From assembly GCA_038321865.1 (NCBI GenBank), contig JBBQFH010000010.1, positions 1 to 64,000 of the forward strand: a DNA stretch of 64,000 bases, in the 5' to 3' direction. Under the pieces are notes generated by a model that saw only the letters and a list, made by a program, of their open reading frames with translations, did not search any database and was not told the DNA's origin. The translations under genes were made by a program, and so were the position numbers. Source of the stretch: Gemmatimonadales bacterium (GTDB lineage Bacteria; Gemmatimonadota; Gemmatimonadetes; Gemmatimonadales; GWC2-71-9). Positions 1-64,000 of this stretch are shown here, one piece after another (positions within the stretch are counted from its first letter, which is position 1; each line of letters opens with the position of its first letter).

Positions 1-169
1 CGGTCTCCATCTCTCTCTAGTCATGGGCCGTTCGTGGATCGGCCCTCCGGAACCCGATGCCTGGTCAGGGCAGACTGCGACCGCTTCCAGAACGCATGAA
101 CCCGCCTCGGGGTTCCGGATTTTCACCCTTTCGCCCGGGCCTCCCGGCGGCTACAATTCCCGCGTCAAA

Positions 170-243
170 CGGGACGTGGCGCAGTCCGGTAGCGCACTGC
201 AATGGGGTTGCAGGGGTCGCGGGTTCAAATCCCGCCGTCCCGA
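170..243 (+). tRNA. tRNA-Pro (anticodon GGG)
   Basis: Cloverleaf: acceptor CGGGACG/CGTCCCG, D-arm GCGC..GCGC, anticodon stem CTGCA/TGCAG with loop ATGGGGT, T-arm GCGGG-TTCAAAT-CCCGC. CCA is not encoded. A TACAAT -10-like box lies at 152-157. Confidence 0.96.
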
Positions 244-262
244 TTCAAGCCAGACGTTCGTC

Positions 263-289
263 AGGAGCCGGCCGGGTGGCCGGCTTCCT
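263..289 (+). other. GC-rich hairpin downstream of tRNA (processing or weak terminator)
   Basis: AGGAGCCGGCC-GGGT-GGCCGGCTTCCT inverted repeat; no U-tract. Confidence 0.4.
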
Positions 290-317
290 CGTATCCGCCC
301 CTTTCCTCAGGTTCCTC

Positions 318-767
318 ATGCGCCGGCTGATCCTGTGCTCGACCCTCCTGCTCGCGATCCCCGGGTGCAACCTCAATACCTTCCGCCGGACGCCGGTGGC
401 AGCGGCGGGATTCGCCCGGAAGCTGAACGTGGATACCACCGCGATGACGCTGACGCCGTCGGGGCTGAGGTATCAGGATCTCAAGGTTGGTGACGGAGCC
501 GTGGCGGCGCGTGGCAACGTAGTCAAGGCAGCCTACACCGGCTGGCTGACCGATGGCACCCGGTTCGACGGCGGTCAATATGAGTTTCCGCTGGGCGAGC
601 ACCAGGTGATCGACGGGTGGGACGAGGGTCTGGCAGGGATGCGCGTCGGAGGCAAGCGGAAGCTGGTGGTTCCCGCTGCACTTGGCTATAAAGCCGAAGG
701 GAGCCCTCCAGTCATTCCACCCGACGCGATTCTCGTGTTCGACGTGGAGCTGCTGTCGGTTCGCTGA
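318..767 (+). CDS. FKBP-type peptidyl-prolyl cis-trans isomerase, lipoprotein
   Basis: SGLRYQDLKVGDG, YTGWLTDGTRFD, VIDGWDEGLAGMRVGGKRKLVVPAALGY, IPPDAILVFDVELL. Lipobox-like IPGC follows MRRLILCSTLLLA. Start reassigned to ATG 318. Confidence 0.93.
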   Translation: MRRLILCSTLLLAIPGCNLNTFRRTPVAAAGFARKLNVDTTAMTLTPSGLRYQDLKVGDGAVAARGNVVKAAYTGWLTDGTRFDGGQYEFPLGEHQVIDGWDEGLAGMRVGGKRKLVVPAALGYKAEGSPPVIPPDAILVFDVELLSVR

Positions 768-776
768 CCGGCGCCG

Positions 777-1190
777 TCAGTCGTCGGGGAAGCGGGCGGG
801 CACCGCTCCCGCCGTCGCGATGAGCTCGCGCGCGGCGCCCGCATACGGCATCAGCGCCGCGAGGTTGCCGCGGGTCAGCCGGAGCTTGCCGCTGAAGAGT
901 GCCATTACCGGCGCCAGTCCGCCGGTGAACAACTGCCGCCAGATCGCGGGGGCAGCCTCGAAGATGTATACCGCAGCCGCCAAATCCTCCTCGTTTGCGG
1001 CGCGGGCCTCTCGGCAGACCCCCCGGCTGGAGTCCAGGAATACGGCACGGGCGTGGCGTGGTTCCGGCGCGGTCATGACCAGGGCGACCCCGCCCTCCCA
1101 CTCCGCTGCGGCACCGCGGTAGGCCACGCTCGCATTCAGCTCGGCACACCAGCGGGCGGCCCAGGGGTCGGAAAAGAGCTCCGGATTCAT
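777..1190 (-). CDS. SCP2 sterol-binding domain protein
   Basis: N-terminal LFSDPWAARWCAELNAS and C-terminal APVMALFSGKLRLTRGNLAALM resemble SCP2 domains. Confidence 0.75.
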   Translation of the reverse strand: MNPELFSDPWAARWCAELNASVAYRGAAAEWEGGVALVMTAPEPRHARAVFLDSSRGVCREARAANEEDLAAAVYIFEAAPAIWRQLFTGGLAPVMALFSGKLRLTRGNLAALMPYAGAARELIATAGAVPARFPDD

Positions 1191-1613
1191 GCATCAAGCT
1201 TAGGCATGGCGGGACGGGAGGCCAAACCGGTCCGTTCCGCAGCCGCCCCGAACGGCGGCGTTTTGCTTGCCGGCTCACCTCGTACCGTATGCTGCTGTAA
1301 CACTTCGAGTCACCGATCACCCGCCGGATGGGGAGGGAGAAGATCCACAGTCGTGCATGGCCCATGGGTGCGGGGCGGCGTTGCCGATCGGACGCTGGCC
1401 AGGCTACGGTGTGCCGGTCCGTGTCGCCGGCTTCCTCTAGTCCAACACGTTACTGCACAGGAATTTAAGGTCCAGCTGCCTATCAACCTCGTGCGTGCAC
1501 CGAAATGCGTCGGTTGCTCTCTGGCGGACTGCCTTCCCTCGATAACCGGCCGCCGCACACGGGCTAGCACGACCTGCAGACATTTTCGACAGTTGTGACA
1601 AACCGACCAGCAT

Positions 1614-1628
1614 TGGCACACCGATTGC
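1614..1628 (+). promoter_or_regulatory. sigma-54 (-24/-12) promoter of the pilus operon
   Basis: TGGCAC-ACCGA-TTGC, with GG (1615-16) and GC (1627-28) exactly 10 nt apart, about 80 nt upstream of the first pilin ATG. Confidence 0.8.
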
Positions 1629-1709
1629 CTTCGACCGCCTCGGTTGCCTGGTCGTCATTCCGGCGGTCGGCACGAACGGATCTCCCACATCTGACAAGGG
1701 GTCGTCACC

Positions 1710-2186
1710 ATGCGCCGCTCGCTCACGCTCGCCCTCGCGCTCGTCGCCGTCGCTGCCGGCAGCGCCAGCGCCCAGGGCACCACCGGGTCAATAAACGCGA
1801 CCGCCTCGGTCGTCGCGGCCTTGACGGTGAGTGGTACCAACCTCGTGTTCGGCAACGTCGCGCCGACCTCTTTCAAGACCATCGCACCGGCCAGCGGCGG
1901 GACCTTCACCGTGACCGGCGCCGCCAGCCGGCCGGTGAGCGTGTCGTTCGGCTTGCCGACGACCCTGGGCGCCGCGTCGGTGGCGATCGGCACCTGGACC
2001 GGTCTGTCCAATACCGCGAACACGACTGTCGGCGCCTCGGCGTTGACGCCGTCCGCCAGCGCGCAGACGCTGTCGCTGAGCGGCACCGGCAACCTGTACG
2101 TCTGGGTCGGCGCGACGGTCACCACGACCGCGGCTCCGGTGGGCGGCTACACCGCCCCGGTCACCATGACCGTCGTGTACAACTGA
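1710..2186 (+). CDS. DUF4402/spore-coat-U-like pilin subunit 1 (probable major pilin)
   Basis: Sec signal ending ASA-Q, N-terminal strand SINATASV, LVFG motif, C-terminal GGYTAPVTMTVVYN with penultimate Tyr; Thr/Ala/Gly/Val-rich. Confidence 0.8.
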   Translation: MRRSLTLALALVAVAAGSASAQGTTGSINATASVVAALTVSGTNLVFGNVAPTSFKTIAPASGGTFTVTGAASRPVSVSFGLPTTLGAASVAIGTWTGLSNTANTTVGASALTPSASAQTLSLSGTGNLYVWVGATVTTTAAPVGGYTAPVTMTVVYN

Positions 2187-2207
2187 CATCTCGACGGCCC
2201 CCTGAGT

Positions 2208-2243
2208 CACGCACGGCCGTGGGCATCTCCACGGCCGTGCGTG
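2208..2243 (+). other. Perfect 15-bp intercistronic stem-loop after the first pilin
   Basis: CACGCACGGCCGTGG-GCATCT-CCACGGCCGTGCGTG. Confidence 0.75.
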
Positions 2244-2254
2244 CTTGAGGCCTC

Positions 2255-2743
2255 ATGCGACGCTTCGCGCGCTGTCTTCCGCTCCTCTCGCTGCTGGTGA
2301 GCGCGGTCGGCTCGAGATCGGCGGCCGCCCAGACCGTGGGCACGCTGTCGGCCACGGCGGCTGTGATCCCCGCACTGACCGTGACCGGAACCGCCGATCT
2401 CGCCTTCGGTACCGTCGCGTCGTCGCAGGTCAAGACGGTGGGGCCGGCGGCCGGTGGCACCTTCACCGTGAACGGCGCATCCAATACGCCGGTCGGCATC
2501 ACGTTCGGGCTGCCGGTGACGCTCGGACATCCCGCCGTCGTGATCGGGGCATGGACCGGGCGCACCAACGGCACGCCCAGCTTCGCCACCTCCACTGCCA
2601 TGGTCCCGTCGGCTGCACCGCAGTCTTTCACGCTCAGCGCGAGCGGGCGGCTCTTCGTGTGGATCGGCGCGACCCTCACCACGACGCTGGCGCCTACGGG
2701 GAGCTACAGTGTGCCGCTCACCGTGACGGTTGTGTATAATTAG
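2255..2743 (+). CDS. DUF4402-like pilin subunit 2
   Basis: Paralog of 1710-2186: signal peptide, DLAFG, GGTFTVNGA, LFVWIGATLTT, GSYSVPLTVTVVYN. Confidence 0.8.
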   Translation: MRRFARCLPLLSLLVSAVGSRSAAAQTVGTLSATAAVIPALTVTGTADLAFGTVASSQVKTVGPAAGGTFTVNGASNTPVGITFGLPVTLGHPAVVIGAWTGRTNGTPSFATSTAMVPSAAPQSFTLSASGRLFVWIGATLTTTLAPTGSYSVPLTVTVVYN

Positions 2744-2790
2744 CGCTTCGCCGACACAATCAGTTCGCCCGATTCACGGACCGTCTCCAG

Positions 2791-3270
2791 ATGCGCCTCC
2801 GACAGACCGTTGCGCTCGTGTGCCTGCTCGCCGCCGGGGCGGCCAGGCCGGCGTGGGCGCAGACGTCCGGGTCCACGACCATGACGGGAACCGTGCTGAC
2901 GGCGATCACCGTGACCGGGAGCGACCTCCGGTTCGGCAATCTGCTGAGCACGCAGACCAAACGCGTCGCGGCGGCTGCGGGAGGCCGCTTCATCCTCACC
3001 ATGGCCGCCAGCGCACCGGTGACGATCGCCTACGTACTGCCTGCCTCACTCGGCCCGAACGTTTCACTTGGCGCGTGGGATCTGCGCTCCAACACGATCA
3101 ACGACCCTGCGACCGGGTCGACCGTCGTCGTCGGGTCCACCAGCGGTTCGTTCACCGCGTCCACCGCGACCGGAACGTTGTACCTCTGGATCGGCGCCAC
3201 GGTGACGACCAGTAGCGCCGCGATCGGCTCCTACAGCCGGCCGATCACGCTCACCGTCACCTACAATTGA
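2791..3270 (+). CDS. DUF4402-like pilin subunit 3
   Basis: Signal peptide AWA-Q, DLRFG, LYLWIGATVTT, GSYSRPITLTVTYN. Confidence 0.8.
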   Translation: MRLRQTVALVCLLAAGAARPAWAQTSGSTTMTGTVLTAITVTGSDLRFGNLLSTQTKRVAAAAGGRFILTMAASAPVTIAYVLPASLGPNVSLGAWDLRSNTINDPATGSTVVVGSTSGSFTASTATGTLYLWIGATVTTSSAAIGSYSRPITLTVTYN

Positions 3271-3746
3271 CCGGCGCCCGCGTGGTGATGCGTGCGGTCG
3301 TCCCGCTGCTTCTGCTGTTGCCGGCGAGCCGGGGCGCCGCGCAGACGCTGCAGGTGACGGGGATCCGGGGTGTCGCCTTCGGCCCGATGCTGCCGGGCAC
3401 GAGTGCCGTCGTGTCCCGCACCGACGGCTCCCGTTCGGCGCAGTTCGACATCAAGGGCACCGGCAGCGGCCGGGTGGTGCAGCTGCAGTTCACGCTGCCG
3501 GCCGCACTCTCCGGCCCGGGCGGCGCCGTCGTGCCGCTCTCCTACGCTTCGGCTGATGCCGGCTTCTCGGCGCTGCAGAGCATCGCCAGTCAGACTGCAT
3601 TCGATCCCCGGTCGCCCTATACCGCCACGCTGGCCACCAACGGCCGAGGATCCGTCTTCCTCGGTTGCACGGCGCAGCCGGCGGCCGGTCAGGCCCCCGG
3701 CAACTACACCGCCACCCTCACTCTTACCGTGACCTACTTTCCGTGA
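3267..3746 (+). CDS. DUF4402-like pilin subunit 4 (no N-terminal extension; candidate tip subunit)
   Basis: Signal ending GAA-Q, then directly TLQVTGIRGVAFG; C-terminal GNYTATLTLTVTYFP. Start is TTG 3267 (overlapping the previous stop) or ATG 3288. Confidence 0.75.
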   Translation: MTGARVVMRAVVPLLLLLPASRGAAQTLQVTGIRGVAFGPMLPGTSAVVSRTDGSRSAQFDIKGTGSGRVVQLQFTLPAALSGPGGAVVPLSYASADAGFSALQSIASQTAFDPRSPYTATLATNGRGSVFLGCTAQPAAGQAPGNYTATLTLTVTYFP

Positions 3747-4570
3747 CGCGATACGCCGCACTGCTCGCCGCCCTCGCTCTGCCGGCACCGCTCCTGGCGC
3801 AGGGCGTTTTGATCGCGCCTACAGTGGTGTTCATCGACGCCCGCACTCGCACGGCGTCGCTGATGATCGTCAATCCCAACGAGCAGGCGGCCGAGATCGA
3901 GGTGGGGACGCTCTTCGCCTATCCGGTGACGGATTCCACGGGGCAACTCGTTCTGCGGACGGTCGAGGCGCCCGATTCCACGCTGCCTTCCGCTGCCGCC
4001 TGGGTCAAGCCGTTTCCCCGGCGGATGTCGCTCGCGCCTCACGCACAGCAGACCGTACGCCTCCTCGTGACACCGCCACCGTCGCTCGCCGATGGCGAGT
4101 ACTGGTCCCGCATCGTGGTGACGGCGAGGGGCGGGCAACTCCCGCTCAGCGCCGGCGCCGACACCGGCGGGGTGAGAGTCGGGCTTTCGGTCGAGGTGCG
4201 CACGATCATTCCGCTCTTGTACCGCAAGGGGCGCCAGACGGGCGGCATCGTCGTCTCTGCGCTTCGTGCGCAGCGGCAGGGCGACTCGCTGGTGGTTCGC
4301 GCGCACGTGGAACGGACCGGCACCGCCGCGGCGCTCGGAACTGCGCGCGGCGAGCTGATCGATTCGACCGGGACGTCGCGCGCCGTCTTCTCGGCGCCGG
4401 TTACGGCCTACTACTCCGTCGACCCCCGCTTCACTTTCCCGCTGGATTCGGTGCCCCCGGGTCGCTACCGGCTCCGTCTGGAGATCTCACCGGGCCGGCA
4501 GGACCTCGCGGCCGATGCGATCGTTCCCTTCAGCGCCGTCCGAGATTCCGTGACGGTCCTCCTCCCCTGA
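3743..4570 (+). CDS. Periplasmic pilus assembly chaperone (PapD/EcpB-like)
   Basis: GTG start overlaps the previous TGA. Signal peptide; VLIAPTVVFID..SLMIVNP, FPRRMSLAPHAQQTVRL, LADGEYWSRIVV; second Ig-like domain ending VPPGRYRLRLEI. Confidence 0.8.
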   Translation: MTRYAALLAALALPAPLLAQGVLIAPTVVFIDARTRTASLMIVNPNEQAAEIEVGTLFAYPVTDSTGQLVLRTVEAPDSTLPSAAAWVKPFPRRMSLAPHAQQTVRLLVTPPPSLADGEYWSRIVVTARGGQLPLSAGADTGGVRVGLSVEVRTIIPLLYRKGRQTGGIVVSALRAQRQGDSLVVRAHVERTGTAAALGTARGELIDSTGTSRAVFSAPVTAYYSVDPRFTFPLDSVPPGRYRLRLEISPGRQDLAADAIVPFSAVRDSVTVLLP

Positions 4571-4571
4571 C

Positions 4572-7169
4572 GTGAACCCAGACCGAGGCGCGCGGCGGAC
4601 GGGAACGGCCGTAGTCGCGCTCTCGGTCGCTCTCCTGCTGTCGGCGGGAACGGCTTCCCCAGCGATCGCCCAGGCGGATACGCTGGGCGAATCGGTCATC
4701 GTGGAGCTCCGGCTTGGCGCCGTCGCGTCGCGCACCGTCGAGGGCTATCGCGTCGGCGAACAGGCGCTCATTCCCCTCTCCCAGTTTTTCGATATGGCGG
4801 AAATACGGGCGAGCATCACGCCAGGCGGCCGCGTCACGGCGGCTTTGCAGCCGGAAAACGTACCGCTCGCCATCGATCCCGTGTCGGGTGTCGCGACGCT
4901 GGGGCGCCGCCGCGTCACGACGCCGCCGGGGACGATACGGGTGGTAAACGGCGAAGTATTTTTCCCCGCCGAGCGGCTCGGTGAGCTGCTCGACGCCCCG
5001 ATCTACGTCGACTGGTCGAGTCTCGAGGTCGTCATGCGCGACCCGGGCCCGCTGCCGGTGGCCCAGCAGCTTCGGCGCCGGGCGGCCCGGCTGGCGCTCA
5101 TGCGCGAAGGCGGCGCGCCGGTCGAAGGCGTCCGCCTGCCGGCGGACCGGCCGCGGTGGGACGGCTTTGTGCTGGACTACTCGTTGCTCGCGCCCAGCCA
5201 GGATCCCCTCGGTGCGAGCGCATACGCCGTTCAGGGCGGGGCCGACCTGTTCGGCGGCTCACTCGAGCTCGGCGCGAGCAGCATCGGCCGGGCTGATGCC
5301 GGGGATGTACGGCTCGACGCGTCGTGGCTCGGCGTCTGGCGCGAGAGCCGGGTGCTCAAGCAGCTGCGGCTGGGTGATGGGCTCGTGAGCGGGCCGCGGT
5401 CGAGATCGATGCGGGGGATTTCGGCGACCAATGCGCCGTTCCTGCGGCCCTCGGTGCTCGGCGTGGTTCCCTATGCCGGCCGGCTGCCGGTGGGCTGGGG
5501 GGTGGAGGCCTATCGCGCGGGCCAGCTCATCGCCTTCGACTCGACGGACGCCGAGGGGGACTTCACGATCGGGCTGCCGGTGCTGTATGGGGAAAACCCG
5601 GTGCAGTTCGTCGCCTATGGCCCCTACGGTGAGACGCGGGTGTTCGGCCGCACCTACCGCGTCTCGAGCGCCCTGCTCCCGGCCCGGCGGTTCGAATATG
5701 CGGTGTCCGGCGGGCAATGCCGATTCATCGCCTGCGCGGCGACGGGCAATCTCGACCTGCGCTACGGCGTCTCTCGGCGCTGGACGGTGCAGGCCGGTGC
5801 GGACCGCTTCTGGCGCGATTCGCTGGCCGATCTGTTCCATCCGTATGGTGCGGTCACCGGCAGTGTCACCAATGCGCTCACCCTCCAAATCGAGGGGGTG
5901 GCCAACGCATTCGCTCGCGGCGGGCTTGCCTACGAGCCGTCGCTCGACACGCGGCTGAGCGTCGAATACACTCGCTTCGATACGTCGACGACGGCGCCGC
6001 TCCTGACGCTGCCGGGCCGCCGATCGCTGCTTCAGCTCGCGGGCTTTTATCGCCCCAACCGCGACAGGGATTTTTTCTACTTCGAGGCGGATGCACAGCA
6101 CGCGCGGACCGGCAGCGTGACCACCGACCGTGCACGCGTCGGGGCCTCATTTCAGGCCGGTGCAATCCGGGTGCTGCCATATGCCCGGCTCGAGCGCGAT
6201 GCGTATGACGGGTCGGCGGCACAGGCACGGGGGTTCATCGGCTTCACGACCACCGTGCTCCCGCGCCAGAGCTGGGGCCGGGTGCTGGGACGGACGTTCA
6301 TCCGCGGCGCGCTGGAGGCGCAGGGGCTTTCGGCGATGACCGTCGCCGCTATCGCCATCGCGCGGCCGCTGTCACCGGGCGTGCGGCTGGAAGTCGGCAT
6401 GAACTGGGCGCGCGGCTTTCGGGGTCCGGCGTACACGATGACGCTCTCCTCCTACCTGCGGTCATTCCGCTCCTACACTACCGCGTCGGCCCAGCGCGGC
6501 GCGCCCGCGCAGCTGAGCGAACTGGTGCAGGGGTCCGTCCTGTACGACAGGGTGCGCGGAAATGTGCACCTCGCGCCCGGCCCCTCGCTGCAGCGCGCAG
6601 GCATCGCGGGCCGCGTGTTCCTCGATGCGAACGGTAACGGGCACTTCGACGCGGGAGAGCAGGGACTGGCCAATGTCCGGGTGCAGGTGGGCAGCAACAA
6701 CGCCATGACCGACTCGGCGGGCGCGTACCGCCTGTGGGATGTGGTTCCCTTCGAGCCGGTGGCCATCGCGGTCGACTCGTTGAGCTTCGAATCACCGTTG
6801 TGGGTGCCGGCGCGTCTCGCGGTCATCGTGGCGGCCGGCCCCAACCGCTATACGATCGTGGACATTCCGATCGTGCTCGGCAGCGTCGTGGAGGGAAGAG
6901 TCCTGCGCATGTTCGGCGGGGCGCCCCAGGGCGTGGGCGGAGCATCACTGACGCTCGTCGACGATGCCACCGGCCGTCGCCAGACGATGGCGACGTTCAC
7001 CGATGGATCCTTCTATCTGCTCGGCGTCCGGCCCGGCCGCTACACGCTCAGCGTCGATGAGCGGGTGCTGGATCTGCTGCGCATGCGGGGGGAGCCGCGG
7101 CGGTTCGAGATCAGTGCGAGCGGTGACGGCCCCGGCGCACTCGACCTCACCCTGACGCCGCGGCCCTGA
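4572..7169 (+). CDS. Atypical outer-membrane usher-like protein with C-terminal SdrD-B-like / carboxypeptidase-regulatory-like domains
   Basis: 865 aa with signal peptide. Usher-like central segment (LRLGD..RGISATNAP; VEAYRAGQLIAF..LPVLYGENPVQFVAYGPYGE) and amphipathic beta strands. C-terminal GRVFLDANGNGHFDAGEQGL and TFTDGSFYLLGVRPGRYTLSV. Follows the chaperone. Confidence 0.72.
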   Translation: MNPDRGARRTGTAVVALSVALLLSAGTASPAIAQADTLGESVIVELRLGAVASRTVEGYRVGEQALIPLSQFFDMAEIRASITPGGRVTAALQPENVPLAIDPVSGVATLGRRRVTTPPGTIRVVNGEVFFPAERLGELLDAPIYVDWSSLEVVMRDPGPLPVAQQLRRRAARLALMREGGAPVEGVRLPADRPRWDGFVLDYSLLAPSQDPLGASAYAVQGGADLFGGSLELGASSIGRADAGDVRLDASWLGVWRESRVLKQLRLGDGLVSGPRSRSMRGISATNAPFLRPSVLGVVPYAGRLPVGWGVEAYRAGQLIAFDSTDAEGDFTIGLPVLYGENPVQFVAYGPYGETRVFGRTYRVSSALLPARRFEYAVSGGQCRFIACAATGNLDLRYGVSRRWTVQAGADRFWRDSLADLFHPYGAVTGSVTNALTLQIEGVANAFARGGLAYEPSLDTRLSVEYTRFDTSTTAPLLTLPGRRSLLQLAGFYRPNRDRDFFYFEADAQHARTGSVTTDRARVGASFQAGAIRVLPYARLERDAYDGSAAQARGFIGFTTTVLPRQSWGRVLGRTFIRGALEAQGLSAMTVAAIAIARPLSPGVRLEVGMNWARGFRGPAYTMTLSSYLRSFRSYTTASAQRGAPAQLSELVQGSVLYDRVRGNVHLAPGPSLQRAGIAGRVFLDANGNGHFDAGEQGLANVRVQVGSNNAMTDSAGAYRLWDVVPFEPVAIAVDSLSFESPLWVPARLAVIVAAGPNRYTIVDIPIVLGSVVEGRVLRMFGGAPQGVGGASLTLVDDATGRRQTMATFTDGSFYLLGVRPGRYTLSVDERVLDLLRMRGEPRRFEISASGDGPGALDLTLTPRP

Positions 7170-7176
7170 CGCGGCG

Positions 7177-7929
7177 TCAGGATCCCTTGTGCAGACTGAT
7201 GCTGCCGTTGACCGTCGTCAGGGTCAGCGACCTGCCACCGCCGCCGATGGTGCCATGCAGGCTCCGCGGGCCGAACCGGCCGCTGACGGTCATCGGAAAG
7301 TCGGTGGAGATGTCGCCGTTCGTGGTGCTGGCGCGGACGTCGAGCGCCGCATTCGGGGGAATCGTGACATCGATGCCCCCGTTGACGGTCGAAAACGATA
7401 GCGCTTCCGAGCCGGTGATCCGGCCCATGATGACGTGGACGTCTCCGTTGACGGTCTGCGCTTCGGCGCCGCCGCTGGTTTCCACGCGCACGCCGCCATT
7501 CACCGTTCCCACGGCCGCATCAGCCCGCAACCCCGTGGCTTCGACCTCACCGTTGACGGTGTGGCCTTCGAATTTCACGCCGGCGGGAACCTTCACCGTA
7601 AACGTGACCGTCACGTCGTTGTTGTCATTGTGCTGCCCCCCGTGGCCCCCCTCGCAGCTGTTCCCGCCCCGGCTCGATGGGTAGAGCGCGCAGATCGTCA
7701 CCCCGTCGGCGCCGGTGACCACCTTGATCTCGACGCTCGCCGGATCACTGCGCCGGCCGCGCTTGGTCGCCGTGACCTCGACCTGGTTGCCTGCGGCGGC
7801 AACCGCACGGATGTCGCCGTTGACGCCCCTGATATCAAGCGTCTTGCCCGCCGCGATGACGCCGCTCCAGTGAAAGTCCGGCGTTCCCTGCAGTGTGGCG
7901 GCGATCGCGAGCAGCTGAAGCAGCACCAT
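7177..7929 (-). CDS. DUF4097 (adhesin-like beta-repeat) protein
   Basis: Repeated (T/V)VNG(D/E/G)(V/I) units; C-terminal GTIGGGGRSLTLTTVNGSISL. Confidence 0.85.
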   Translation of the reverse strand: MVLLQLLAIAATLQGTPDFHWSGVIAAGKTLDIRGVNGDIRAVAAAGNQVEVTATKRGRRSDPASVEIKVVTGADGVTICALYPSSRGGNSCEGGHGGQHNDNNDVTVTFTVKVPAGVKFEGHTVNGEVEATGLRADAAVGTVNGGVRVETSGGAEAQTVNGDVHVIMGRITGSEALSFSTVNGGIDVTIPPNAALDVRASTTNGDISTDFPMTVSGRFGPRSLHGTIGGGGRSLTLTTVNGSISLHKGS

Positions 7930-7932
7930 GTT

Positions 7933-8799
7933 CTACCTCCGTGAGCGGTTGTGGCTGGGCGCCCCTTCGGGTCTCACCAGCCGGATCGTTCCCTGAAAGG
8001 ATTCGAGCTCGAGGCGCGCGCTGCCGGAGCCAAGCGTAAGCGAAAAGCGCTTGTTGACCGAGCCTCGCGTGGTGACCGGGAAGTCGGACTCGAAGTCTCC
8101 CTGGTACGTGGACACCGACACCACGGCGCTGGCCCCTTCCTGCACCGATACCGTCAGATCGCCATTGTGGGTGACGAAGCGGTACCGACCCGCCGGCCGG
8201 ATCGGGCCGTCGTACGTCACGTCGCCGTTGACGGTGTTGGCGTCCACGTCGTCGGAGTCCATGCCGCCGAGCTTGATTTCGCCGTTGACCGTCTCCACCG
8301 CCAGCTGGCCGGTGGCGCCATCCACCGTGACGTCGGAGTTGACCGACCCCAGCGTGATCTTGCCGCGGCCGTGGCTCAGCGACACACTCCCATCGACGGA
8401 CTGCAGTGAGATGACCCCATTGCCGCCCTCGACGACGACGTCCCCCTCGACGGTCTGGGCGGCGATGCCGGCCTCGCTCCCGGTTATCCGGATGTTTCCG
8501 TTCACGCCGGTGACGGAGAGATCCATCCAGACCGGCACGGTAATCTCGTAATCGGTATCGTCGTCGCCGCCGTGACGGCGCTGCGCGGAGCCGATCGAAA
8601 TCGTGGTCCCGTGCCGCGCAAGGACGACCGCTTCGCCGTCGCTGCCGCGGGCCTGGACGACGTTGCGGTTCCAGGTGTGAATCGTGATGTCACCGGTGTG
8701 GACGCTCATCTCCAGCCGGTCACCGCGCTGGACGGTGACGGTGGTGTCCGCAACGCGCGCGGACGACAGCGACAGGAGGGCGAGGAGCGCGAGCAGCAC
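7933..8799 (-). CDS. DUF4097 (adhesin-like beta-repeat) protein
   Basis: Repeats TVEGDV, SVDGSV, TVNGEI, TVNGDV, THNGDL. GTG start at 8799 follows an AAAGGA RBS. Confidence 0.82.
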   Translation of the reverse strand: MLLALLALLSLSSARVADTTVTVQRGDRLEMSVHTGDITIHTWNRNVVQARGSDGEAVVLARHGTTISIGSAQRRHGGDDDTDYEITVPVWMDLSVTGVNGNIRITGSEAGIAAQTVEGDVVVEGGNGVISLQSVDGSVSLSHGRGKITLGSVNSDVTVDGATGQLAVETVNGEIKLGGMDSDDVDANTVNGDVTYDGPIRPAGRYRFVTHNGDLTVSVQEGASAVVSVSTYQGDFESDFPVTTRGSVNKRFSLTLGSGSARLELESFQGTIRLVRPEGAPSHNRSRR

Positions 8800-8812
8800 G
8801 ATCGGTGTCCTT

Positions 8813-9511
8813 TCAGCTCTGCGCGGAGGCAAGCGCGGCGACCTGGCGCAGCAGGTCGATCTTACGCCGCATGGTGTGCGCGAGATAGGAGTTCAAATAG
8901 CTGTTGGCCGGATCCTTCTCCAGCGCGCGACGGGCTTCGACGACGGCACTGTCGATGGTCATGAGGTTCTTTTCGATGACGCGGACCGTCGTACTGTCCA
9001 GGCGGCCGCGGCCTTCCCGTAGTACCTGCTGCAGGTCGGCGACGGCGGCATCGTAGCTCTGCTGTGGCGTCTGCCCGGGCCGGTTCCACCCGGTAGGAGT
9101 TGCCATCACCGGCGCCGCGGCCCGGCCCGGCCCGGCCGGCGCCGCGGCCACGATGACCGTTGGCGGAACCCGGAGCAGCCACGCGGCGCCGCCCGACACG
9201 GCGACGAGCAGCACCGCGGCCGCGACCAGCTGCGGCGCGGAAAAGCTGAACCGGCGACGCCCCGCACGAAGTGGCCGCACGGTGCGGGCATCGGACCCAA
9301 TCGTCGCCGCGATCCCGGGCCAGAGATCCGCCGCCGGTGTCCGGTCGTCGAGGGCCCGCGCCCGGCTGACCACCCGGCGGAGCTCGGTCAGGGTCCGGCT
9401 GCACTCGGCGCAGCCGGCGAGATGCCGCTCGAGGCCGGCCCGCTCGGCGGGCAGGAGATCGCCGTCGAGGTACTCCGACAGTCGGGCGGTCCAGGAATCG
9501 TCCATCGTCAT
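8813..9511 (-). CDS. Zinc-finger (zf-HC2) transmembrane anti-sigma factor
   Basis: LSEYLDGDL..HLAGCAEC (HxxxCxxC), one TM helix, helical extracytoplasmic tail; downstream of an ECF sigma. Confidence 0.88.
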   Translation of the reverse strand: MTMDDSWTARLSEYLDGDLLPAERAGLERHLAGCAECSRTLTELRRVVSRARALDDRTPAADLWPGIAATIGSDARTVRPLRAGRRRFSFSAPQLVAAAVLLVAVSGGAAWLLRVPPTVIVAAAPAGPGRAAAPVMATPTGWNRPGQTPQQSYDAAVADLQQVLREGRGRLDSTTVRVIEKNLMTIDSAVVEARRALEKDPANSYLNSYLAHTMRRKIDLLRQVAALASAQS

Positions 9512-9514
9512 GGG

Positions 9515-10090
9515 CTACCGGTCCAGGTGTTGGCGCAGCGCCATCCGCGCGCGGTGCAGTTGCGACTTCGACGTGCCGGCCGCCAGTCCGAGCATGCCGG
9601 CTATTTCTTCGTGGCGGTATCCTTCCACGTCGTGCAGCACGAAAATCTGTCTGGCGCCTTCCGGCAGCCGGGCCAGCGCCTGTTCGAAGTCCATCGACAG
9701 CTCCGGTGCAGGGCGGTTGGCGGAGACCAGCTCCAGCCGCGCGTCGTCGTCGTAGTACCGCTTCCGGCGCGTCCCCAGTTCGGCCCGGCGTGCCAGGACG
9801 ACGTTGACCGCGAGCCGGTGGAGCCAGGTGCCGAAGGCCGACTCGCCGCGGAACGTTCCCAGCTTCTGCCACACCCGCACGAACACGTCCTGTGTCACCT
9901 CATCGGCCTCGTCATCGCTCAGCATGCGCCGGACGAGGGAGTGGACACGGGCCGCATGTGTCCGGTACAGCCGCTCGAAGGCATGGGTGTCCCCGCTGGC
10001 CGCGAGCGCCACCTCGACCGTGTCGGCATTGGCTCGTTCCAGTCCGGGCCGGGGCTTCAGCGTCGGCACTCCAAGGGTCGGCGTGTTCAT
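9515..10090 (-). CDS. ECF RNA polymerase sigma factor
   Basis: [70 protein letters not shown]. Confidence 0.93.
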
Positions 10091-10172
10091 GCAGGGGATT
10101 GGATCGAACAATCGGCCAAAAGGTTGCAGCGGGGAAGGGCGGACTATATTCCGGCATCCCAACCCGTTGCCG

Positions 10173-11840
10173 ATGACCTTCGCGATGCCGCACGCCCCGA
10201 TCGCCGCCCCGCGCGGCCCCGCGCTCTCCTGCAAAGGCTGGCATCAGGAGGCCGCGCTCCGCATGCTGATGAACAACCTCGATCCGGCCGTGGCGGAACG
10301 GCCGGAGGAGCTGATCGTCTACGGCGGCAGCGGCAAGGCGGCCAGAAACTGGGCCTGTTACGAGCGGATCGTCGAGACGCTCCGCCGCCTCGGGAACGAC
10401 GAGACGCTCCTGATCCAGAGCGGCAAGCCGGTCGGCGTGTTCCGCACTCACGAGGAAGCACCGCGGGTCCTCATCGCCAACGGCAACCTGGTGCCGCGCT
10501 GGGCCACCTGGGATGAATTCCGGCGACTCGATGCGCTGGGCCTCACGATGTACGGGCAAATGACCGCGGGATCCTGGATCTACATCGGCACGCAGGGGAT
10601 CCTGCAGGGAACCTACGAGACCTTTGCCGAGTGCGCCCGCCAGCACTTCGGCGGCACTCTCGCCGGGCGCCTGGTGGTCACCGGCGGCCTCGGCGGCATG
10701 GGGGGCGCCCAACCGCTGGCGGCCACGATGAACGGCGCCGCATTCCTGGGCGTGGATGTGGACGAATCCCGCATCCGCCGCCGGGTGGAGTCGGGATATT
10801 GCGACCGCCTCTCCGTCGACCTCGACGAGGCGCTCGCCCTGGTCGCGCGCGCGCGCACCCGGGGCGAGGCGCTGTCCGTGGGGCTGGTCGGAAACGTGGC
10901 GGAGGTGATTCCCGAGCTGGTCCGCCGGGGTGTCGTGCCCGATGTCCTCACCGATCAGACATCGGCACACGATCTCCGGGTCGGGTACATCCCGGCCGGG
11001 CTGACCCTCGGTGCGGCGGCCGAGCTGCGGGAGCGTGATCCGGCCGGCTACGAGTCCCGCGTACTCGACTCGATGGCGGAGCACGTGCGCGCCATGCTGG
11101 AGCTCCGGCGGCAGGGTGCCGTCACCTTCGACTACGGCAACAACCTCCGTGGCCAGGTCGCCGATCACCGGGGGATGCAGGAGGCGTTCGACATTCCCGG
11201 GTTCGTGCCCGCGTTCATCCGTCCGCTCTTTTGCCGGGGTGCCGGTCCCTTCCGCTGGGCCGCACTCTCGGGGGATCCGGCCGATATCGCCGTCACCGAC
11301 CAGGCCGTGCTCGAGACCTTTCCGGAGAACGAGGCGCTCGCGCGGTGGATCCGCATGGCGCAGCAGAAGGTGCAGTTTCAGGGGCTGCCGGCGCGGATCT
11401 GCTGGCTGGAGTACGGTGAACGCGCGGAGATGGGGCTCAAGTTCAACTGGCTGGTGCGGACCGGGCGTGTCCAGGCGCCGCTGGTCATCGGGCGGGACCA
11501 CCTCGACACCGGGTCGGTAGCATCGCCCAATCGGGAGACCGAGGCGATGAAGGACGGCTCCGACGCCATCGCGGACTGGCCGCTGCTGAATGCGCTGCTG
11601 AACACCGCCTGCGGTGCCAGCTGGGTTTCGCTTCATCATGGCGGCGGTGTGGGAATCGGCTACTCGATTCACGCCGGCATGGTCGCCGTCGCGGACGGCA
11701 CCGACATGGCCGATCGCCGTCTCGAGCGGGTGCTCACCGCCGATCCGGGCACCGGGGTGATGCGCCACGCTGACGCGGGCTACGAGCTGGCCGTCGACAC
11801 GGCGCGCGAGCGGGGTATCGACCTGCCGATGCTCGGCTGA
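10173..11840 (+). CDS. hutU: Urocanate hydratase
   Basis: [83 protein letters not shown]. Confidence 0.97.
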
Positions 11841-13069
11841 TGCCGACCGTCCTGCGCAACATCGGCGCCCTCGCGACCTGCCGGCCCGGAGGCCCCCAGA
11901 GCGAGATCCGCATGATCGAACGCGCGGCCATGGCCTGGGACGGCCCGCTCCTGTCGTGGGTCGGGGCGGAAGCGGACCTGCCCGAGGCGTATACGGTCTC
12001 GAACACTGAGGATGCCGGCGGCAGACTGGTCGTACCGGGGTTGATCGACTGCCATACGCATCTCGCGTTCGGGGGCTGGCGGGCCGACGAGTTCGCCCAG
12101 CGCGCGCTGGGACGGAGCTACAGCGAGATCGCCCACGCCGGGGGCGGCATCACGTCCACGATGCGGGCGACGCGAGCGGCCCCGGAGGCCGAGCTGCTCG
12201 CCCGGAGTGAGGGATTCCTGTCGGAGATGGTGGCGCTCGGCGTGACGACGGTCGAGTGCAAGAGCGGTTATGGGCTCAGTCTGGACAGCGAGCTCAAGCT
12301 GCTGCAGGTGTATCGCGCCCTCGCCGCACGGAGCCCGGTGACCATCGTGCCGACGCTGCTTGGAGCGCACATCGTCCCGCCCGAAATGCGCGACCATCGT
12401 GCCCGCTACCTGACGCTGCTGATCGACGACCTGATCCCCCTCGTCGCGCGGGACGGCCTCGCGCGCTGCTGCGACGTCTTCGTGGACGACACCGCGTTTA
12501 CAGTGGCGGAGGCGCGCCGCATCCTGCAGGCGGGCAAGGCGGCGGGGCTGGCGGCAAAGCTCCATGCCGACCAGCTCAGCGACGACGGCGGCGCCCTGCT
12601 CGCGGCCGAGCTCGCGGCGCTGTCGGCCGACCATCTGGAGCACGTCTCTGATGCGGGCATACGCGCGCTGGCCACTGCCGGCGTCGTGGCCGTGAGCCTG
12701 CCGATCGCCTCACTGTACCTGGGCCAGCCGCCGATGCCCGCGCGACGGCTGCTGGCCGCCGGGGTGCCGGTTGCCGTCGCCACCGATTTCAATCCAGGGT
12801 CGGCCCCCAGCTATCACCTGCCGCTGGCAATGACCCTCGCCTGCACGATGCAGCGCATGACGCCGGCGGAGGCGCTCAAGGGCGCCACATCCGTCGCTGC
12901 CCAGGCGCTCGGGCTCGCAGCGACGCACGGCTCGCTCGAAGCGGGGAAGCGCGCCGACTTCGCCGTCATCGACGCCGCCGACGTCGACCAGTGGCTGTAC
13001 CACTTCCGGGCCAACGCATGCGTGCGCACCGTGATCGCGGGCGCGACGGTCTGGGCGGCTCGATCGTGA
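11840..13069 (+). CDS. hutI: Imidazolonepropionase
   Basis: PGLIDCHTHL, GVTTVECKSGYGL, KLHADQL, SADHLE, VATDFNPGS; follows hutU. Confidence 0.95.
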   Translation: MPTVLRNIGALATCRPGGPQSEIRMIERAAMAWDGPLLSWVGAEADLPEAYTVSNTEDAGGRLVVPGLIDCHTHLAFGGWRADEFAQRALGRSYSEIAHAGGGITSTMRATRAAPEAELLARSEGFLSEMVALGVTTVECKSGYGLSLDSELKLLQVYRALAARSPVTIVPTLLGAHIVPPEMRDHRARYLTLLIDDLIPLVARDGLARCCDVFVDDTAFTVAEARRILQAGKAAGLAAKLHADQLSDDGGALLAAELAALSADHLEHVSDAGIRALATAGVVAVSLPIASLYLGQPPMPARRLLAAGVPVAVATDFNPGSAPSYHLPLAMTLACTMQRMTPAEALKGATSVAAQALGLAATHGSLEAGKRADFAVIDAADVDQWLYHFRANACVRTVIAGATVWAARS

Positions 13070-13944
13070 GTGATCCGAGACTGGGTGAGCTGCTGGGCAG
13101 CCAGGCGGCCTCGGCTCGCGTCGTCCTGCTCGGTTTTCCGTCGGACGAGGGTGTACGCCGCAATGGCGGACGGCCCGGAGCGGCGGCCGGGCCGGCCGCG
13201 ATCAGGGGCGCGCTGGGACGATTCACCCCCGACGCGCGGGATCCGTCGCGATTCGCCGAGCTGCTGCGGCACACCGTCGACCTGGGTGATCTCGCGGTCA
13301 CCGGTGATCTCGAAGGGGATCAGCAGCGCCTGGGCGAAGCCGTCGCGCCTCACCTCGATGCCGGCCGGTTCGTCATCGTGCTTGGCGGAGGGCACGAAAC
13401 CGCCTTCGGCCACTTCCTCGGCTATCACCGTCCGGTAAGCATCGTCAACTGGGACGCGCATGCCGACGTCCGGGAGCTCAAGGGCGGCCTCGGCCATTCC
13501 GGCTCACCGTTCCGCCAGGCGCTTGAACATCCGCGCGGGCTCTGCCGCGGGTATACGGTCGCCGGCCTGCAGCCGCACTCGGTCCCCGCCGAGCATCTGG
13601 CGTACGTACGTCAGCACGGACGGGCGATCTTCCGGGACGAGCTGCAGGACGGCGATGCCGTCGCCGCCGTCTACGCCGACCTCGCTCCGACCCTGGTCTC
13701 GTTCGATCTCGACGCCGTGAACGGGTCCGAGGCACCCGGGGTCAGCGCGCCCGCAACGGACGGCCTCACGTCCGCGATGTGGCTGCGTGCCGCGTACCTG
13801 GCCGGCGCCGACGCGCGAGTGACGTCGGCCGATGTGGTGGAACTCTTGCCGGCACATGACCCGGATGGCCGGACCGCCCGGCTGGCGGCGCTCACCGTCT
13901 GGCAGCTGCTGCGGGGCATCGCCGCGCGGAGCCGATCACCCTGA
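13066..13944 (+). CDS. hutG: Formimidoylglutamase (arginase family)
   Basis: GFPSDEGVRRNGGRPGAAAGP, LGGGHETAFG, WDAHADVR, SFDLDAV..APGVSAP. GTG start overlaps the hutI stop. Confidence 0.92.
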   Translation: MSDPRLGELLGSQAASARVVLLGFPSDEGVRRNGGRPGAAAGPAAIRGALGRFTPDARDPSRFAELLRHTVDLGDLAVTGDLEGDQQRLGEAVAPHLDAGRFVIVLGGGHETAFGHFLGYHRPVSIVNWDAHADVRELKGGLGHSGSPFRQALEHPRGLCRGYTVAGLQPHSVPAEHLAYVRQHGRAIFRDELQDGDAVAAVYADLAPTLVSFDLDAVNGSEAPGVSAPATDGLTSAMWLRAAYLAGADARVTSADVVELLPAHDPDGRTARLAALTVWQLLRGIAARSRSP

Positions 13945-13958
13945 TCACGGAGCAGCCG

Positions 13959-14345
13959 GTGCAAAGCGAACTGAAGCGAACCTGCCGCACGCTGGCGTTG
14001 GCGCTGGCTCTGGGTGCAGCGGGCTGCGCTCGCGCGGACGTCAAGCCGTTCGCCGGGGCGTGGCAGCGGAGCGGAGTGGACGCGGGGGAGCTGCGATTGA
14101 CGATCAAGCCGACGGGCGCGATCGAGCTCCGGCAGTCGCATCCGGCGACGGCGGCGGATTCGCTGATGAAAGGTCCTGGGGTCTTTCGGGCCGATACGCT
14201 GAGCTTCGTCGGCGCGCCGTGCGAGCGGGGTGAAGCGCGCTATCTGTTACGGCTCGAGCCGGCGGGCCTCACGGTCTCGCCACTCGGGGCCGACGGCTGC
14301 GGCACGCGCCGCAAGCTGCTCAGCGGCACGTGGGCGCGGCAATAG
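13959..14345 (+). CDS. Hypothetical lipoprotein
   Basis: Signal with AAGC lipobox-like site and two further Cys; fills the gap between hutG and the convergent aguA. Confidence 0.6.
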   Translation: MQSELKRTCRTLALALALGAAGCARADVKPFAGAWQRSGVDAGELRLTIKPTGAIELRQSHPATAADSLMKGPGVFRADTLSFVGAPCERGEARYLLRLEPAGLTVSPLGADGCGTRRKLLSGTWARQ

Positions 14346-14346
14346 C

Positions 14347-15383
14347 TCAGATGGCCGGCCACTGCTGGCTCACGCAGTGGAAGGCGCCAAGGCCCCAGAC
14401 GAGCTCGACGCAATCGATGCCGATCACGCGACGGGTCGGAAACAGCCCCTGCAGCGTCGCGATGGCCTCGCCGTCCCGCGCGGGATCATAGGTCGGCACC
14501 AGCACGACCCCGTTGGCGACGTAGAAGTTGGCGTAGCTTGCCGGCAGCCGCTGACCATCGTGCTCGAGGCGCCGAGGCATCGGCAGCGTCACGATGCGGA
14601 ATGGCTCGCCATCCTGGTCGCGCATGGTCCGCAGGCGCGAGAGATTGTTCCGCAACGGCGCATGGTTGGGATCGGCCGGGTCGTCTTCGATGACGGTGAC
14701 GAGTGTCCGCGCGTCGGTGAACCGGGTCAGGTCGTCGATGTGCCCGTCGGTGTCGTCACCCTCGATGCCGTCGCCGAGCCAGAGAATGTTGCCGACACCG
14801 AGGTAATCGCGGAGGCAGGCTTCGATCGCGGCGCGATCCAGCCTGGGATTGCGATTCGGGTTCAGCAGGCAGGACTCCGTGGTGAGCAGGGTGCCCAGCC
14901 CGTTCACCTCGAGTGAGCCACCCTCCATCACGATGCCCGGCGCGAAGACCGGAATCCCCAGTTCCTCGCCGATCCGCGTCGGTACGACATCGTCGAGGTC
15001 GTACGGCGGATACTTGCCGCCCCACGCGTTGAATCCCCAGTCGACGATCGCTTCCTCCCGATGGCCGCCCCGCTCACGCTGGATGAAGATGGGTCCGTGA
15101 TCGCGGCACCAGGCGTCGTTGGTGGGATGGTGGTGAAAGAAGATGCGTTCACCCGGGACATGCTCGGCGTTGAGCAGGTCCCGGACGTCCGACTCCATGC
15201 CCGGGCCCGCGACGTTGATGTGCACTTCCTCGTGCGGCACCAGCTCGCTGATCATGCGCGCGAAGATGGCGGGGACCGCCTCGAACTTGCCCGGCCAGGA
15301 CGCCTCCTTGTGCGGCCAGCTAAGCCAGGTGCCGCGATGGGGCGCCCATTCGGCCGGCATCCGATAGCCAAGCTCGGCCGGCG

Positions 15384-15387
<4 letters not shown>
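14347..15387 (-). CDS. aguA: Agmatine deiminase (PAD_porph family)
   Basis: YRMPAEWAPH, DAWCRDHGP, FNAWGGKY, MEGGSLEVNG, DDTDGHIDD, ASYANFY, GAFHCVSQQ. Confidence 0.92.
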
Positions 15388-16262
<875 letters not shown>

Positions 16263-16373
16263 GGGAGGCATGACCGCAAAAGTAACCGGCCGGTTCCCTC
16301 GTCGCACACCTCGCGAATCGGGCGTATCTTGGGGACGATTGCCGCCCATAAACCGTTCGCCTCCGGAGAACGC

Positions 16374-18353
16374 ATGCTCCTCGCCCTGCTCCTGACACTC
16401 GCCCAGCAGCAGCCCGCCGCGGCGGCCCAGGCGTCGCCCATCGCCAGGGTGGACGTCACGCCAGCTACGGCCAGCATCCAGATCGGACAGACGGTGCAGC
16501 TCTCGGCCCGCGCGCTCGATGCCGGCGGACAGCCGGTCCCGGGTGCGCGCATTGCCTGGTTTGCCGGGGGCGGCGAAGGCAGCGTAGACTCGATGGGACT
16601 GGTGAAGGGTGGCTATGCCGGCACCGTCGAGGTGACCGTCGTCGGGTCGGTGGCGGGCAATCCGAAGAACACGCTCGGGAAGGCGGTCATCCGCGTGCTG
16701 CCCGCGCCGGCGGCCCGAATCGCGGTACGTCCGTTGGTGGGACGGGTCGCCGCGGGCACCAGGCTCACACTGGCCGGCGTGGCCTACAGCGCGCAGAACG
16801 ACCAGCGGGACGACGCGGTAACCTTCACCTCCAGCAATTCGCGCGTGGCCACGGTGAGCCGCGACGGGCGATTCGTCGCCTTGTCTCCGGGGCGGGCAAC
16901 CGTCACCGCCAGAGCGGGGAGCGCGACGGTACCACTGGCGGTCACTGTCGTGGCCAATCCCGTCACCCGCATGGCGGTGGAACCATCCGACCGTGCGGTG
17001 CGGACGGGAGACGTCGTGCGCTTCGCCGCCCGGGCGACCGACGCGTCGGGACGCGCGGTCGGCGGCCTGGCGGTGCGCTGGGGAGTGGCCGCCATGGGTG
17101 CCGCGGGCGTGGCACAGTTGGATGACGACGGGGCTTTCGTCGCCGAGACGCCGGGCCGGTACACGGTGTCGGCCTCGATCGGCGGTCAGGGGGCGGACGC
17201 GGTGGTGGACGTCGTGGCCCGTCGGGCAGGACGAGGGATCGAGGTCGAGGGCCGAGTGCCGATCACCTTCCCATCGGCGGAGGTGTGGGTGCATCCGGGC
17301 GGCAAGTGCGCCTACCTCTCCACCATTGCCGATCGGGTCTACGCGATCGATGTGACCTCGCCGCACGCCCCGAAGATCGTCGACTCGATGATGACGAACT
17401 CGCGGATCGTCAATGACGTGATGACGACCGAGGATGGCAAGTATGGCGTCTTCTCGCGCGAAGGTGCCTCCGACCGGAAGAACGGAATCGTCATCTTCGA
17501 TGCGGCGGACCCCTGCCACCCGAAGCCGATCGGCGCCTACACCGAGACGGTGTCCGGCGGCGTGCATTCCAGCTTCGTCTATCAGTACCACGTCTACCTG
17601 ACCGACGATGCGACCGGATCCATGCGCGTCATCGATATCAGGGATCCGGCGCACCCGAAGGAAGTCGGCCGGTGGCAGACGGAGCAGACCGAGGCGGGCC
17701 GCTACCTGCATGACATCGACGTCAAGGATGGGCTGGCGTACCTGGCGTACTGGAATGATGGACTGGTGATTCTCGATGTGGGGAAGGGAATCAAGGGGGG
17801 GTCGCCGGAAAAGCCGGTGCTGGTGTCGCAGTACAAATACAACCTGAGCGAGCTCTACGCACGGGTCGACCAGCTCTGGGGCCTGTCAGCCCGCGGCACC
17901 CACACCGCATGGCGGCACCGCAACTACGTCTTCGTCGGAGACGAGGTCTACGCCGCGGCGCCGTCGAAGGGGCTGACGCACGGGAACAGCCTCACCTTCG
18001 GCCGGCTGCACGTGATCGACGTGGCCGACATCGAGCATCCCAAGGAAGTCGCGTGGTATGAGCCGACGGACGGCGGGGTGCACAACGTCTGGGTGGCGGG
18101 CGATACCCTTTATCTGGGGAATTACCAGGGCGGCGCTCGTGCGCTCGATGTTTCCGGCGAGCTGAAAGGCGACCTGCTTCGTCAGGGTCGCGAGATGACG
18201 TGGATTCTCACGGCCGACTCCGCCGGCGTGCAGCCGCACACCCCCTTCGCCTGGGGGGCGGTGGTGAAGGACGGCAACATCTACGTACCGGACATCAACA
18301 GCGGCTTGTGGATCATGAAGCTCGAGCCAAAGGCGGCTCCCGCGACGCCCTGA
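16374..18353 (+). CDS. Secreted Ig-like (Big_2) domain + LVIVD-repeat beta-propeller protein
   Basis: Three Ig-like modules (TVQLSARALDAGG, FTSSNSRVATVSRDG) followed by repeats YAIDVTSP, VIDIRDP, GLVILDV, HVIDVADI, RALDVS. Confidence 0.82.
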   Translation: MLLALLLTLAQQQPAAAAQASPIARVDVTPATASIQIGQTVQLSARALDAGGQPVPGARIAWFAGGGEGSVDSMGLVKGGYAGTVEVTVVGSVAGNPKNTLGKAVIRVLPAPAARIAVRPLVGRVAAGTRLTLAGVAYSAQNDQRDDAVTFTSSNSRVATVSRDGRFVALSPGRATVTARAGSATVPLAVTVVANPVTRMAVEPSDRAVRTGDVVRFAARATDASGRAVGGLAVRWGVAAMGAAGVAQLDDDGAFVAETPGRYTVSASIGGQGADAVVDVVARRAGRGIEVEGRVPITFPSAEVWVHPGGKCAYLSTIADRVYAIDVTSPHAPKIVDSMMTNSRIVNDVMTTEDGKYGVFSREGASDRKNGIVIFDAADPCHPKPIGAYTETVSGGVHSSFVYQYHVYLTDDATGSMRVIDIRDPAHPKEVGRWQTEQTEAGRYLHDIDVKDGLAYLAYWNDGLVILDVGKGIKGGSPEKPVLVSQYKYNLSELYARVDQLWGLSARGTHTAWRHRNYVFVGDEVYAAAPSKGLTHGNSLTFGRLHVIDVADIEHPKEVAWYEPTDGGVHNVWVAGDTLYLGNYQGGARALDVSGELKGDLLRQGREMTWILTADSAGVQPHTPFAWGAVVKDGNIYVPDINSGLWIMKLEPKAAPATP

Positions 18354-18356
18354 GCC

Positions 18357-20291
18357 TCAGCCGACGCTCAGGCCGGCCGCACCCGATTCGACCGGCCACC
18401 GCAAGGTCAGCGACTGCCCCTGCAGCGTCCGTTCCAGTCCGCGTTCCGACTTGGCCGTCGTCTCGACGGGATGGGTCCAGAAGTCGGCCGGCGGCACAGC
18501 GGTGATTTCGAGCGGCCGGAAGAGCGAGAGCTCGGTAGTGAAGACGTCGCCTGGTGCGCCGGCATCCGGCGCCCATTCGTAGCGCACGCTGAACGACCCG
18601 TCGGGCTCGAACCGGATGCGCTTGCCGAGCGAGTGGCGACTGTCGCTCGCGGAGCGGAAGTGGATCTCGATCGCGTCCGCGTCGCAAACGATCCGATAGT
18701 CGAACCGCGCCTGGGCCCAGCCGAACGCGACGGGGTACCCACCACGCGCATACTCGTCGAGCGACAGGCTACCCGGCAGGATGCGCTCCCTGAGCAAGGC
18801 GCGATCCTCCGCATCCATCGGCGGCCGCTCGTCCAGTCGAATCCCGGCTTCGATCTCGTGGATGCTGGGAGCGCCGCCGTCAGCGTGCTGCGGCGTGGCG
18901 CCGGCGCCGGCGCCGGCCAACGCCGCGTCATGATATGCCTCGCGCCGGCGGGTGAGCACATCAGCGTGATTGATCCCGCTGTCGAATCGCGTGTATTCCT
19001 CGATGCCGGCACCGCGCGCCGGGCTCAGCACCGCCGAAAAGCGGTTGGAATGCACCCAGAGCTCGATGTTGCCATCGGCGTCGAAGTCGACTTCGTCGCA
19101 GGCGAGCGGCTGGCCGGCGCGGAGGCTCCGCTCCGCCACGGCGAGATTGGCCCAGACCGCCTCGCGGAGATGTGGCAGGTAGAGCCCGCCGAACACCCCG
19201 TGCCAGTAGGCGTCGTTGCACTGCGCCCGGCCGATGGCCCGGCGCACGGCCGGCGGGTCACCCGCCGCGCGGCTCAGCGCCGAGAGCGCCTGCATTTTCT
19301 TGTGCATCCGGTTCGACTCGGGGTACTTCACCAGAAAATTCCGCCAGTGCGCGCCGCGGACGAGCGCACCTTCGCGTCCGGCCATCCGCGCCTCGCCCAG
19401 ATCCTGTTCCAGCCGAAACAGGCGATTGGCCCCGTCGGGCGGGAGCGACCACGCTTCCATCTCGCGATATGATGCGGTGGGCAGATACGCGAGCCCGCCG
19501 CTCGGCACCTGGTCGAGGGCATCCGCCAGCGTGCTGAGCACCACCTCACCTGAGCCGATCAGCTCTCCGATGGTGTGGAAGAAGCGGTCGAACCAGCCCT
19601 TCTCGTACACCCACTCCCTCGTGCCGGGCCACCCGCCGAACTTCTCGCCGTCGTCGGCCAGCACCGCGAGGCGGTGCCCCGCCGCGCGGAGCTCGCGCAG
19701 GTACGCCGCGGTCTCCTCGGGTGGCCGGAACGGGATCAGATAGCGGAGGCGCTCGTCGATGGGGAAGAGCGCGACCGGGCGTCCGTCGCTCTCGGTCCAG
19801 AGCGGCGCGTGAAGCTGGCGGGGCTCGAAGCCGGTCACGAGGAAATGCCGGTCGTCCACCAGGGCGTAGCGGACGCCGGCGTCCGCCAGATCGGCCGCCA
19901 GCTCCGGCTCCCAGACACGCTCCGTTAGCCAGAGACCCGTGGCGTCCACGCCGAAGCGAGCACGAATTGCCTCGCGCATCCACTCGATCTGCTCGACGCG
20001 GTCCCGTCGCGGCAGCGAGGCCAGGACCGGCTCGTAGAAGCCGGCCAGCAGCAACTCGATCCGGCCGTCGGACGCGAGCCGTCCCAGTTGATCCAGATAG
20101 CGGCTGTCGTGAGTTTCCAGCCATTCGAGAAGGGGGCCGGAGAGATGCAGCACCGCCGGGAAAAAGCTGCTCGATTCCAGACGGTCGAGCAGCGGCCGGT
20201 AGACGTCGCGGACGTGATCGGCGAAGACGTGATCGAAATTGCCGACCGGCTGGTGCAGGTGCACGCCGAACACGAAGCGGATCGGATCCAT
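18357..20291 (-). CDS. GH57 alpha-amylase / 4-alpha-glucanotransferase
   Basis: GVHLHQPVGN, HLSGPLLEW, GLWLTERVWEP, ADDGEKFGGWPGT, AQCNDAYWHGVFGGLYLPHLR. Confidence 0.92.
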   Translation of the reverse strand: MDPIRFVFGVHLHQPVGNFDHVFADHVRDVYRPLLDRLESSSFFPAVLHLSGPLLEWLETHDSRYLDQLGRLASDGRIELLLAGFYEPVLASLPRRDRVEQIEWMREAIRARFGVDATGLWLTERVWEPELAADLADAGVRYALVDDRHFLVTGFEPRQLHAPLWTESDGRPVALFPIDERLRYLIPFRPPEETAAYLRELRAAGHRLAVLADDGEKFGGWPGTREWVYEKGWFDRFFHTIGELIGSGEVVLSTLADALDQVPSGGLAYLPTASYREMEAWSLPPDGANRLFRLEQDLGEARMAGREGALVRGAHWRNFLVKYPESNRMHKKMQALSALSRAAGDPPAVRRAIGRAQCNDAYWHGVFGGLYLPHLREAVWANLAVAERSLRAGQPLACDEVDFDADGNIELWVHSNRFSAVLSPARGAGIEEYTRFDSGINHADVLTRRREAYHDAALAGAGAGATPQHADGGAPSIHEIEAGIRLDERPPMDAEDRALLRERILPGSLSLDEYARGGYPVAFGWAQARFDYRIVCDADAIEIHFRSASDSRHSLGKRIRFEPDGSFSVRYEWAPDAGAPGDVFTTELSLFRPLEITAVPPADFWTHPVETTAKSERGLERTLQGQSLTLRWPVESGAAGLSVG

Positions 20292-20293
20292 CG

Positions 20294-21979
20294 TCAGCCA
20301 GGAACCTGGACGCCGCTCCCGTCGAGCGCCGCGCGCAGCGATGGAAGCACGTCGGGGAACAGGTCGTCGCGCCGGGCCAGCTCGTCCGCCAGGGCGTCAC
20401 CGGCGGCGAGCCGTTGGGGCGAGCCGTCGGTCAGCGCGCCGACGAGGCGTTCGAGATCGTCGCAGTGACCGCTGAATCGGCGTTCAGCGTAGTCAACGAC
20501 GGCGCCGGTCGAAATGATGAACTGCCAGTCCGATGACTGGGCGAGCAGCAGCGACCGGGCCGCCTGCGCCAGCACCCGGTGCGCGGCGGGATCGGCCAGC
20601 GCCCGGGCCGCCACATCCCAGAAGGCCTCCTCGAGCGGCCAGAGCCGGAGCCAGGTCCACGCCGTGCGCTCGTTCAGCCACATGCTGAAATCGCCTTCGG
20701 CGCCCCAGGAGCCGGACGGCATCGCGATCCCCGTGCGGGCGGGATGCTCGGTCAGGTGCTCCGTTCCGGTGACGGCTCGCACGCCCGCGTGTTCCGCCAG
20801 CGCGCGATACGCACAGGCCAGAAAATCCGGGCCTTCGAACCACCAATGCCCGAACAGCTCGGTATCGAACGGGGCGACCACGACGCCGTCGCGGCCGCGG
20901 CCCTGAGTGGCCGCGATCCCACCCAGCAGTGAGGCGAAGTGTCCGCCGTGCACGCGCGCGCGTTCCGCCGCCACCGCGGGATCGTAGGGTTGCTTGTTTC
21001 CGAGATCGACGCCATCGCCGGTGACCCGCCAGAGCTTCAGCCCGCCGGGCCAGCGCATCTTGTGAAATTCGAGATACGCCTGGTCACCGGGGTAGCCTTC
21101 GTGCCGGCTCCAAACCTGCGAGGACGCCCGAGGATCGCGGACCAGTGCGGTGGCCCGCGCCCGGCCGGCCGAGAGCACGCCGTACGCGCGGTAGGGCGAT
21201 CGCCGGCTCGGCGAACCGAGCTGCCGGTCGGAGGCGCGGGCGTGGGGTCCGGTCGCGAGGTCGCCGTACAACCCCAGCGGCCGGCCGGCGGAGGCGAGAT
21301 GGGCGTCAACGAAGAAGTAGCGGAACCCGGCGTCGGCCAGGTGTTCGTCGATGCCGCGGCGAAGCGGTGCCCGGGGCGCGCCGGGCCAGGGGTTCCAGGG
21401 GCCTCGCGGGCGGTAGGCGCACTCCGGCAGCCAGCATCCGCGCGGGGCCTTGCCGAAGAGCCGGCGGTGCTCGGCGGCGCCGAGGCCGAGCTGGAAGCGG
21501 ATGCTCTCGTCGCGGGCCAGCAGGGGAAGGAACCCGTGAGTGGCGGCGGAGCCGATGATCTCGATGCGTCCCGCATCCTCCAGCGCACGGAACGCCGCGA
21601 TCACGTCGTGGTCGATCGCGCGGAACAGGTCACGCAGACGGATGAGACGGGTCCGCCAGTATTCCACGAGGGGAAGCAGGTGGCGGTCGCCGCTGGCCTC
21701 CAGTGACGCCGGCGCCTCGCCGCAGGCCACGAGCCGCTGCTCGATGAACGCTTCGAGCTCGGTGGCGAAGTCCGGACTGGCCAGCTGGTTGGCGAGGACG
21801 GGCGTGAAGCCGATGGTGACCGGAGCCGGGACCTGCTCGTCCTCCAGCGCCCGCAGCGCCTCCAGGAGGGGCAGGTAGGTGTCCACGGCCGCCTCGGTCA
21901 GCCAGTCGCTCCCGTGCGGCCAGCGCCCATGGTGGAGCACGTACGGCAGGTGGCTGTGCAATGCAAGCACGAAGTCCAT
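20294..21979 (-). CDS. GH57 1,4-alpha-glucan branching enzyme (DUF1957-type)
   Basis: LHSHLPYV, ATHGFLPL, WLPECAY, YLEFHK, APFDTELFGHWWFEGP, LLLAQSSDWQF. Confidence 0.92.
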   Translation of the reverse strand: MDFVLALHSHLPYVLHHGRWPHGSDWLTEAAVDTYLPLLEALRALEDEQVPAPVTIGFTPVLANQLASPDFATELEAFIEQRLVACGEAPASLEASGDRHLLPLVEYWRTRLIRLRDLFRAIDHDVIAAFRALEDAGRIEIIGSAATHGFLPLLARDESIRFQLGLGAAEHRRLFGKAPRGCWLPECAYRPRGPWNPWPGAPRAPLRRGIDEHLADAGFRYFFVDAHLASAGRPLGLYGDLATGPHARASDRQLGSPSRRSPYRAYGVLSAGRARATALVRDPRASSQVWSRHEGYPGDQAYLEFHKMRWPGGLKLWRVTGDGVDLGNKQPYDPAVAAERARVHGGHFASLLGGIAATQGRGRDGVVVAPFDTELFGHWWFEGPDFLACAYRALAEHAGVRAVTGTEHLTEHPARTGIAMPSGSWGAEGDFSMWLNERTAWTWLRLWPLEEAFWDVAARALADPAAHRVLAQAARSLLLAQSSDWQFIISTGAVVDYAERRFSGHCDDLERLVGALTDGSPQRLAAGDALADELARRDDLFPDVLPSLRAALDGSGVQVPG

Positions 21980-21981
21980 TG

Positions 21982-23499
21982 TCACGCGCCTTTCCCCGCG
22001 AGCCGCACGGCGTCCCGGTAGACATCGATGTATCGGCTCGCGGCCCGCTCCCAACTGAAATCGCGCGCCATCGCCTCGGCCATCATGGCCTGCCAGCGGG
22101 GCTGGTCGGCGAAGCGCTCGAGCGCGCGGAACGCCGCGGTCTCGAATGCCTCCCGGTCGTATGCATCGAACAGGAAGCCGGTAACCTCGTCTTCGATGGT
22201 GTCGGCCAGGCCGCCTACACGCCGGGCCACGGGGAGCGCGCCGTAGCGTTGTGCGCGCATCTGGGTGAGCCCGCACGGCTCGTAGATCGATGGCATGAGA
22301 AACAGGTCCGCGCCGGCCATGAGCCGGTGCTCCAGGCGATCGGTGAAGTCGAGCTGCACCCCGATGCGGTCGGGCGCCGACTGCGCGAGCTCGACCAGCG
22401 CCGTCTCGTACTTGGCCTCACCGCCGCCGAGAAACACGAACTGCGCATCCAGCTCCAGCAGCGCACGGCTCTCGAGAATCACATCGAGTCCCTTCTGCGC
22501 CACCAGGCGTCCCGTCATGCCAAAGAGCGGGACCCGCTTCCGCTGCGGGAGTCCGAACGAGCGCTGCAATGCGGCCTTGCACCGGCGCTTTCCCTCGAGG
22601 TTGGTCGCCGTGTACGGTGCGGTGATCTGCCCGTCGAGCGCCGGCGTCCAGACCGACTGATCGATGCCGTTGAGGATGCCGACCAGCCGGTCTCCCATGC
22701 CGGTGAAGACATCGTGGAGGCCGAACCCGCCGCCGGGCGTTCGGAGCTCGAGGGCCTGCGTGGGGCTCACGGTGACGGCGCAATCCGAAAAGACCAGCCC
22801 GCCCTTCAGGAAATTCGCCTTGCCGTACCACTCGAGCTGCTGCCAGTTGTAGAGCGTCCACGGCAAGCCGAGATCCGGCATGACCTCGGGCGGGAAGTGG
22901 CCCTGATACCCGGGATTGTGAATCGACATGACGGCGGGCACCTGGCCTCCGAAGCGTTCGGTGCCGAGTACGCCGCGGAGATATACCGGGGCGAGCGCCG
23001 TGTGCCAGTCGTGCGCATGCAGCACGAAGGGGGGCTTGACCAGGCGGGGCAGCGCGCTGAGCGCCGCCAGGGCGAACAGCGCGAAGCGCCGGGCGTTGTC
23101 CGGGTAGTCGACCGCCTGCTCGCCGTAGATGCCGGGGCGGTTGAAGTATTCCCGATGCTCGATGAAGTAGACCCGGGGTCCGTCAGTCCGCTCGGCCGAC
23201 CGGAAGATGCGGGCCTCTTCGGTGCGCGGCCCCACCTGCACGGTAAACGGCGAGCCGACCGGGTGGAGGTCCGGGTCCACGTCACGGACGGTGCGATAGA
23301 GCGGGAGGAACACCGATACGTCGAGGCCCGCGCGATACTGGAATTCGGCCAGCCCGCTGACCGCCTCCGCCATCCCGCCGGTGCGCGCGAACGGATGGTA
23401 CTCGGCAGTCAGGTGCACGGCGCTCACGGCCTGACCGCCATCCGTCACCAGCGGGGGTGCCGGGCGCGAAGACGCGGCGGCGGCGCGCGAGGCGGTCAT
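21982..23499 (-). CDS. glgA: Glycogen/starch synthase (GT5)
   Basis: AEYHPFARTGGMAEA (KTGG-like), HAHDWHT, GILNGID, GRLVAQKG, MPSIYEPCGLTQM, GGLADTI. Confidence 0.92.
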   Translation of the reverse strand: MTASRAAAASSRPAPPLVTDGGQAVSAVHLTAEYHPFARTGGMAEAVSGLAEFQYRAGLDVSVFLPLYRTVRDVDPDLHPVGSPFTVQVGPRTEEARIFRSAERTDGPRVYFIEHREYFNRPGIYGEQAVDYPDNARRFALFALAALSALPRLVKPPFVLHAHDWHTALAPVYLRGVLGTERFGGQVPAVMSIHNPGYQGHFPPEVMPDLGLPWTLYNWQQLEWYGKANFLKGGLVFSDCAVTVSPTQALELRTPGGGFGLHDVFTGMGDRLVGILNGIDQSVWTPALDGQITAPYTATNLEGKRRCKAALQRSFGLPQRKRVPLFGMTGRLVAQKGLDVILESRALLELDAQFVFLGGGEAKYETALVELAQSAPDRIGVQLDFTDRLEHRLMAGADLFLMPSIYEPCGLTQMRAQRYGALPVARRVGGLADTIEDEVTGFLFDAYDREAFETAAFRALERFADQPRWQAMMAEAMARDFSWERAASRYIDVYRDAVRLAGKGA

Positions 23500-23506
23500 G
23501 GCCGGT

Positions 23507-25657
23507 TCACGCCGTCGGCGGGTCGTCGCCCGAGGCGGCGCCGCGCATGGCGGGAGCGTAGTAGGCCCGGACGTAATCCTGCACCATGCGACGACCGGTG
23601 AAGCGGCTGCCCGCCAGTCGGATCGCGTATCGCATCTTCTCCACCCAGCCGAGCGGCGTGCCGCCGGCATCACGGGTGTAGTAGAGAGGCACGATCTGCT
23701 CTTCGAGCAGCCGGTACAGGCGCTCGGCGTCCTCGGCATCCGGAGCCGCTTCGTTCGAGGCGGGCGGAATCGCCCAGCCGCTCAGACCGTCGTAGCCTTC
23801 CTGCCACCATCCGTCGAGCGTGCCGAGCTGCGGCACGCCGTTGAGCGAAGCCTTCATGCCGCTGGTGCCGGACGCCTCGAGGGGCACCTGCGGCAGGTTG
23901 AGCCACACGTCCACGCCCTGCACCAGGAGATGCGCGAGGTGCATGTCGTAGTCTTCCAGGAACGCGACGCGCCCCTGGAAGGCCGGGTCCCGGGTGAACT
24001 GATACACGCTCTGCAGCACTTCCTTGCCGGGGGTGTCGGCCGGATGGGCCTTCCCCGCGAACACGATCTGGACCGGCCGGTACGAATCGACCGCCATGCG
24101 ACGAAGCCGCTCGAGGTCGCGGAAAATGAGGTTGGCGCGCTTGTAGGTCGCGAACCGCCGCGCGAACCCGATCGTCAGTGCGCCCGGATCCAGCAGCGTG
24201 CCGGCCCCGACCACGTGCGCGGCTTCACGCCAGCGGTCGGCGAAGCGCCAGCGCGCGTCTTCGCGAATCAGCGTGAAGAGCGATTCCTTCAGCTTGACAT
24301 GCACGTCCCAGAGCCGCTCGGCATCGAGCTTGAGGACCTGATCCCACATCCGCGGGTCGTCCGGGTTCCGGTTCCAGCGCGGGCCGAGCAGCTCGTCCAG
24401 GAGCCGGCGGATCGGCATGGCCATCCAGGTCTCGAGGTGGACGCCGTTGGTGATGTGTCCGATCGGCACCGCTTCCGCCGGGCGATTGGGCCAGAGTCCC
24501 TGCCACAGGTGCCGCGAGACCTGCCCGTGCCGCCGGGAGACGCCGTTCACCCGGGAGGACAGCCGCGCCCCGGCCACGGTCATGTGGAACAGGTCGGGCT
24601 GGCCAGGATATTCGCCCAGTCCGAGCACCGTCTCGCGGCTGACGTGCATCCCTTCCCAGATCCGGCCCGCCACCCGTTCGACCTCGTCGAACGAGAAGAA
24701 GTCGTGGCCCGCGGGCACCGGGGTGTGCGTGGTGAACACGCTCGAGGCCCGCACCTTGGACGCTGCGGTCGCGAGGTCGTCGCCTGAGGCGACATGTTCC
24801 CGCAGCCGCTCGACGAGCATGAAGGCGGCGTGCCCTTCGTTGGCGTGCCACACCGCCGGGTCAACGCCCACCGCACGCAGCACGCGCACCCCGCCGACGC
24901 CGAGGATCCACTCCTGCCGCAGGCGCATGTCGGGGCCGCCGGCGTACAGCTTGTTCATCAGGCTGCGGTCGTCCGGATGATTGATGTCGAGGTTCGTGTC
25001 GAGCAGGTACACCGGCACGCGGCCGACCATGATCCGCCACGCGCCGACATGCACCGGCCGTCCCGACGTCTCCACGACGGTGACGAACGGCTCCCGATTG
25101 GGCCCGGTCAGCTGCACCAGCGGGGTCGCCGAGACGTCGAACCCCTGGTCGGTGTCCTCCTGCCAGCCGTCGAGGCGGAGCCGCTGGTCGAAGTACCCTT
25201 TTTCGTAGAGCAGCCCCACGCCGACCAGCGGGACGCCGAGATCGGAGGCCGACTTGCAGTGGTCGCCCGCCAGGACGCCCAGCCCGCCCGAATAGATCGG
25301 TACCGAGTTGTGCAGGCCGAATTCCGCGCAGAAATAGGCGACGGGGCGGTCCCGCAGCTCGCCGTACTCCTCGGCAAACCAGGTCCCGTCGGCGGTCGCC
25401 TCCTGCCGCAATCGCTCCATCACGTCGTCGTAGAGACGGAGGTAGCTGGGATCGCTGGCGCACGCCGCAATCCGGGCCGGATCCACCCGGCGCAGGAGCT
25501 GCAGCGGATTGTGATGGGTCTGATGCCAGAGGAGCTCGTCGATCGTGCGGAAGAGCGTGCGCGCGTCGCGGCTCCAGCTCCACCGCAGGTTCATGGCCAG
25601 CGCCGCGAGTCCCTCCACGCGCGCGGGCAGATATGGAATCCTGGCGTCCGCATTCAT
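23507..25657 (-). CDS. glgP: Alpha-glucan phosphorylase
   Basis: YFCAEFG..YSGGLGVLAGDH, HANEGH, FTTHTPVPAGHD, ARRFATYKRA, GKAHPAD, EASGTSGMKA. Confidence 0.95.
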   Translation of the reverse strand: MNADARIPYLPARVEGLAALAMNLRWSWSRDARTLFRTIDELLWHQTHHNPLQLLRRVDPARIAACASDPSYLRLYDDVMERLRQEATADGTWFAEEYGELRDRPVAYFCAEFGLHNSVPIYSGGLGVLAGDHCKSASDLGVPLVGVGLLYEKGYFDQRLRLDGWQEDTDQGFDVSATPLVQLTGPNREPFVTVVETSGRPVHVGAWRIMVGRVPVYLLDTNLDINHPDDRSLMNKLYAGGPDMRLRQEWILGVGGVRVLRAVGVDPAVWHANEGHAAFMLVERLREHVASGDDLATAASKVRASSVFTTHTPVPAGHDFFSFDEVERVAGRIWEGMHVSRETVLGLGEYPGQPDLFHMTVAGARLSSRVNGVSRRHGQVSRHLWQGLWPNRPAEAVPIGHITNGVHLETWMAMPIRRLLDELLGPRWNRNPDDPRMWDQVLKLDAERLWDVHVKLKESLFTLIREDARWRFADRWREAAHVVGAGTLLDPGALTIGFARRFATYKRANLIFRDLERLRRMAVDSYRPVQIVFAGKAHPADTPGKEVLQSVYQFTRDPAFQGRVAFLEDYDMHLAHLLVQGVDVWLNLPQVPLEASGTSGMKASLNGVPQLGTLDGWWQEGYDGLSGWAIPPASNEAAPDAEDAERLYRLLEEQIVPLYYTRDAGGTPLGWVEKMRYAIRLAGSRFTGRRMVQDYVRAYYAPAMRGAASGDDPPTA

Positions 25658-25660
25658 CGG

Positions 25661-27337
<1,677 letters not shown>

Positions 27338-27380
27338 AGAGCGGCAAGATAGACGAGCAACGCGGAATTATGAACCGCGC

Positions 27381-27414
27381 GAAAACGAAAGAGGCGCCCA
27401 GCGGGGCGCCCCTT
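27381..27414 (-). terminator. Intrinsic terminator of the SWIB gene
   Basis: Minus strand: AAGGGGCGCCC-CGCT-GGGCGCCTCTT followed by TCGTTTTC. Confidence 0.7.
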
Positions 27415-27435
27415 GTGGTGATGCCGTGCAACTGT

Positions 27436-27825
27436 TCAGCTGAGGTGCTTGTTGACCATCTTGGTCATGTCGAACATCGATACCTGTGACTTGCCGCCGA
27501 ACACCGGACGGAGATTGTCGTCGGCGTTGATCATGCGGCGGTTCTTCGCGTCCTGCAGGCCCTTCCGCTTGATGTACTGCCACAGCTTCTTGGTGACTTC
27601 GGTGCGCGGAATCGGCGTGCTGCCGACGACCGTGCTGAGCTGACTGGACGGCTGCATCGGCTTCATGAATGCAGCATTGGGCGTCCGCTTCTTGCCGGAC
27701 TTCTTGGCCGCCTTCTTTTTCGCCGGCTTGCGCGCGGCCGGCCGCTTCGCGGCCTTCTTGGCGCCCTTCTTCGCGGCCTTCTTGGCACTCGACTTCTTCG
27801 CGGTCTTCTTCTTTGCGGCTGCCAT
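27436..27825 (-). CDS. SWIB/MDM2-domain protein with histone-H1-like Lys/Ala-rich N-terminus
   Basis: AKKAAKK-type repeats followed by NAAFMKPMQPS..RTEVTKKLWQYIKRKGLQD..VSMFDMTKMVNKHL; GGGAGG RBS. Confidence 0.92.
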   Translation of the reverse strand: MAAAKKKTAKKSSAKKAAKKGAKKAAKRPAARKPAKKKAAKKSGKKRTPNAAFMKPMQPSSQLSTVVGSTPIPRTEVTKKLWQYIKRKGLQDAKNRRMINADDNLRPVFGGKSQVSMFDMTKMVNKHLS

Positions 27826-27921
27826 CGCGGTCCTCCCTGACAGGGTGAATGCGGTGCGTTCCCTCTGAAGACTGCATGCCCGACGCGTCCCAAACTAAGG
27901 CACTGCGCCGCAGTTGCAATA

Positions 27922-27940
27922 GGGAAAATGGCATTTTCCC
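27922..27940. promoter_or_regulatory. Palindromic operator-like site between divergent genes
   Basis: GGGAAAATG-G-CATTTTCCC (perfect 9-bp inverted repeat), next to a minus-strand TTGCAA-N16-TAGTTT promoter-like element. Confidence 0.45.
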
Positions 27941-28110
27941 CTCTGAAAACCGCTTGCCGCTCCTCTGGCGCGCCCGGACCGCCAGCTCACGCGGGCCCGA
28001 TTCCGCCCTCGTTTTCCCCCGGAAGCCGCCTGAGGGCCGCTGGCGCGGACGCCGCAACGAGCCTAGTTATCGAGTGACGATCCTGACGCACTTTCCCCGG
28101 AGCCTGGTCC

Positions 28111-29379
28111 ATGCATCTCTCGATCCCGAACGCCGCGCTGCGCTCTGCCGCGGCGATTCTCCTCGCCGGCTCGCCCGTCGCCGCGCAGAACATGCGCGCT
28201 CACACCGCCGCCGGCACGGCATGTGAAGCTGACAACGGCGGACTCGTGGTCCCCAGCGGTTTCTGCGCGGTCACCGTCGCGAGCAACCTGGGACCGGTGC
28301 GCCAGATGGTCGTCGGTCCCACCGGCGACCTGTACGCCGCGCTGAGCGGGAAGACCGGTGATGGCACCGGCGGCGTGCTCGCCTTCCGCGACACGACCGG
28401 CGACGGGCGGCCGGACGAGCGCGCCCGCTTCGGGCCCGCGGGCGGCAACGACGTGAAGCTCTATGGTGGATTTCTGTATTTCGCGCTGAACGACCGGATC
28501 GTCCGCTGGCGGCTGACGCCGGGCAAGCTGCAGCCCGACTCGCCGGAGGAAGTCGTGGTGAGCGGGCTGCCGGTCGGCGGCGATCACGTGGCCAAGAGCC
28601 TCGCGTTCGTCGGCGACACCATGATCGTGAACTTCGGCTCGGCGACCAACAGCTGTCAGAAGACCGATCGTTTGCCGGCGTCACCCGGCAACGATCCATG
28701 CAGGGAACTCGAGGTGAGAGCGGGCCTCTGGGCGTTTTCCGCAACCCGGACTGGCCAGACCATCGCCGATGGGCACCGCTGGGCGACCGGGCTCCGGAAC
28801 GCGATGGCGCTCGCCGTCCAGCCGGGTACCAATCGACTCTACGCCGGCGTGCATGGCATGGATCAGCTCAGCCAGAGCTGGGGCTTCAGCAACGAAGTGA
28901 ACGCGAACAATCCGGCGGAGCTGTTCGCGCAGGTCAGGGCCGGCGAGAACTACGGCTGGCCCTACTGCTACTTCAGCAATCAATACGGGCGCATGGTGAC
29001 GGCTCCGGAATACGGCGGCGATGGCAAGCGTGACGATCGCTGCCGCCGCGTCGCCCGGCCAGCGATCGCATTTCCCGGCCACTGGGCGCCGATGGCACTC
29101 GCCTTCTACCCCGGCGCCGCGTTTGGGGCGGCGTACCGCGGCGGGCTGTTCATGGCCTGGCACGGTTCCTGGAACCGCTCGCCGCTTCCGCAGGAAGGCT
29201 ACCGCATCGTGTTCATCCCGTTCCAGAGCGGCAAGCCGAGCGGAAGCTATCAGACGTTCGCCACGGGGGCGGACCGGCCGACCGCACTCCGCGCCGCCGG
29301 AGTCGCCGTCGCGCCCGACGGGTCGCTCTACATATCCGCGGATCAAAACGGTAAGATCTGGAAGGTCGTGAAGCGCTAG
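28111..29379 (+). CDS. PQQ-dependent sugar/sorbosone dehydrogenase family beta-propeller protein
   Basis: Signal peptide; ATGLRNAMAL, NYGWPYCY, HWAPMALAFY, WHGSWNR, GVAVAPDGSLYISAD. Confidence 0.88.
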   Translation: MHLSIPNAALRSAAAILLAGSPVAAQNMRAHTAAGTACEADNGGLVVPSGFCAVTVASNLGPVRQMVVGPTGDLYAALSGKTGDGTGGVLAFRDTTGDGRPDERARFGPAGGNDVKLYGGFLYFALNDRIVRWRLTPGKLQPDSPEEVVVSGLPVGGDHVAKSLAFVGDTMIVNFGSATNSCQKTDRLPASPGNDPCRELEVRAGLWAFSATRTGQTIADGHRWATGLRNAMALAVQPGTNRLYAGVHGMDQLSQSWGFSNEVNANNPAELFAQVRAGENYGWPYCYFSNQYGRMVTAPEYGGDGKRDDRCRRVARPAIAFPGHWAPMALAFYPGAAFGAAYRGGLFMAWHGSWNRSPLPQEGYRIVFIPFQSGKPSGSYQTFATGADRPTALRAAGVAVAPDGSLYISADQNGKIWKVVKR

Positions 29380-29401
29380 TCACCCTGACGGAGGGCCCGC
29401 C

Positions 29402-29974
29402 ATGCACCGAACACCCACACGCGCCGCGTTGGCGGCGGCGATTGTCACCGCACTGGCCCCGGGGCTGCGCGCTCAGGCGGCGCCGGCGGCACCGGCACTC
29501 CCGGCGGTCGGAACGCTCGCCCCGGACTTTTCGCTGCCCACGGCGACGGTCCGGGGACCCGGCGGCACGATCAGACTGAGCGACTACCGGGGCAAGACCG
29601 TGGTGCTCGCGTTCTTCTTCAAGGCGCGGACCAAGGGCTGAACGGTTCAAATGGACGCGTACCGTGATCAGTACGCGAAGCTGTTCAAGGGCGGGAAGAA
29701 GGTCGTTCTCCTCGCCATCAGCACCGACTCGGTGGGCGCGCTCGCCTCCTGGGCGCACGACGCGAAGTACCCGTTCCGCTTCGCGAGCGATTCGGGCGGC
29801 GTGGTCGGCCGGCGCTATGGAGCCTTCAACGAGAGGTATCAGCTCGACAACCGTACGGCGTTCGTGATCGCGCCCGATGGGCGCATCAGCTACGTGGCCG
29901 CGCCGTTCCGGGAAGTGGATCCGACGGCCTACACCGAACTCGGCGCCGCGGTGGCGGCGGCCGCGAAGCGCTGA
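29402..29974 (+). CDS. Exported peroxiredoxin-like (AhpC/TSA, BCP-like) selenoprotein; UGA 29639-29641 read as Sec
   Basis: ORFs 29402-29641 and 29651-29974 are in frame. The joined product has VGTLAPDFSLP..LSDYRGKTVVLAFFFKARTKG-U-TVQ..LAISTD..NRTAFVIAPDGRI, with the UGA at the peroxidatic TxxC position. Confidence 0.85.
29639..29687 (+). promoter_or_regulatory. Bacterial SECIS-like stem-loop
   Basis: Lower stem TGAACGGTT (29639-47) pairs with AGCTGTTCA (29679-87), with two G-U pairs. Upper stem CGCGTAC (29656-62)/GTACGCG (29671-77) closes the G-containing loop CGTGATCA. Confidence 0.75.
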
Positions 29975-29992
29975 CGGGTCAGGTCGGCGCAG

Positions 29993-31288
29993 TCAGCGCG
30001 GAACGGCGATGGCCCGCTCGACCGCCGTGAGGGTCGGCTCGATCTCGACCGGCCGGTTGGCCGGGATGGCGCCGCTCCCGCCGCGATCGAAGTCGAGAAG
30101 AATGGCAGGATCCTTGAGAATGTGGCCGGTGAGGATCGCGACCACCCGGTCGGACGGTCCGAACCGCCCCGCGCGCGCGAGCTTTCGAACGCCGGCCACC
30201 GCCGCGGCGCTCGCCGGCTCGCATCCCACGCCCGCCAGGTCCACGACTGCCTTCGCCTCGAGAATCTCCGTATCGGTCACGCTGAGCACCACGCCGTCGG
30301 TCTCGCGAACCGCCTGCACGGCACGGTCCCACGACGCCGGATCGCCGATCCTGATTGCGCTCGCGACCGTCTGTGCCGTCACCCGGTGCCGGGTCGCGAA
30401 TCCTTCGGCGAAGCTCCGGGCAAAAGGGGCCGCCCCCTCGGCCTGCACGCCGACGAGGCGGGGCACCCGGCTGATGAGGCCGTACTCGTGCATCTCGCGG
30501 AGCCCCTTGCCGAAGGCCGAGAGATTTCCCAGGTTGCCGGCCGGCAACACGACCCACTCCGGCGGATCCCAGCCGAGCTGCTGCAGCAGCTCGAGCATGA
30601 TCGTCTTCTGTCCCTCGAGCCGGAACGGGTTCACCGAATTGAGCAGGTAGACGCCGAGGGTCGTGCTTGCCTCCTCGACGAGGCGGAGGCAGGTGTCGAA
30701 GTCGCCGCGGACGAGCAGGGTGCGGGCACCGTAGGCCACGGCCTGTGCCAGCTTGCCATGGGCGATGCCGTCCGCCGGCACCAGCACCAGCGCCCCGATG
30801 CGGGCCTGCGCCGCGTAGGCGGCGAGCGACGCCGCGGTATTGCCGGTCGACGCGCAGGCAACCGCGCGCGCCCCGATCCGCACCGCCTGCGTCACGCCGA
30901 CCGTCATCCCGCGGTCCTTGAACGAACCGGTCGGGTTGTGCCCCTCGTGCTTCAGCATGAGCTGGTCGACACCGGCGTATTCGTCGATCACCGTCCGATG
31001 CATCAGCGGCGTGTTGCCTTCCGGGTGCGACACGATCAATTCGACCGACGGCATCACCAGCTCGCGGAAACGCCAGACGCCGGATGTCGCGCCGGCGCCG
31101 CGGGGCCCGCCGCGCCGCTCGGTGAAGCGCTGCAGCAGCTCATCGCGCGTCAGGTTGGGCGGCCGGTGCCGCACCTCGAGCAGGCCGCCGCAGCTGCGAC
31201 ACCTGGGGCTGGGGTCCAGCTCCACCGTCTCGTTCCCGCAGGCGATGCAGGCCTGCCAGCTCGCCGGGCGATCAGTTGCAAAGCTCAT
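29993..31288 (-). CDS. thrC: Threonine synthase
   Basis: EGNTPL, KHEGHNPTGSFKDRG, CASTGNT, LLNSVNPFRLEGQKT, PAGNLGN, TGHILKDP. Confidence 0.94.
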   Translation of the reverse strand: MSFATDRPASWQACIACGNETVELDPSPRCRSCGGLLEVRHRPPNLTRDELLQRFTERRGGPRGAGATSGVWRFRELVMPSVELIVSHPEGNTPLMHRTVIDEYAGVDQLMLKHEGHNPTGSFKDRGMTVGVTQAVRIGARAVACASTGNTAASLAAYAAQARIGALVLVPADGIAHGKLAQAVAYGARTLLVRGDFDTCLRLVEEASTTLGVYLLNSVNPFRLEGQKTIMLELLQQLGWDPPEWVVLPAGNLGNLSAFGKGLREMHEYGLISRVPRLVGVQAEGAAPFARSFAEGFATRHRVTAQTVASAIRIGDPASWDRAVQAVRETDGVVLSVTDTEILEAKAVVDLAGVGCEPASAAAVAGVRKLARAGRFGPSDRVVAILTGHILKDPAILLDFDRGGSGAIPANRPVEIEPTLTAVERAIAVPR

Positions 31289-31314
31289 GCTGGTCTCCGA
31301 AACAGTGGCAGGGC

Positions 31315-32247
31315 TCAGGCGGTCGTGACCGTGACCCCGGTCTGGTCGACCGGCGCGACGCGGGTGTCGCAGGCAATGCCGCACGACTTGTACGCCTCAC
31401 GCATCGCGGCGGCGATACGCTCCGCAGCCGCGTCGTCCGCGGCCAGCGCGAACGCCGTGGGGCCGGCGCCCGAGATCGATGCGCCGAGGGCGCCGGCCGC
31501 AAGGGCTGCCGCCTGTGCCTCACGGAACCCCGTCAGGAGTGGCGCGCGGGCCGGCTCGGCGATAGCGTCATCCAGCGCCCGCCCGAGCAGGGAGAGGTCG
31601 CCGGTGAGGAAGGCGGCGACCATCGCCGCAACGTTGGCCGCCTGCTGCAGGGCGATCGCCCGGGTAACCGTCAACGGCAGGGCCGCACGCGCGTCCCTGG
31701 TCCGAAGCTGTTGCGCCGGTTGCGCGAGGATGACGCGGAGTGCGGGCGGGCAGGGAAGGCGGACAACGTCGATCGGGTCCAGCGAGCGCACCAGCACCGC
31801 GCCGCCGAGGAGCGAAGGCGCCACGTTGTCGGCATGGCGGCCCGCTACGGCCGACTCCGCCAGCAGGCACGCGCCCAGCAGCGCTTCCGTGGTGAGGCGA
31901 GCCCCGATCAGCGTGTTCACCGCCGCCGCACCCGCGACGGCCGAGGCCCCGCTCCCTCCCTGGCCGGCGCTCAGGGGCAGACCCTTTCGTACCGTGAGGC
32001 GCACGCCGCCGTCGGCACCGGCCAGACGCAGCACCTCGGCGGCGGCAATGGCGGAGCTGTGCCGCAGCGGATCAGTCGGCAGCTCCGGGTGCCCGGCATC
32101 CACCAGCGTGATGCCTCGGCCCTCCGCCGGCTCGGCCGTGACGGTGTCTCCGCGGCCGGCGACGGCGAGGCCGAGGATGTCGAGCCCTGGCCCGATGTTG
32201 CCGATGGAGCCGGGTGCGATCGCCGTGACGGAGCGGGGGAGACTCAT
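31315..32247 (-). CDS. thrB: Homoserine kinase (GHMP)
   Basis: APGSIGNIGPGLDILGLA, KGLPLSAGQGGSGASA, HADNVAPSLLGG, ISGAGPT. Confidence 0.93.
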   Translation of the reverse strand: MSLPRSVTAIAPGSIGNIGPGLDILGLAVAGRGDTVTAEPAEGRGITLVDAGHPELPTDPLRHSSAIAAAEVLRLAGADGGVRLTVRKGLPLSAGQGGSGASAVAGAAAVNTLIGARLTTEALLGACLLAESAVAGRHADNVAPSLLGGAVLVRSLDPIDVVRLPCPPALRVILAQPAQQLRTRDARAALPLTVTRAIALQQAANVAAMVAAFLTGDLSLLGRALDDAIAEPARAPLLTGFREAQAAALAAGALGASISGAGPTAFALAADDAAAERIAAAMREAYKSCGIACDTRVAPVDQTGVTVTTA

Positions 32248-32340
32248 GAGTGACGGACGATAGGGGTGGCCGCCGTCGATGTCCACCGCGTGCGCGTTCC
32301 GTGTTACTGTTTACGCAAACACCTTCTGCCGAGGATCTCG

Positions 32341-33912
32341 ATGCTGGATGTGCTCGCGCTGCTGCTGGTCTCCGCCGCCGCTTCGGCTGAAGTTCCCAGG
32401 CCGGCTCCGCGGCCGTATGCCATCGACTACACCTTTCGCAGCACGGAGCCCGCCAGTCACCTGGGCGATGTGACGGTCCGCGTAACCCGCCGCGACGCGG
32501 ACGAGACCGCCTTTCAGCTGCCGGCGTGGTACCCGGGGCGCTACGCCATCTACAACTTTGCGGCAAACGTGCAGGAGGTCGCGGCGCGCTGCGGCGAGAC
32601 GATGGTCGACGTGCGCAAGCGCGACAAGACGACCTGGGTCGTGCGGTGTCCGCGGCTCCAGCCGATCACCTTCAGCTACCGCGTCTTCTGGAACGACCTC
32701 AACGGATCGCTGTCGCAGATCGACTCGACGCACGTCAATCTGAACCCGGGCAACACGTTCGTGTATGTCGTCGGGCACAAGCCGGATCCCGTCGTGGTGC
32801 ACTACTACGGGCCGGCGGGATGGAGCGTCATCAACGGCAACCCGGCGCCGGGGCCGGATTACCGGTTTCCGAACTACGATCTGATGATCGACAATCCCAC
32901 CGAGATCTCGAACGCCTTCACCGTCGACAGCTTCCAGGTCGAAAAGACGACCTATCGGGTGATGCTGCACGCCGACAAGGATCCCGGCGCCGCACGCGGG
33001 CTGCTGCTGCGCAGCATCGAGCGCATCGTGCGTGCCGAGGTGGCGATGTGGGGCCAGCAGCCGGTGACGCAGTACACGTTCATGGTGCACTACCAGGACA
33101 AGAACGGTGGCGACGGCATGGAGCACACCAGCTCCACCCACATCAGTCAGCCGGTCACGCTGGCCACCGTCGCGGCCGACTCCTCGGCGTTCATGGGGCG
33201 CATCGAGGTCTTCGCCCATGAGTTCTTCCACACCTGGAACATGAAGCGGCTGCGGGCGGCGGAGCTCGGTCCCTGGGATTACACGCGGGAGAACCCCACC
33301 CGCACACTCTGGATCGGGGAAGGCATCACCAACTACTACGGGGCCCGCACCCTGCTTCGGGCCGGCCTGATCGACTCGGCGCGGTATCTCACCAGGGTGG
33401 CCCGGGCGGTGGGCCAGCTGCAGAGCAGCCCCGGCCGGAAGCTCATGAGCGCCGAACAGAGCTCCTTCAACGCCTGGTTCTTCGACGGGGTCCGGCTCAA
33501 CCGCAATACGAACCTGGGCGCCACCACGATCTCCTACTACAACAAGGGCGAGCTCCTCGGTTGGCTGCTCGACCTCGACATCCGCGCGCGCACGGGCGGG
33601 CGCAAGTCGCTCGACGACGTCATGCGGCTGATGTGGCAGCGGTTCTGGCTGGGCAAGTCCACCAGCTATTACCTGCAGGGCCACGGCTATACGGTCGAGG
33701 ACTTTCGCCAGGCGGTGAATGAGGTGAGCGGCAGCGATCACGCCGACTTCTTCCGCCGCTACGTCGCCGGTGTGGACGAGCTTCCGTACGACGCCATCCT
33801 CGACAAGGCGGGACTCAAGCTTGCCGCCGCGGCCGACGGCAAGTACACGCTCACCTTCGACCCCGCCGCCGTCGGCTCGGCGATCGGTGCCGCCTGGCTG
33901 GCGGGGAAATAG
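32341..33912 (+). CDS. M61 family glycyl aminopeptidase
   Basis: LPAWYPGRY, GDGMEHTSST, AHEFFHTWN (HEXXH), WIGEGITNYY, SYYNKG. Confidence 0.9.
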   Translation: MLDVLALLLVSAAASAEVPRPAPRPYAIDYTFRSTEPASHLGDVTVRVTRRDADETAFQLPAWYPGRYAIYNFAANVQEVAARCGETMVDVRKRDKTTWVVRCPRLQPITFSYRVFWNDLNGSLSQIDSTHVNLNPGNTFVYVVGHKPDPVVVHYYGPAGWSVINGNPAPGPDYRFPNYDLMIDNPTEISNAFTVDSFQVEKTTYRVMLHADKDPGAARGLLLRSIERIVRAEVAMWGQQPVTQYTFMVHYQDKNGGDGMEHTSSTHISQPVTLATVAADSSAFMGRIEVFAHEFFHTWNMKRLRAAELGPWDYTRENPTRTLWIGEGITNYYGARTLLRAGLIDSARYLTRVARAVGQLQSSPGRKLMSAEQSSFNAWFFDGVRLNRNTNLGATTISYYNKGELLGWLLDLDIRARTGGRKSLDDVMRLMWQRFWLGKSTSYYLQGHGYTVEDFRQAVNEVSGSDHADFFRRYVAGVDELPYDAILDKAGLKLAAAADGKYTLTFDPAAVGSAIGAAWLAGK

Positions 33913-33920
33913 CTCCGCGC

Positions 33921-35015
33921 ATGCGGATTGCCGTTCCCAGGGAGACCGCCGCTGGTGAGCGCCGGGTGGCGCTTGTGCCCGATGGCGTGCGCCGCCTGGT
34001 CAAGGCCGGCCACGTGGTCGCGGTGGAGTCCGGCGCCGGGGGCGGCGCCGGACTCGACGACGAGCAGTACGTCGCGGCCGGCGCTGAGGTGGTCGATGCG
34101 GGAACGGTGCTTCGCGGCGCCGACATCGTGGTGAAGGTGCAGCGGCCGTCCGCCGCAGAGTTCGAGCAGCTCGCCGCGGGGACGACGCTGGTGGCGCTGC
34201 TCGCGCCGGCGACCGGCGCCGAGGCGCTCGAACGCCTGGCGGAGCGTGGCGTCGTGGCGTACGCCATGGAGCTGGTGCCCCGGACGACCAAGGCGCAGTC
34301 CATGGACGCGCTCTCCTCCCAGGCCACTGCCGCGGGCTACAAGGCCGTGCTGCTCGGCGCCGGCATGCTGCCGCGCTTTCTGCCGATGCTCACGACCGCC
34401 GCCGGGACGATCGCGCCCGCGCGCGTGTTCGTGATCGGGGCGGGGGTCGCCGGGCTTCAGGCGATCGCGACCGCCCGCCGGCTGGGGGCGGTGGTTTCCG
34501 CCTTCGACGTGCGTCCGGCGGTCAAGGAACAGGTTCAGAGCCTCGGCGCGGCCTTCGTCGAGACCGGCGCCGCCGCGGAAGGGGCCGGCGGGTACGCCAC
34601 CGAGCTCGCCGCGGACGATCAACGCCGCGTCCTCGAGGTGGTCGCCGGCCACATTCGGGACATGGATTTGGTGATCACGACCGCGCAGATTCCCGGCCGA
34701 CCGGCGCCGCGCCTCGTCACGACCGCGATGCTCGCGACCATGCGCCCGGGCTCGGTGATCGTCGATCTGGCCGCGGAGGGCGGCGGAAACTGCGAGGCGA
34801 CCGTCGCTGGAGACACCGTACAGGTGAATGGCGTGACGGTGACCGGCCCCTTGAACCTCGCGGGCACCCTGCCGTTCCACGCGAGTCAGATGTACGGCCG
34901 GAACGTGCTCAGCTTCCTCGAATACATCATTCGCGACGGCCGCGTGGCCCCGCCGGACGGTGATCCGATCGCCGGTCCGATGTGCGTGACGCAGGCCAGC
35001 ATCCGCCGGGCGTAG
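33921..35015 (+). CDS. pntA: NAD(P) transhydrogenase subunit alpha, part 1 (domain I)
   Basis: ERRVALVP, AQSMDALSSQA, VIGAGVAGLQAIATARRLGA, TTAQIPGRPAP, VIVDLAAEGGGNC. Confidence 0.95.
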   Translation: MRIAVPRETAAGERRVALVPDGVRRLVKAGHVVAVESGAGGGAGLDDEQYVAAGAEVVDAGTVLRGADIVVKVQRPSAAEFEQLAAGTTLVALLAPATGAEALERLAERGVVAYAMELVPRTTKAQSMDALSSQATAAGYKAVLLGAGMLPRFLPMLTTAAGTIAPARVFVIGAGVAGLQAIATARRLGAVVSAFDVRPAVKEQVQSLGAAFVETGAAAEGAGGYATELAADDQRRVLEVVAGHIRDMDLVITTAQIPGRPAPRLVTTAMLATMRPGSVIVDLAAEGGGNCEATVAGDTVQVNGVTVTGPLNLAGTLPFHASQMYGRNVLSFLEYIIRDGRVAPPDGDPIAGPMCVTQASIRRA

Positions 35016-35037
35016 CTCCCGTTTCCTGGAGGACTCG

Positions 35038-35352
35038 ATGGCGCCGACGTTCGTGATCGAGCTGTACGTCTTCGTCCTGGCCGCGTTCGTCGGCTATCAG
35101 GTGATCACCCGGGTTCCTCCCCTGCTGCATACGCCGCTCATGTCGGCGACCAACGCCATCTCCGGCATCTCGCTCGTCGGCTCGCTCGTCGCCGCCGGCT
35201 CGCGGCATGGGACGGTGAGCACCGTGCTGGGCGTCATTGCCGTCGCGTCGGCGACGATCAACGTGGTCGGCGGCTTTCTCATCACCGACCGCATGCTGAA
35301 GATGTTTCATCGGGCGGCACCGGATCGCCCGCCGCCGCCGCCCGCCGCATGA
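35038..35352 (+). CDS. NAD(P) transhydrogenase subunit alpha, part 2 (membrane)
   Basis: VPPLLHTPLMSATNAISG, INVVGGFLITDRMLKMF. Confidence 0.95.
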   Translation: MAPTFVIELYVFVLAAFVGYQVITRVPPLLHTPLMSATNAISGISLVGSLVAAGSRHGTVSTVLGVIAVASATINVVGGFLITDRMLKMFHRAAPDRPPPPPAA

Positions 35353-36728
35353 GGGAAGCGTTCATCCAGGTCGCCTACCTGGCGGCCTCGGTCCTGTTCA
35401 TTCTGGGCCTCAAGAGTCTCACCAAGCCCGAGAGCGCCCGGCGGGGCATGCAGCAGGCCGCGTTCGGCATGCTGCTGGCCGTGGTGGGCACGCTCGTGAA
35501 TCACGAGATCGTGGACTACCGGTGGATCGCGGCTGGTCTCGCGGTCGGCGCGCTGATCGGCTACCCCCTGGGCATGTTCGTGCCGATGACCGCGATGCCG
35601 CAGCGCATCGCCATCAGCCACATGTTCGGCGCGCTGGCGGCTACGCTCGTCGGCATCGCCGAGTTCCACGATCATCCAGGCCAGATGCCGACGGCCAAGA
35701 TGGCCGCGCTCGGTTTCGAGGTGCTCTTCGGGTCGCTCACCGTCACCGGCAGCTTCATGGCGTTCGCCAAGCTGCAGGAGCTGATCCGCGGCAAACCGAT
35801 CACCTTTCGGGGCCAGAATACGGTCAACCTCACCCTGTTCGCCGTGACCGTCGGGTGTTTCTGCTATCTGGTCGCGAGTCCTGGCCATCCGGCGGTGTTC
35901 TTCGGCATGATCGGTCTGGCGCTGCTCAGCGGCGTCCTGATGGTGCTTCCCATCGGCGGGGCGGACATGCCGGTGGTGGTCTCGCTGCTCAACTCGTACG
36001 CGGGGCTCGCCGCATCGGCGACCGGATTCGCGATCGGCAACACCGTCCTGATCATTTGCGGGGCGCTGGACGGCGCCTCCGGATTCCTGCTGTCCATCCT
36101 GATGAGCAAGGCGATGAACCGCTCGTTCCGGAACGTGATCTTCGGCGCATTCGGCGGCGACGCGACGGCAAAGGCCGGGAAGACGGCGGAAGGGCTGGTC
36201 GCCCGGGAAATTTCGATCGAGGACGCGGCCCTGCAACTGGCCTACGCACGGAAAGTGGTCGTCGTGCCGGGCTACGGCATGGCCGTGGCCCAGTCACAGC
36301 ATCAGGTGCGCGAACTGGCCGAGCTGATCGAGCGGCGGGGCGGCGAGGTGAAGTACGCCATCCATCCCGTTGCCGGCCGCATGCCCGGGCACATGAACGT
36401 CCTGCTCGCCGAGGCGAACGTGCCCTACGACCGCCTATACGACATGGATGAGATCAACGACCAGTTCGAGCAGACCGATGTCGCGCTGGTCATCGGCGCC
36501 AACGACGTGGTGAACCCCGCCGCCAGGACCGATCCGTCCAGTCCGATTTTCGGGATGCCGATTCTCAACGTGAATCAGGCGCGGGCCGTGATCGTGCTCA
36601 AGCGCAGCATGAACCCCGGATTTGCCGGCATCGAGAATGAGTTGTTCTTCGATCCGCGCACGTCCATGCTGTTCGGAGACGCCAAGGCCTCGCTCACCCG
36701 GCTCATCACCGAAGTGAAGACGGTCTGA
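35349..36728 (+). CDS. pntB: NAD(P) transhydrogenase subunit beta
   Basis: MTAMPQ, IGGADMPVVVSLLNSY, VPGYGMAVAQ, IHPVAGRMPGHMNVLLAEA, GANDVVNPAA. Confidence 0.96.
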   Translation: MREAFIQVAYLAASVLFILGLKSLTKPESARRGMQQAAFGMLLAVVGTLVNHEIVDYRWIAAGLAVGALIGYPLGMFVPMTAMPQRIAISHMFGALAATLVGIAEFHDHPGQMPTAKMAALGFEVLFGSLTVTGSFMAFAKLQELIRGKPITFRGQNTVNLTLFAVTVGCFCYLVASPGHPAVFFGMIGLALLSGVLMVLPIGGADMPVVVSLLNSYAGLAASATGFAIGNTVLIICGALDGASGFLLSILMSKAMNRSFRNVIFGAFGGDATAKAGKTAEGLVAREISIEDAALQLAYARKVVVVPGYGMAVAQSQHQVRELAELIERRGGEVKYAIHPVAGRMPGHMNVLLAEANVPYDRLYDMDEINDQFEQTDVALVIGANDVVNPAARTDPSSPIFGMPILNVNQARAVIVLKRSMNPGFAGIENELFFDPRTSMLFGDAKASLTRLITEVKTV

Positions 36729-36846
36729 CACGGGGGCTCGTCCGGCGGGCCAACGTCCGGCCGCCGGCATGCGTACCACACGATAGCCTCTCCAAAGCGC
36801 CCGCCGCCGTGCGGACGCGCCGATCACCCGAAGCCGGAGTCTCACC

Positions 36847-37542
36847 ATGCATCGCGTCACCCTCCTTGGCAGCCTCCTGATCGCCGCCGGCCTGCCGCTG
36901 CAGGCACAGGATGTCTGTTCGCAATATCGCCCCACGCCCGTCCAGGGCAGCTGGGCCCAGTACAAGAGCAACCGGAACGGTCAGGACATCATGACGCGCA
37001 TGGCGGTGGTCGGCCATGAGAAGCGGGATGGCAAGGATGCCGTCTGGTTCGAGACGAGCACCGAGAGCCCGCGCGGGAAGATGATCAACGAGGTGCTCGT
37101 CCCGACCTACCCGTTCGAGCAGACTGAGGTCATGGAAGTCGTGATGAAGCGTGGCGATCAGCCCGCCACCAAGCTCTCCCCGGGCATGATGGCGATGATG
37201 CGCGGCGGGATGGGCGGTCAGGGCCAGGGCGGCCAGGGCAGCGCACCGGGCGCGGGCCGGGGAGCGGGCGGCGGCCGGGGCATGGGCATGACCTGGGCGC
37301 AGCAGTGCAAGGGCCTCACGGTTGTGGGCGCCGAGTCGGTGACGGTGCCGGCCGGCACGTTCAAGGTGACGCACCTCCGGAATGTCGCTGACAGCACCGA
37401 CGTCTGGGTGAGCCGCGAGACGCCGTTCGGGCTGGTCAAGTCGACCGGACCCCGCGGCGCCATGGAACTGCAGTCGACCGGCAAGGATGCCAAGAAGTCG
37501 ATCACCGAGACACCGCAGGAAGCACAGATGCCCGGCATGTAG
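36847..37542 (+). CDS. Secreted hypothetical protein with Gly/Met-rich internal linker
   Basis: Signal peptide LQA-Q; GGMGGQGQGGQG..GRGAGGGRGMG linker; ESVTVPAGTFKVTH motif; GGAG RBS. Confidence 0.75.
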   Translation: MHRVTLLGSLLIAAGLPLQAQDVCSQYRPTPVQGSWAQYKSNRNGQDIMTRMAVVGHEKRDGKDAVWFETSTESPRGKMINEVLVPTYPFEQTEVMEVVMKRGDQPATKLSPGMMAMMRGGMGGQGQGGQGSAPGAGRGAGGGRGMGMTWAQQCKGLTVVGAESVTVPAGTFKVTHLRNVADSTDVWVSRETPFGLVKSTGPRGAMELQSTGKDAKKSITETPQEAQMPGM

Positions 37543-37912
37543 TCCGGCCCTTCGGAGCGGGGCGGGCGACGGGTGGTCGCCCCCCGCTTGCGAACGGGTG
37601 GAACCGGGAGCGTGCAAGTGGTGTTAATACAAGCGTCTATGATGCGGAACGGCGCCCTCGAGCGCGGCTCGGGTCGGATCCGGCCGATCGCGCCTGCCGG
37701 GCAGAGCAATCGGCTGCACTATGCACCTAACCGATTTGGCGCTGATCGTCGTCTTTTTTCACGACGCATCGGCGCAACTCCCGCTCCCGCCGCGATTTAG
37801 CTAAACTGTTGATTTTATGTGTGTTAGGCCATATATTGTCGGACTGTACCCCGAGCCCCATCCCGTGGCCTGCAGCGTACAGGGGATGCGAATCCCACAG
37901 GAGGCTGTGAGC

Positions 37913-38806
37913 GTGACAATTAAAGCACGTGCCAAGCGGCGCCCGGTTCGGCCGGCGCAGATCGCTCGCGCAGTGGACGAAGGTCGGGAGAGCCTCGACC
38001 TCTATCTGGATGAGATCAGTCGGGTTCCCCTGCTCAACCGCGAAGAGGAAATGGAGCTCGCCCGCAAGGCGTTCCGTGGCAGCGTGGTCGCCCAGGAAAA
38101 ACTGGCGCGGCACAACGTGCGGTTCGTCGTGTCGGTCGCCAAGAAGTTCCAGAACCGCGGCGTGCCCCTCGTCGACCTGATCGGTGAGGGCAACCTCGGG
38201 CTCATGACGGCGGCCCGGAAGTTCGATCCGGATCGCGGCGTGAAGTTCATCTCCTATGCGGTGTGGTGGATCCGCCAGGCGGTGCAGGCCGCGATCGCGC
38301 GTCACGGCCGCCCGGTGCGGGTCCCGCTCAATCGTACGGCCGACCTCAGCCGGCTCGGACGCACGACCACGCTCCTCAAGGATCGCCTCGGCCGCATGCC
38401 GACGACCGAAGAGCTGGCGCGCGCCACCGGCCTGACCGTCGAGGCCGTGCGCAGCCTGAGCGCGCTCAACTCGGAGGCGGTCCGCCTCGATCACCCCACT
38501 CGTGACGGTGAAGGCAACGAGCGGATCGAGCGGTTCGCCAGCGGTGAGCAGGAAAGCACCGACATGTCCACCATGGCCAACAGCCAGACGCAGGACATCG
38601 AGGCGGCCCTCAGCGTCCTGCCGCCGAGGGACGCGAAAGTGCTTCGGCTGTATTTCGGTCTCGACGACGGCAACAGCCGCACGCTGGAGGAGATCGGACG
38701 GATGATGGGAGTCACACGGGAGCGGATTCGGCAGCTGCGCGACCGGGCGCTGGTCCGGCTGCGCGAGGGCGAGACCGGCGACCGGCTGCGGGATCTGGTC
38801 GCCTGA
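37913..38806 (+). CDS. RpoD/SigA-family sigma-70 factor, compact (no region 1.1)
   Basis: SLDLYLDEISRVPLL (1.2); DLIGEGNLGLMTAARKFDPDRGVKFISYAVWWIRQ (2); TLEEIGRMMGVTRERIRQ (4.2). GTG start lies 8 nt after GGAGG. Confidence 0.92.
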   Translation: MTIKARAKRRPVRPAQIARAVDEGRESLDLYLDEISRVPLLNREEEMELARKAFRGSVVAQEKLARHNVRFVVSVAKKFQNRGVPLVDLIGEGNLGLMTAARKFDPDRGVKFISYAVWWIRQAVQAAIARHGRPVRVPLNRTADLSRLGRTTTLLKDRLGRMPTTEELARATGLTVEAVRSLSALNSEAVRLDHPTRDGEGNERIERFASGEQESTDMSTMANSQTQDIEAALSVLPPRDAKVLRLYFGLDDGNSRTLEEIGRMMGVTRERIRQLRDRALVRLREGETGDRLRDLVA

Positions 38807-38830
38807 TTTCGGCAGAGTGAACAACGATTG

Positions 38831-38858
38831 GGCCGCCGCGGGGTTCACCGCGGCGGCC
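38831..38858. terminator. Hairpin terminator between convergent sigma and acnA
   Basis: GGCCGCCGCGG-GGTTCA-CCGCGGCGGCC followed by TTGTTCGTTT. Confidence 0.75.
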
Positions 38859-38874
38859 TTGTTCGTTTCCGATC

Positions 38875-41691
38875 TCAGGCGGTGACGGCGCCTTTGGCGA
38901 ATTGCCGCAGGACGCGCTGCAGGATCCCGCCGTGGCGGTAGTAGTCGAGCTCGACCGGCGAGTTGAGCCGCACCACCGCATCGAACGTGATCGCCTTACC
39001 GCTCTCCTTCCGTGCCGTCACTGCCACCCGCCCGCCCGGCACCAGACCCTGCGCGATCCCCGTGAGCGTGAACGTCTCAGTGCCCGTGAGGCCAAGCGAC
39101 CGGCGATCCACTCCCGGCTCGTAGCTCAAAGGCAGCACCCCCATCCCGACCAGGTTGCTCCGGTGGATTCGCTCGTAGCTGTCGGCGATGACGGCCCGCA
39201 CACCGAGCAGCGTAGTGCCCTTGGCGGCCCAGTCCCGGCTCGAGCCGGTGCCGTACTCCTTGCCGGCCAGGATGAGCAGTGGCGTGCCTTCCGCCGCGTA
39301 GCGCATGGCGGCGTCGTAGATCGATACCGTCTCGCCGGTGGGGAAGTGCACCGTCCAGTTCCCCTCCTTGCCGGGGACCAGCGCGTTGGAAATCCGGACG
39401 TTGCCGAAGGTGCCTCGCATCATCACTTCGTGATTGCCGCGCCGGGAGCCGAAGGTGTTCCAGTCACGTTGCTGAACGCCGTGGTCCATGAGATAGCGCG
39501 CTGCCGGGCCGTTCTTGGGAATGGCCCCCGCCGGGGAGATATGGTCGGTCGTCACCGAATCGCCGAGCACGGCCAGGACGCGCGCATCGATGACGTCGGT
39601 CAGTGGCGCGGGCTCGGGCGGCAACGCCTGGAAGAATGGGGGTTCCTGGACGTAGGTCGACGCCGGGTCCCAGGCATATCGGCTGCCCCCGGGGACTTCG
39701 AGTGCCTGCCAGGTCGCGTCGCCGTCGAAGACAGTCGCATACTGCTCGCGAAACAATTCGGGCTTGAGCGACGCGGCCATCGTGTCGCGAATCTCCTCCG
39801 GCGTCGGCCAGATTTCGCTGAGGTAGACGGGAGTCCCGTCGCTGCTGTTCGCGATCGCTTCGCGGGTCAGGTCGATGTTGACCCGGCCCGCGAGCGCAAA
39901 GGCGACCACGAGCATGGGAGACGCCAGATAGTTCGCCCGGACCAGCGGGTGAATGCGCGCCTCGAAGTTCCGGTTGCCGCTCAGGACCGCGGCCGTGACC
40001 AGCGAGTTCTCCTCGATCAGCTGGCTGACGATGTCGGGAAGCGGTCCCGAGTTCCCGATGCATGTGGTGCATCCGTAGCCGACCGTCTGAAACTGCAGCC
40101 GCTCGAGATAGGGCATGACGCCCGCAGCCCGCAGGTATTCGGTGACGACGCGCGAGCCGGGGGCCAGGCTGGTCTTCACCCACGGCTTGGTGCTGAGGCC
40201 CCGCTCGATGGCCTTTTTGGCCAGCAGGCCGGCACCGATCATTACCGACGGGTTTGAGGTGTTCGTGCAGCTGGTGATCGCCGCAATCACGATGGAGCCG
40301 TCGTGCAGCGAGATGTCGGCGCCATCGAGCACGCCCTGCACGACCGGGGGTGCATCGTCCGGCACCGCGGGAGCAGCGGCGGGGTCTGCGGTCGCGACGT
40401 TGGCGCCGCCTTCACCCATCCAGCGCGAATAGGCGTGCTGGGCCAGCTCCCGCCGGGCGGCCGGGGTTGTCGCGCTCATGAGTCCGGGCAGATTCACGAT
40501 GAAATCGCGCCGGAGCCCGCCGAGCGGAACCAGGTCCTGCGGCCGGCGCGGGCCCGCCAGGCTCGGTGTGATGCTCCCGAGGTCGAGCTCGACGACCGCC
40601 GTGAACTCCGGGTCGGGCGTGTCGTCGGTGCGAAACAGCCGCTGGGCCCGGCAGTACGCCTCGACCGCCGCCACGTGAGCGGCCTCGCGTCCGGTCCGCT
40701 CGAGATACCGGAGCGCCTCGACATCCACCGGGAAGAATCCCATCGTGGCCCCATACTCCGGCGCCATGTTCGCGATCGTGGCGCGATCGGCGAGGCCCAG
40801 ACTGGAGAGCCCCGTCCCGAAGAACTCGACGAACTTGTCCACCACCCCCTGTTTGCGGAGCATCTGGGTGACGCGGAGGACGAGATCCGTGGCGGTGGTG
40901 CCGACCGGCAGGGCGCCGTGCAGCTTCACGCCGATGACGTCGGGCACCAGCATGAAGTAGGGCTGGCCCAGCATCACCGCCTCCGCCTCGATGCCGCCGA
41001 CGCCCCAGCCGAGCACGCCGAGACCGTTGATCATCGTGGTGTGCGAGTCGGTGCCGACGACGGTGTCAGGATAGGCCGTGAGTTCGCCGAACTGCTCGCG
41101 CAGCTGCACGACCGGGGCGAGATGCTCGAGGTTCACCTGGTGGACGATGCCCATGCCGGGCGGCACGACGCGGAAGTTCCGGAACGCACGCTGGGCGAAC
41201 TTCAGCAGCTGGTACCGCTCGCGATTCCGCTCCATTTCCAGCTCGACATTCAGCCCGTACGCGCTCGCCGATCCGTAATGATCCACCTGTACCGAATGGT
41301 CGATCACCAGGTCGCACGGCACGACCGGGTTGATCATGTCGGGGTCACCCTCCATGCGGGCCATCGCGTCGCGCATCGCGGCGAGGTCGACGACGCAGGG
41401 GACGCCGGTGAAGTCCTGCAGCACCACGCGGGCCGGCATGAACGGGATTTCGCTGCGGGATGTGGCAACCGGGGCCCAGCCGGCGAGCTGACGGACGTGG
41501 CTTTCCGTCACGACACCGCGGCCGGTATGCCGGAGCAGGTTTTCCAGAAGCACGCGAATGGAGAAGGGGAGTCGATCGATCCGGGCGATCTCTTGCCGGT
41601 CCAGCTCCGACAGGCGATAGATTACGGCATCGGCGCCGGCGAGGCGGACGGTGCTGCGGACCCCGAATGGATCTGTCGTCTGTGTCGTCAT
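38875..41691 (-). CDS. acnA: Aconitate hydratase A
   Basis: PARVVLQDFTGVP, DHSVQVD, GTDSHTTM, AAITSCTNTSNP, GYGCTTCIGNSG, TTDHISPAG, EYGTGSSRDWAAKG. Confidence 0.97.
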   Translation of the reverse strand: MTTQTTDPFGVRSTVRLAGADAVIYRLSELDRQEIARIDRLPFSIRVLLENLLRHTGRGVVTESHVRQLAGWAPVATSRSEIPFMPARVVLQDFTGVPCVVDLAAMRDAMARMEGDPDMINPVVPCDLVIDHSVQVDHYGSASAYGLNVELEMERNRERYQLLKFAQRAFRNFRVVPPGMGIVHQVNLEHLAPVVQLREQFGELTAYPDTVVGTDSHTTMINGLGVLGWGVGGIEAEAVMLGQPYFMLVPDVIGVKLHGALPVGTTATDLVLRVTQMLRKQGVVDKFVEFFGTGLSSLGLADRATIANMAPEYGATMGFFPVDVEALRYLERTGREAAHVAAVEAYCRAQRLFRTDDTPDPEFTAVVELDLGSITPSLAGPRRPQDLVPLGGLRRDFIVNLPGLMSATTPAARRELAQHAYSRWMGEGGANVATADPAAAPAVPDDAPPVVQGVLDGADISLHDGSIVIAAITSCTNTSNPSVMIGAGLLAKKAIERGLSTKPWVKTSLAPGSRVVTEYLRAAGVMPYLERLQFQTVGYGCTTCIGNSGPLPDIVSQLIEENSLVTAAVLSGNRNFEARIHPLVRANYLASPMLVVAFALAGRVNIDLTREAIANSSDGTPVYLSEIWPTPEEIRDTMAASLKPELFREQYATVFDGDATWQALEVPGGSRYAWDPASTYVQEPPFFQALPPEPAPLTDVIDARVLAVLGDSVTTDHISPAGAIPKNGPAARYLMDHGVQQRDWNTFGSRRGNHEVMMRGTFGNVRISNALVPGKEGNWTVHFPTGETVSIYDAAMRYAAEGTPLLILAGKEYGTGSSRDWAAKGTTLLGVRAVIADSYERIHRSNLVGMGVLPLSYEPGVDRRSLGLTGTETFTLTGIAQGLVPGGRVAVTARKESGKAITFDAVVRLNSPVELDYYRHGGILQRVLRQFAKGAVTA

Positions 41692-41752
41692 GTCTCGCGG
41701 AATCCCGTCGTATGGGTATCAAGCCGCGGGAATTATATAAGCAGGAGGCCGT

Positions 41753-42085
41753 TTGGGGACGCTGCCACCGGTACCATATGCCATCACGCGCCGGCCGGAG
41801 GGCCTGCTCGTCGAATGGGACGCGTCCGGGCACACCTGCACTTACCCTGCCCGTGAGCTCCGGCTGGCCTGCCGCTGCGCGGCGTGTGTCGAGGAGATGA
41901 GTGGCCGGCCGCTGCTCGATCCATCGGCGGTGCCGCTCGATGTGCGGCCGGACGCGGTCTCGCTGGTGGGCGCGTACGGCCTGCGGGTGCGCTGGAGCGA
42001 CGGGCACGATACCGGGATCTACGGGTTCGATCGGCTCCTGGCGGACTGCCGCTGCGCGCGGTGCGCGGCGGCACGGACACGGTAG
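41753..42085 (+). CDS. DUF971 (GBBH-like N-terminal, Cys-rich) protein
   Basis: YPARELRLACRCAACVEEMSG, VGAYGLRVRWSDGHDTGIY; TTG start after GGAGG. Confidence 0.82.
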   Translation: MGTLPPVPYAITRRPEGLLVEWDASGHTCTYPARELRLACRCAACVEEMSGRPLLDPSAVPLDVRPDAVSLVGAYGLRVRWSDGHDTGIYGFDRLLADCRCARCAAARTR

Positions 42086-42159
42086 CGCGAGGCTGGTGCA
42101 GCGCCGCATTCGGTGATAATCTCGACCGCTCGTGTCCCTGACTTGACGGGAGTCGCTGC

Positions 42160-42456
42160 ATGGTGGCTGGCCGGCGGATCTGGATCCTCATCTGGTACGG
42201 CATGCTGTTCATCGGCGTGCTCGGCCTCGGCGCCTCGGTCTACTGGGCGCGGCTCACGCACTGGCGCAATCTCGATGAGTTCCTCCGCGGCATCGGCACC
42301 GTCCTCGTGTCGGCGGGGATGCTGGTGCTCCTGCACGGTGTGGGGGACGTCGTCGGTACGGCCCTCATGATCGGCGCGGTTGGCGCCTTCGTGGCGGCCT
42401 TCGTCGTGGGCCGGCGGATCGGGCCGCCGGAGGGGGACGAACCACCGGCCCCGTGA
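42160..42456 (+). CDS. Small membrane protein (about 3 TM)
   Basis: Three hydrophobic segments; GGGAG RBS; WRNLDEFLRG loop. Confidence 0.65.
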   Translation: MVAGRRIWILIWYGMLFIGVLGLGASVYWARLTHWRNLDEFLRGIGTVLVSAGMLVLLHGVGDVVGTALMIGAVGAFVAAFVVGRRIGPPEGDEPPAP

Positions 42457-42556
42457 CGCAGACCACTGGCCAGCGGCGCCCGCCGGCCCAGATTGCGGCG
42501 TTGCAGCCCCGACCCGCTTCCCGGTTGTACCAGGCCCCTTTATGCGGTGAGGCTCC

Positions 42557-43081
42557 ATGCCGTCGCAGCGTCACTCCGTCGTCCGTGAGGGGATCGTCAC
42601 CGGTGCCATCGGCGCCGCGGTGGTCGCGCTCTGGTATTTCGTGGTGGATCTCGCAGCCGGGCGTCCCCTCCACACGCCGACCATGATCGGCCAGCTGTTC
42701 CTCCACGGCGCCGGGGGCATGACGCAGGCCGTGTCCCCCGCCGCGGTGCTCGTGGCCACGCTGGTGCACGGGGCCGCCTTCGCCGTGGTTGGTCTCGCAC
42801 TCACGGCGCTGGTGCACCTGGCCTCACGGGAAATCGCCTGGCGGATGGGTGTCCTGATCGGACTGGTCATCGCCCTCGGGTTTTCGGCGGGCATGATGTT
42901 CGCCCTCGCGCCCGCCACGGGGGAACGGTTTCAGAGCTGGGTGGTGATCGGGGGCAGCATGCTGGCGGTGGCCGCCATGGCCGTGCATCTCTGGCGCCGG
43001 CACCCGGTGCTGGCCGGGTCGTTCCGCGACGTGCCGCTGGGCGACGAGACCGAATCCGCCCCGCACCCGCCGCACCGCTGA
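42557..43081 (+). CDS. Membrane protein (about 4 TM)
   Basis: REGIVTGAIGAAVVALWYFVVD..GRPLHTP, hydrophobic helices, C-terminal LWRRHP. Confidence 0.7.
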   Translation: MPSQRHSVVREGIVTGAIGAAVVALWYFVVDLAAGRPLHTPTMIGQLFLHGAGGMTQAVSPAAVLVATLVHGAAFAVVGLALTALVHLASREIAWRMGVLIGLVIALGFSAGMMFALAPATGERFQSWVVIGGSMLAVAAMAVHLWRRHPVLAGSFRDVPLGDETESAPHPPHR

Positions 43082-43151
43082 GGTCGCCCGCCGTTTACGC
43101 TGCTCACGGACCCGGCTAGCTTCCCCCATCCTCCTCAACCGGCCGGGGTCC

Positions 43152-45614
43152 GTGCACCTGCGCTCGCTCATCGTTGCGGTCCTGTCGTGCGCCGTCGTTC
43201 CGTCTCATTCCCTGCTGGCCCAGCTCCAACCGCCCTCCACTGGCGGCATCGTTGCATTGCACCAGGAGCTCCGGATGCTGGGGCACACCCAGCGCGTGCT
43301 CATGATCGGCGCGCATCCGGACGATGAGGACACCGAACTGCTGACGCTGCTGGTGCGCGGCGAAGGGGCGGAATCGGCCTATCTGTCCCTCAACAGGGGC
43401 GAAGGCGGACAGAACCTTATCGGCGCCGAGCTGGGGGAGGCGCTGGGTCTCCTCCGGACCGAGGAGCTGCTGGCGGCACGGCGTCTCGACGGCGCCCAGC
43501 AGTTCTTCACCCGCGCGTACGATTTCGGATTCTCCAAGACGCTCGACGACACCTGGGCCCACTGGCCGCGCGACAGCATTCTCAAGGACGTCGTGCGCAT
43601 CGTGCGTCGGTTCCGGCCGCAGGTCGTGGTCTCGATCTTCAGCGGCACCCCACGCGATGGGCACGGCCAGCATCAGGCCGCCGGCTGGGCCGCGCAGGAG
43701 GCATTTCGCGTAGCCGGTGACCCGGCGCGGTTCCCGGAACTCGAGCGCGAGGAGGGACTCGCGCCCTGGACGCCGCTGAGGCTGTACCGGAGCGCGCGCT
43801 TCGACACCGCGGCCACGACGCTGGCGGTGGATGGCGGCGCGATCGACCCGGCGGTCGGCAAGTCGTACCATCAGACCGCGATGCAGGGCAGGAGCCTGCA
43901 CCGCTCGCAGGACATGGGCCAGCTGCAGCGCATCGGCCCGTCGCCGGTGCGGCTCGCACTGTGGCAGGACCGAACCGGCGGCGGGGCGGCCAGCCTCTTC
44001 GCGGGTCTCGACACGACGCTTGCGGCATCCGCGGCCGACACGGCGCGGTCGGCCGAGTGGCGGTCGATCGGCGGCGACCTGAGCCGCGCGGACGCGCTGG
44101 GCGCACCGGCGCTTGTGAAGCTGCGGCAGCGCTTCGTGGCCGCAGCCGGCGGCACGAGCCGGCTGACGCCCGCCCAGCGCGACCAGCTGATGCATCTCGA
44201 CGCCGCGCTGGAGAACCTCCGCGGCATCGTGTGCGACGCGGTGGCCGACGACGATCGCGTGGTGCCGGGCCAGATGCTCCGCATCACCACGACCTGCAGC
44301 GGCTCGCCATCGGCGGCGCCGGAGCTGATCTATCGCGGTACGACGCTGGACGGCCGGTCGACCGATGCGTTCGCGGTGCCGGACACGGCCGTCCTGTCGC
44401 GTCCCTATTTCCTGGCTGATCCGAAGCACGGCGATCTCTACAGCTGGCGGGATGTCGCGCCTCAGTCGCGGGGGCTGCCTCGCGAGGCCCCGACGCTCGC
44501 GCTGCGCTATGACGGTGTCGTCACGGAAGTCGCCTTTCGCTACAACGACCAGGCGGTCGGCGAGCGGAGGAAGCCGGTGACGATCGTGCCGCGCGTGGAC
44601 GTCAAGATCGATCCCGACACCGCGCTCTGGAGCACCGCCTCTCGAGGGATTCGGCATTTCCGCGTTACCGTGACGCATGGCGCGCGGGATACGACGTCCG
44701 GCCGGGTACGGCTGGAAGTGCCGGCGGGATGGGCCGCGCCCGCGCCGCAGGCCTTCCGGTTTGCCCACGAAGACGAGACGGCAGCATTCGACTTCCAGCT
44801 GAGGACGCCCGACCCGTTGGCGGCGATGACCTATGAGGTCCGCGCGATCGCCGAGGACAGCCGCGGCCACCGGTACGATGGCGGCGTCTACACGATCGAC
44901 TACCCGCACATTCGGGCGCGCTCCTACACCGCCGCCGCCGCGGCCCGGATCGTGGCGGCGCCGCTGGCGCTGCCGAGTTTGTCTCGAGTGGGCTATGTGC
45001 GGGGCGCCGCCGACCGCGTTCCGGAGTCGCTCATCGGCGCCGGCGTCGCCGTGGAGCTGCTCGATCCGTCTGCGCTCGCGCGGGGAGACCTGTCGCGCTA
45101 CGACGTCATCGTCGTCGGGCCCCGCGCCTACGAAACCGATACGGCGCTCATCGCGCATAACGGGCGGCTGCTGGATTATGCCCGCGCCGGAGGCATGGTT
45201 CTGGTGCAGTACCAGCAGTACCAGTTTATCCGGGGCGGGTTCGCGCCGCTCCCCATGACGATCGCGAGCCCGCACGACCGGGTCACCGACGAGAATGCAC
45301 CGGTGCGAGCGCTCGATCCGAACAGCGCCGCGCTGCAACGGCCCAACGCGCTCAACGACAGCGACTGGCGCGGCTGGGTGCAGGAGCGCGCACTCTACAT
45401 GGCGCATACATGGGACCCGGCCTACCGGCCGGTCCTCGAGATGCACGACCCGGGCGAGGCCGCGCAGGACGGCGGACTGCTGGTGGCGTCGATCGGGAAA
45501 GGCACCTACGTCTACACCGGGCTGGCCTTCTTCCGGGAGCTGCCGGCGGGCGTTCCCGGCGCGTACCGCCTGTTCGCCAACCTGCTCGCGCTGAGCCGGA
45601 GGCCGAGCCCCTGA
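43152..45614 (+). CDS. Secreted PIG-L/LmbE family deacetylase with NEW3-like and class I glutamine-amidotransferase-like C-terminal domains
   Basis: IGAHPDDED, NRGEGGQN, RTEELLAARRLDG, DFGFSK, HGQHQAAG, HRSQDMG; C-terminal YDVIVVGPRAY..GLAFFRELPAGVPGAYRLFANLL. Confidence 0.88.
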   Translation: MHLRSLIVAVLSCAVVPSHSLLAQLQPPSTGGIVALHQELRMLGHTQRVLMIGAHPDDEDTELLTLLVRGEGAESAYLSLNRGEGGQNLIGAELGEALGLLRTEELLAARRLDGAQQFFTRAYDFGFSKTLDDTWAHWPRDSILKDVVRIVRRFRPQVVVSIFSGTPRDGHGQHQAAGWAAQEAFRVAGDPARFPELEREEGLAPWTPLRLYRSARFDTAATTLAVDGGAIDPAVGKSYHQTAMQGRSLHRSQDMGQLQRIGPSPVRLALWQDRTGGGAASLFAGLDTTLAASAADTARSAEWRSIGGDLSRADALGAPALVKLRQRFVAAAGGTSRLTPAQRDQLMHLDAALENLRGIVCDAVADDDRVVPGQMLRITTTCSGSPSAAPELIYRGTTLDGRSTDAFAVPDTAVLSRPYFLADPKHGDLYSWRDVAPQSRGLPREAPTLALRYDGVVTEVAFRYNDQAVGERRKPVTIVPRVDVKIDPDTALWSTASRGIRHFRVTVTHGARDTTSGRVRLEVPAGWAAPAPQAFRFAHEDETAAFDFQLRTPDPLAAMTYEVRAIAEDSRGHRYDGGVYTIDYPHIRARSYTAAAAARIVAAPLALPSLSRVGYVRGAADRVPESLIGAGVAVELLDPSALARGDLSRYDVIVVGPRAYETDTALIAHNGRLLDYARAGGMVLVQYQQYQFIRGGFAPLPMTIASPHDRVTDENAPVRALDPNSAALQRPNALNDSDWRGWVQERALYMAHTWDPAYRPVLEMHDPGEAAQDGGLLVASIGKGTYVYTGLAFFRELPAGVPGAYRLFANLLALSRRPSP

Positions 45615-46644
45615 TGGCGGGACGCCGCGCCGCGGCGCTGCTCGCCGTGATTCTGCCTGCCGCACTGGCCTGCCGGAGCGATGGACGGACGCCGGTGGTC
45701 GTCTACTCGCCGCACGGGCGGGATCAGCTGGTGCTGATGGAGCATGATTTCGAGCGGCTGCACCCCGACATCGACGTGCGCTGGCTCGACATGGGAAGCC
45801 AGGAAATCCTGGACCGGATCCGCTTCGAGAAGGTCAATCCGCAAGCCGATGTCTGGTTCGGCGGGCCGACCACGATCTTCGACCGGGGCATCGCCGACTC
45901 GCTGCTCGCCCCGTACCGTCCCGACTGGGCTGCGCACGCCGGGTCGCGAGGCGTCGGCCCCCACGACCTGTATTTTCCGGTCTACCGTACACCGGCAGTG
46001 ATCGCCTACAACAGCCACGCCGTATCGGCCGATTCGGCGCCGCGCGACTGGGACGACGTGCTTGAGCCGCGCTGGCGCGACAAGCTCCTCATTCGGGATC
46101 CGGTGGCGAGCGGCACGATGCGGGCGATCTGGGGACTGATCCTCGAGCGCAGCGTACGCGAGACCGGTGACACGGCCCGCGGCATGGCCTGGCTCCGGCG
46201 GCTCGACGGCCAGACGAAGACCTACACGCTCAATCCGGCGATCCTGGAGGAGAAGCTGGTGCGGGAGGAGGGGCTGGTCACGCTGTGGGACCTGCCCGAC
46301 CTGCTCATCTGGCAGAGCAAGGGCATTCCGTTCAGCTACACCTTTCCCCGCAGCGGCACCGTGGTGATCGACGATGCGATCGCGCTGGTGCGCGGCGCCC
46401 CGCACGCCCGCGCGGCGAGGGCATTCATCGATTACGTCGGCGGCGAGCACGCCCAGCTGCTGGCGGCGCGGCGGGTGTTCCGCCTTCCGGTCCGGGATGA
46501 TCTGCCGCTAGACTCCGTCCCCGCGTGGGTGGCCGACGTCGAACGCAACATGGTCGTCGCCGAGGTGGACTGGAGCATGCTCGCCCGCGAAGGATCCGCC
46601 TGGATGTCGTACTGGGATCGTCATGTCCGCAACACCGGGAAACG

Positions 46645-46648
<4 letters not shown>
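45614..46648 (+). CDS. ABC transporter substrate-binding lipoprotein (Fe3+/polyamine/thiamine type)
   Basis: Lipobox ALAC, VVYSPHG, NPQADVWFGG, PRDWDDVLEPRW, RDPVASGT. Confidence 0.88.
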
Positions 46649-47720
<1,072 letters not shown>

Positions 47721-47724
<4 letters not shown>

Positions 47725-49373
47725 GGCGACCGTCGAGCCCGGCGGGCTGGCTGCTGCTGGCGCTGCTGGCGTGGCTCATCGCCTATCCACTCGTGCTCGT
47801 GCTGCTGGACGCGGTGCGGAGTCCGGGCGGATGGACGCTGGAATACGTACGGGTATTCCTGTCGCGGCCCACCGAGTGGCGGGCGCTGTGGGACAGTCTC
47901 TGGATTTCGGTTGCGAGCGTTGCGCTCTCGGCCGCGATCGGGATTCCGCTCGCGTTCCTCTTCGTCCGGTACGAGTTTCCCGGGCGCCGGCTGCTGGGGG
48001 CGGTCGTCGCGCTGCCGGCGGTGCTGCCGCCGCTCGTGGGTGTCCTGGCGTTTCTCTTCCTCTACGGGGAAAGCGGCTTCGTCGCCCACCTCGTCAAGCG
48101 GGTCTTCGGCCTGGACCAGGCACCGTGGACGCTGGAAGGCGCCACGGCGATCCTGCTGGTGCATGCCTACTCGATGTACGTCTACTTCTATCTTTTCGTC
48201 CGGGCGGGACTGTCGTCGCTGGATGCGTCGGTGTTCGAGGCCGCTGCCAGCCTGGGGGCCGGCAGGTGGCGCACGCTCAGGCGAGTGGTGCTGCCGCTGC
48301 TCCGGCCGTCGCTTACCGGCGCCGCCCTGCTCACGTTCATGACGTCGCTGGCTTCGTTCAGCGCGCCCTACATCTTCGGCGGCGGGTTTCGGGTGATGAC
48401 GACGCAGATCATCGCCACCCGGCTCAACGGCGAGAATTCGCTGGCCATGGTGGAAACCGTATCGCTCACCATCCTGGCGCTCGCCGGGCTGCTGCTCTTC
48501 CGCCGGTCCGACGCCGACGAGCCTGCGGCGAGTGCCGGCAAGGGCGTCGCTCCGGAGCGGTCCCGGGTCACGAGCCGCCCCGCCCGCCTGGCACTCGCGG
48601 CGCTGTCGTGGATCCTCGCTCTCGTGCTGCTCCTTCCGCACCTGACGCTGCTGGTCGTCTCGTTCGTGCCGCTTGGCACCTGGACCACGGAGGCCGTTCC
48701 GCCGGCGTACACGCTCGCCAACTACGCAACCCTGCTCGAGGACCCGGTGCGCGCGCGGCCACTGGTCAACAGCCTCTGGATGGCCACACTGGCGACGGTG
48801 GCCGCGGTGGGGATCGCCGTGGCGGCCGGTGTGCTGGCCGTCCGCCGACGAGTGCGCGGTGGCGGGGCCATCGAAGCGTTGCTGGCACTCCCCTGGGCGG
48901 TTCCGGGGACGGTGTTTGCCATCGCGCTGGCGACGGCGTTCAGCGTGCGCCAGCCACTCGCGGCGCGGTTCATCCTCGTCGGGACGCTCTGGATCCTGCC
49001 GCTGGCCTATCTCGTCCGGAACCTTCCGATCACCGGCCGTGCGGTGCTGGCCGGGTTTCGCCGGCTCGATCCGTCGCTCGATGAGGCCGCCGCAACCCTG
49101 GGCGCCGGTCGCTGGCGCACGCTCGGGCGCATCACGCTGCCGCTGCTCCGTCCCGCCCTCGTCGCCGGAGCGACGCTCGCGTTCGTGACGGCCTTCGGCG
49201 ACTTCGTGACTTCGATCATGCTCTACACCTACGACACACGGCCGATCTCGCTCGAGATCCTGTCGAGCCTCAGAAATTCAGACGTCGGCGTCGCGGCCGC
49301 CTACGGCGTGGTGCTCATGCTCGTCAGCGGCGCCGTGTTCGCGCTCGGCGCCGAGCGGCGGGCGGCCGGATGA
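47721..49373 (+). CDS. ABC transporter permease, duplicated domain (FbpB-like)
   Basis: Two EAA loops (VFEAAASLGAGRW, LDEAAATLGAGRW) and many TM helices. Confidence 0.92.
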
Positions 49374-50617
49374 GCGGCAGCGTCGCGGCGGAGCAGGGTC
49401 AGTTTCGGCGCCTGGCCATCCTGATCACGACCAGCTTCGTGGACATGATCGGATTCTCGATCGTCTTTCCGCTGCTTCCGTTCTACGCGCTCAAACTGCA
49501 CGGCAACGCCTTCCACGTCGGGCTGATCACCGCCGCGTTTTCCGCCGCGCAGATCCTGTCGGCGCCGATCTGGGGACGGGTATCCGATCGCTACGGGCGG
49601 CGACCGGCGCTGCTGATCGGACTGCTCGCGTCCGCTGCCGCGTACGTGGTGTTCGGGCTGGCGGACTCGATCCTGCTGTTGTTCCTGTCGCGCCTCATTC
49701 AGGGGGCCGGTGGCGGCACCACCGGCGTGGCCCAGGCCTACGTCGCCGATACGGTCAAGCCGTCCGACCGGGCCCGCGCTCTCGGATGGCTCTCGGCGGC
49801 GACCTCAGCGGGCGTGATGCTCGGCCCGGTAATCGGCTCCTTCGCCGCGCGAATCAATCACGAGGCCCCCGGCTTCGCCGCGGCCGCGCTCTGCCTGATC
49901 AATGCCGGTTTTGCCTGGCGGTGGCTTCCGGAGTCCCGTGTCCGCGAGGCGGGCGGCGCGGTGCCGGTCCGAAAGCCGGTATGGCACGCAGCGTGGCAGG
50001 TGCTGAGCCATCCGGGCGGCCCGGTGACGCGGCTGATCTGGATCTACGCCGTCGGCATGCTCGCATTCTCGGCGCTCTCCTCCGTGCTCGCGCTCTACCT
50101 GGGTGCGGAGTTCGGGGTGACCGAACGGACGATCGCCCCGGTCTTCGTTTACGTGGCGACGGTAGGGCTGGTGATGCGCTCGGTCCTGCTCGGACCGATC
50201 GTCGACCGGATCGGCGAAACATGGACGATGCGAGCCGGGACCATCGTACTGGTGATCGGGCTGCTGCTCTACCCCCAGGCGCATTCGGTCGGCGCCCTCG
50301 CCGCGGTGATTCCCTTCGTGCCAATCGGCACGGCACTCCTGTTCCCGGCCACGACGGCGCTGATGTCCCGCAAGTCGGATCGCGAGGAACTCGGCACCAT
50401 CATGGGCGTGGCGCAGACTTTCGGCGGGATCAGCAGGGTCATCGCTCCGCTCTTCGCCACGTTCGTGTTCGGTCACTTCGGGCACGTCGCGCCGTTCTAC
50501 GTCGCGGGAGCGATCGTGGCGCTGGTCGGCATCCTCGCGTTCCGGGTGGAGCCGTACGCACCCGGACCTACTCCGGCGGGCGGCACGCCCGCGGCCGGCT
50601 CCGGCGCGGTCCGCTGA
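49370..50617 (+). CDS. MFS transporter (TetA/DHA1-like)
   Basis: FVDMIGFSIVFPLLP, WGRVSDRYGRRPALL, SRLIQGAGGG, QAYVAD. Confidence 0.92.
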   Translation: MSGSVAAEQGQFRRLAILITTSFVDMIGFSIVFPLLPFYALKLHGNAFHVGLITAAFSAAQILSAPIWGRVSDRYGRRPALLIGLLASAAAYVVFGLADSILLLFLSRLIQGAGGGTTGVAQAYVADTVKPSDRARALGWLSAATSAGVMLGPVIGSFAARINHEAPGFAAAALCLINAGFAWRWLPESRVREAGGAVPVRKPVWHAAWQVLSHPGGPVTRLIWIYAVGMLAFSALSSVLALYLGAEFGVTERTIAPVFVYVATVGLVMRSVLLGPIVDRIGETWTMRAGTIVLVIGLLLYPQAHSVGALAAVIPFVPIGTALLFPATTALMSRKSDREELGTIMGVAQTFGGISRVIAPLFATFVFGHFGHVAPFYVAGAIVALVGILAFRVEPYAPGPTPAGGTPAAGSGAVR

Positions 50618-50630
50618 TCGGAGGGTACGG

Positions 50631-52541
50631 ATGAGCACTGACGACCGGCTGGACCGGCTCGAGCAGCGAGTGGCGACGCTGGAGACGCTCGTTCGCCAAT
50701 TGGCCGCAGTGCCGAGGCCGGTCTCCCGCGTCCTGGTGCCACGGGTGGAGCGCCTCTCCGGACCCGAACCGGTGACGCCGGGAGCGGCGATCGGTGCGCC
50801 GCCGCCCGGCGCCGCGCGCACCGCAGCGCCCCCCCGGCGGAAGCTGCTCGATTCCGAGGAATGGGTCGGCGAGCGCGGCCTGCTCGCGCTCGGTGTGCTG
50901 GCGCTGATTCTTGCCGCCGGATACCTGCTGAAGCTGTCGTTCGATCGCGGCTGGGTCTCGCCGCTGGCCCGATGCATCGGCGGCGCGGTTGCCGGAGCCG
51001 CCGTCGGCGCGGTCGGCTGGCGCCTCGAAACACGCTACCGGACCTACGGAGCGGCGCTGATCGGATGCGGAGCCGCCATCATCTACCTGGCGGTCTGGGC
51101 CGCGGTGCGGCAATACCAGTTCCTCCCACCCACCTCCGGCATCGTGGCGCTGGCACTGGTATCGCTTGCCCTGGCGGCGATCGCCTACTCCCTCGACGTC
51201 GAAGCGCTCGGGGCCACCGCGGCCGCCGGTGCCTTCTTCGCGCCCATCTTTCTGAGCCCGGCGCACGGAAGCGCCGACGCGCTGCTCGTGTATCTCGCCG
51301 CGATGGCCGCGGCGCTCGGTGCCGTTGCAGCTCAGCGGCGCTGGCGGCTGGCGGCGCTGATCGTCGCGGCCAGCTACTTCGGCATCGGGTGGACCGTGGG
51401 GGCGAGCAGCTCGGGTCTCGCCGCGCCGATGCTGCTGCTCTGGTACGGCGTCGCCGGCGGCACCGCCGGACTCTTCCTCGGCCTGCGGGAACGGTGGTGG
51501 GAGATTCGCTCCGTCTCGTTCTGGGGCGGGTGGGCGCTGATCGCGTCGGCCGCGGGCGAGCGGGCCGGCCCCTCGCTGCTGGTCGCCGCCGCCATCATGG
51601 CGGCTCCGCTGTGGTGGCATGGGTTCAGGTCGCCGCGGATCTGGCCGGAGCGGACCACGCCGCGCTACCGCGGCGCGGAGTGGTCGCTGGGTGAGGCACT
51701 CTACTTCTTCGTCACGCCCCTGTTCCTCGCCTGGGCAGTCCGGCTGCAGAATCCGGAATGGTTCGGGGCGCATCCTGGCCTGGCTGCAGCGCTGGTGGGC
51801 GTGCCGTATGTACTGGCAGGTTATGCCCGCCCGCGGCCGGCGTTCGCCCTGGTCGGCGCGGCCGCGCTGGGCACTGCCGCCTGGTTGCACTGGCCCGGGG
51901 TCGGCGCCGCGTGGTCGCTGCTCGGTCTTGCCGCGCTGTGGGCCGCGCTCGATCACGCCGTCAACCGGACCGATGGCCGCTGGTATGCCGCGGGCACGCT
52001 GCTCGGCGCGCTGACGCACCTGCTCACCCACGACCTTCCGGTGCGGGCGGCATCCGATCCCGCGTTCAGCGGCGCCTGGGCATCCGCCCTATGGGCCGCG
52101 ACGCTGGTGACCGCCGCGCTGGCCGCGGGCCTCTGGCGATCAGTGGGGCCGCCGGAGGACGTGCGCGCGGTGCGCACCGCCTTGTGGGTCGGGGCGGGGG
52201 GCATGACCCTGTTCGGGATCACCGCGGAGATCCGCCGGTATTTCGCGCTCCATGCCGCGGGCCGGGCGGCGGCGGATCTGGCAGGCGGCCTCGCAGTAAG
52301 CGCCTGGTGGCTGGTATTCGCGACCGGCCTCGTGCTGCTGGGCTTCCGCCGGGGTGTCCGCCCTGTCCGCCAGTTCGGCCTGGCGGTCGCGGCACTGGCG
52401 GGCGCGAAGGTTCTGTTCCGCGACCTGAGCTCGCTCGATGCGCTGTATCGGGTGGGCTCGGTCTTCATCCTCGGCCTCGCGTCCCTTGTGGTCGCGTATC
52501 TCTATCATCGGCACGCCCGCGTGGATTCGCCCGGGGCATGA
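50631..52541 (+). CDS. DUF2339 family multi-pass membrane protein
   Basis: N-terminal coiled RLDRLEQRVATLE, EEWVGERGLLALG..YLLKLSFDRGW, C-terminal AKVLFRDLSSLDALYRVGSVFILG. Confidence 0.8.
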   Translation: MSTDDRLDRLEQRVATLETLVRQLAAVPRPVSRVLVPRVERLSGPEPVTPGAAIGAPPPGAARTAAPPRRKLLDSEEWVGERGLLALGVLALILAAGYLLKLSFDRGWVSPLARCIGGAVAGAAVGAVGWRLETRYRTYGAALIGCGAAIIYLAVWAAVRQYQFLPPTSGIVALALVSLALAAIAYSLDVEALGATAAAGAFFAPIFLSPAHGSADALLVYLAAMAAALGAVAAQRRWRLAALIVAASYFGIGWTVGASSSGLAAPMLLLWYGVAGGTAGLFLGLRERWWEIRSVSFWGGWALIASAAGERAGPSLLVAAAIMAAPLWWHGFRSPRIWPERTTPRYRGAEWSLGEALYFFVTPLFLAWAVRLQNPEWFGAHPGLAAALVGVPYVLAGYARPRPAFALVGAAALGTAAWLHWPGVGAAWSLLGLAALWAALDHAVNRTDGRWYAAGTLLGALTHLLTHDLPVRAASDPAFSGAWASALWAATLVTAALAAGLWRSVGPPEDVRAVRTALWVGAGGMTLFGITAEIRRYFALHAAGRAAADLAGGLAVSAWWLVFATGLVLLGFRRGVRPVRQFGLAVAALAGAKVLFRDLSSLDALYRVGSVFILGLASLVVAYLYHRHARVDSPGA

Positions 52542-52608
52542 AGCGAACGGCGTAGGGGAACCGCATGCGCTCGGCTATCATTTCGCGAGTGCCCCACAAG
52601 GAGCTCGA

Positions 52609-54321
52609 ATGGTGCTGGACCTCCCTGATTCTCCAGGCGCGTTCGCGGACGCGTCGTGGACCGACATCGCGCCCTACTATGACGCGCTGGCCGCGGCGCC
52701 GCTGACCGACGCCGGTCTCGATGCCTGGCTCGCCGACTGGTCCACCCTCGAGGAACTGGTGTCCGAGGCTGCTTCGCTGGCGATGATCGCGTACACGGTG
52801 GACACCGCCGACGCCGCCAAGGAGGCCGCGCACCTTCGTTTTTCGACTCAGGTGCTCCCTCAGCTGGACGAACACAGTGTGCAGCTGGCGCGGCGGCTCG
52901 TTGACTCCGGGCTGTCCCGGCCGGCGCTGGCGACGACCCTTGCGCGCTTCCGCACCCAGATCGGCCTCTTTCGTGAATCGAACATTCCCCTGTTTTCCGA
53001 GCTGGAAGAGTTGGGTAGTCGTTACCAGCGCATCACCGGCGGGATGACCGTACTGTGGGACGGCGAGGAGCGGCCGCTGCCCCAGCTGCAACCGTTCCTC
53101 AAGAGCGCCGATCGGGCGACCCGTGAGCGCGCCTTTCGGGCGAGCACCGCTCCCTACCAGGCGCACCGTCACGAGATGAGCGCCCTCTTCGACCGGATGT
53201 ACGAGCTGCGGCAGCAGCTGGCCCAGAACGCCGGATTTGCCAACTTTCGCGACTATGTGTTTCCGGCCAAGTTCCGCTTCGACTACACGCCCGAGGACTG
53301 TGAGGCGTTTCATCGCGCGGTCGAGCGCGTCGTGGCGCCCGCCGCTGAACGGGTGCTCGAGCATCGCCGGGCGCGGCTCGGGCTTGCTACGCTGCGCCCC
53401 TGGGATCTGCAGGTCGATCCCTACCGGACCGGCATCCTCCGGCCGTTCGACACGGTCGCAGAATTCACCGACCGGGCGGCGCGCGTATTCGACCGGCTGG
53501 ACCCGGCGCTCGGCGGTGAGTTTCGCACCATGCTGGATGAACGACTGCTTGATCTCGACAGCCGCAAGGGCAAGGCGCCCGGCGGATACTGCGACACGCT
53601 GCACCATCGCGGCCGCCCTTTCATCTTCATGAATGCGGTCGGCGTCGTGGACGACGTCATGACGCTGCTGCACGAGGCCGGTCACGCGTTCCATGCCTTC
53701 GCGTCGGATGTGCAGCCCCTGATCTGGCAGCGCCACCCCGGCTCGGAGGCCGCGGAGCTGGCGTCGATGTCGATGGAGCTCCTGGCGGGGGCGCACCTGT
53801 CGGATGAGGGCGGCTATTTCACCCCGGATGAATCACGCAGCGCCTGGCTCGAGCATCTCGAGGACATCCTGCTGAGCCTGTCCCACATCGCCTCGGTGGA
53901 CGCCTTTCAGAGCTGGATCTACACCAGCGGCCGGGGTGGTGACGCGGCGGCGCGTGACGCCGAATGGCTGCGGATCCGCCAGCGGTTCGAGCGCGGCGTG
54001 GACTGGAGCGGGCTCGAGGGCGAGCGCGTGGCGCGGTGGTATCGGCAGCTGCACATCTTCCTGTATCCCTTCTACTACATCGAATACGGTATCGCCCAGA
54101 TCGGCGCGCTCCAGGTCTGGCGCAATAGCCTCAGCGATCCGGCGGATGCGATCGCGCGCTATCGCGCGGCGCTCGCCCTGGGCGCGACCCGGCCGCTTCC
54201 GGAACTGTACCGGGCGGCCGGGGCGCGGCTCACGTTCGACGTGGACGAGATCGCCGCGCTGGTCGCGCTGGTGGAGGAGCGGATCGCCGGGCTCAGAAGC
54301 GAGTTGCACCAGGCGGCGTAG
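52609..54321 (+). CDS. M3 family oligoendopeptidase (PepF-like)
   Basis: [26 protein letters not shown] (HEXXH), [21 protein letters not shown]. Confidence 0.93.
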
Positions 54322-54436
54322 CGTCACGCTGGTTGCCTTCCGCCGGTCGCGGGGCAACATTCCACGCTGCCTGGACCACCCGGCGCGGCCATCTGGCCGC
54401 AGCCGGCCCGTTCCGGACCCCGAGGGAGCATACTGG

Positions 54437-54655
54437 ATGGCGAAAGAAGAAGGCATCGAGATGGAGGGCGTGGTGACCGAGGTGCTGCCCGATCGCAATT
54501 ATCGCGTCGAGCTCGACAACGGACACACCATCCTCGCGTACGCGGCAGGCAAGATGAGCAAGTTCAAGATCCGGGTGCTCGAGGGCGACCGGGTCAGCGT
54601 CATCCTCTCGCCGTACGACCTCACTCGCGGCCGGGTGATCTACCGCCACAAGTAG
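54437..54655 (+). CDS. infA: Translation initiation factor IF-1
   Basis: [46 protein letters not shown]. Confidence 0.97.
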
Positions 54656-54678
54656 GCGCGGTGCTCCGGTAGGGAAAC

Positions 54679-54711
54679 GACAGCGGGCCACTCATCGAGT
54701 GGCCCGCTGTC
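54679..54711. terminator. Hairpin between convergent infA and csp (probable bidirectional terminator)
   Basis: GACAGCGGGCCACTC-ATC-GAGTGGCCCGCTGTC, a perfect 15-bp stem. Confidence 0.8.
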
Positions 54712-54729
54712 TTGCGATCGGCCGATGCG

Positions 54730-54942
54730 CTACTTGAGCTTGGTCACGTTCTCGGCTGCGGGGCCCTTGGCACCCTGCACGATGTCGAACTCCACCCGCT
54801 CGCCCTCGGCGAGACTGCGGAACCCGTCCGACTTGATGGCGGTGTGGTGGACGAAGCAATCCTTCTCGCCATTCTCCGGAGTGATGAATCCAAACCCCTT
54901 CGCATCATTGAACCACTTCACCGTGCCGATGGTCCGAGCCAT
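54730..54942 (-). CDS. Cold-shock protein (CspA family)
   Basis: [15 protein letters not shown] (RNP1), DCFVHHTAI (RNP2), [10 protein letters not shown]. Confidence 0.97.
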
Positions 54943-55070
54943 GCTGACTACTCCGCGTTGATTGCCTGCGCCGGCAGCGCCGGACGGCACCTACCGAGTT
55001 GTTGTGAGCGCAGGCCAGTTTCCCACCCTTCGCCGGTCACGGCCTGCCGCGCAGGCCGAATCGCGGGGTG

Positions 55071-55098
55071 AATATGCAACCGGCACTGGACTAGTCAA
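55071..55098 (-). promoter_or_regulatory. sigma-70-like promoter of the csp gene
   Basis: Minus strand TTGACT-N16-CATATT, overlapping the kinase stop; implies a 5' UTR of about 120 nt. Confidence 0.5.
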
Positions 55099-56848
55099 GG
55101 GGAGGGGGGAGCTTGAGCCAGCGCGCCGCCGCCCGCGCCCAGTCACCACCGCGAGGGCGCAGTGCCGCGCCGGTTGCGCGGTTGAGCGCCTGGAGGAATT
55201 CTGCGGCGGAGGGGTACCGCTGGTCCATTTCGCTGTTGAGCGCGCGGGCCAGCACTTCCTCGAGCTCGCCCGTTACGTCCTCCCGCAGCTCGCGGGGAGA
55301 GGGAAGCTGGTTGGTCGTCTGTTTCGCCAGCACCTGTTCCGGGGTCGCGCCCTGAAAGGGCGGGTGGCCCAGCAGCGCGAAGTAGGCGACGGCGGCGAGG
55401 CTGTACAGATCGGAGCGCTGGTCCACCCGCTCGCCCAGCAGCTGTTCCGGGCTCGCGAACTGCGGCGTGCCACTCTGGCTCGTGGCGCCCCCGAACTTCC
55501 CGAAGCGCAGCGCGAGCGCGAGGCCGAAATCGGTGATCCGCAGGCGGCCGTCGCCTTCGAGCAGCATGTTCTCCGGCTTGATGTCGCGGTGCACCAGGCC
55601 GGAAGCGTGCGCGTTAGCCAGGGCGGACAGCGCCTCGCGGAGCAGCCGGAGCACGCGGTCGAGCGGCAGCGGGCCGTCGCGGTCGACGAGCTGGGCCAGG
55701 CTGGGGCCATTGACCAGCTCCATGGTGTACCAGATCAGCCCGGACCGGCCGCCGATGTCGTAGATGCTGACGATGTTGACGTGATTGAGCCGGGCGGCCA
55801 GCTGGGCCTCCCGGCGGAAGCGCTCGACCACCGCCGGATCCTGCGTCAGCTCCGGGTGCAGCACCTTGAGCGCGACTTCGCGCTCGAGGTGAAGGTCGCG
55901 CACACGGTAGACCCGCCCGAAGCCGCCGCTGCCCAGCAGGTCGAGCAGCTCGTAGTCGTCGCCCAGCGCCCGACGCAGGCGCTTTTCCCACCGCGCCCGG
56001 TCTTCGGTGTCGGTATGGCGCGCGGCGGTGCCGATGATGGCCGGCGTCTCGAAGGTCCCGGCGTCGGAGGCGAAGTCCTCGAGCATCTCCACCGCAGTGA
56101 AGTAGCGGTCGGCCGGGTGCGGGCGGAGCGCCCGGAGCAGGATGCGCTCGATCGTGCGGGGGCAGGTCGGGCGGAGCTCGGACGGCTTGCGGACCTCTCG
56201 CGGATCGAGCGGCGGCTCCTGTCCGGTGACGGCGAGGTAGAGGATCGTGCCGGCGGTGTAGACATCGCTTGCGGGGTCACCGGTGGCGCCGTCGCGCACC
56301 TCGGGCGCCATGAAGCACTGGCCGCTGGGAACCGTACCGGCCGGGATCGCCGGCAACGTCCAGCTGGAAAATCGGAGATCGGTGACGGTGCCACGCCCCG
56401 AGGTGCTCAGCAGCAGCGACGCCGGCGCGATCCGCCGGACAATGATGCCGTTGGTATGCGCGTGCTCCAGGGCGCCGAGGAGGTCGCGCGCGAGGGTATG
56501 TACGGTGGGGATCAGCCGCGGGCCGCGCTGAATCGCCTCATGGAGGCCTTCGCCGTCGATCCAGTTGCCGACACGGTAGGCCAGGTCGCCAATGATCCCG
56601 GCGTCGTAGACGTGCCGGATGGCGGGATGATCGAGGCGGCCGAGCGCTTCCGCTTCGCGGAGAAACCAGCCGCGCAGCGTGTCATCGGGATAGAAGTGGA
56701 TGCGGAGCGCGACCCGGCGCCTGAGCGTCTGATCGTAGGCGAGGAACAGCACGCGCTCGCGCGACGCGGCCACCATGCTCTCCAGCCGATACCGCTGGCC
56801 GAGCGCGGCATCGGCCCGAGCGAAGAACTGGGCGCCGTCCACCGTCAT
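55091..56848 (-). CDS. Cytoplasmic tandem pseudokinase-Ser/Thr kinase (Hanks-type)
   Basis: C-terminal domain intact (GSGGFG, VALK, HRDIKPEN, DFG, GTPQFASPE). N-terminal domain degenerate (VALR, VRRIAPAS, TDLR) but keeps LREA, MAPE and SDVY. No TM. Confidence 0.88.
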   Translation of the reverse strand: MTVDGAQFFARADAALGQRYRLESMVAASRERVLFLAYDQTLRRRVALRIHFYPDDTLRGWFLREAEALGRLDHPAIRHVYDAGIIGDLAYRVGNWIDGEGLHEAIQRGPRLIPTVHTLARDLLGALEHAHTNGIIVRRIAPASLLLSTSGRGTVTDLRFSSWTLPAIPAGTVPSGQCFMAPEVRDGATGDPASDVYTAGTILYLAVTGQEPPLDPREVRKPSELRPTCPRTIERILLRALRPHPADRYFTAVEMLEDFASDAGTFETPAIIGTAARHTDTEDRARWEKRLRRALGDDYELLDLLGSGGFGRVYRVRDLHLEREVALKVLHPELTQDPAVVERFRREAQLAARLNHVNIVSIYDIGGRSGLIWYTMELVNGPSLAQLVDRDGPLPLDRVLRLLREALSALANAHASGLVHRDIKPENMLLEGDGRLRITDFGLALALRFGKFGGATSQSGTPQFASPEQLLGERVDQRSDLYSLAAVAYFALLGHPPFQGATPEQVLAKQTTNQLPSPRELREDVTGELEEVLARALNSEMDQRYPSAAEFLQALNRATGAALRPRGGDWARAAARWLKLPPPLD

Positions 56849-57390
56849 CGGAGGAGTCCCCGCCGGCGCTCGGTCCACCCGTCGCGTCCGCAGGTTTCGC
56901 TGTTGCACCAGCGCCGCCCCTGATTGACGGAATCGTCTCCAAGGAAGTGGGAGCACGCGGCGGCCGCGCACTGGCGAACGAACACCAGCGGCTCCGCCAG
57001 CGTCGCCGCTGCCGAGCGGGCCACGGCGGCGAGAGCGGCCGGCGGCTCGGCCGCCGCGAAATCGATCCGCCACTCCCCGCCGATCCGCAACAGCTGCTGC
57101 GACCCCGACTCGGCGCGAAGCTCCTGGTTGATGAGCGACACGGCGGGGGCGGGAGGCCGCTGTCCCGCGTCGAGCGACTCGGCGAGGGCGGTCAGTGCGT
57201 CGCGCAGGCGGCGGACCTCCTCGAAGGGGCGTGTGTCGGCGTCGGAACGCAGCTTGAGGGCCTTGGTCCAGCGGTGGTAGGCGGCGGCGTCAGGCAGACG
57301 ATCGGTTGCGGGGGCGGTGCTCCCGCGCGCGGTGTTGATGAAATCGAGCCAGATGGCGTCGCCCAGGAGGGTGAATTCGGGGTCGGACAT
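56845..57390 (-). CDS. ABATE domain / CGNR zinc-finger protein
   Basis: WLDFINT at the N-terminus; C-terminal VRQCAAAACSHFLGDDS..RRWCNSETCG. Confidence 0.85.
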   Translation of the reverse strand: MSDPEFTLLGDAIWLDFINTARGSTAPATDRLPDAAAYHRWTKALKLRSDADTRPFEEVRRLRDALTALAESLDAGQRPPAPAVSLINQELRAESGSQQLLRIGGEWRIDFAAAEPPAALAAVARSAAATLAEPLVFVRQCAAAACSHFLGDDSVNQGRRWCNSETCGRDGWTERRRGLLR

Positions 57391-57395
57391 GCGGC

Positions 57396-58733
57396 TCAGC
57401 CGTCCGAGACCTCGACCGCGTTGCGCCCCCCGCGCTTCGCCTTGTACAGGGCGGCGTCCGCCGCGGCGAGCAGGCTGCTCACGGTGGTGCCGTGCCGCGG
57501 CGACTCGGCGATCCCCATGCTGATCGTACAGTGGCCGAATTCGGGGTGGGCCTGCTCCAGCTCGCGCAGGCCCTCGAGTACGCGGCTCACGTAGACCCGC
57601 GACTCTTCGGGCCGGGTCATGGGGAGAATGACGAGGAACTCGTCGCCGCCGAGCCGGCCGACCACGTCGAGCGCCCGGCACTGCTGCATCAGGATGCCGC
57701 CGATCTGGACCAGCAGGCGGTCGCCCGCGGCGTGGCCCATGGTGTCGTTGACGATCTTGAACCGGTCCAGGTCGATCAGGAGCACGCTGGTGTGGAGCTG
57801 GTGACGGAGACTGCGCGAGATCTCGGCGCCGAGGCGATCCTCGAGCGCGCGGCGGTTGTAGAGCCCCGTGAGCTCATCGGTGGTGGCCGCGCTGTGCAGC
57901 TGCTCCACCAGTTCCGCGTTCTTGAGCGCGATGGCGGCGGCGAACGAAAGCGTACCGGCGAGCTCCTGCTCGGCCCGCCCGTACGGCTTGTCGCTGATGC
58001 GCGGCCCGAGGACCAGCAGGGCCATCCGCTCCGCGCCGGCGTCGAGCGGTATGATGAGCTGCGCTTCGCGTCCGACCAGCGCCGCGACGGCGATGTCGTC
58101 CGACCCGGTGGAAGCGCTGCCGGTCGGGAGCGCTTCGTCCAGCGCGGCGCGGTTGATGGACTGGCGCGGCGGCTCATCCTTCATCGAGCGGTAGATCTTC
58201 GGCGTGTAGGCGTCGCCATCCGGACGGAAGATGCAGGCCCACCACGCGAAAAACACCTCGGCCATGAAGTCGAGGATGAGTTGTTCGGTCTCTTCGGTCG
58301 AGTGCACCGATGACAGCAGCCGGGCGACCTGCCGGAGCGCCCGCAGCTGGAAGACGGCGTCGTCCAGCGCCGCCTGGCGCTCCAGCAGAATGCTGCGCAG
58401 CTCGAGCACGACCGTGAGGCCGAGGGCCAGCGGCATCGCCACGCTGCGCATCTCGCCGGCAACGGCGGGCTCGGCATGAATCACGATTTCGGTCTGGCCG
58501 CTCGACAGCCGCGCCACTTCCACCGCCGTATCGAACCCCTCAGGTGGCCCCACGCGCGGTGTGGGTTCATCCGACGTTGATATGACGGAAAACCAGATCT
58601 GTTCGCTCCGGAACCGGCGCACCAAGGCCGCCCGGCACCGCTCAAACAGCTCGCCGTCGGTCCGGGAGAGCCGGCAGGCGGCGGCGAAGGCGCTGGGAAG
58701 ACTGGCTAATGCGGCTGACGGGGACAGACCCAT
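57396..58733 (-). CDS. GAF-like sensor + GGDEF diguanylate cyclase
   Basis: TDELTGLYNRR, LIDLDRFKIVNDTMGHAAGD, RALD I-site with RLGGDEF, ADAALYKAKRGGRN; GAF-like central region. Confidence 0.92.
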   Translation of the reverse strand: MGLSPSAALASLPSAFAAACRLSRTDGELFERCRAALVRRFRSEQIWFSVISTSDEPTPRVGPPEGFDTAVEVARLSSGQTEIVIHAEPAVAGEMRSVAMPLALGLTVVLELRSILLERQAALDDAVFQLRALRQVARLLSSVHSTEETEQLILDFMAEVFFAWWACIFRPDGDAYTPKIYRSMKDEPPRQSINRAALDEALPTGSASTGSDDIAVAALVGREAQLIIPLDAGAERMALLVLGPRISDKPYGRAEQELAGTLSFAAAIALKNAELVEQLHSAATTDELTGLYNRRALEDRLGAEISRSLRHQLHTSVLLIDLDRFKIVNDTMGHAAGDRLLVQIGGILMQQCRALDVVGRLGGDEFLVILPMTRPEESRVYVSRVLEGLRELEQAHPEFGHCTISMGIAESPRHGTTVSSLLAAADAALYKAKRGGRNAVEVSDG

Positions 58734-58781
58734 GTCGAATTATAGCCCTGCCGCCCGCGAGGAGCGAGCACGTTGGGGGAC

Positions 58782-58810
58782 TTGCGCCAGATACGGGGGT
58801 GGGCTATTAT
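58782..58810 (+). promoter_or_regulatory. sigma-70 promoter driving the intergenic sRNA
   Basis: TTGCGC (58782-87), 17 nt, TATTAT (58805-10). It faces + although both flanking genes are on -. Confidence 0.7.
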
Positions 58811-58816
58811 TCCCGC

Positions 58817-58928
58817 TGATCGAGACATAGCCCTTCGGGGCCCCAGGGATTTCGGCTTTGCGGCCTGGGTGATGAAAACTGCTAAGGCTGCCTGGTCCCG
58901 GCTGAGTTCTTCTCTGCCGGGATTTGTG
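58817..58928 (+). ncRNA. Structured small RNA (possibly Acido-Lenti-1-like)
   Basis: Begins TGATCGAGACAT. Hairpin GCCC-TTCG-GGGC, hairpin CCCAGG..CCTGGG, A-rich linker with TAAGGC, terminator TCCCGGC..GCCGGGA-TTTGTGTATT. No ORF. Confidence 0.65.
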
Positions 58929-58931
58929 TAT

Positions 58932-60440
58932 TCAGGGCCTGGCCCTGACCGTGATTCGGCCCGGCGCGGGTGCGATCAGCTTCCCGCCAAGGGAATCGGC
59001 GACATGGCGGATCAGCAGGTCGGCCGCCCGCGGTGCCTGCTCCCAGCTGGCGCATGCGGCACGCGCCTCCGGCACCACGTACCCGTCACCGCCCTCACAC
59101 GCCGGATATACGTCGAAGGCCACTCTGAGGGTTTCCGTCGCACCGACGATGCGGCCTCCGGTGCGCCGGATATCGCCGACGAGCCGGCTGCCTCCCGGCC
59201 TGGTCGAATCGAACGCGAACGAGATCCCCGAGACCTGCAGGAACGGACCGGCCCCGAGGCTGCCAGGAGCGACTCCATGCTCGAGCAGCTGGCGGAGCCG
59301 CGCACCGGTGAGGGAGAACGTCACGACGCGGGAGTCGTCGGCGAACAGGAAGATCGATTCCAGCAGGTAGTTGCTCACCGGCCCTGGCTTGATGACGTCG
59401 TCGAGCCGAAGGGTGCCGGCGTTGAGCAGGGCGACATCGGAGCCGGTGCCGGTCCGCATCGCGTCGGTGATCAGGCTGCCAAGGGGAGACTCGCCGTGGC
59501 GGAGCGGGGTGTCGCGGGCGTCGATGGGCGCCGGGGCCGTCGCGACGATGCGTTCAGGCCCCAGCCGGCGCCGCAGGCTGTCCTGCCACGCGGCGACGAT
59601 GCGCGCCGTGGTCGTGTCCAGGGGGAATTCGTCGGTGATCCGGATGAGCGTCGGCGCGACACGCCAGTTGCCCTTGGCCCCCCACACCGTGGTGAACTGC
59701 ACCGATCGCGAGTTCGCGTCAGCCTTCAGCACGTGCCGCCCGTTGACCAGCTCGTCGTGCGCCTCGTGCTCATGCCCGCCCAGGATGAGATCGATCGAGG
59801 GCTCGCGGCCCAGCAGCGCCTGATCTGCGGCGAGTGTCTGGTGCGTGAGACCGACGATGAGCTGCGCGCCGAGCTTGCCCAGGGTATCGACGGCGAGATG
59901 CGCGGCACTGTCCGGATCGGTGCAGCGCACGTATTTGCGATAGTCGCCGCGGAGCGTGAGCGCGAACAGGCCGAGTTTCCGGCCCTGAATCGTCAGCGTA
60001 TCCCACGCCCGCACACCCGGGAATGCTGCCCCGCTCGCCTCGGTGCAATTGCTCGAAATCCACTTGAATTTGGACGCGGCAATCCGGGCGACGAGCGTGT
60101 CCCGCGGGATCTCGAATTCATGATTGCCGAAGGTCGCGTAATCGAGTCCGGCGGCGTTGAACTCCTCCACCATCTGCCGGCCGCCGTAGTACTTGCTGAG
60201 GAGGCTCGGGGAGAGCTCGTCACCGGCGAGCACGAGGAGGGTCGGGCCGACCGTGGCCAGTCGACGGCGGAGCGTGGCGACGCGCGCCAGCCCGCCGCTA
60301 CCGTCAGCGAGCGTATCGGCGACGTAGACGTCGTTGATGGACAGGAAGCGGATCGGGTTGGTCGGCGGCGGCGCCGGCGGAATTCCCAGGCACCCCGACA
60401 GCGACACCAGCCCCAACGTCCAGATCAGCCTCCGCTTCAT
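58932..60440 (-). CDS. Bifunctional metallophosphatase / 5'-nucleotidase lipoprotein
   Basis: Lipobox LSGC; INDVY, AGDELSPS, FGNHEFE, LTHQ, LGGHEH; C-terminal ESPLGSLITDAMR..LLNAGTLR..FLQVSGI. Confidence 0.92.
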   Translation of the reverse strand: MKRRLIWTLGLVSLSGCLGIPPAPPPTNPIRFLSINDVYVADTLADGSGGLARVATLRRRLATVGPTLLVLAGDELSPSLLSKYYGGRQMVEEFNAAGLDYATFGNHEFEIPRDTLVARIAASKFKWISSNCTEASGAAFPGVRAWDTLTIQGRKLGLFALTLRGDYRKYVRCTDPDSAAHLAVDTLGKLGAQLIVGLTHQTLAADQALLGREPSIDLILGGHEHEAHDELVNGRHVLKADANSRSVQFTTVWGAKGNWRVAPTLIRITDEFPLDTTTARIVAAWQDSLRRRLGPERIVATAPAPIDARDTPLRHGESPLGSLITDAMRTGTGSDVALLNAGTLRLDDVIKPGPVSNYLLESIFLFADDSRVVTFSLTGARLRQLLEHGVAPGSLGAGPFLQVSGISFAFDSTRPGGSRLVGDIRRTGGRIVGATETLRVAFDVYPACEGGDGYVVPEARAACASWEQAPRAADLLIRHVADSLGGKLIAPAPGRITVRARP

Positions 60441-61057
60441 GCCCCCTCCTCGTTATTTCGCAAATCACGCATCAGCGCGGCGCTCATCGCCCGAAGCTCT
60501 TCCAGCATCTGGTGCCGCGGCCATTCATCCCGGGCCGCCAGCACCTCCTGCATCGAGCGGTACCACCAGAGGGTCTGCTCGATGGATGCCCGCGTGACGG
60601 TCCGCAGATACTCCGGTCCGAGGCGTCGGAGCGCGGTGCCGGTCCAGCCGCATCGCTGAATCTCGTCCGCCACGCAGATATCCAGTGCCCGGGGCTCAGC
60701 CTCGGCCAAGTGGACGAGGAACTCCTGCTTGCACGCACGCCACGGCCGCTCGCCGCCGCGGCCGTCGTAGCGGGGCTCCAGCGCGTCCATCACGACCCCC
60801 AGGACAACCGGCCCGAACTTGTCGGAGATCTTCCGCCGGAGCTCCTCGCGCTCATGGTCCTGTCCGGCCTCCTCCAGCGAGAGGTGCAGGATGCCGGCGA
60901 CCACCGTAACCTCGTCCGCACCGTAACGGGAGAGGATGACCGCGACGTTCGACGGCTGCGCCAGATACGCCATGCCCGCGGACTTGGGGACGCGGGAGTT
61001 GTAGTACTTGGCGGAGAAGGCGAATGCATGGCAGATGCGATCGGAGTAGCCGATCAT
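60437..61057 (-). CDS. HD-domain protein of RelA/SpoT-hydrolase (Mesh1/SAH) type, catalytically degenerate
   Basis: AFAFSAKYY..YLAQPSNVAVIL..VVAGILHLSLEE..KFGPVV..WRACKQEFL..ICVADEIQ follows the SAH layout, but HP is QP and HD is HL. Confidence 0.7.
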   Translation of the reverse strand: MIGYSDRICHAFAFSAKYYNSRVPKSAGMAYLAQPSNVAVILSRYGADEVTVVAGILHLSLEEAGQDHEREELRRKISDKFGPVVLGVVMDALEPRYDGRGGERPWRACKQEFLVHLAEAEPRALDICVADEIQRCGWTGTALRRLGPEYLRTVTRASIEQTLWWYRSMQEVLAARDEWPRHQMLEELRAMSAALMRDLRNNEEGA

Positions 61058-61090
61058 GGGGCCGTCGGTTCGGGTGAAGGTCGGCGGTGA

Positions 61091-61723
61091 CTACCGGATG
61101 CCCACAATCTTATGCGTCTGCAGGCTGAGTCTCCAGCGCGGGTGCTGCAGGCAGTAGCGCACGGCCGCCGCCGTATGCTCGTCGCGGTCGGGCCCGTCCA
61201 TCGGCTGGAGGTAGAAGTGGCGAAAGGCCTGCCGCTCGAACCGCTCCGGCTCGGCGCCGGGTTGCGGATAGACCAGCTTGATCTCGTCGGCCGAGGTCAC
61301 GAGCGTCGCCGCACCGGCCTTGGGACTCACGCAGACCCAGTCGAGGCCGGGCGGCACCGACAGGGTGCCGTTCGTCTCGACCGCCACCTCGAAACCAGCA
61401 GCGTGCAGCGCATCGATCAGCGGTGCGTCGAGCTGGAGCAGCGGCTCGCCGCCGGTGCACACGACCAGGGGGCGGCCTCCACCGCCGGGCCACGCGCCCG
61501 CCACTGCGCCGGCCAGTGACGCCGCCGAATCGTATCGGCCGCCCAGGGTCCCGTCCATCCCGAAGAAATCGGTGTCGCAGAATCGGCAGACCGCGGCTGC
61601 CCGGTCTTCTTCCCGCCCGGTCCACAGGTTGCAGCCGCTGAACCGGCAAAACACCGCCGCGCGGCCGGCGTTGGCCCCCTCGCCCTGCAGCGTGTAGAAG
61701 ATTTCCTTGACGGCGTAGCTCAT
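61091..61723 (-). CDS. queE: 7-carboxy-7-deazaguanine synthase (radical SAM, CX14CX2C type)
   Basis: [56 protein letters not shown]. Confidence 0.95.
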
Positions 61724-62409
61724 GCGCGGTATCGAGTCGGATCGGGAACGCCGCTCTCGCGGAAGCCCCGCGCCCGCAGCAGGCAGGCATCACACGCCCC
61801 GCAGGCGGCGCCGTCCGGCGCCGCGTCGTAGCAGCTCACGGTCAGCGCGTAATCGACGCCGAGCGCCGCCCCTCGGCCGATGATCTGCGCCTTGCTCAGC
61901 TCCAGCAGCGGCGCCTGGATCCGGAACGCCGCGCCCTCGGCACCGGCGCGCGTCGCCAGCGCGGCGAGGCGCTCGAACGCGCGGAGATACTCCGGCCGGC
62001 AGTCCGGGTAGCCGCTGTAGTCGAGGGCATTGGCCCCGATGAAGATGTCGGTCGCGCCGAGTACTTCCGCCCAGCCGAGTGCGAAGGCGAGGAAGATGGT
62101 GTTGCGGGCCGGGACGTAGGTGGACGGGATGTCGCCGCCGATCACGCTGACGGCTCGATGCTTCGGTACGGGGATGTCGGCCGTCAGCGCCGAGCCGCCG
62201 ATGGCCCGGAGATCCGCATCGAGGACCAGGTGGCGCGTGATGCCGAGCGCAGCGGCGACGCGGCACGCGGCATCGAGCTCCGCGGCGTGGCGCTGCCCGT
62301 ACCGAAAGCTGAGCGCGGCCACGTCGAAGCCGTCCGCCAGGGCGATGGCGGCAACGGTGGCGGAGTCGAGCCCTCCGGACAGGAGCACGACGGCTGATGG
62401 GGGGCGCAT
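61720..62409 (-). CDS. queC: 7-cyano-7-deazaguanine synthase
   Basis: [47 protein letters not shown]. Confidence 0.95.
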
Positions 62410-62437
62410 GGCGCGAAAAGTAATCGCGCCCCGCGCC

Positions 62438-63811
62438 TCACCGGCCCAGTTCGAACCTGAGCGCGGACTCGATCGTCGGCTGCCGGAACTGATAACCCGA
62501 TCTCATCAGCGCCGCGGCGCTGAGCCGCTGGCTCGCCAGCAGCGCCGCATCGGCCAGTTCGCCGAACAGCAGCCGCAGCGCGAAGGCCGGAACCGGCACC
62601 AGCGCCGGCCGCCGCAGCACGCGTCCCAGGATCCGCGTGAACTCGGCGTTCCGCACCGGCTCAGGGCATGCCACGTTGACCGGACCGCGGAGCGCCGGTG
62701 TGAACAGCGCATGATGCAGCGCGCCGATCGCGTCGTGAAGGGACACGCCACTCATCCATTGCCGCCCGGATCCGATCGGCCCGCCCACCCCGGCTCGGAA
62801 CGCCGGCAGCTGCTTGGCCAGCGCGCCTCCCGCGGGAGAGAGGACGATGCCGAAACGCGGATGCACGACGCGGATTCCGGCGGCCGCAGCCGGCTCAGCG
62901 GCGGCTTCCCAGGCCTGGCAGACGGTCGCGAGGAAGTCACTCCCCAGGCGGGACGATTCATCCAGCAGCTCATCGCCACGGTCGCCGTAGATACCCATCG
63001 CGGAGGCGGACACGAGCACCGACGGCGGCCGGTCGAGGCCGGCCAGGGCCTCCGCGAGCAGTCGCGTTCCCTGCACGCGGCTGTCGAGAATGGCACGCTT
63101 GCGGTCGCCGCTCCACCGCCGGTCCGCGATCCCCTCGCCCGCGAGATGGACGACGGCATCGACGTCCCGCAGCGCTTCCCGGTCGATACGCGCCGCCGCG
63201 GGATCCCACTGGATTTCTTCCGGTGACCGGGACGAACGGCGCACCAGGCGGCTGATCCGGTGTCCGCCGGTGCTCAGGAAGGCCGAGAGCGCCGTACCGA
63301 TCGTCCCGGTGGCGCCGCTGATGGCGATGTGTCGCGGCCGGGACGGGTGCCGCTGGTGCGCGAGCACATCGTCCACGATCACTGCGTGCCGGTAGGCGAG
63401 GAGGCGTTCGACGGAGTGCGTGAGGGCGCCGGTCGCGATGGCGCCCAATGCGCCGAACGGAGCGGTGAACGCGATCCGCTCATGGAGGTCGGCGGCGTCG
63501 GGCCCGGCCGGGATCATCTCGTGCAGGTGTGTCCACGATCCGAACGGGCCCTCGACCTGCTCGTCGGTGAAACCGCGCCCTGGCAGCACATCGCGATGGC
63601 GGGCCACCCAGCGCACCGGCACGGGGCCCACCTCCAGCTCGAGCACGACGGTCGATCCATTCTCCAGGCCGCCGGTGCGCGACACCACTCGCACGCGCTC
63701 CCATGGCGGTGCCAGCCGTTCCAGCGCCCCGGGCCGCTGATGCCACGCATACAGCTCGGCCGCGGAGCAGGGGACGCGGGTCGTGCGTTCGACGATGGTT
63801 TCGGCAGCCAT
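62438..63811 (-). CDS. SRPBCC domain fused to TIGR01777 family NAD-dependent epimerase/oxidoreductase
   Basis: N-terminal [32 protein letters not shown], then [47 protein letters not shown]. Confidence 0.9.
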
Positions 63812-63892
63812 GATGCCTTCGCTCCTCGGGTGCGTCGATTGCGTGCGCGGCGTCGGACGGTAACTTGAGCCATCTCTCCTACGGAGCACGGC

Positions 63893-64000
63893 ATGATGCG
63901 GTTGCCCGGTCGCCTGACGCTCGCGCTCGTCTGTCTCGTTGCGCCCGCCGCGTACGCCCAGCGCGGCGCGGCGAGCGCGCCGCCTTCCGCCTTTCGACAG
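63893..64000 (+). CDS. 5' fragment of a secreted protein (truncated by window end)
   Basis: GGAG RBS; MMRLPGRLTLALVCLVAPAAYA-Q Sec signal; open to the end of the window. Confidence 0.55.
   Translation, partial: MMRLPGRLTLALVCLVAPAAYAQRGAASAPPSAFRQ

What the first reader, a model, noticed from the sequence alone, without database searches (positions are those of the whole stretch)
1614..7169. Complete non-canonical chaperone-usher pilus system built from four DUF4402-like pilins, under a sigma-54 promoter
Seen: six co-directional genes with short gaps or overlaps. Four are ~160-aa secreted paralogs sharing (L/V)xFG, (L/V)(Y/F)xxxG and G-x-Y-(x)n-T(L/M/V)TVxY C-termini; they are followed by a two-Ig-domain chaperone and an 865-aa beta-rich outer-membrane protein. 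Established: pilin-chaperone-usher order and a C-terminal strand with a near-terminal Tyr are hallmarks of chaperone-usher fimbriae, which are characterised mainly in Proteobacteria. Inference: this is a divergent CU-type fimbria with Cys-poor pilins (no Csu-type disulfide in subunits 1-3), no two-domain adhesin and an unusual usher, in a probably non-proteobacterial host. It is my best candidate for an uncharacterised system here.
Basis: partly seen in the sequence, partly recalled or inferred. Interest (0 to 1): 0.82.

Follow-up and report, generated by a model that had tools for sequence, protein, structure and literature searches.

The report
Divergent chaperone-usher pilus with mini-subunit
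Six neighbouring genes in a little-studied environmental bacterium are predicted to build a hair-like surface fibre with a chaperone-usher machine too diverged for standard annotation, and a tiny conserved companion protein, encoded elsewhere in this genome, would likely act as a stripped-down stop-cap that ends fibre growth.

Summary
Confirmed and extended. The six genes encode a predicted chaperone-usher (CU) fibre system of Gemmatimonadota.
- Usher: the model has a 24-strand barrel, a plug, an N-terminal and two C-terminal domains. It matches FimD/PapC by fold (E 3e-28) but not Pfam Usher.
- Chaperone: it docks on pilin 1 in the donor-strand pose (0.85 vs best control 0.00).
- Subunits are not equivalent. 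Pilins 1-3 carry an N-terminal donor strand. Pilin 4 lacks it, as does the gene before the chaperone in 63 of 65 relatives, so it is the likely tip.
- Regulation: the sigma-54 site is kept in 55 of 55 relatives, usually with paired 17-bp operator palindromes that are degenerate here. A conserved hairpin follows pilin 1.
- New: 47 of 54 relatives carry a divergent gene for a secreted ~70-aa 'mini-subunit' (donor strand plus C-terminal pilin strand, no Ig body). It was found only in genomes that hold the chaperone (29 of 29). This genome's probable copy is unlinked (contig C7). It is a candidate groove-less terminator, untested.
The family also occurs in Proteobacteria. This scan noted DUF4402 CU operons before on other DNA (8 notes); I found no note of the mini-subunit. 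No paper naming DUF4402 was found.

The parts
1575..1591 (.). Degenerate copy of the 17-bp palindrome TGTCAA-N5-TTGACA (candidate enhancer-binding-protein site), at the same -40 offset from the promoter GG as in relatives
   Evidence: PWM score 6.8, below my threshold of 10; proximal box in 41 of 56 loci and distal box in 37 of 56; no distal box in the window
1613..1628 (+). sigma-54 (-24/-12) promoter consensus
   Evidence: conserved in 44 of 55 relatives (strict pattern) and 55 of 55 (GGCAY-N5-TTGC); rpoN in the genome
1710..2186 (+). Pilin 1, likely major subunit: signal peptide, N-terminal donor strand (about 1773-1817), incomplete Ig sandwich
   Evidence: AF2 pLDDT 91; fold hits to CU pilins; chaperone complex; first gene after the promoter, GC3 0.92
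2187..2254 (+). Strong intergenic RNA hairpin after pilin 1, likely raising pilin 1 over the downstream genes
   Evidence: -44 kcal/mol, z -5.96, 0 of 200 shuffles; z<=-2 in 48 of 56 loci vs 3 of 56 at the control position
2255..2743 (+). Pilin 2, donor-strand-bearing DUF4402-like subunit (likely minor or alternative shaft)
2791..3270 (+). Pilin 3, donor-strand-bearing subunit (likely adaptor or minor)
3288..3746 (+). Pilin 4, single-domain subunit with no donor strand: predicted tip/initiating subunit
   Evidence: 10 residues before the FG motif vs 22-23 in pilins 1-3; same short form directly before the chaperone in 63 of 65 relatives
3743..4570 (+). Two-domain periplasmic chaperone; predicted G1 donor strand at about 4178-4210; invariant Arg104 (4109-4111) in strand F1
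   Evidence: PapD_N E 0.007, below cut-off; complex score 0.85 vs best control 0.00; conservation; weak alignment to EcpB
4572..7169 (+). Usher: predicted NTD (about 4689-5036), 24-strand barrel (about 5157-6548) with plug after strand 6 (about 5454-5663), two C-terminal beta-sandwich domains (SdrD_B-like and CarboxypepD_reg hits)
   Evidence: AF2 pLDDT 95; Foldseek FimD E 2.9e-28; VIA Z 19.2, rmsd 9.9 over 615 residues; Pfam

Best explanation
These six genes are predicted to form a complete, highly diverged chaperone-usher pathway that likely assembles a disulfide-free surface fibre from DUF4402-type pilins, likely transcribed from a conserved sigma-54 promoter. Steps and their status follow. 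(1) Transcription from the -24/-12 site under an enhancer-binding protein is inferred from conserved motifs, and the hairpin after pilin 1 would make it the abundant shaft subunit (inferred). (2) The pilins carry signal peptides (seen in sequence) and would be caught in the periplasm by the chaperone, whose G1 strand lies parallel to the pilin C-terminal strand (predicted model). (3) Pilin 4 has no donor strand (seen), so it could only go in first and cap the tip, standing in for a two-domain adhesin (inferred). Pilins 3, 2 and many copies of 1 would then polymerise by donor-strand exchange at the usher (inferred from the known pathway; the order of 2 and 3 is a guess). (4) The co-occurring ~70-aa mini-subunit has a donor strand and a pilin-like last strand but no Ig body. 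It would be delivered by the chaperone, insert into the last pilin and offer no groove, which would end and anchor the fibre (hypothesis, about 0.4). The product most likely serves adhesion or biofilm formation (inferred). The confidence figure refers to steps 1-3.
For: Usher: the model has 24 barrel strands by my count of the DSSP elements, with a six-strand insert between strands 6 and 7. The top 15 Foldseek rows are all FimD/PapC, best E 2.9e-28; VIA Z 19.2 vs 12.4 for the best non-usher. The Atlas feature search gives usher clusters at 0.92-0.93. Pilin: most Foldseek rows are CU pilins (FimF, CsuA/B, PapG pilin domain, CfaB), though none reaches E<=0.001; VIA gives CfaE Z 7.9 and CsuA/B Z 7.6 at rmsd 2.7 over 107 residues. 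Complex: score 0.85, best of 3 controls 0.00; the mark was reached by 116 of 157 solved complexes and 2 of 215 mismatched pairs; runs agree in >=94% of contacts, partner pLDDT >=86. Chaperone 127-137 pairs in parallel register with pilin 126-136, and chaperone 1-9 and pilin 14-31 are also in the interface. Gene order is conserved across 78 loci. Promoter 55 of 55. Hairpin 48 of 56 vs 3 of 56. Mini-subunit: 47 of 54 loci; 29 of 29 positive genomes also hold the chaperone; same G-x-hydrophobic-x-A-x-A-x-V and hydrophobic-x-hydrophobic-x-hydrophobic-x-Y registers as the pilins.
Against: Everything structural is predicted, and the complex may pass from memory of solved chaperone-pilin structures. 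The pilin fold match is middling (Z 7-8), and the top VIA row is an archaeal cannula subunit (Z 8.5). Profile searches of pilin, chaperone and usher alignments against PDB sequences found no CU protein. Pilin-pilin donor-strand exchange was not modelled. Arg104 is not among the named interface residues, and its match to EcpB Arg89 rests on a non-significant alignment (E 0.31). The operator palindromes are degenerate in this window. The mini-subunit aligns to pilins over only 13 columns (E 0.005, probability 7%). The C7 copy was missed, scores only E 0.0016 on the mature-only profile, and found no match in 40 relatives as a single query.
Confidence: 0.88

Rival explanations
1. Same CU machinery, but the product is an amorphous coat or capsule-like polyadhesin (Caf1- or Myxococcus MXAN_3885-like), not a discrete pilus.
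For: No two-domain adhesin in the operon; the next gene is convergent in the window and in most relatives. CU-made capsule and spore coat are known (PMC13734109 passages). Small, disulfide-free subunits.
Against: A dedicated donor-less tip subunit in 63 of 65 loci and 1-3 specialised minor subunits fit an ordered tip-to-base fibre.
Confidence: 0.2
2. It is only a very diverged member of the archaic (sigma) or alternate (alpha) clade, not a separate lineage.
For: Invariant F1-strand Arg in 43 of 43 chaperones, placed like the non-classical anchor (PMC4654587 passages). CsuA/B and CfaE are the closest CU pilin folds. A TcfC-type cluster ties for first in the Atlas. 'Non-canonical archaic' operons are said to be widespread.
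Against: No conserved pilin disulfide (2 of 137 have >=2 Cys), against a highly conserved one in archaic pilins (PMC10104325). SCPU hit in 1 of 137. No Usher, TcfC or CooC_C hit above cut-off in the window usher or 50 homologues. Profile vs EcpC E 0.42. No two-domain adhesin.
Confidence: 0.3
3. The mini-subunit is not a terminator: it is a periplasmic cap or scavenger that blocks premature polymerisation, an usher-gating or priming factor, or a linker that still accepts a donor strand.
For: Its helix plus two strands could form some acceptor surface together with the chaperone. It has its own sigma-54-like promoter (34 of 47) and can be unlinked. It was detected only in family f1 of the phylum. 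33 of 78 loci have another donor-bearing pilin between chaperone and usher that could be the terminator.
Against: It keeps both ends needed for chaperone delivery and for insertion into a pilin. The window's operon has no post-chaperone pilin to fill the role.
Confidence: 0.4
4. The subunits polymerise outside the cell without an usher (cannula/TasA-like donor-strand fibre), and the large protein is an unrelated outer-membrane transporter.
For: The top VIA row for the pilin is the Pyrodictium cannula subunit (Z 8.5), and there is no Pfam Usher hit.
Against: The usher fold covers barrel, plug and C-terminal domains; it is constantly linked to a PapD-like chaperone; the chaperone-pilin pose is the CU one.
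Confidence: 0.03

Closest known systems
Archaic (sigma) CU pili: Acinetobacter Csu, Pseudomonas CupE
   Same: Pilin fold (CsuA/B 7zl4 Z 7.6, rmsd 2.7); several pilin genes, then chaperone, then usher; likely non-classical F1-strand Arg in the chaperone
   Different: No pilin disulfide, no SCPU domain, no two-domain tip adhesin, usher not recognised by Pfam Usher; a donor-less single-domain tip and a mini-subunit instead
Alternate (alpha) CU pili: CFA/I, ECP
   Same: Pilin fold (CfaE pilin domain Z 7.9; CfaB rows); F1 Arg aligns to EcpB Arg89 (weak); EcpC also shows a weak CarboxypepD_reg hit in its C-terminal domain
   Different: No TcfC, CooC_C or EcpB_C hits; usher profile vs EcpC E 0.42; no large adhesin
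Classical type 1 / P pili (FimD, PapC, FimI, PapH)
   Same: Usher architecture (E 3e-28); parallel G1-F pairing; near-terminal Tyr in pilins
   Different: 12-16% structural identity; no conserved basic residue at the A1-strand or G1-end positions of the classical anchor (my mapping); the known terminators FimI and PapH are full pilin subunits, PapH being thought to terminate for lack of a P5 pocket (PMC10673952 passages), whereas the candidate here has no Ig body
FGL polyadhesins (Saf, Afa/Dr)
   Same: [quoted passage not shown]
   Different: Their ushers are classical gamma-3 clade; relatedness of the tip subunits was not tested; likely convergent
DUF4402 operons of Sphingopyxis, Polaromonas and Pseudoalteromonas plasmids
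   Same: Same family: DUF4402 + chaperone + 'carboxypeptidase regulatory-like/SdrD' usher (chaperone profile match E 3e-12); Polaromonas also has a short-N-terminus pilin before the chaperone
   Different: Uncharacterised as far as my searches go; no sigma-54 motif found in the 260 bp upstream (0 of 3); their chaperones have G-E-Y-R-x-H/V where this one has G-E-Y-W-x-R

Membership tests
Chaperone-usher pathway (any class) | Outer-membrane usher: 24-strand barrel, plug, N-terminal and C-terminal periplasmic domains | tested here: met
   Predicted model pLDDT 95, 24 strands with plug after strand 6; FimD/PapC top hits
Chaperone-usher pathway (any class) | Two-domain periplasmic chaperone donating its G1 strand to the subunit | tested here: met
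   Predicted complex 0.85 vs 0.00; G1 parallel to the pilin C-terminal strand; PapD_N below cut-off in 8 of 43. Model only; may reflect memory of solved complexes
Chaperone-usher pathway (any class) | Subunits are incomplete Ig folds with an N-terminal donor extension | tested here: met
   Monomer model: residues 1-17 carry no strand, and the fold matches CU pilins; conserved alternating extension in 91 of 137 aligned pilins
Chaperone-usher pathway (any class) | Subunit-subunit donor-strand exchange | not tested
   The single complex job went to chaperone-pilin
Chaperone-usher pathway (any class) | Surface fibre actually made | not testable with these tools
   Needs expression and EM
Classical CU (beta, gamma, kappa, pi) | Usher matches PF00577 above cut-off | tested here: not met
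   0 of 51 proteins above cut-off, 2 weak hits; 0 of 151 phylum genomes; control YhcD E 9e-151
Classical CU (Fim/Pap/Caf type) | Two basic D1 residues anchoring the subunit carboxylate (Arg20/Lys139 in Caf1M) | tested here: not met
   No conserved Arg in the first 12 mature residues; G/P at position 138. Position mapping is my inference using recalled PapD numbering
Archaic (sigma) CU | Conserved pilin disulfide | tested here: not met
   No Cys pair in window pilins; 2 of 137 have >=2 Cys; feature from PMC10104325
Archaic (sigma) CU | Two-domain tip adhesin in the operon | tested here: not met
   No such ORF in the window operon; no conserved co-directional candidate recognised among flanking ORF clusters of 78 loci; an unlinked adhesin is not excluded
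Non-classical (archaic + alternate) chaperones | Invariant Arg in strand F1 (CsuC/EcpB Arg89) | tested here: inconclusive
   Arg104 invariant in 43 of 43 and aligned to EcpB Arg89, but E 0.31 and not named in the predicted interface
Non-classical (archaic + alternate) chaperones | D2 Tyr/Arg anchor and hydrophobic P0 (register shift) | tested here: inconclusive
   D2 residues 198-202, 210 (Arg, 95%) and 234-236 touch the pilin in the model; the inferred P0 position is Thr (88%), polar as described for beta chaperones
Archaic (sigma) CU | Twin hairpin (A'-A'', B-B') clinch; usher groups with CsuD/CupE5 | not tested
   No coordinates available to inspect; no CsuD sequence fetched; no tree built
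Alternate (alpha) CU | Usher with TcfC / CooC_C domains | tested here: not met
   0 of 51; control EcpC E 6e-19 and 7e-21; the Atlas tie with TcfC clusters is a lead only

The most novel reading that the evidence does not exclude
DUF4402 operons are a separate CU lineage outside the alpha-sigma scheme. The Gemmatimonadales version brackets its fibre with two complementary 'half' subunits: a tip pilin with a groove but no donor strand, and a ~70-residue mini-subunit with a donor strand and chaperone-binding strand but no groove. The mini-subunit is a minimal chain terminator, in most relatives expressed from a divergent sigma-54 promoter that shares two operator boxes with the pilin operon, so that fibre length is set transcriptionally.
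Probability: 0.3. Interest if true: 0.82.

Novelty: new variant of a known kind. Interest (0 to 1): 0.63.

Why it matters
It gives DUF4402 a job and reveals a CU system in about a quarter of sampled Gemmatimonadota genomes (78 of 301), a phylum where Pfam finds no usher (0 of 151). How non-classical CU fibres stop growing is not addressed in the passages I read. The mini-subunit offers a directly testable and structurally different terminator design, and a natural minimal donor-strand cap. The conserved promoter, operator and hairpin layout makes subunit stoichiometry testable.

Tried and rejected
Sequence and profile searches that gave no family assignment:
- NCBIfam: nothing significant for the six proteins.
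- PDB sequence searches with the usher, chaperone, pilin and mini-subunit or their profiles: no CU protein; only SdrD/NOMO-type C-terminal-domain hits or noise.
- Profile comparisons with EcpA, EcpB, EcpC, YhcA and YhcD were non-significant, apart from 44 columns of YhcD at E 0.002. An usher tree was therefore not attempted.
- Mini-subunit: no Pfam family. The Atlas gave only unnamed clusters, with the nearest named clusters under 0.8.

Other checks:
- No second pilin, chaperone or usher copy was found in the genome.
- A genome-wide scan with the operator PWM gave 28 sites at score >=14, none next to a GGCAY-N5-TTGC site, so no regulon or cognate activator could be assigned. Ten strong activator-domain matches exist.
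- No RNA holder was listed for the locus; this says nothing about expression.
- The chaperone found no plasmid match by tblastn.
- A mini-subunit orthologue was not found with the C7 query in G320, G322 or G323.
- A FleQ-type site was considered from memory (8-base spacer) and not adopted, because the spacer here is strictly 9.

Literature: 'DUF4402' gave 0 papers. 'PF14352', 'DUF 4402' and 'carboxypeptidase regulatory-like' occurred in none of the listed papers (3; 25 listed of 599). Searches listed nothing that appeared to be about this system. Subscription journals and supplements were not seen, so prior description is not excluded.

Full report
1. Observation. The six co-directional ORFs are present at the stated place, with gaps of 68, 47 and 17 nt, a 4-nt overlap and a 1-nt gap. 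The starts of pilin 4 and the chaperone are inferred. The pilins share the FG, GxY and TVxY motifs. DUF4402 is hit below cut-off by 2 of 4 window pilins and at E<=0.01 by 119 of 137 aligned relatives. No window pilin has a Cys pair. The sigma-54 consensus at 1613-1628 is 1 of 3 perfect matches in the genome. rpoN and ten strong activator-domain matches are present. The system is single-copy.

2. Host and range. Usher homologues are 49-71% identical among the best 120 of 581. Of 78 loci fetched, 77 carry Gemmatimonadota titles and one is labelled Bacillota. The chaperone profile matches 78 of 301 phylum genomes, 58 of 125 in the own family, while Pfam Usher passes cut-off in 0 of 151. Distant members lie on Sphingopyxis, Polaromonas and Pseudoalteromonas plasmids, beside DUF4402 or hypothetical genes and a chaperone-like gene. 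The family is therefore not restricted to non-Proteobacteria. The usher profile matches 2,048 50%-identity clusters at E<=1e-30, a count that includes some repeat proteins hit through the C-terminal domains.

3. Usher. AlphaFold2 on 86 rows gave pLDDT 95 (the alignment was cut from 129 rows to fit the size limit). I count 24 barrel strands between residues 163 and 626, with a six-strand insert between strands 6 and 7, an N-terminal domain and two C-terminal sandwiches. The top 15 Foldseek rows are FimD or PapC, best E 2.9e-28 at 11-16% identity. VIA gives Z 19.2 (rmsd 9.9, 615 aligned) against 12.4 for the best non-usher. Neither the window usher nor 50 homologues pass Usher, TcfC or CooC_C cut-offs; two have weak Usher hits. 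The controls EcpC and YhcD hit strongly. The Atlas ties alpha-type and PF00577-type clusters at 0.93. The clade is unresolved.

4. Chaperone and pilin. The pilin 1 model (pLDDT 91) leaves residues 1-17 without a strand and matches CU pilins only modestly: no Foldseek row at E<=0.001, and VIA Z 7.9 for CfaE, 7.6 for CsuA/B and 8.5 for an archaeal cannula subunit. The chaperone-pilin 1 prediction scored 0.85 against a best control of 0.00. The mark was reached by 116 of 157 solved and 2 of 215 mismatched pairs; contacts agree >=94% and partner pLDDT is >=86. Chaperone 127-137 runs parallel to pilin 126-136, the donor-strand complementation pose. The pass may be from memory of like complexes. Arg104 is invariant in 43 of 43 chaperones and aligns with EcpB Arg89, which PMC4654587 calls the most characteristic feature of non-classical chaperones. 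That alignment is non-significant, and Arg104 is not named in the interface. Second-domain residues including Arg210 do contact the pilin.

5. Subunit roles. The distance from the predicted cleavage site to the FG motif is bimodal among 175 pilin hits: 65 at 8-16 residues, 104 at 21-26, one at 31, five unparsed. The gene directly before the chaperone is the short type in 63 of 65 relatives; one exception is cut by a contig end and one failed my parser. A subunit without a donor strand can only start the chain, so pilin 4 is the inferred single-domain tip, as SafD is in Saf pili (PMC5700814 passages). No conserved co-directional adhesin candidate was recognised downstream; the next gene is usually convergent. 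A further donor-bearing pilin lies between chaperone and usher in 33 of 78 loci. A strong hairpin follows pilin 1 (z -5.96), with z<=-2 in 48 of 56 loci against 3 of 56 after the tip pilin. This points to pilin 1 as the major subunit.

6. Regulation. Among 55 relatives with enough upstream DNA, 44 have the strict promoter and all 55 have GGCAY-N5-TTGC (65 such matches in all 1.98 million strand-bases, these included). Upstream, YGTC-N9-GACR occurs 55 times against at most 2 for any other spacer from 5 to 13. Boxes sit near -120 (37 of 56) and -39 (41 of 56) from the promoter GG, against 0.3% in shuffles; the PWM was trained on these same regions. In the window only a degenerate proximal box remains. 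Activator binding is inferred, not shown.

7. Mini-subunit (new here). A divergently transcribed small gene lies upstream in 47 of 54 loci with >=800 bp of flank. It encodes a signal peptide and a 64-85-residue mature chain (one open frame runs to 162). The chain reads, by my inspection of the alignment (no model was made), as an N-terminal strand in the same G-x-hydrophobic-x-A-x-A-x-V register as the pilin donor strand, a helix, one strand, and a C-terminal strand in the pilin's last-strand register ending in Tyr/Phe. It has 432 homologues, those with a taxon name being Gemmatimonadota hypothetical proteins, and no Pfam family. It is found in 29 of 301 genomes, all 29 among the 77 other chaperone-positive genomes; kin are not independent. 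A sigma-54-like site faces it in 34 of 47 loci, mostly 197 bp from the pilin promoter, so the two boxes lie between back-to-back promoters.

In this genome the best match is unlinked: G000:C7:27227-27517(+), 73 mature residues, E 1.6e-6 with the full profile and 0.0016 mature-only, next hit 0.87. It has a sigma-54-like site 60 bp upstream. Syntenic, similarly built genes with such a site exist in 2 of 5 genomes tested, G319 and G321. A two-motif regex, written after seeing these sequences, picks 4 of 39,770 ORFs in the genome: pilins 1-3 and the C7 gene. Against this: the profile match to pilins covers only 13 columns, one search missed the C7 copy, and a single-sequence search of 40 relatives found nothing. 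The known terminators FimI and PapH are full subunits (PMC10673952 passages). A groove-less terminator is my leading hypothesis (about 0.4) and was not modelled.

8. Comparison. The system works like a CU pathway and meets the three architectural features I could test, all by prediction. It fails tested defining features of the classical (PF00577 usher, basic anchor), archaic (pilin disulfide per PMC10104325; two-domain adhesin) and alternate (TcfC/CooC_C) classes, so I do not file it under any of them. It leans non-classical.

9. What I saw of the literature. Passages found by term search in PMC4654587, PMC10673952, PMC9820224, PMC9452303, PMC5700814, PMC13721041, PMC10104325, PMC13734109 and bioRxiv 10.64898/2026.03.13.711640 (one passage). 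Abstract and outline only of bioRxiv 10.64898/2026.10.17.759780. Search listings only for the rest. No supplements were read; alignments in the PMC4654587 supplements could bear on the anchor assignment. PapD residue numbering and the FleQ motif are recalled. 'DUF4402' returned 0 papers. The scan's notes list eight earlier DUF4402 CU findings on other genomes and none for the mini-subunit or this locus. They agree with my reading and are not counted as evidence.

10. Verdict. A real, complete, divergent CU system: a new variant of a known kind. The CU assignment is strong (0.88). The added value is the donor-less tip rule, the conserved sigma-54/operator/hairpin layout and the mini-subunit. 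Interest 0.63.

Noticed in passing
G000:C7:27227-27517 (+) (locus L082:2728-3018): Probable unlinked mini-subunit gene between a short ORF (CsbD-like by my recall) and a RidA-like ORF (by my recall); its sigma-54-like site at C7:27167 reads as a near-palindrome matching on both strands.
   Followed up: yes
window 7177-10234 (-): ECF sigma factor, zinc-finger anti-sigma and two DUF4097 secreted proteins converge on the usher; the DUF4097/ECF block follows the usher in about 14-17 related loci.
   Followed up: partly
L006-L074, downstream of the usher (-): In many of the 78 loci a convergent hybrid sensor kinase gene follows the usher (largest neighbour cluster, 49 loci); a possible partner of the unknown activator, untested.
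   Followed up: no
window 170-243, 318-767, 777-1190: tRNA-Pro(GGG), FKBP-type peptidyl-prolyl isomerase and an SCP2-like gene lie upstream; an FKBP homologue is upstream in 11 loci.
   Followed up: no
L092:2984-3604 (Polaromonas JS666 plasmid): A 206-aa hypothetical protein between two DUF4402 genes has a donor-strand-like start and a pilin-like end but an atypical middle; a possible analogue of the mini-subunit. The operon is flanked by IS6 transposases.
   Followed up: no
window 5718-5735 (usher Cys383, Cys388): A close Cys pair in the barrel just after the plug is conserved in >=90% of 129 ushers, although the pilins and chaperones lack disulfides.
   Followed up: no
L059: A record labelled Bacillota carries a 71% identical usher and the same four-pilin operon; likely a mislabelled bin, since an usher needs an outer membrane.
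   Followed up: no
G182, G271: Genomes with several chaperone matches, including weak ones (E 1e-43 to 1e-9), may hold more distant paralogous systems.
   Followed up: no
window ~10180-13944 (+): Histidine-utilisation-like genes (urocanase, imidazolonepropionase, formimidoylglutamase; names by my recognition of the translations, not searched).
   Followed up: no
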